A stretch of 32,000 bases of DNA, taken from the NCBI GenBank assembly GCA_023898425.1, contig CP060222.1, positions 420,001 through 452,000 on the forward strand, given 5' to 3'. Below, in pieces: positions 1-32,000 of this stretch; the first letter of the stretch is position 1, and the number at the start of each line of letters is the position of its first letter. The translations under genes were made by a program, and so were the position numbers. Under the pieces are notes generated by a model. That model was not told where the DNA came from, did not search any database, and was given only the letters and a program-made list of their open reading frames with translations. This DNA comes from Candidatus Saccharimonadota bacterium (GTDB lineage Bacteria; Patescibacteriota; Patescibacteriia; 2-12-FULL-60-25).

Positions 1-907
1 TGATACGACCTTTGAGCGGTGTCCATTTTGAGTGGATGATACCAAGCGCCGCATAACAATCAGCGAGCGAATCTACGATGACTCGTACAGCGATAAGATC
101 ATAAATACGGGCAATGTTTCGATCGTTTTGTAAGAGTTTGCGGTATAGCGAGTAAAGATGTTTTGCGCGACCTTGGACATTTACGTCAACGCCTGATTCT
201 TCTAAGAGTGAACGTGTTTCTTCTATAACATGATCTAGATATTCTTTCTTTTCTTCACGTCCTGTTTTAGAAAGATTTTTTACCCACTCGTATTCTTTTG
301 GTAAAACATAGCGAAATGATGCGTCTTCTAGACGTCCCTTCATATCACCCATACCTAGACGGTTGGCGATAGGTGCAAAGATTTCTAGTGACTCAAGAGC
401 AATACGATATTGTTTTTTTGGTGGAATGTGATCGAGGGTTTCAAGATTATGAAGACGATCGGCAAACTTAATAAAAACTACACGCACATCAGCAGCCATA
501 GTCAAAAACATTTTGCGTAAGTTTTCGATATAGCGCTCAATTCCACGGTATTTAATTTTTCCTAATTTGGTGATTCCGCCAACCATATTGCCAACGTCTT
601 CGCCAAATTCATTTGTGACGTCTTCGATCGTCTTTTCTGTATCTTCTGGAACGTCATGCAAGATGCCAGCCATTACGATAGGCGCTGGCATATGCATCTC
701 TGCTAAGTAAAAAGCGGTTGCAAGAGGGTGGATGATATAGGGCTCACCTGAGGCACGCTTTTGTCCTTCGTGAGCTTCTTTTGCAAACGTATAGGCATGC
801 TCGATAATAGAGCGGTCGGCTTTTTTATCGTATTGGCAGACCAAATCACATAACCCCTCAATGGTTTGTTGGGTTTTTGCGGTATTTGAGGGGGTTGTGT
901 TTGGCAT
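1..907 (-). CDS. rel: RelA/SpoT-family (p)ppGpp synthetase/hydrolase, N-terminal part (gene continues past the left edge)
   Basis: Absent from the ORF track because there is no stop in the window. My minus-strand translation from the ATG (complement of 905-907) gives MPNTTPSNTAKTQQ...HPLATAFYLAEMHMPAPIVMAGILHDVPEDT (HD hydrolase motif), FIKFADRLHNLETL, and GRAKHLYSLYRKL (start of the synthetase domain). Confidence 0.85.
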   Translation of the reverse strand, partial: MPNTTPSNTAKTQQTIEGLCDLVCQYDKKADRSIIEHAYTFAKEAHEGQKRASGEPYIIHPLATAFYLAEMHMPAPIVMAGILHDVPEDTEKTIEDVTNEFGEDVGNMVGGITKLGKIKYRGIERYIENLRKMFLTMAADVRVVFIKFADRLHNLETLDHIPPKKQYRIALESLEIFAPIANRLGMGDMKGRLEDASFRYVLPKEYEWVKNLSKTGREEKKEYLDHVIEETRSLLEESGVDVNVQGRAKHLYSLYRKLLQNDRNIARIYDLIAVRVIVDSLADCYAALGIIHSKWTPLKGRI

Positions 908-919
908 AGGGTAGACCTC

Positions 920-928
920 TGTTATAAT
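920..928 (+). promoter_or_regulatory. Extended -10 element TGTTATAAT upstream of 972..1886
   Basis: Exact TGnTATAAT match in the rel/972 divergent intergenic region. It lies about 43 nt upstream of the ATG, and a GAGGGGG purine run sits 15 nt before the start. Confidence 0.4.
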
Positions 929-971
929 CAACCTTTGCGAGTTTGTGAAGAGGGGGTAAACTGTCACCCAT

Positions 972-1886
972 ATGTCGAACCTTCCAGGAGCAGCAATAAA
1001 TATTCCTACAGCAGCTGTAGAAACCGGTACAAATACCGAATCTAGCTCTTCGGGCATTGAAAAAAGTGTTGAAGCAGCCATTTCTAATGGTAATGCGCCA
1101 GCGTTAGTCCAAGCCGGAACACAACTTACACAAGCGACCACGCAAACAATCCAAGCCATTGCTACCGCTGACCCAAATGAAGCAAATTTGCCAGAACAGG
1201 GGGTTATTGGCGCTATTGCTACTCAAGCAAACGGTTTAGCGCAAGAAGCTCATAGAGCCTATGTAAACAGCATAAATGAGATTCTTCAGTCACAGGTAGA
1301 AGAGGCGCAAGCTCCATTAGCCGAAACAGTGATGGAAGAACCGATTACTCCCGTTGCAGAAGTCATGCCTGGATTTGAACCAAGACCAGCGCCAACTAGT
1401 GATGTACCATCAGCTGCAGAACCGGCCGCTCCTGAAAAAACAGAAATAATTAAACCTCCATCCGTAGAGGTACAGTTTGTTGCCATTGCTGCGCAAGTAT
1501 ATCTCGATGAAAGAGTAGAAACAGAAAAAATCCTAACAGCAAGTCAATCAAATTACGAAGGTCACTCTATTCGTACAGCTGTTCCGTATTATGAAGCCGT
1601 TTTAGCGCAAGATCCTTCAGATCAACAGTGGAAGGCATTTGTCGCAGCACTTAAACTCGAATCAACGTTTTATGAGACAAAGTTACAACGAGCAAATGTA
1701 GCTCTAGAAATTAATGAGCTTCAAAACCAGATAGAGGACAATCGTAAGCACAATATTTTACCTACAGCAGAACAAGCGGAGAACTTAAAGCACTTACAGC
1801 AGCAATTTGAGCAATTAAATAAAGAGGTGTCTCATTTAGAACAAGAAAAGACACACGCTGAAGAACAATATCAATCAACACAATAA
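972..1886 (+). CDS. Hypothetical protein: low-complexity Ala/Thr/Gln-rich N-half, Pro/Glu-rich linker, coiled-coil-like C-terminus
   Basis: 304-aa track ORF with no signal peptide or TM segment. The C-terminus LQRANVALEINELQNQIEDNRKH...LQQQFEQLNKEVSHLEQEKTHAEEQ looks heptad-like. I recognise no family. Confidence 0.6.
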   Translation: MSNLPGAAINIPTAAVETGTNTESSSSGIEKSVEAAISNGNAPALVQAGTQLTQATTQTIQAIATADPNEANLPEQGVIGAIATQANGLAQEAHRAYVNSINEILQSQVEEAQAPLAETVMEEPITPVAEVMPGFEPRPAPTSDVPSAAEPAAPEKTEIIKPPSVEVQFVAIAAQVYLDERVETEKILTASQSNYEGHSIRTAVPYYEAVLAQDPSDQQWKAFVAALKLESTFYETKLQRANVALEINELQNQIEDNRKHNILPTAEQAENLKHLQQQFEQLNKEVSHLEQEKTHAEEQYQSTQ

Positions 1887-1908
1887 CCCCGCTAGGGGTT
1901 ATTTTTTT
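1885..1908 (+). terminator. Rho-independent terminator between convergent genes
   Basis: Hairpin AACCCC-GCTA-GGGGTT followed by ATTTTTTT, starting at the TAA stop of 972..1886. The T-run overlaps the last topA codons on the other strand. Confidence 0.5.
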
Positions 1909-4466
1909 GAACGTGTTTTCTTTGCAGGCGCTTTATTTGCAATAAGCTCTAGTGCTTGCTCGAGAGTAATAGCACCTTCACCAAGCTCTTTTGGAATGGT
2001 TGCATTAATGGTTCCTTTTTTTACGTAGCGACCATATTTGCCATCATGCAAAGTAATGACTTTGCCGTCTGCTGGGTCTTTGCCGATTTCGGTACCTGCC
2101 GCTGCGCGTTTACCCCGACCAAATTTTGGTTGTGCCAACATCTCGAGGGCTCTATCAAGTCCAATCGTAAGTACATCATCAGGTTCTTTGATACTACGGA
2201 AATCTCCATCATGGACAACATAAGCGCCAAAACGTCCAAGACCTGCGCGGATTTCTTTTTTCGTTTCAGGATGTTCTCCGAGAAGCCGTGGTAAAGAGAG
2301 GATGGAAAGCGCTTGTTCACGATCGAGCGTTTCAAGAGCAACACCCTTTGGGATACTTACGCGCTTAGGTTTGATGACTTTTGTTTTCTTGTCTTTCTTG
2401 TCTACTTCGGGTGCATCTTCGCCGAGTTGAAGGTATGGACCGTAGGAACCGGTGCGAAGATAGATTTGTAATCCTGAATCAGGATCTTGGCCAAGCGTTG
2501 TCGGTCCTTTTTGTGATTCTTTGATGAGCTCGTCCAACGATTCAGTTGTTGCATCCCCTGGACCCATATTAGGTGGTAGGGATGCTTTTACGAGCGCACC
2601 TGTATTTGGAAGCGTTTTTTCAACATATGGTCCAAACTTACCTACGCGAACTGTATAGCCTTCGGCATGCGGGATATCTACGGTTTTGGCTGTCTCAGGA
2701 TCAATGTGTTCGAGTTCAGTAGCTAAACGTGTCTTTAAACCATGCTCGCCTAAAAAGAAATTTTCAAGATAAGGAAGATAATCAAGCTTACCTTCTGCGA
2801 TTTGATCAAGCTTACCTTCCATTTGCGAAGTAAAGTGCACATCGACAAGATCTGAAAGATGACGTTCGAGCACCTGTGTCACAGCAAAAGCGGTAAACGT
2901 TGGTACAAGCGCATTTGCTGCTTTGTGAACGTAACCACGATCAGTGAGTGTGCTAATAACAGAAGCATAGGTACTTGGACGACCAATACCTTCTTTTTCC
3001 ATAAACTGAACAAGTGACGCTTCCGTAAAGCGCGCTGGTGGTTTTGTTTCGTGTGATTCTGCCTTTGCTGATTCACATGCAGGCTGATCACCAACATGAA
3101 GATCCGGCAAAGGATGTTCACGTTCAACGAGAGCTTGCTCAATGTCATCCGCGCCTTCTACATAAGCACGCAAAAATCCAGGAAAGACAATGCGCGTACC
3201 ATTTGCTTGATAGATGTTTTTATCAGCTTCTAGCTTAACGGCCATTTGTTGTTGTTCGGCGTCACGCATTTGAGAGGCGATGGTTCGCATCCAAATGAGT
3301 TCATACACATCATGCTCAGCGCCTTTTAGACCAGTTTCACCCGGAACGGTAAATGATAAAGAAGGACGAATCGCTTCGTGAGCTTCTTGAGCACCTGCTT
3401 GAGCTTTTTCTTGGCGAACGTGCTCGTTAACGTACTCTGCGCCATAGCGACTTGCTACGAGGCCCTTGATTGCGGTCTGCGCATCCGTAGAGAGATTTGT
3501 GCTATCAGTACGCATGTAAGTGATGAAACCGTTTTCATAGAGCTTCTGAGCAGCTCTCATCGCATCCCGTGAAGAAAGTTTTAGCTTACGGTTTGCTTCT
3601 TGTTGCAATGTAGAAGTCGTAAACGGCGCTGGCGCTTTACGTTTTACGTCTTTTGTTTGGACGTCGGTAATAGTCCACTTAGCTTTTGGCGCAGTATCTT
3701 TTAAAGTGTTTGCTTCTGCTTCGGTAAGTAAATGCGCTTTGTCATTTTTTAAGAGACCAGAATCCGCATCAAAATCTTTTGATTGCGCGATGGTCTTGCC
3801 GTTATATTCAATAAGACGAGCATCAAAAACTTCGTGCTTATTTAACGTCGCCGTCACATCCCAATATTGGGCGGACTTAAATTTCATGCGCTCACGCTCA
3901 CGATCAACAATCGCTTTAAGAGCTGCCGATTGTACGCGTCCAGCAGAAAGACCATAGGCGATTTTCTTCCATAAGACAGGGGATACACTATAACCAACAA
4001 GACGATCTAAAATGCGACGTGTTTCTTGAGCGCGGACAAGTCTTTCGTCGAGCTCACGAGGATTCTCGAGAGCTTTTTTGATAGCGCCTGCCGTAATTTC
4101 ATGAAACACCATGCGGTATACCGGCACGGTTGGTTTGAGGATCTGTAAAAGATGCCAGCTAATGCTTTCTCCTTCGCGGTCTTCATCAGATGCCAAATAA
4201 AGCGCATCAGCGTCTTTTAATAATGTCTTTAATTCTTTTACGACTTTTGTTTTGTCTTTTGAGATGACGTAAATTGGCTCAAAGTTGTGAGCGACGTCTA
4301 CACCTAATTGACCTGCTTCAGTTTTCTTCCATTTTGCAGGGACTTCGTCAGATGAAGAAGGGAGATCGCGAACATGCCCCATGGAGGCAACTACCTTATA
4401 TTCACTGCCGAGAAATTTACGGATGGTCTTGGCTTTTGTCGGAGACTCAACAATAACGAGCTTCAT
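1899..4466 (-). CDS. topA: DNA topoisomerase I
   Basis: The track ORF is 1899..4523, but the likely start is the internal ATG at 4464-4466, giving MKLVIVESPTKAKTIRKFLG (Toprim N-terminus). Other motifs: DEDREGE, YITYMRTDS (active-site Tyr region), GRPSTYA. The C-terminus has four GxxGxY repeats (GKFGPYV, GSYGPYL, GRFGAYV, GKYGRYV) and a Lys-rich tail in place of Cys4 zinc ribbons. Confidence 0.95.
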   Translation of the reverse strand: MKLVIVESPTKAKTIRKFLGSEYKVVASMGHVRDLPSSSDEVPAKWKKTEAGQLGVDVAHNFEPIYVISKDKTKVVKELKTLLKDADALYLASDEDREGESISWHLLQILKPTVPVYRMVFHEITAGAIKKALENPRELDERLVRAQETRRILDRLVGYSVSPVLWKKIAYGLSAGRVQSAALKAIVDRERERMKFKSAQYWDVTATLNKHEVFDARLIEYNGKTIAQSKDFDADSGLLKNDKAHLLTEAEANTLKDTAPKAKWTITDVQTKDVKRKAPAPFTTSTLQQEANRKLKLSSRDAMRAAQKLYENGFITYMRTDSTNLSTDAQTAIKGLVASRYGAEYVNEHVRQEKAQAGAQEAHEAIRPSLSFTVPGETGLKGAEHDVYELIWMRTIASQMRDAEQQQMAVKLEADKNIYQANGTRIVFPGFLRAYVEGADDIEQALVEREHPLPDLHVGDQPACESAKAESHETKPPARFTEASLVQFMEKEGIGRPSTYASVISTLTDRGYVHKAANALVPTFTAFAVTQVLERHLSDLVDVHFTSQMEGKLDQIAEGKLDYLPYLENFFLGEHGLKTRLATELEHIDPETAKTVDIPHAEGYTVRVGKFGPYVEKTLPNTGALVKASLPPNMGPGDATTESLDELIKESQKGPTTLGQDPDSGLQIYLRTGSYGPYLQLGEDAPEVDKKDKKTKVIKPKRVSIPKGVALETLDREQALSILSLPRLLGEHPETKKEIRAGLGRFGAYVVHDGDFRSIKEPDDVLTIGLDRALEMLAQPKFGRGKRAAAGTEIGKDPADGKVITLHDGKYGRYVKKGTINATIPKELGEGAITLEQALELIANKAPAKKTRSKK

Positions 4467-4489
4467 AATGTCGATGTTTATAACGTAGT

Positions 4490-5594
4490 CTAGCGTTTTG
4501 AGCAACCAAGCGTCCGATGCCATAGACCATGCTCTTGGCGAATATAGCCTTTTAATTCAAGCAAACTAAGCCCTGCTAATACCTGTGGAGAAAGTCTACC
4601 GGTTGCTAAACAGAGGGCGTCTATGTCCATTGGTGAGTCTAATAGAATATAGAGACTTTGTTCTTCTGGTGTTAAGGGTAATTGCTCTCTCATTTGCTGA
4701 GCGAGAGCAGGCCTATCAAGCGATAAAGCGTCTAAAATATCTTGGGATGATTCGCAAAGGCGCGCGCCCATTTTAATAATTTGATGACACCCATGAGACG
4801 ATTCGCTCCAGATTGCCCCAGGAACAGCCAAAACCTCTCGCCCCTGTTCTATGGCTAACCGAGCGGTAATTAACGAGCCACTGTCAGCTCCTGCCTCAAT
4901 GACAACGGTTGCAAGGCTAATACCTGCGATAAGTCTATTGCGTTGTGGAAAATGTTCTTTGCGTGACGGTGTCCCAGGAGGGTATTCGCTGATGATCGCA
5001 CCTCCTTGTTCTAAAATGTTCTGCGCGAGTCGATAATGCTCTTTTGGATAGATACTTTCATCATCAACGCCGGTGCCTAGGATCGCGATAGTTGGCATTT
5101 GAATATCAAGAGCTCGTTGATGCGCTAAGCCATCAATCCCAAGCGCTAATCCAGAGCAGAGTGTTAGTCCGTAATGTGCTATTGGGTCTAGTAAATGTTC
5201 GATGACGCGTTTTCCATAAGTGGTATTTCTTCTTGACCCGACAAATGCAATCGTTGGAAAAGCGGGGATAGTGCCACGCACAAATAAGCACTCAGGAGGA
5301 TTCTCAATAGTTAATAATTCTTGTGGATATGTTGGATCACCCCGTAAAATTTGTTGTATGCCAAGACGGGTTGTTTTTTTGGAGATGTTCGAGAAAAATC
5401 CCATCACGACGCCATTCACAATAACGTTTTGCCAATGCTAAAGGCCAGCCAAAATCAGCAATAAGTTCACTTTGGCTCACATGCTCGATATCACGAATAC
5501 CGTGAAGTTGTTCACGCAATTGTCTTAACCGATGACCCGTTAAGCCAGGAATATGCGCTACAGCGCGAATGTAGGTAGAAAAATCATTTTGCAC
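4490..5594 (-). CDS. dprA: DNA processing protein DprA/Smf, read in two frames (apparent frameshift)
   Basis: Track ORF 4490..5419 carries the DprA core (FVGSRRNTTYG, SGLALGIDGLAHQRAL, FPQRNRLIAG). Track ORF 5337..5594 encodes the N-terminal helical domain (IPGLTGHRLRQLREQL...). The frames meet at the T7 run 5374-5380; one extra base there would give ...EHLQKKTTRLGIQQILRGDPTYP. Confidence 0.85.
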
Positions 5595-6165
5595 CTAATA
5601 CTCCGTTCCACGAAGTCGATGCTTGTGTCAAGCCGTCTTTTACCCAAGAATCTAGCGCTTCTAAAAATGTATCAGCTTGTTTGTTTAGAATTTCTTCCTC
5701 TTCTTTTGTAAAACGCTGTAATACATAATCTTCCGTCTTCATATGCGCTGGTGGACGACTTACGCCAATACGAAAACGAGCAATTTCTTTTGTGCCAAGT
5801 GACTGTTGAATTGACGAAATACCGTTATGACCAGCCGCGCTCCCTTGTGCGGTAAATTTTGCTTTTCCAATAGCAAGATCTAACTCGTCTTGCAAAATAA
5901 GTACTTGGTCAGGAGAAATCTTATAAAATGACATGATGGCTTGTACGGCTTGCCCTGACAAGTTCATAAACGTGGTCGGAAAAGCACAAAAAACACGCTC
6001 TGAGCCAATACGAAAACCCGTTAATTGAGCTTTAAGAGCGCGATTTTTTTAAAAATCGTCAGCGTTATGATGTTCGGCAAAGGCTTGAAGCAATTCCCAA
6101 CCAATATTATGGCGGGTTTTGTCATATTCTTTGCCAGGATTACCCAAGCCAACGATAAGTTTCAT
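5584..6165 (-). CDS. pth: Peptidyl-tRNA hydrolase interrupted by an in-frame TAA
   Basis: Minus-strand translation from the ATG at 6163-6165 gives [73 protein letters not shown]... in the same frame as track ORF 5584..5967 (GHNGISSI motif). The stop codon is at 6049-6051, at a T7/A5 homopolymer boundary. Confidence 0.85.
6077..6162. repeat. Copy A of an imperfect ~90-bp direct repeat (the true pth 5' end)
   Basis: GCAAAGGCTTGAAGCAATTCCC..CAATATTATGGCGGGTTTTG.TCATATTCTTTGCC...CCAACGATAAGTTT recurs at 6378-6470. Identity by eye is roughly 80%. Confidence 0.8.
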
Positions 6166-6195
6166 AGTTATTTCTATGCATGATATCATTTTCTT

Positions 6196-6378
6196 ATGAG
6201 TAAAGAAACTGGAGTATTTACAAAATTAAAACACGCTTTTCTTAATGGGCCAATACGTTTGAACGTGCCGTTACTTTCAGCATTGGTATTGTTTATAATT
6301 CATTGGCGTTTTTGTTCCTTATTTATTACACCTTTAAATCATTGTCGTCAACAAAATAAGTTGGAAGATATTTTTTAG
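6196..6378 (+). CDS. Possible small single-TM peptide (60 aa) inside the AT-rich insert between the repeat copies
   Basis: Track [52 protein letters not shown]... with one hydrophobic segment. It is antisense to the der-pth operon, I recognise no homology, and it could be non-coding. Confidence 0.25.
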
Positions 6379-6470
6379 CAAAGGCTTGAAGCAATTCCCG
6401 GCGCAATATTATGGCGGGTTTTGCATCATATTCTTTGCCGTTAATATTTTGAAAGGCCAACGATAAGTTT
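6378..6470. repeat. Copy B of the imperfect direct repeat (a degenerate pth 5' end now forming the der 3' end)
   Basis: Aligns to 6077-6162. The last der codons, ...RKLIVGLSKY*, mirror pth residues 2-7 (KLIVGL). Confidence 0.8.
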
Positions 6471-7979
6471 ACGCAGCTTATCACTGCGTAGTTTTTTAGA
6501 AGTGCGTGCGGCCTTTTTGTGGCGACGCATGGTTTGATTCACGAGTTTTGGTTTGTGACGAACGACACCAGCCACTGCTTCCATACCAGGACCAAACATA
6601 TTACCTGGTTTTTCTGATTTAGAGACAGGGAGATGTTGGACTTTTACGACAATTGGCGTACCGATAAAGCCAAACTTTTCACGAATACGTTTTTCAAAGA
6701 ATTTAAGCCAGTTTGGATGCAAGTTGTCTTTTTCACCGTGCACTGTAACCATGAACGTTGGTGGTGCGTGTTTTGTCTGTGCGACATCAAAGACGCGTGG
6801 AGACTTTGGACCATAGCTCGCCAAAGGACGCATACGTTGAATCGTTTTCTTTAAGAGTTTGTTTGCCGCGTTATAATCGATATGACGCATGCGCTCATCT
6901 TGAACCTCTAAGGCAAGATCAATGAGTTTGGCACTACGTAAGTTTTCTTTTGCACTTACAAAAATCATTGGTGCCCAGCTTAAGAACGGAAAGAGCTGTC
7001 TGATGAGCACTTCATATTCTTTGGCGGTATTTGTTTCTTTGTTTTCTACCAAATCCCATTTGTTGGCTACGAGAATCAAGCCTTTATTTGATTCTTCAAG
7101 CATCCCTGCAAGATGACGGTCCCATGATGTTGGATCTTGCGTTGCGTCAAAGACAAGCATGGCAACATCCGAGCGCTTAACAGCATCGCGGTTACGTTCG
7201 AGACTTTCTTCTTCGATGCCTTTTGTAACGCTAGAGCGTTTACGCATACCTGCCGTATCAACAAGCACAATGTCACGATCTTGGTATTTTAAGAGCGTAT
7301 CTTGTGGCTCGCGTGTTGTATGAGCGATGGGGGACGTGATAACGCGCTCTTCACCAAGAATACTATTGATAAGTGATGATTTACCAACGTTTGGACGACC
7401 AACAAACGTCAAACGCAATGGAAGCATGTCATGCTTCATCACTGGAGGCTTACCGGCTTTGTCGAGTGTCAAAAAGATATTATCAAGTAAATCTCCAATA
7501 CCAAGACTCGTTGAGGCACTCACCATGTGAGGATCACCCAAGCCAAGACGAAGAACATCACGTGAATAGGCGCTGCCTGTATCACGGATCGTATCAACTT
7601 TATTCGCAAGAAGTTTAACGGGCTTATTAGAAAGTTTAATTTCTTCTGCAAGTTCTAAATCTTGCGGAAGAATGCCGGTTTTCGAATCAAAGACAAAAAG
7701 AATAAGGTCAGCTTCTTTGATGGCAAGTCTCGCCTGATGAAGGATGCCTTCACCAATGGAGTCATGCTCCGTGTCCATACCACCTGTATCAATCAATTCA
7801 AAAGCTGCACCTTGCCATAAGACGATGCCATAATTGCGATCACGTGTTGTGTGTGACTCTGCGCTCACAATCGCTTTACCTGATTCGGTGAGGCGATTCC
7901 AGAGGGATGATTTACCGACATTGGTTCTGCCAATGAGAGCAACCTTGGGATAATCAAGGGTTTGTCGTTGTACTGACAT
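6441..7979 (-). CDS. der: Ribosome-associated GTPase Der/EngA (double GTPase domains)
   Basis: Two G-domains: GRTNVGKSS/DTGG/NKVD and GRPNVGKSS/DTAG/NKWD, then a KH-like region and a basic C-terminal tail (RRHKKAARTSKKLRSDKLRK). Confidence 0.95.
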   Translation of the reverse strand: MSVQRQTLDYPKVALIGRTNVGKSSLWNRLTESGKAIVSAESHTTRDRNYGIVLWQGAAFELIDTGGMDTEHDSIGEGILHQARLAIKEADLILFVFDSKTGILPQDLELAEEIKLSNKPVKLLANKVDTIRDTGSAYSRDVLRLGLGDPHMVSASTSLGIGDLLDNIFLTLDKAGKPPVMKHDMLPLRLTFVGRPNVGKSSLINSILGEERVITSPIAHTTREPQDTLLKYQDRDIVLVDTAGMRKRSSVTKGIEEESLERNRDAVKRSDVAMLVFDATQDPTSWDRHLAGMLEESNKGLILVANKWDLVENKETNTAKEYEVLIRQLFPFLSWAPMIFVSAKENLRSAKLIDLALEVQDERMRHIDYNAANKLLKKTIQRMRPLASYGPKSPRVFDVAQTKHAPPTFMVTVHGEKDNLHPNWLKFFEKRIREKFGFIGTPIVVKVQHLPVSKSEKPGNMFGPGMEAVAGVVRHKPKLVNQTMRRHKKAARTSKKLRSDKLRKLIVGLSKY

Positions 7980-9447
7980 AGTTGGTGGCTTGGGTAGGTT
8001 GCATGAGCGAATAGGATGATTCGCCTAAAATAACGAGAAAATCGGTATCGGTGGAGGCAATTGTCTCGATCGTATTGGCTTGTGCAAAAACACTACGCAA
8101 TTGGGGGTTTTGGGGTGATGTCGTAGCCGCTGTGAGTGATACATCAGCGTTTAAAAACTCCTTTAATTTGACGAGCTCTTGTACTTTACTACCATTCGTT
8201 AAGTCAAATATCACAGTTCTCTCATATTGTCGAGAGCTTGCATTGCCAATGGACTCTGCTGAATACCCCTCTAAACCGAGGCGATTGGCGATCTGAAATG
8301 CCATACCGGTCTTAAAGGTACCGTTTTTTACCTCAACCTTAGGGATGTCTGCCACTGGAGTGTGGATGTCGTCATTAAAGGGGTTTTGCGCGAGTGACTT
8401 GATGCGAGTCCAGTCACCACCCTTCGGAAAGAGTAAAAAGCTACCATTGATATTAGCTGGTACAAGCTCACCGTCTGGTGCGTCTGTGAGTACATGTTGT
8501 TGAATCTCGTCCTTATTAATGTCGGTTGCGATAGGAGCGAGGTTGAATGCCTCCCAAGGACTCATGTCTGATTGTAGGTGGTTTGAAACTACTTGGTAGA
8601 GCTTAGCAAGCTTGGTGGGGTCGGCGAGTGTATTTAAAGAGAGGAGTTTTTCACGAATCGCCACGATGACGAGTTGCTGTCTTTTAGCGCGAGCAAAATC
8701 TGAGCCTTCTCCATTTGAGCCATGACGAGAACGCGCATATTGAAGTGCTGTTTCACCGTCCATCGTTTGTACGCCTTTCTTAAAGCTGATGGTTTGGTAC
8801 TTATCGTCTGCAGCAGGGTAGGAAGTATCCGTAAAGGAGCGTTCAACATCAATAGTGACACCGCCAAGCGCATCAACAAGTTTTGCAAAACCGTTAAAAT
8901 CAACACGGACAACATGATCAATACTGATACCAAAAAAATCTGAGAAGATTTTAGCTGTTCTTACTGCACCTTCTCCTGGATGATCGCGTTCTTCCCATGC
9001 GTGAACAGCATTTATTTTTTCATAACCACCACGACCATTTGGAAATGCCGTATCACGAGGAATCGAAAGCATGTTTACTCGGTGGTCTTTTGTATTGATA
9101 GAAGCAATGATAATGGTATCTGTCAGGTTCGCTCCATCATGACCTGCGCCACCGATACCGAGTAACAATACGGTTAAGATATCAGGATTTTTATCCTCGC
9201 CAGATAATGCGATGCCGGCGATAGCGGGTAATTCGTCACCAAAGACAAATTTACGTGCATCACGAATACCAGGTAAACGAATAAACTCTGCAAAAACGCT
9301 AGTGCCGTGTTGTACGGAACGATAAGAGGCTGCAGCACCAGCAAAGGCTATGCCACCAACGATAAACGTAAAGAGTGCTGCAAAAATGACGGTTTTACGT
9401 CGGGCAAGCTTCTCTTGATCCGTATTTAAAAAATTCACTGACATCAT
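7954..9447 (-). CDS. LytR-CpsA-Psr (LCP) family cell-envelope phosphotransferase with LytR_C-like C-terminal domain
   Basis: N-terminal TM segment (VIFAALFTFIVGGIAFAGAAA) and LCP core LLLGIGGAGHDGANLTDTIIIASINTKDHRVNMLSIPRDT...RSRHGSNGEGSDFARAKRQQ. The start may be the second ATG at 9444. The 3' end overlaps the der start by 26 nt. Confidence 0.9.
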   Translation of the reverse strand: MMSVNFLNTDQEKLARRKTVIFAALFTFIVGGIAFAGAAASYRSVQHGTSVFAEFIRLPGIRDARKFVFGDELPAIAGIALSGEDKNPDILTVLLLGIGGAGHDGANLTDTIIIASINTKDHRVNMLSIPRDTAFPNGRGGYEKINAVHAWEERDHPGEGAVRTAKIFSDFFGISIDHVVRVDFNGFAKLVDALGGVTIDVERSFTDTSYPAADDKYQTISFKKGVQTMDGETALQYARSRHGSNGEGSDFARAKRQQLVIVAIREKLLSLNTLADPTKLAKLYQVVSNHLQSDMSPWEAFNLAPIATDINKDEIQQHVLTDAPDGELVPANINGSFLLFPKGGDWTRIKSLAQNPFNDDIHTPVADIPKVEVKNGTFKTGMAFQIANRLGLEGYSAESIGNASSRQYERTVIFDLTNGSKVQELVKLKEFLNADVSLTAATTSPQNPQLRSVFAQANTIETIASTDTDFLVILGESSYSLMQPTQATNYVSTTTNP

Positions 9448-9554
9448 GCGTAAAATACCGTTAAGAACAATCGGAGTGTATCAGAATACGGCTATCCACA
9501 CAATGCGTCAAACCTTTAAAATATTTGAAGTGCGCTTCGTTTATCCCCATGGCT

Positions 9555-9579
9555 TTGACCTTATATAATGTGGTATTAT
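9555..9579 (+). promoter_or_regulatory. Candidate promoter of the T4SS-like module (TTGACC ... TGGTATTAT extended -10)
   Basis: TTGACC at 9555-9560 and TGGTATTAT at 9571-9579, with the ATG at 9593. The 13-nt spacing between TTGACC and TATTAT is short, so the extended -10 is the main support. No Shine-Dalgarno sequence is visible. Confidence 0.35.
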
Positions 9580-9592
9580 AGAGAACGAAATT

Positions 9593-12500
9593 ATGTTCAC
9601 CTTCGAACGTCTACGCGCGTCCCTTCAAACTCAACGTAGCAAAAAGTTTTTTGCAACCGTTATTGTAGCTGTTATCGCCATTATCGGTGTCTTTGGCACG
9701 ACTCATGGAGTTTCTGCACAAACTCAAACAGCTCCGACAGGTGTTTGTAGTGATGCTGGCATAATTAGCTTTGTTTGTAGTGGTGTTTCGTTCGTGCTCG
9801 GAATGATCGCCGAATTTCTTGGGAGATTGATTTTACTGGTATTGAGTGTTCTTATTGCCTTTGCACAGTATAATGGGTTTTCTACGGCGCTACCTGTTGA
9901 GCAAGGCTGGGTAATTGTTCGCGATGTCACGAACATGTTCTTTATCATTGTCTTATTGCTAACGGCATTTGCCACCGTAATAGGAAGAGATGAGTATCAC
10001 TATTCAAAAATTTTACCTGGACTATTACTGCAAGCTGTTCTCATCAACTTCTCTAAAACAATCATTCAATTGATGATTGATTTTTCGCAGGTGGTGATGC
10101 TTACGTTTGTAAACGCCTTTGCACAATCTGCTGCCGGTAATTTTATCTATGCATTAGGCTTGGATAAAATGATGAATCTACGCCCTAACAGTGGCGTCGA
10201 AATATCAAGTCTCATGATCGCATACATGTTAGCGATTTTCTTCATGTCGATCACATTAGGTGTAGTGATTATTCTTACGGCGTATCTTATCTATAGAATA
10301 GTTGCAATTTGGATTGCCCTTATTCTAGCGCCATTAGCGTTCTTTGTAACTGCACTACCTGGTAAATTTAAATCATCCCTAAAAGGAGTCGGTGATGAAT
10401 ATTGGGGAAATTAATGGGTATGCTCACAGGGGGGTCCCGTCATGGCTTTTTTTCTTATGGCTTACATTAGCCATAACGCAGCACTCTTCATCTGCTGCTA
10501 CAACCAATGCTCGAGAAAGAGGTAGTTTGGCGGCTAATTTAAATCTTGTATTGCCAAGCACTGGTGAGGATACGGCTGGAACTGTTACAGCTTCATCATT
10601 CGGATTTATTAGCCAGATAGCTGATACAGAGCATATTGCCTCTTTTGTTGTTGGTATCGCTTTAATGCTGGCAGCTCTTGATGCTGCTGTTGCTAGTGCT
10701 GCTATCGTTGGTGCAGGTGCTATCGCTGCATTAACAAAGAGCAAAGCGCTTAGCTGGGGTAAAAGCCTAGCTACAGCGCCAATTAGCTTAGGCGAAGGCA
10801 TTGCGAAAAGTGGTTATGGTGTCGTAGATCGTCGTTTTGACCTTACTAGAAAAGCTTCATTAGTTGGTACAAGAGCTTTGGCGCTGACTCCTGCGGCTTT
10901 ACGTGGTGATACGTATAAAAAGCTAAGAGGAGGACTTGTTAAAGGTGTAAATTATCGTCGTGATGAGGCAGAGAGAGACCAACAAGAAGAAGCGGCTTTT
11001 AATAGAAATCTTTCTTCGAGAGCTAAATCGTTAGAAGAACGTCAAAGTCTTCTCGGTATTGCTTCTTCTGCTAGAGCAAACAAGGATGGGATTGTAACAA
11101 AAACTTTATCTAAAGTCGGTGTTAATATTCCTCAACACTTTCTACAAAAGCAGTAGAAAACTACTATCAAGAACAATACGGTGATAAAAATTTTATTGAA
11201 GATGAATTTAAAGCAACTAAACATAAATATCGCGAACAACTAAAAGCGGATGGCATAAAGCGAGGGTTGTCTGCTGAACAAGCAGATACTGAAGCAAGGG
11301 CTGGTAGTGAAGTCATGGTAAGAAATGAATTAAACAAAAGACAAGGCGAAGCACTTAACGCTCGTTTAGCCATTGCTAGAGGTAAACTTAATAAGAAAAC
11401 AGGTAAATTTGAAAATCAAAATAGTACTGAAGTACGACAGTTAGAAGAGCTATTGAAACTAAACCCACATTTAGCCAAAGAAGGAAAAGATAAAGAAGAA
11501 GCTATCAAACGCATGATTGATTCTCCTGATCTTTACAAGGATATTCCTTTAGATACGGGGATGAGTGGTGAGTTTTTGACTGAACTCATGCTTCAAAATG
11601 GATGGGAAGATGTAAAAGATAGTAACGGTAAAGCTATAGGTTTTAGAGAAGTAGATAAAGCGGCTTGGGACTTGAAGCTAAGAGAAATGTCACGTGCAAA
11701 TCCTGCTGTGAGAGAGGCAATGGATGCACATGAACGTTTTGCTAAAGCATCTCCTGAAAAATCATCAGCACAACTTAAGAAAATACACCATGTCAAAAAC
11801 TTTAGCGATAGAACTGTTCAAGCATTCGCAATTGACAACGTTGATAATACCTCGCCTAAAATGGTTATAGGCAGTCGAGTTCGTGGCACCGAGCAACAGG
11901 CGGCATTAGATGCTAGTAAGCGCGATTCCGGGTCTAGTACACCTCCAAATGTAAAGGGTATTGTTGATGCAGTGATGGCTGGTGCACCGTTGGTTGAGGC
12001 ATTAAATAATGCTGGATTTACAGATACGGATCAATCTCCTCTAGAAAAAACTATCTACTGACTACGTAGCGCCTACAGCATTGCAAGCAACATCCGTATT
12101 GAAATCAAGCATCGGCGCACAAGATGCGCGTAATAGAAGGTTGATACAAGCAGCTAATAAGCGATATGAAAAAGCACTTGATGCAGCAATCGTAAATTTA
12201 GAAGGTTCAGCGCTTGATGCTGAAGAACAGCGTTTAGCTGCTGCTAGAGATGCTGCGATCAAGTTAGTTGAGTCAAGTACCGATACTGCAAAAAAACAAT
12301 TAGTAAATGATGCGGCTAGACAAGCGCAAGACGTTATAAAGGTTGTTGCGCAAGCGGCTACAAAAGGAGTTAAAAGGTCACAACAAGAACTCGTGGTGGG
12401 TGAGTTTATGAAAAATAATGGTACAGATATTATTACCGATATTGAACGCTTTGATAATGATTCAAAAATAAGAGCAATGAGTATTATCGAAATGACACGT

Positions 12501-12623
12501 GATATTGCAAATGATGTGCTTAAGGTCGAAGCGTCTAAACGCACAGCATCACAAAATGCTATTGTTGATGGATATGAAGCGCTTATCAGAGATCTTTCTA
12601 AAAAAGGTTTGCAGGAGAACTAA
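9593..12623 (+). CDS. Giant VirB6/TrbL-like polytopic membrane protein with a ~600-aa charged helical tail, read in four frames (three apparent frameshifts)
   Basis: Joined from track ORFs 9593..10414, 10392..11156, 11267..12061 and 12081..12623. At each junction the next frame opens before the previous stop, and a 1-nt change in a run restores continuity: G4 at 10404-10407, A4 at 11146-11149, A6 at 12045-12050. The N-part has at least 7 hydrophobic segments. The tail is rich in K/E/A/R/Q (e.g. EQRLAAARDAAIKLVESSTDTAKKQLVNDAARQAQD). Confidence 0.6.
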
Positions 12624-12670
12624 GAAAGAATCTTACGCAAATTCCTAATACAAAATCAAGAGCTTAACCT

Positions 12671-14239
12671 ATGGATAGAATTGAATGGCAAGCAAGGTTT
12701 AACCTACTTCCGCAATCCGTGAGTGGGTACTTGCTTAGTACTACCGCAGAAGAGCTTGAAGACTCAGTACGTGAAGATCTAGGCTATGATTATGATGCTT
12801 GGTCAAGAATTATTGATGTGATTTGGGAGTTGTTCCTGACTCATTTAGACAAAGATAATTTTGTTCAAAAGCTTATACCTCTTTTAAATGGACGTGATAT
12901 TAATGAGGTGTTAAAAAAAAATACTATTAAAGATCGTTTTACCTGTATCTGACATCATTGATTGGGATGTAGAAACAGCTTTGCAAGAGCTCGGCGCAAA
13001 TCAAAAAGAAATGAGCTTGAGACGACGCATTTCTGTTTTACCCGTTACGTATAGTGCTGCCGTTAAACGTATTGCCGCAAATGCTCAAATCAGTGTTTTA
13101 CAGGATGAGCTTGTGCGACGATTACGTGATCTACTTGTTTCATTGATTACTGGTGTGAGAAATGATGATACAGCCCTTGAATTTTTGCAAAAAGAAAACA
13201 AACCGAAGGAGGTTTAGGGTTTACTGAAAAACAAGCAAAGGATTATTTAAATGAACTTGATGCTTTTTGGCAAGTTCACGTGTTATTAGCGAACAAGATT
13301 ATTCTGAGTGGTTTAGGACGTCACGAACACAAGAAGCTTTTGAATGGAAAGCTCCATTGAATCTTGACGTTAATGACAATACGGATAGTGAGGCGAATAC
13401 TGAACCAAATAAGATACGCCTCCAAAAAAAAATATGAACCCATTTTACAGGCGGCAATTTCAGAATGTCTACAACAAATCGGCGACCTCTCATTAGACGA
13501 ATATCTTAGTAAGCGCTTAGAGAATGTTATTTCTACCCGTTTACGAAATGTAAGAAATGATATCCAAACACTTGATGTTTTAACGCGAGATAGCAAGATT
13601 GGCGGTATCAGCTTGTCCAAAGAAGAGGCTGATAGAATCTTGCATATTATCGAGGCCAGCTATGAGTTACATCATAGCGACATTGAAAATGCGCAAAAAA
13701 AACGTATCCAAGACACAGAGATAGCGCAAAAACAAAAAATCGAAGAACGTAAGATACAAGAAAGCGAAGCGCATGCTGATTGGTACCAAGAAAAAGTAGC
13801 GAAGCCTGCCTTTCAGAACCCTATGACAACTGGCAATGATACAACAATGCGCCAAACACCTTCTAATACAGCTGTCCGGCCTAATATGTCAGGTATTACG
13901 GCGCCTGCAATGCAGCTATCAGATCTCATTGGTGAGTTTAAGACACTTGATATTCAAGAATTTCGTCGATTATCAAGTGACCCAGAGCAAGCAGGGGATA
14001 AGCTCTTTCAGAAATTTGAGACACTTCGTGCTGAATCTTTTGACCGTTATACAGCCGGCATTGCCGCTTGGAGAAGCTCGCCCTTACAAAAACGCTATCT
14101 ACAACTCGTGAGTGAGAGCTTTTCTGAAGGCAAGACGGTTGCAGAAGTCGCGGAGAAACATCTCGCGCAAGATCCAAATACACCAACCGCAGCAGAATTA
14201 GGAGCGATCATTACGCTCAATGCCAAGATACAATATTAA
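12671..14239 (+). CDS. Hypothetical soluble protein with an internal two-fold repeat module, read in five frame segments (four apparent frameshifts)
   Basis: Joined from track ORFs 12671..12952, 12981..13217 and 13364..14239 plus two unlisted segments (about 13205-13270 and 13261-13435). Junctions lie at A9 12913-12921, CC about 13203-13204, T5 13264-13268 and A9 13424-13432. The repeat pairs LVRRLRDLLVSLITGVRNDDTALEFLQKENK.EGGLGFTEKQAKDYLNELDAF with LSKRLENVISTRLRNVRNDIQTLDVLTRDSKIGGISLSKEEADRILHIIEASY. Confidence 0.6.
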
Positions 14240-14248
14240 TGCTATAAT
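14240..14248 (+). promoter_or_regulatory. Extended -10 element TGCTATAAT 6 nt upstream of the GTG start of the PrgI-like gene
   Basis: Exact TGnTATAAT consensus, then spacer TCTTTT, then GTG at 14255. This suggests an internal, near-leaderless promoter for the prgI-virB4 block. Confidence 0.4.
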
Positions 14249-14254
14249 TCTTTT

Positions 14255-14698
14255 GTGCCAGATAAGTTCATTGTCCCTCAATTTATTGATAACGAGAATA
14301 AGATTCTCGGTCCTATTACGGTACGTCAATTCATGATCGTATTAGCGGCAGTATTCTTGCTATTCATCTCTTATACGATTTTCAGTTTTCCGGTCTTTCT
14401 CTTTACGGTCATACTTATTGCTCCATTAGCGGCGACTTTTGCTTTTGTAAAAATTAACGGACAACCATTTCATCTTTTTGCTATTAACGTTTTACAAACA
14501 ACGGTGAGACCAAAAATTCGTGTCTGGAATAAAGAAAAAAATGATGCAGAGATTCGTGCTTATATTAAGGACGGACAACCAAAAGCAACAAATGAAATCG
14601 CAGCTCCCTCAAAACCTAGGCCAGATAGCACAAAACTTCGTGATTTAACGCTGATTGTAAATACAGGAGGCGTCTATAATCCTGACGATCAAACGTAA
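14255..14698 (+). CDS. PrgI family / VirB3-like T4SS membrane protein
   Basis: 147 aa with a GTG start. The N-terminus VPQFIDNENKILGPITVRQFMIVLAAVFLLFISY is followed by a second hydrophobic segment (FPVFLFTVILIAPLAATFAF). This is the hallmark layout of PrgI-like proteins, and it sits directly upstream of a VirB4 ATPase. Confidence 0.7.
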   Translation: MPDKFIVPQFIDNENKILGPITVRQFMIVLAAVFLLFISYTIFSFPVFLFTVILIAPLAATFAFVKINGQPFHLFAINVLQTTVRPKIRVWNKEKNDAEIRAYIKDGQPKATNEIAAPSKPRPDSTKLRDLTLIVNTGGVYNPDDQT

Positions 14699-14699
14699 T

Positions 14700-15389
14700 A
14701 TGAAAAGTAAAATGACTTCAAAAAAACCAGGTGTAGCTTCTCAACGCTATCTCGATATCGCAGAAATTCGTGAAAACATCGTTATCATGAAGGATGGTAC
14801 CCTTCGTGCTGTCTTGCTTGTTTCTAGCGTAAACTTTTCGCTTAAGTCCGTTGATGAGCAGCAAGCAATCGTGCAAGCCTACATGCAGTTTTTAAACAGT
14901 ATTAATTTTCCTATCCAAATCGTTATTCAGTCTCGCCGGATGAATATCGATAATTACATGGATAGACTCAAAGAAAACGAAAAAATACAAGAAAATGAAC
15001 TTTTGAAAAGACAGATTCGTGATTACAGAGATTTTGTAAAACAAATGGTGACCTTGGGCGATATCATGCAGAAGCGTTTTTATGTCGTTATCCCGCTAGA
15101 CCCAGCAAAAGACGTTACCAAAGACATTAGAAAAGGATTCTACGCAAGATTAACTGAGATTTTATCTCCTACTATTGCCGGCAAACTTACCGAAGAAAAG
15201 TTTCAGAAAATGAAGTTTGATCTTGGCTTGCGTGTCAGTCAGGTTTCATCAGGACTTTCATCAATGTCACTTAATGCTGTTCAGCTCGATACACAAAGTC
15301 TTATCGAACTTTACTATACGATCTATAATCCTGAATTGTACGAATCCCAACGCATGACGGATGTTAGTAATCTTCAACTAGAAACGTAA
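14700..15389 (+). CDS. Stand-alone protein resembling the N-terminal (pre-ATPase) domain of VirB4
   Basis: 229 aa. Its element order matches residues of about 55-190 of the downstream ATPase: YLDIAEIRENIVIMKDGTLRAVLLVSSVNF vs IKDLIAPASFVVDPSFLRLGDVFCRTLFVVTYP; FPIQIVIQSRRMNID vs LDISMFFYPIDAPVV; a charged coiled segment; then FYVVIPLD vs FFQFAFYCTFYS. It has no P-loop. Confidence 0.45.
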   Translation: MKSKMTSKKPGVASQRYLDIAEIRENIVIMKDGTLRAVLLVSSVNFSLKSVDEQQAIVQAYMQFLNSINFPIQIVIQSRRMNIDNYMDRLKENEKIQENELLKRQIRDYRDFVKQMVTLGDIMQKRFYVVIPLDPAKDVTKDIRKGFYARLTEILSPTIAGKLTEEKFQKMKFDLGLRVSQVSSGLSSMSLNAVQLDTQSLIELYYTIYNPELYESQRMTDVSNLQLET

Positions 15390-15390
15390 T

Positions 15391-17283
15391 ATGGCCTTTG
15401 AAACTCAACCAAAACAATCATTTGACCCAGCATCCTTAACCAAGGGTGGCGTTGGGTTTCAGAAAGGTAAATCTAAGGCAGATATTAAACGCGAACAAGA
15501 GGCAGAAAAAATTGCTATCGAAGAAGAGCGTATTTATCGCCGTGGCGTTGCTAGTATTAAGGATTTAATTGCCCCAGCTTCATTTGTTGTTGACCCATCT
15601 TTTTTACGATTAGGCGATGTCTTTTGTCGTACACTCTTTGTCGTGACATATCCTCGCTATGTCACGGTTGGTTGGGCATCACCAATTATCAATCTTTCTG
15701 CTGAGCTCGATATCTCGATGTTCTTTTATCCTATTGATGCACCGGTTGTCTTAAAAGAGCTCAAAGATCGTGTAGGTAAACTCGAGGCAGAAATTTCTGA
15801 AAACAATGAAAAAGGCAAGGCTCGTGATCCTATTTCTGAAACGGCATTAAGAGACGTGGAGCAATTACGTGACGATCTTACCCAAGGAATCGAGCATTTC
15901 TTCCAATTTGCATTCTATTGTACGTTTTACTCAAAAGATAAAGAAGAACTTGAGCGCGTAACAACCAAAGTCGAAAATACATTTGGTTCAATGCTTATTT
16001 ATACCAAGCGTTCGTACTTTCAATCAGAGCAAGGCTTTAACTCTACGATGCCAGTAGGTAATGACGAGTTACAAATTGCATTTAACATGAGCACCTCGCC
16101 GATTGCCTCGTCGTTTCCGTTTACATCTGCTGAGCTTACAAGCGACAATGGTATTTTGTATGGCGTTAATCGTCATGATAATTCGTTGATCATTTTTGAT
16201 CGCTTTTCGTTGCAAAATGCCAATGCTGTTATTTTTGCGACATCTGGTGCTGGTAAGTCGTATACAATTAAACTAGAGGTTATTCGTTCGCTCATGCTTG
16301 GCATTGATGTGATTGTTATCGATCCTGAAATGGAGTACAAGCATCTTTCTGACGCGGTGGGAGGCACCTACATCAACGTTTCACTTGCTTCACGATCAAA
16401 AATCAATCCGTTTGATTTACCTCGTCCAACAGGGGAGTCAGCATCTACCGAGGATATTATTCGTAGTGCCGTTATTACCATCAAAGGTCTATTGCGCTTG
16501 ATGTTGGGTAAAATCACAACAGCAGAAGACTCTATTCTTGATCGTGCACTTCTTGAGACATATGCAAAGAAAGACATCGTCCCTGGTGTAGATCTCGCAA
16601 CGGTAGAGCCACCAACGCTTCAGGACTTTCAAGACATTCTTGAGGGTATGGAAGGAACGGCTGAACTTGTTGTTAAATTACGCAAATTCTCAGAAGGTAC
16701 CTTTGCTGGTCTTCTCAATTCGCAAACAACAGTACAGATGAATAATCAGCTCGTTATTTTTTCTGTTCGTGATCTTGAAGACGAGTTACGTCCAATGGGT
16801 ATTTATACCATCGTTAACTATATTTGGAATGTTGTTCGCTCAGTAAAAAAGAAGCGCATTTTAATTATTGATGAGGCTTGGTGGCTCATGCAAAACGAAG
16901 ATTCTGCGAAGTTTATCTTTGCACTAGTAAAACGTTGTCGTAAGTATTTCATGGGTATTTCTACAATCACACAAGATGTAAATGACTTTTTGACCTCCCC
17001 GTATGGTCAAGCTATTGTTACTAATAGCTCAATGCAGCTCTTATTAAAACAATCTCCTGCATCTATTGATCTTGTTGCTAAAACATTCTTGCTTACGCAA
17101 TCAGAAAAGTACCTTCTTCTTGAATCAGCCGTTGGTGAAGGGATCTTCTTTGCCGGTGCTAAGCATGCGGCTATTCAAGTTGTTGCTTCGTATACAGAAG
17201 ATCAGATTGTTACAACAAATCCTGAGCAGCTCCTCAAGATCGAGCAACAAAAGAAAGCCTTTCAAGAATCTCAAGAACTCTAA
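15391..17283 (+). CDS. virB4: VirB4/TrsE/PrgJ-like T4SS ATPase
   Basis: 630 aa with Walker A VIFATSGAGKSYT and Walker B RILIIDEAWWLM, plus the C-terminal ISTITQDVNDF...SSMQLLLKQ motif region typical of VirB4-family ATPases. Its start is 1 nt after the upstream stop. Confidence 0.9.
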   Translation: MAFETQPKQSFDPASLTKGGVGFQKGKSKADIKREQEAEKIAIEEERIYRRGVASIKDLIAPASFVVDPSFLRLGDVFCRTLFVVTYPRYVTVGWASPIINLSAELDISMFFYPIDAPVVLKELKDRVGKLEAEISENNEKGKARDPISETALRDVEQLRDDLTQGIEHFFQFAFYCTFYSKDKEELERVTTKVENTFGSMLIYTKRSYFQSEQGFNSTMPVGNDELQIAFNMSTSPIASSFPFTSAELTSDNGILYGVNRHDNSLIIFDRFSLQNANAVIFATSGAGKSYTIKLEVIRSLMLGIDVIVIDPEMEYKHLSDAVGGTYINVSLASRSKINPFDLPRPTGESASTEDIIRSAVITIKGLLRLMLGKITTAEDSILDRALLETYAKKDIVPGVDLATVEPPTLQDFQDILEGMEGTAELVVKLRKFSEGTFAGLLNSQTTVQMNNQLVIFSVRDLEDELRPMGIYTIVNYIWNVVRSVKKKRILIIDEAWWLMQNEDSAKFIFALVKRCRKYFMGISTITQDVNDFLTSPYGQAIVTNSSMQLLLKQSPASIDLVAKTFLLTQSEKYLLLESAVGEGIFFAGAKHAAIQVVASYTEDQIVTTNPEQLLKIEQQKKAFQESQEL

Positions 17284-17286
17284 CCT

Positions 17287-17898
17287 ATGAATAAAAGACT
17301 TCTCGCAATTGCGCTCATTATCCTTGGCATTATTGGAATTATTGCCGTTATTTGGTTCTTTTTGTTTAGGAGCCCGGCCACAACACCTGTCCAGCAACCA
17401 ACTCAGAACACGGTAACACCATCACAGCCATTTAATCCTTCTACTTCTGTTCCTGTATTCGTTGCTCCTACGGGCACACCACCAAATCCAGATTCCGCAG
17501 AAGAAAAAGAGCGTCAAGCACAAGAAAAAGTACGAAGAATCGCATCTAGCTATGCTTCGCGCCTTGGTACATTTAGTGCGGATGATGGCTTTGAGGCTAT
17601 CCGTGATGTTCAAGCGATTGCTACACCTACGTTTCAACAACGGCTAGAGACACTCCGTGAAGAGATGCTCAAAACACATGCTATTGGCTCTCATTGGTCT
17701 CAAGAGGTGAGAGCTGTCACAAATGCTATTGAACCAAGCTCATTACCTATGCTTGGAAAATCGAAAGCCGTAATCAATGTTCAAGCTCAGCGTACAATCG
17801 GCGCTACCCAAGATTACCTCAATATTCAAGTAACGCTTGTTGCTCAAGGTGATAACTGGCTTGTAGATGATGCTGTTTTTACAACATTTGAAAGATAG
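17287..17898 (+). CDS. N-terminally membrane-anchored protein; candidate VirB8/PrgL analogue
   Basis: 203 aa: TM anchor LLAIALIILGIIGIIAVIWFFLF, a Pro/Thr/Gln linker, then a domain of about 130 aa that looks helix-then-sheet and ends in VTLVAQGDNWLVDDAVF. Position directly after virB4 supports the call, but there is no sequence-level family match I can assert. Confidence 0.3.
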   Translation: MNKRLLAIALIILGIIGIIAVIWFFLFRSPATTPVQQPTQNTVTPSQPFNPSTSVPVFVAPTGTPPNPDSAEEKERQAQEKVRRIASSYASRLGTFSADDGFEAIRDVQAIATPTFQQRLETLREEMLKTHAIGSHWSQEVRAVTNAIEPSSLPMLGKSKAVINVQAQRTIGATQDYLNIQVTLVAQGDNWLVDDAVFTTFER

Positions 17899-18526
17899 GA
17901 TTCTAGATGTTTTTTACCCATTCATTTGCCAATCTTGCGGGCAAATGGGTGATTGGTTATGTAGCAAATGCCAAAATGAAATCGAAGAAGTGCAACAACT
18001 GCCCGAAATTCCAGCTGGACTAGATGGAATTATTGCATGCTATGCCTATTCGGATCCAAAGGTGCGAATTTTGACAGCTTCTTATAAATATCGCTCCGCC
18101 ACCGTCCTTGAAGATATTCAAGCAAACTTACTAAAAAACTGGGTACATAAATATTCTTTACCGCTTTGGGCATATGATACATCCGCGGTACTCGTGCCTA
18201 TTGTCTCGCCAGAATCTCGAACAAGATCACGAGGCATTCGTCACACATCAAACCTTGCTAATACTTTTAAAAAAGCGTTTGAATTACCATCAGCTGTATC
18301 TGAGTATCTAGGTAGGCACGAACATCGTTATCATAACGCGGACCTTACACATGAAGAACGTAGCACTAACGTAAAAAACACGTTTTTCATTGAAGGAAAA
18401 TTACCAGAAAAAATTATTCTTATTGATGATGTCGTTACGACCGGGTCAACACTTTCAGAAGCTGCTCAATTACTCAAAGAACACGGCACAAAAGAGGTGT
18501 ATGCACTTGTATTCGCGAGAGGATGA
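17867..18526 (+). CDS. comFC: ComF family protein (ComFC-type phosphoribosyltransferase-like competence protein)
   Basis: N-terminal CxxC...CxxC (FICQSCGQMGDWLCSKCQ) and C-terminal PRT-type motif IILIDDVVTTGSTLSEAAQLLKEHG. The start is uncertain: ATG 17867 or in-frame TTG 17888. It overlaps the upstream gene and ends on TGA. Confidence 0.85.
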   Translation: MMLFLQHLKDRILDVFYPFICQSCGQMGDWLCSKCQNEIEEVQQLPEIPAGLDGIIACYAYSDPKVRILTASYKYRSATVLEDIQANLLKNWVHKYSLPLWAYDTSAVLVPIVSPESRTRSRGIRHTSNLANTFKKAFELPSAVSEYLGRHEHRYHNADLTHEERSTNVKNTFFIEGKLPEKIILIDDVVTTGSTLSEAAQLLKEHGTKEVYALVFARG

Positions 18527-18533
18527 TAGAAGC

Positions 18534-18956
18534 TTATTTTATCACCATTAACATTGCACCAATCGCAACAAATAACGCCCCTAAACCTGTTTGCCAGGTA
18601 AAGTGCTCGTTTAAAAAGAGAACGGAGAATATCAAGACAAATATAACGCTTGTACGATCTAGTGCAGCTACTGCTGTTGCAGGTCCATGCTTGAGTGCAT
18701 AAAAGTAGGCAACCCATGACAAAGCCCCGGCTATACCAGATAGCACAATATAGAGAAGCGCACGTCTATCTATGGTGCCTAGTAGATTTACCTTACCTAA
18801 ACTTATCGCAACAACACTCAAAAAGAGTGCCATAATGATTGAACGTACTGTTGTAGCTAGCGTAGAATCAACAGACTGAACGCCGATTTTTCCAAAAATT
18901 GCCACAAGACTCGCAAAAAATGCAGAGAGTATGGCAAAGATAATCCATGTTGGCAT
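18534..18956 (-). CDS. Small EamA-domain (DMT superfamily) membrane transporter
   Basis: 140 aa with 4-5 hydrophobic helices and a single EamA-like half (FGKIGVQSVDSTLATTVRS...ALKHGPATAVAALDRTSVIF). TGCTATTAT lies 9 nt upstream of the ATG on the minus strand. Confidence 0.75.
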   Translation of the reverse strand: MPTWIIFAILSAFFASLVAIFGKIGVQSVDSTLATTVRSIIMALFLSVVAISLGKVNLLGTIDRRALLYIVLSGIAGALSWVAYFYALKHGPATAVAALDRTSVIFVLIFSVLFLNEHFTWQTGLGALFVAIGAMLMVIK

Positions 18957-19002
18957 ATGGCACAGATAATAGCATATACGCTAAAGATTAATGGTAGGTG
19001 AG

Positions 19003-28672: not shown

Positions 28673-29798
28673 ATGAATTACCGTGTTGTTTTGATTGTAC
28701 TATCTGTCTTTCTGGCCGTTACCGCAGGCTGGATGTTTACCACTACGGTAAAGGCGCCAGCTATTATCATTTCTCCGCCCGATATTGGTCCAATTACATC
28801 CGTCATCAACACGATGAGCTTAAAAGAAAAGATCTCTCAACTTCTTGTATTGCACGTTTCTGGTAAAAACGGAGTCACTCTTTCAACTTACGTAAAAACC
28901 TATAAACCCGCTGGTCTTATTTTGATGGGGGATAATATTCCAAATAGCATCTCTGAACTTCGTACTCTAACGGAGGATATCCAAAAAAAATACTTCTAAT
29001 GACTTTCCGTATCTCATTGCATCGGATCAAGAAGGTTGTACGGTAAAACGCTTAAAGCAAGACGACTATCTTTGCGCTACGGCATTAGGTAAATCACCCG
29101 TCGCTTCGACAACAGAAGCATTCGCGCAACGCAGTAATCTTTTGCAACAAGGAGGTATCAACGTGAACTTTGGCATTGTGGCAGATATTACGAGTGACCA
29201 AGATTCGTTTATCTACCCACGGGTATTTAGTGGCAATCCTACTATTGCTGGTGATCGTATCAAGGCGGCCGTTGAAGGATCAAAAGGCAAAACGCTTAGC
29301 ACCATCAAACATTTCCCAGGTCATGGCGAAACAGCGGAAAACTCACACTTTTCTATCCCGCAAACGGATATTTCAAAAGAAGCGTGGCTCAAAGGCTCTG
29401 CTATCCCATTTAAAGAGGGGGCAGACGCTGATCTCGTGATGTTTAGTCATCTTATTTACACCAGCGTTGATGATAAACCTGCGACATTATCTAAAGAGTG
29501 GCATCGCATCCTTACAGAGGAATTTGGCTATAAAGGGCTATCCATCACAGACGATATGATTATGCTTCAAGAATCAGACGACCCGACCTATGCTGACCCA
29601 ATCAAAAACGCCATCGATGCTTTAGATGCAGGCAATGATCTTTTACTCTTTGTAAATAATCACGGCAGTAAGAATAGCCAAATCGATATTGAAGCGCTCG
29701 TAACCGGCATTGAAGACGCTGTAAAAGACGGACGATTAAAAGAAAGTGATATAGACGCAAAACTAGAAAGAGTCCTACGCGTTAGGAAAGAGCTTTAA
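28673..29798 (+). CDS. Membrane-anchored or secreted glycoside hydrolase family 3 (NagZ-like beta-N-acetylhexosaminidase), one apparent frameshift
   Basis: Joined from track ORFs 28673..28999 and 29142..29798. Removing one A from the A8 run at 28983-28990 gives ...EDIQKNTSNDFPYLIASDQEGCTVKRL.... GH3 N-domain motifs: SDQEG, NVNFGIVADI, KHFPGHGET, GLSITDDM. N-terminal anchor: VVLIVLSVFLAVTAGWMF. Confidence 0.8.
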
Positions 29799-29806
29799 TT
29801 ACACGT

Positions 29807-29840
29807 ATCATAAAACCGCCCATTCGGGCGGTTTTATGAT
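29807..29840. terminator. Perfect palindromic terminator hairpin, copy 1
   Basis: ATCATAAAACCGCCC-ATTC-GGGCGGTTTTATGAT, with 15-bp arms. It lies between the convergent GH3 gene and 29868..30570. The 30-nt core is the exact reverse complement of 30631-30660. Confidence 0.7.
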
Positions 29841-29867
29841 ACGAACAAAACTATTTATTAGGTTTAG

Positions 29868-30570
29868 CTATTCTGTTGCGACACGGCAAGCGATTATGAA
29901 ATCTGAACCAACTTCACTAACCCGATGAGTTGAGATGGTCAGACTAAGTTGCATAGTTTTACCAGTATTAGCATAAGAGATGATCTTCTTCCAATCTTCT
30001 GGCTCTACATCAGCAGTTGTCACAAATTCTGTGCCACCCTTATTACTACCTAGCCCAAAAAGGAGTTTTTGGTTTTCAACTAAATTGATTGTGTTGCCTT
30101 CTTCTGCCATTCGTTTGTAATGGTCAACAAACAATTGCTGATTATCTGTTGTAGGTGTTGTAACTTCATAAAAAAATCTTATCCACCGTCGCATCTTCTG
30201 GGCCCCAGGGCTCCCTAATAGTCTTTTTAACGATCTTCCCATTAAGTGTCACAGCACCTATCGGCTCATAACCTATGAAGGTAAAAGCATAGGCTAGAGG
30301 TACACTTGAAAGCTCATCACATGAAAGCTCTTCGGGTGTTTGTGGATAGTTGTTAGACGTCTTAGGTTGGATCGCTGGTTCTACGACTTCTGACGCTGGC
30401 TGAATTTGATTTATCATCACACTCATAGAATCTTCTGATGCGTTCAGTCGTCTATCTAGGTACACGTATCCCAAGAGCGTCATTCCAAGGGCGAACAAGA
30501 TAACAAACATCGTTGCCTTTAGAAGGCTTGCATTTGTTGCCGGACGAGAGAGTTTTTTATTGAGTTTCAT
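29868..30570 (-). CDS. Membrane-anchored hypothetical protein (~234 aa), one apparent frameshift
   Basis: Joined from track ORFs 30166..30594 and 29868..30242 at the A7 run 30170-30176 (...DATVDKIFFYEVTTPTTDNQQLF...). The likely start is ATG 30568-30570 (MKLNKKLSRPATNASLLKATMFVILFALGMTLLGYVYL), because the upstream ATG lies inside a TGGTATTAT -10 element (complement of 30585-30593). Confidence 0.6.
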
Positions 30571-30628
30571 AGTGCAATGAGCAGATAATACCATAGTCTA
30601 CAATAAACGATGAAATAATCTTGATGAT

Positions 30629-30662
30629 TACATAAAACCGCCCGAATGGGCGGTTTTATGTA
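30629..30662. terminator. Perfect palindromic terminator hairpin, copy 2 (abuts the 3' end of tRNA-Ser)
   Basis: TACATAAAACCGCCC-GAAT-GGGCGGTTTTATGTA. Read on the minus strand it is identical to copy 1 read on the plus strand, including the ATTC loop. Confidence 0.7.
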
Positions 30663-30753
30663 TGGCGGAGAAGGAGGATTCGAACCCTCGGTACGGTTAA
30701 AGCCGTACGACGGATTTCAAGTCCGTTGCATTCGACCACTCTGCCACCTCTCC
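30663..30753 (-). tRNA. tRNA-Ser (anticodon UGA), class II with long variable arm, CCA encoded
   Basis: Minus strand: GGAGAGG-TG-GCAG-AGTGGTCGAA-TGC-A-ACGGA-CTTGAAA-TCCGT-CGTACGGCTTTAACCGTACC-GAGGG-TTCGAAT-CCTC-CTTCTCC-G-CCA. The 3' T-stem strand is one C short of the CCCTC needed to pair with GAGGG (plus-strand GG at 30676-30677 where GGG is expected). Confidence 0.85.
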
Positions 30754-30774
30754 ATTTGGTGTGATCGTGCGAGC

Positions 30775-30803
30775 ATAATACGCAAAACGACTAAAAAGGA
30801 CAA
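30775..30803 (-). promoter_or_regulatory. Candidate promoter of tRNA-Ser
   Basis: Minus strand: TTGTCC, a 17-nt spacer, TATTAT, then 21 nt to the tRNA 5' end. Confidence 0.4.
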
Positions 30804-30861
30804 GCTGACTCTAATCCCTGACTTCTTATAACAAAATAGCGTCCTAACATGCCGCTTGTGC

Positions 30862-31240
30862 GCTTTCAGTTTTACTTCACCGAATATTTTGATGCGAGGG
30901 ATAACCGAAGTCTATACTCACCCCATTTTGCTTGTTCTGCACGCATTCTATTGTATACCTGAGCTGGATCAATCGCTTCATTTGCCATAACACCATCAAG
31001 TAGCTCATAGAAATATGCTAGCTGCTGTACGATCATCTCGCTTTGGTTGCTTCGAGCAGGCCAATCTAGCTTTTGTCCGGTGGTATCTAGCTTGGCTTCG
31101 AATACGTTTGAATATTTTGCTTCTAAACTCTTCTTGACTTAGCACACGAGCTTCGTGAGCACGACTATCGGCAAATGACGCTAAAATGCCATCCTTGTGA
31201 TCATACCGCTAACCTCCGATTTGAGGTTAGCGGTAAACAT
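30862..31240 (-). pseudogene. Possible small gene in three frames (degraded or error-riddled), unknown function
   Basis: No ORF of 60 aa or more in the track. Hand translation gives MFTANLKSEVSGM.. / ..DHKDGILASFADSRAHEARVLSQE.. / ..SLEAKYSNVFEAKLDTTGQKLDWPARSNQSEMIVQQLAYFYELLDGVMANEAIDPAQVYNRMRAEQAKWGEY...SVK*. These junctions are not at obvious homopolymers, and I recognise no family. Confidence 0.3.
31205..31234. other. Perfect 12-bp inverted repeat (ACCGCTAACCTC-CGATTT-GAGGTTAGCGGT)
   Basis: Seen directly in the sequence. No T-run follows on either strand, so it is not a canonical terminator. It overlaps codons 3-12 of the putative small minus-strand gene. Confidence 0.6.
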
Positions 31241-31296
31241 ATTATTGAACCAGCGTTATAGCATTCATAGTGTTATTATGCTATTATTCCGGCATC

Positions 31297-32000
31297 TATG
31301 CCTTTATTGAAAAAAAGTATACAGAATTTTGTTGCTTGCCCTACTTTGCAATGTATTTCTCCCATCGATGACCTATGCTGCACCTGTCACGATTGCTGGC
31401 TTTGAGATGTCCGGTAACACCGGGAATGAAGTGGCGGTTAACGCTACTGTTAATGACGTAGATTTAGAAACGGCTACTGTTACGCGAGGTTCAGGCATTA
31501 CCGCAACAAATCTCAGTAATGCTTTTTCTGCCAATAACTTTGTTATCGGAGGTACCAAATCAGATGCTTTAACAAACAATGAATATTATGAAGTCTCACT
31601 GCAATCGAAAAATGGCCTGAGTCTTTCTTTGGATCAAATAACTTTCAACATCAGACGAAGTAGCACAGGACCAAATGCATACCAGTGGCAATATAGCCTT
31701 GACGGGTTTGCTACCCCTGGAGTTGATATTGGCGCAGAAGGATCATATACAGATACAGCGACGAACGGCGCTTCTATGACGCCTATTGATTTAACGACAG
31801 AAGCAGATCTTCAAAAAATCCCTGTAGGCCATACGATCACCTTTCGGCTCTATGCTTGGGGAGCAACCGGAGGACCTGGAACATTCGCTATCGGACGACA
31901 GATTGGTGATGATTTGGCTTTTGTTGGTACGCTAGGGTCTGGAGCGCTGGCTTCGTTCGAGCCACAAGGTCTCGATGGGGATGAACCATCTTTAGCGGCA
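31297..32000 (+). CDS. Secreted protein with repeated ~200-aa modules, partial (continues past the right edge); one apparent frameshift in the signal-peptide region
   Basis: Absent from the track because there is no stop. ATG 31297 gives MPLLKK, and removing one A from the A7 run at 31309-31315 joins it to VYRILLLALLCNVFLPSMTYA/APVTIAGFEMSGNTGNEVAVNA...FRLYAWGATGGPGTFAI.... A second module appears to begin at ...LASFEPQGLDGDEPSLAA. TGTTATTAT lies at 31270-31278. Confidence 0.65.

Follow-up and report, generated by a model that had tools for sequence, protein, structure and literature searches.

A chromosomal type IV secretion gene cluster with an attached comF gene in a Patescibacteria genome

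Gene content of the cluster

The window (the whole 32,000-nucleotide stretch of DNA that was analysed), which belongs to an ultrasmall, Uhrbacteria-like member of the Patescibacteria, carries a seven-gene type IV secretion system (T4SS) cluster with comF attached, composed of plus-strand ORFs that run from the ATG at 9593 to the stop at 18526. The first-pass annotation had the coordinates and gene order right, and we are highly confident that this is a genuine T4SS cluster. It encodes a cytoplasmic-membrane core: a VirB6-like protein, PrgI/VirB3, a split VirB4 (a TrsD-like protein plus a 630-aa ATPase) and a VirB8-like scaffold. The five downstream genes (PrgI, TrsD-like, VirB4, VirB8-like and ComF) are intact and follow one another with gaps of 1, 1 and 3 nt and then a 32-nt overlap between the VirB8-like and ComF genes.

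The PrgI/VirB3-like small membrane protein (14255..14698, plus strand; 147 aa) matches PF12666 (PrgI) above the Pfam cutoff (E 1.1e-10; 42.3 bits vs 27) and has a hydrophobic hairpin at about residues 24-70 by hydropathy. The next gene (14700..15389, plus strand; 229 aa) is TrsD-like, i.e., the VirB4 N-terminal domain as a separate gene. The N-terminal part of VirB4 models is indeed matched (NF045975 VirB4_plasma positions 103-246 at 2.5e-11; CD1110 positions 12-105 at 1e-3), as are NF041427 TrsD (4.7e-5) and Pfam TraC_F_IV (8.7e-4), and orthologues carry PF26593 TraC-like. It is a separate ORF adjoining virB4 in 70 of 77 loci. The VirB4 ATPase itself (15391..17283, plus strand; 630 aa) lacks the canonical N-domain. 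The Walker A (ATSGAGKS) and Walker B (ILIIDEAW) motifs named in the first-pass annotation are present, and it matches NF045971 conju_CD1110 (351.9 bits vs cutoff 325; profile positions 170-729 of 752) and P-loop_TraG (1.6e-27). Among its relatives, the best 120 of 8000 scored share 80-97% identity with it, and those that carry a name belong to Patescibacteria or Uhrbacteria. Purifying selection is evident, as VirB4 keeps 95% protein identity at a DNA identity of about 78%. Mean column identity across 43 species is 0.82 for VirB4, 0.68 for TrsD and 0.57 for PrgI.

The bitopic protein encoded at 17287..17898 (plus strand; 203 aa) was modelled with AlphaFold2 (mean pLDDT 88.3; >94 over residues 70-200) as a TM helix/anchor, a Pro-rich linker and an NTF2-like domain, with three helices and four strands. 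The top Foldseek PDB match is CagV (6iqt, 2e-4), and the other top matches are VirB8 structures (2cc3, A. tumefaciens, Brucella), the IcmL-like protein 5cnl, PrgL 7aed, DotI, TcpC, R388 8rtd_Y and TraH. Profile matches to PrgL are weak (E 0.14; hhalign E 0.0015) but point the same way. The structural comparison suggested in the first-pass annotation thus returned a predicted NTF2-like fold with VirB8 proteins as the best PDB matches, and the model supports assignment as VirB8-like.

The last gene (17867..18526, plus strand) encodes a ComF (ComFC) family protein of 219 aa. It matches TIGR00201 comF over its full length (positions 1-190 of 190; 1.9e-20, below the curated cutoff), GntX (2.3e-15) and the Pfam Pribosyltran and double zinc ribbon families, and shows CxxC...CxxC and a IILIDDVVTTGSTL PRPP loop. 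Both its identity and its overlap with the preceding gene had been correctly recognized.

The first two genes had been presented as single ORFs, a reading that crosses frame breaks. The extended VirB6-like gene (9593..12623, plus strand; delineated by orthologue position, tblastn tiling and hydropathy) is called in four pieces (9593-10414, 10392-11156, 11267-12061 and 12081-12623), and gene 2 (12671..14239, plus strand) in three (12671-12952, 12981-13217 and 13364-14239); the pieces switch back and forth between two reading frames. The intact proteins of a close relative, L004 (1042 and 522 aa), tile over them by tblastn, and intact orthologues are about 1040-1090 aa and about 520 aa, respectively.

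In its hydropathy profile, the VirB6-like protein has a signal/anchor at the N-terminus, about 300 aa of polytopic membrane core and then a hydrophilic tail (about 650 aa), which evolves very fast. The VirB6/TrbL family call is borderline and comes from transitive TrbL matches only. The family that contains the membrane core has 9902 cluster representatives, and Pfam TrbL/VirB6 is matched by 4 of 44 sampled members (best 25.7 bits vs cutoff 25.9). Searches of Pfam, NCBIfam and PDB sequences, hhalign against PrgH (probability 0.3%) and Foldseek gave no direct support. Profile-HMM comparison with the T4SS families, as had been proposed, recovered PrgI, VirB4 and the VirB4 N-domain, with no direct VirB6 match.

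Gene 2, conserved in its place between the VirB6-like gene and PrgI, encodes a soluble protein of about 520 aa with no TM segment by hydropathy. Nothing informative was found in Pfam, NCBIfam, PHROG and PDB-sequence searches. Its description as a repeat-module protein is borne out by family self hhalign, in which a duplicated module of about 105 aa is apparent (residues 130-236 align with 262-368; probability 96%, E 2e-9).

Conservation and flanking genes

The conserved block is bounded upstream by a divergently transcribed LCP (LytR-CpsA-Psr) gene (7954..9447, minus strand), beyond which der, pth, dprA and topA follow on the minus strand; EamA lies downstream of the cluster. All were found by Pfam, in agreement with the housekeeping flanks first reported. 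The synteny comparison with related genomes places the block, in the same gene order, at the same chromosomal site in 80 GTDB species, with LCP, der and pth upstream in most loci examined. Counts among species loci are 50/50 for TrsD, 49/50 for PrgI, 49/50 for gene 2 (intact orthologues of 515-760 aa), 45/50 for the VirB6-like gene (intact orthologues of 900-1200 aa at the same position) and 65/67 for an ORF in the VirB8 position. In every species locus that extends far enough (67/67), a ComF ORF begins no more than 1.7 kb from the virB4 stop. ComF keeps this place in loci with an inverted pth-der-LCP block upstream (L018, L021, L024 and L033) and while downstream genes vary. Two competence genes had been described as linked to the cluster. 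The comFC linkage holds, but dprA is weak linkage evidence because it belongs to a housekeeping block of its own that runs in the opposite direction. The ComF link could itself reflect conserved gene order inside one order-level clade, as with the upstream housekeeping genes.

Among the sizeable ORFs of the 32 kb, none carries a relaxase, T4CP or integrase domain by Pfam, and no pilin-like small membrane ORF occurs in the intergenic spaces of the window. There was no tblastn match to pCF10 PcfC or PcfG in 86 sequences. The reported absence of a T4CP and pilin applies to these 32 kb only: for an Uhrbacteria genome, two T4CP homologues (genes 395 and 471) and one of VirB2 (gene 584) are listed at a distance from virB4 (PMC12102498, Table S3). 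Given the same order and site in 80 species, and ComF after virB4 in all 67 loci that extend far enough, we conclude that the block is a vertically inherited core system and not an ICE. The conserved synteny likewise supports the initial reading of a chromosomal, non-mobile apparatus.

Further downstream are two large, paralogous beta-helix/Big/PG_binding_1 surface proteins (20148-23634 and 23700-26887, plus strand; Pfam), both frame-broken in the window and intact in relatives (1159-1171 aa), and an M23 peptidase (26920-27912, plus strand; Pfam). The genes at 20148..27912 are possible accessory wall-acting genes with a putative association with the T4SS; such genes occur near the T4SS in a minority of species loci only.

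Known systems and proposed function

The E. faecalis pCF10 Prg/Pcf system, the MPF-FATA prototype, has the same order of VirB6-like (PrgH), PrgI, VirB4 (PrgJ) and VirB8-like (PrgL) components, and shares the CD1110 VirB4 family, the PrgI Pfam family and the NTF2 fold of PrgL. However, pCF10 is a plasmid whose VirB4 is a single protein of 796 aa, and it also encodes adhesins, a hydrolase (PrgK) placed between VirB4 and PrgL, a T4CP (PcfC) and a relaxase (PcfG), whereas the present cluster has a split VirB4, a VirB6-like protein four times longer and an appended ComF, and lacks a hydrolase, T4CP and relaxase. A separate TrsD (VirB4 N-terminus homologue) beside a VirB4-type ATPase is also found in staphylococcal pGO1/pSK41 Trs, but that system resides on a conjugative plasmid that encodes a relaxase and T4CP, and its subclass has no VirB6 homologue. 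The archaeal Ced system (CedA/CedB) is similar in having a VirB4-family ATPase, which there serves import and not export. The window VirB4 matches NF041017 CedB weakly (6.5e-15; 54.8 bits vs cutoff 700), its best family is the bacterial CD1110, and no CedA-like protein is present here. H. pylori ComB is a relaxase-less T4SS for DNA import that works with ComF/ComFC and DprA. The present system is likewise a T4SS with no relaxase nearby, but ComB is of the diderm MPF-T type, includes VirB7, VirB9 and VirB10, and is not genetically fused to comF.

We propose that the machine would be a host-contact translocon of an obligate epibiont rather than a conjugative apparatus. VirB4 hexamers docked via VirB3/TrsD would power a VirB6/VirB8 channel over a single membrane and wall. 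ComF is an ssDNA-handling competence protein that elsewhere works with DprA at the cytoplasmic face. As its pairing with the cluster is universal, nucleic acid is suggested as cargo. Host nucleic acid may be taken in and handed to ComF, although we put forward this import step only tentatively. Import of DNA or macromolecules has been proposed for Patescibacteria T4SS (PMC12102498).

An export device is possible but doubtful; its cargo for the host cell would be proteins (effectors, toxins or wall-degrading enzymes) or the subunits of a pilus, with comF incidental and substrates recruited by a T4CP encoded elsewhere. The distant T4CP and VirB2 homologues of the Uhrbacteria genome would fit such a device, as would the possible T4SS pili described in reviews of Patescibacteria and the PG-binding and M23 genes that lie downstream, at a distance of 2-9 kb, in both the window and the relatives nearest to it, though these last are, as noted, restricted to a minority of species. 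According to Wang et al. (2023), T4SS genes are essential for epibiotic growth in S. epibionticum Tn-seq. There, comEC is non-essential while the T4SS is essential, so competence and T4SS function are separable; this independence favors export. On the other hand, the S. epibionticum T4CP is non-essential, unlike other T4SS genes (PMC12102498). Also against an incidental comF is its universal adjacency, with ORFs that overlap or nearly abut and an attachment that outlasts rearrangement of both flanks.

Sequence integrity and relation to described systems

It is very improbable that the cluster is a remnant undergoing decay in this genome, with true pseudogenes as its first two members (the VirB6-like gene and gene 2) and hence a non-functional apparatus. 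Five frame switches do fall inside 9593-14239, bunched in a 3-kb stretch that is strongly divergent from, and unalignable by blastn with, close strains. However, all breaks in the two genes coincide with homopolymers (G6 at 10429, T7 at 10447, A5 at 11099, A6 at 12045, A9 at 12913, T5 at 13182 and A5 at 13189), and the pieces between them are long open frames (190-310 codons) without further in-frame stops. The same type of defect affects other genes, including the essential pth, which has a TAA arising from T5A7 in the window vs T4A8 in L004. A nearly identical scaffold (L087) has in-frame lengths at both comparable sites (T4 rather than T5 at 22256; T6 rather than T5 at 24422) and intact genes, and the remaining five genes of the cluster are intact and highly conserved. 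Since the essential pth shows the same defect, misassembly at homopolymers, and not biology, most likely explains the breaks in genes 1 and 2.

Scarcely any credence is due to an ordinary ICE with its relaxase, coupling protein and integrase just beyond the window: the best VirB4 match is a conjugation family (CD1110) and the G+C content of the 11-16 kb region (0.38-0.40) falls slightly below that of the flanks (0.42-0.46), but the same housekeeping genes border the block in 80 species, VirB4 identity (75-97%) tracks flank relatedness, the borders lack an integrase, repeats or tRNA (the sole tRNA is 12 kb away), tblastn found no relaxase or T4CP in the 10 kb to each side of any of the loci, and the published phylogeny indicates class-level vertical inheritance (PMC12102498).

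Quinonero-Coronel et al. (2025) described the Patescibacteria VirB4 proteins as a monophyletic clade within MPF-FATA; TrsD, VirB3 and VirB6 lie near virB4, relaxases are rare, VirB8 homologues occur mainly in ABY1, and the T4SS loci of that class commonly include comF (PMC12102498). The present cluster shows no difference in kind from that clade or from the S. epibionticum ML1 locus of Wang et al. (2023). Shared are VirB4 plus a separate TrsD-like protein, PrgI/VirB3, VirB6-like and (mainly in ABY1) VirB8-like proteins, a chromosomal location, no nearby relaxase, the comF link (class ABY1) and strong conservation. Unlike the Saccharimonadia locus, which has a VirB2-like pilin array, lysozyme and peptidase at virB4, none of these lies directly at virB4 here, and the locus does not adjoin dnaA/dnaN within the window. 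The machine, its missing conjugation genes and the comF link are already described in papers from 2023-2025, and the evidence supports the first-pass interpretation as correct, but as a restatement of published conclusions (PMC12102498). The details added here are the very fast evolution of the VirB6-like protein's tail (about 650 aa), the duplicated module of gene 2 and the 67/67 adjacency of ComF. Overall, we consider it reasonably probable that the cluster encodes a non-conjugative host-interaction translocon.

Gene content of the cluster

The first-pass annotation had described seven consecutive genes resembling a type IV secretion system (T4SS), and an ORF scan of the window confirms that the cluster exists on the plus strand, from 9593 to 18526. 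Its first two genes, however, are frame-broken in the window: the initial 4.6 kb holds seven ORF pieces that switch between two reading frames, rather than two clean genes. The last five genes (14255-18526) are intact and densely packed. Contigs carrying the closest VirB4 relatives have a matching neighbourhood, with pth, der and an LCP gene on the minus strand. Their plus strand encodes, in order, proteins of 1042-1091 and 518-523 aa, PrgI (147 aa), a TraC-like protein (225-229 aa), VirB4 (630 aa), a 204-aa protein and a phosphoribosyltransferase-domain protein.

The motor of the system is a VirB4 ATPase of 630 aa (15391-17283, plus strand) that has thousands of relatives. The best 120 are 80-97% identical and, where named, belong to Candidatus Uhrbacteria or to the "Patescibacteria group". 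To our knowledge, Uhrbacteria have no cultured member. The protein matches the NCBIfam model NF045971 (conju_CD1110) with 351.9 bits (cutoff 325), covering model positions 170-729 only, and Pfam PF19044 (E 1.6e-27); its Walker A and B motifs read ATSGAGKS and ILIIDEAW. CD1110 is its best family. It is not a member of CedB of the archaeal Ced system (54.8 bits versus a cutoff of 700), and its score for the VirB4_CagE subfamily (103.9 versus 643) does not place it with ComB (MPF-T).

The N-domain absent from this VirB4 is, as judged from profile matches, the product of the preceding gene (14700-15389, plus strand), which encodes a TrsD-like protein of 229 aa. This protein matches the N-terminal region of VirB4_plasma (2.5e-11) and TrsD (4.7e-5), neither score reaching the cutoff for the full-length model, as well as TraC_F_IV in Pfam, and its orthologues carry PF26593 (TraC-like). 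In 70 of 77 related loci, the TrsD-like gene lies next to virB4 as an ORF of its own. The next gene upstream (14255-14698, plus strand) encodes a PrgI/VirB3 protein (PF12666, 42.3 bits, cutoff 27). The NCBIfam and Pfam profiles thus bear out the earlier calls of VirB4, its split N-domain and PrgI.

Two side observations concern the TrsD-like gene. Residues 32-131 of its product match PHROG 2666, a family labelled terminase large subunit (E 3.2e-12); the probable reason is a common N-domain fold or a wrong annotation of the phage family. In six species (loci L027, L029, L031, L034, L035 and L037), the TrsD-like gene and virB4 lie apart, with an additional 5-8 kb between them, for example at L035:4655-10001, with ORFs at 4786-6120 (minus) and 8702-9862 (plus); ORFs in these insertions gave no Pfam match. 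A smaller gap of 1.2 kb is present at locus L038.

Downstream of virB4, a 203-aa protein (17287-17898, plus strand) is predicted to be VirB8-like, bitopic with an NTF2-like domain. No sequence HMM reaches significance for it in Pfam, NCBIfam or profile searches. An AlphaFold2 model computed from an alignment of 32 homologues (pLDDT 88) has a transmembrane helix, a disordered proline-rich linker and a domain of three helices and four strands. VirB8-family structures top the list when the model is searched against the PDB with Foldseek (TMt 0.56-0.70), including CagV (E 2e-4), A. tumefaciens VirB8 (4.6e-4) and PrgL (2.4e-3). Further matches are to an IcmL-like protein, Brucella VirB8, DotI, TcpC, an R388 VirB8 chain and TraH, and weak profile matches to PrgL agree with the fold. 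The predicted structure is therefore in keeping with the VirB8 assignment made in the first pass; as the NTF2 fold is common, gene context bears part of the weight for this call.

The last gene (17867-18526, plus strand) encodes a member of the ComF/ComFC family, with an N-terminal zinc finger and a C-terminal phosphoribosyltransferase-type domain. TIGR00201 aligns over its full model (1.9e-20; 73.6 bits, below the curated 233.55), confirming the earlier identification. Pfam finds DZR_2 and Pribosyltran domains, and a four-cysteine finger (CxxC...CxxC) and a PRPP loop can be seen. In other bacteria, proteins of this family are needed for transformation, bind single-stranded DNA and partner with DprA and ComFA.

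The assignment of the first gene (9593-12623, four frame pieces) as VirB6-like is tentative, and the weakest among the components. Its product has the expected gene position and topology, with a hydropathy profile of a signal or anchor segment, a polytopic core and a hydrophilic tail of ~650 aa. Direct searches all failed: neither the window pieces nor the intact orthologue from the close relative L004 matched Pfam, NCBIfam or PDB sequences, Pfam searches of 48 orthologues gave no direct VirB6 evidence, and profiles against PDB sequences returned nothing. The same held for tblastn against 72,556 plasmids and for Foldseek with an AlphaFold model of pLDDT 83, and hhalign against PrgH of pCF10 gave a probability of only 0.3%. 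What remains is indirect. A phmmer search of 1.84 billion cluster representatives places the core in a very large family, of which 9902 representatives reach E <= 0.001; PF04610 (TrbL/VirB6) is the sole Pfam family that recurs among its sampled members (4 of 44). These matches are below cutoff; the best, in family member P0260, scores 25.7 bits against 25.9 and covers a region homologous to window residues from ~137.

Gene 2 (12671-14239, three frame pieces) encodes a soluble protein with an internal duplication of ~105 aa (hhalign self-match, E 2e-9). Searches of Pfam, NCBIfam, PHROGs and PDB profiles gave no informative match.

Frame breaks and strain-variable DNA

Intact L004 proteins tile over the pieces of genes 1 and 2 in tblastn, and thus these genes carry frame breaks in the window. 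All breaks fall at homopolymers: G6 at 10429 and T7 at 10447, A5 at 11099, A6 at 12045, A9 at 12913, and T5 at 13182 with A5 at 13189. Similar defects occur elsewhere. In pth (minus strand), which encodes the essential peptidyl-tRNA hydrolase, an in-frame TAA at 6049-6051 results from a T5A7 run; L004 reads T4A8 at that point, and its 201-aa protein is intact. The stop resembles a sequencing error at a homopolymer boundary and would suggest an error-prone (long-read) assembly for the whole window. Two paralogous genes for surface proteins of ~1160 aa (beta-helix, Big and PG_binding_1) are also broken, one at a T5 (22256), where L004 and the near-identical scaffold L087 both have T4 and an intact gene, and the other at 24422, where the window has T5 versus T6 in L087, which shows no frame break at that site. 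Given the homopolymer sites, these like defects and the long open frames that persist between breaks, we consider the breaks in genes 1 and 2 probably to be homopolymer assembly errors. Real, recent decay of the two genes is possible, since five breaks cluster within 3 kb of DNA in which strains also diverge strongly. A non-standard genetic code is ruled out as the cause of the split ORFs, because the pieces end in TAA, TAG and TGA and differ by frame, not by in-frame stops.

The divergent stretch (~10462-13462) is a 3-kb cassette comprising the tail of the VirB6-like gene and the first half of gene 2. Its DNA differs from that of L004 and L087 too much for blastn to align; protein identity is 33-53%, compared with a DNA identity of 88-99.9% in the flanks. 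From 13465 to a second divergent patch that begins near 22193, L087 is ~99.9% identical to the window. The pattern suggests strain-level allelic replacement or diversifying selection within the T4SS operon. The second patch (22193-23148, ~1 kb) lies within the gene for a large PG-binding surface protein; it differs strongly from L087, although identity on both sides is ~99.9%, and looks like a recombination mosaic. A further gene of the window, at 19544-20059 (minus strand), encodes a small protein that has a membrane anchor and an eight-cysteine-cluster domain (TIGR04292/TIGR04289, Heavy_Cys_CGP); in the nearest relatives it is conserved beside the large PG-binding protein gene.

Conservation and chromosomal setting

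When one genome from each GTDB species was scanned for synteny, 80 loci were obtained, with VirB4 identities of 75-95%. Among loci extending far enough, the TrsD-like gene is present in 50 of 50, PrgI and gene 2 each in 49 of 50, and the VirB6-like gene in 45 of 50. An ORF occupies the VirB8 position in 65 of 67, and a ComF ORF lies within 1.7 kb of the virB4 stop in every one of 67 loci. The block is at the same site in 80 species. LCP-der-pth is upstream in most loci and inverted in a few, with the T4SS-ComF block undisturbed; the genes downstream of ComF differ among loci.

The cluster is under strong purifying selection. Mean column identity across 43 species forms a gradient, from VirB4 (0.82), the TrsD-like protein (0.68) and PrgI (0.57) through the VirB6-like core (0.4-0.6), gene 2 (0.36), ComF (0.32) and the VirB8-like protein (0.24) to the VirB6-like tail (about 0.1).

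In agreement with the first-pass annotation, a Pfam search of all sizeable ORFs in the window gave no domain of a relaxase, T4CP or integrase. By tblastn, the pCF10 relaxase PcfG matched neither the window nor any of 85 related loci, and the pCF10 T4CP likewise matched no locus. The sole tRNA of the window is 12 kb from the cluster, an Rfam scan found nothing but that tRNA, and a search for promoters and terminators yielded fewer sites than did shuffled controls. An ICE or conjugative plasmid is rejected, as no relaxase, coupling protein or integrase accompanies the cluster in the window and the block keeps the same site in 80 species. We conclude that the cluster is a vertically inherited core system, and the same-site synteny sustains the earlier reading of it as chromosomal and non-mobile.

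The statement that the module has no coupling protein or pilin holds for the window, where a scan for VirB2-like pilins (small ORFs with at least 2 hydrophobic segments) gave only ORFs inside larger genes. It does not extend to the genome: Table S3 of Quinonero-Coronel et al. (2025; PMC12102498) lists, for a related Uhrbacteria genome, T4CP and VirB2 homologues far from virB4. In that genome, a VirB8-Pfam-positive gene adjoins virB4 and TrsD.

A proposed translocon at the epibiont-host interface

The cluster is the chromosomal membrane core of a monoderm T4SS with a split VirB4 motor, together with a conserved partner (gene 2) and ComF. We predict that it would act as a non-conjugative translocon at the epibiont-host interface, and the earlier interpretation of a domesticated, non-conjugative apparatus is supported. 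The competence-gene linkage proposed with it stands for the attached comFC, but dprA adds little, lying 4 kb off in a separate, oppositely oriented housekeeping block beside topA.

This T4SS has been described before, as have its non-conjugative character and its link to comF. In 3,035 Patescibacteria genomes, VirB4 forms a monophyletic clade nested in MPF-FATA, with TrsD, VirB3, VirB6 and VirB2-like proteins around virB4, VirB8 homologues nearly confined to the class ABY1 and relaxases in 103 genomes only (Quinonero-Coronel et al., 2025; PMC12102498). The same authors report comF, recG and radA as common in ABY1 T4SS loci, and propose import of DNA or other macromolecules from hosts. In a 2025 review, such systems already figure as a new branch within the T4SS superfamily. 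Possibly new here are the ComF adjacency in 67 of 67 loci, the assignment of VirB8 by structure for this lineage, the duplicated module of gene 2 and the hypervariable cassette.

Because of the strict coupling to ComF, nucleic-acid import is the most economical specific model, though a hypothetical one. Protein export or pilus assembly in its place is a serious rival. In the Tn-seq study of Wang et al. (2023), as summarised in later papers, epibiotic growth of S. epibionticum needs T4SS genes and not comEC; this comEC-independence in Saccharimonadia cautions against equating the import model with classical competence. A more elaborate version of nucleic-acid import, which we regard as speculative and rather unlikely as a whole, is that T4SS and ComF in ABY1 would be one dedicated import machine, possibly ComEC-independent. 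Host nucleic acid would pass through a VirB6/VirB8 channel to ComF at the cytoplasmic face, and the ~650-aa VirB6-like tail and the variable half of gene 2 would be strain-specific determinants of host recognition or exclusion. If true, the ComF hand-off and the role of the variable cassette would be its new parts, the import idea being an already published hypothesis.

Patescibacteria cannot make nucleotides, amino acids or lipids. How they draw their needs from host bacteria is a major question, for which the T4SS is a leading candidate interface. As the T4SS, its non-conjugative character and the tie to comF had all been published, the present case leaves specialists' beliefs and the possible tests unchanged. 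It is one more well-resolved case from an uncultured class, and contributes modest added detail: structural confirmation of VirB8, strict ComF coupling over 67 species and a fast-evolving VirB6-like tail.
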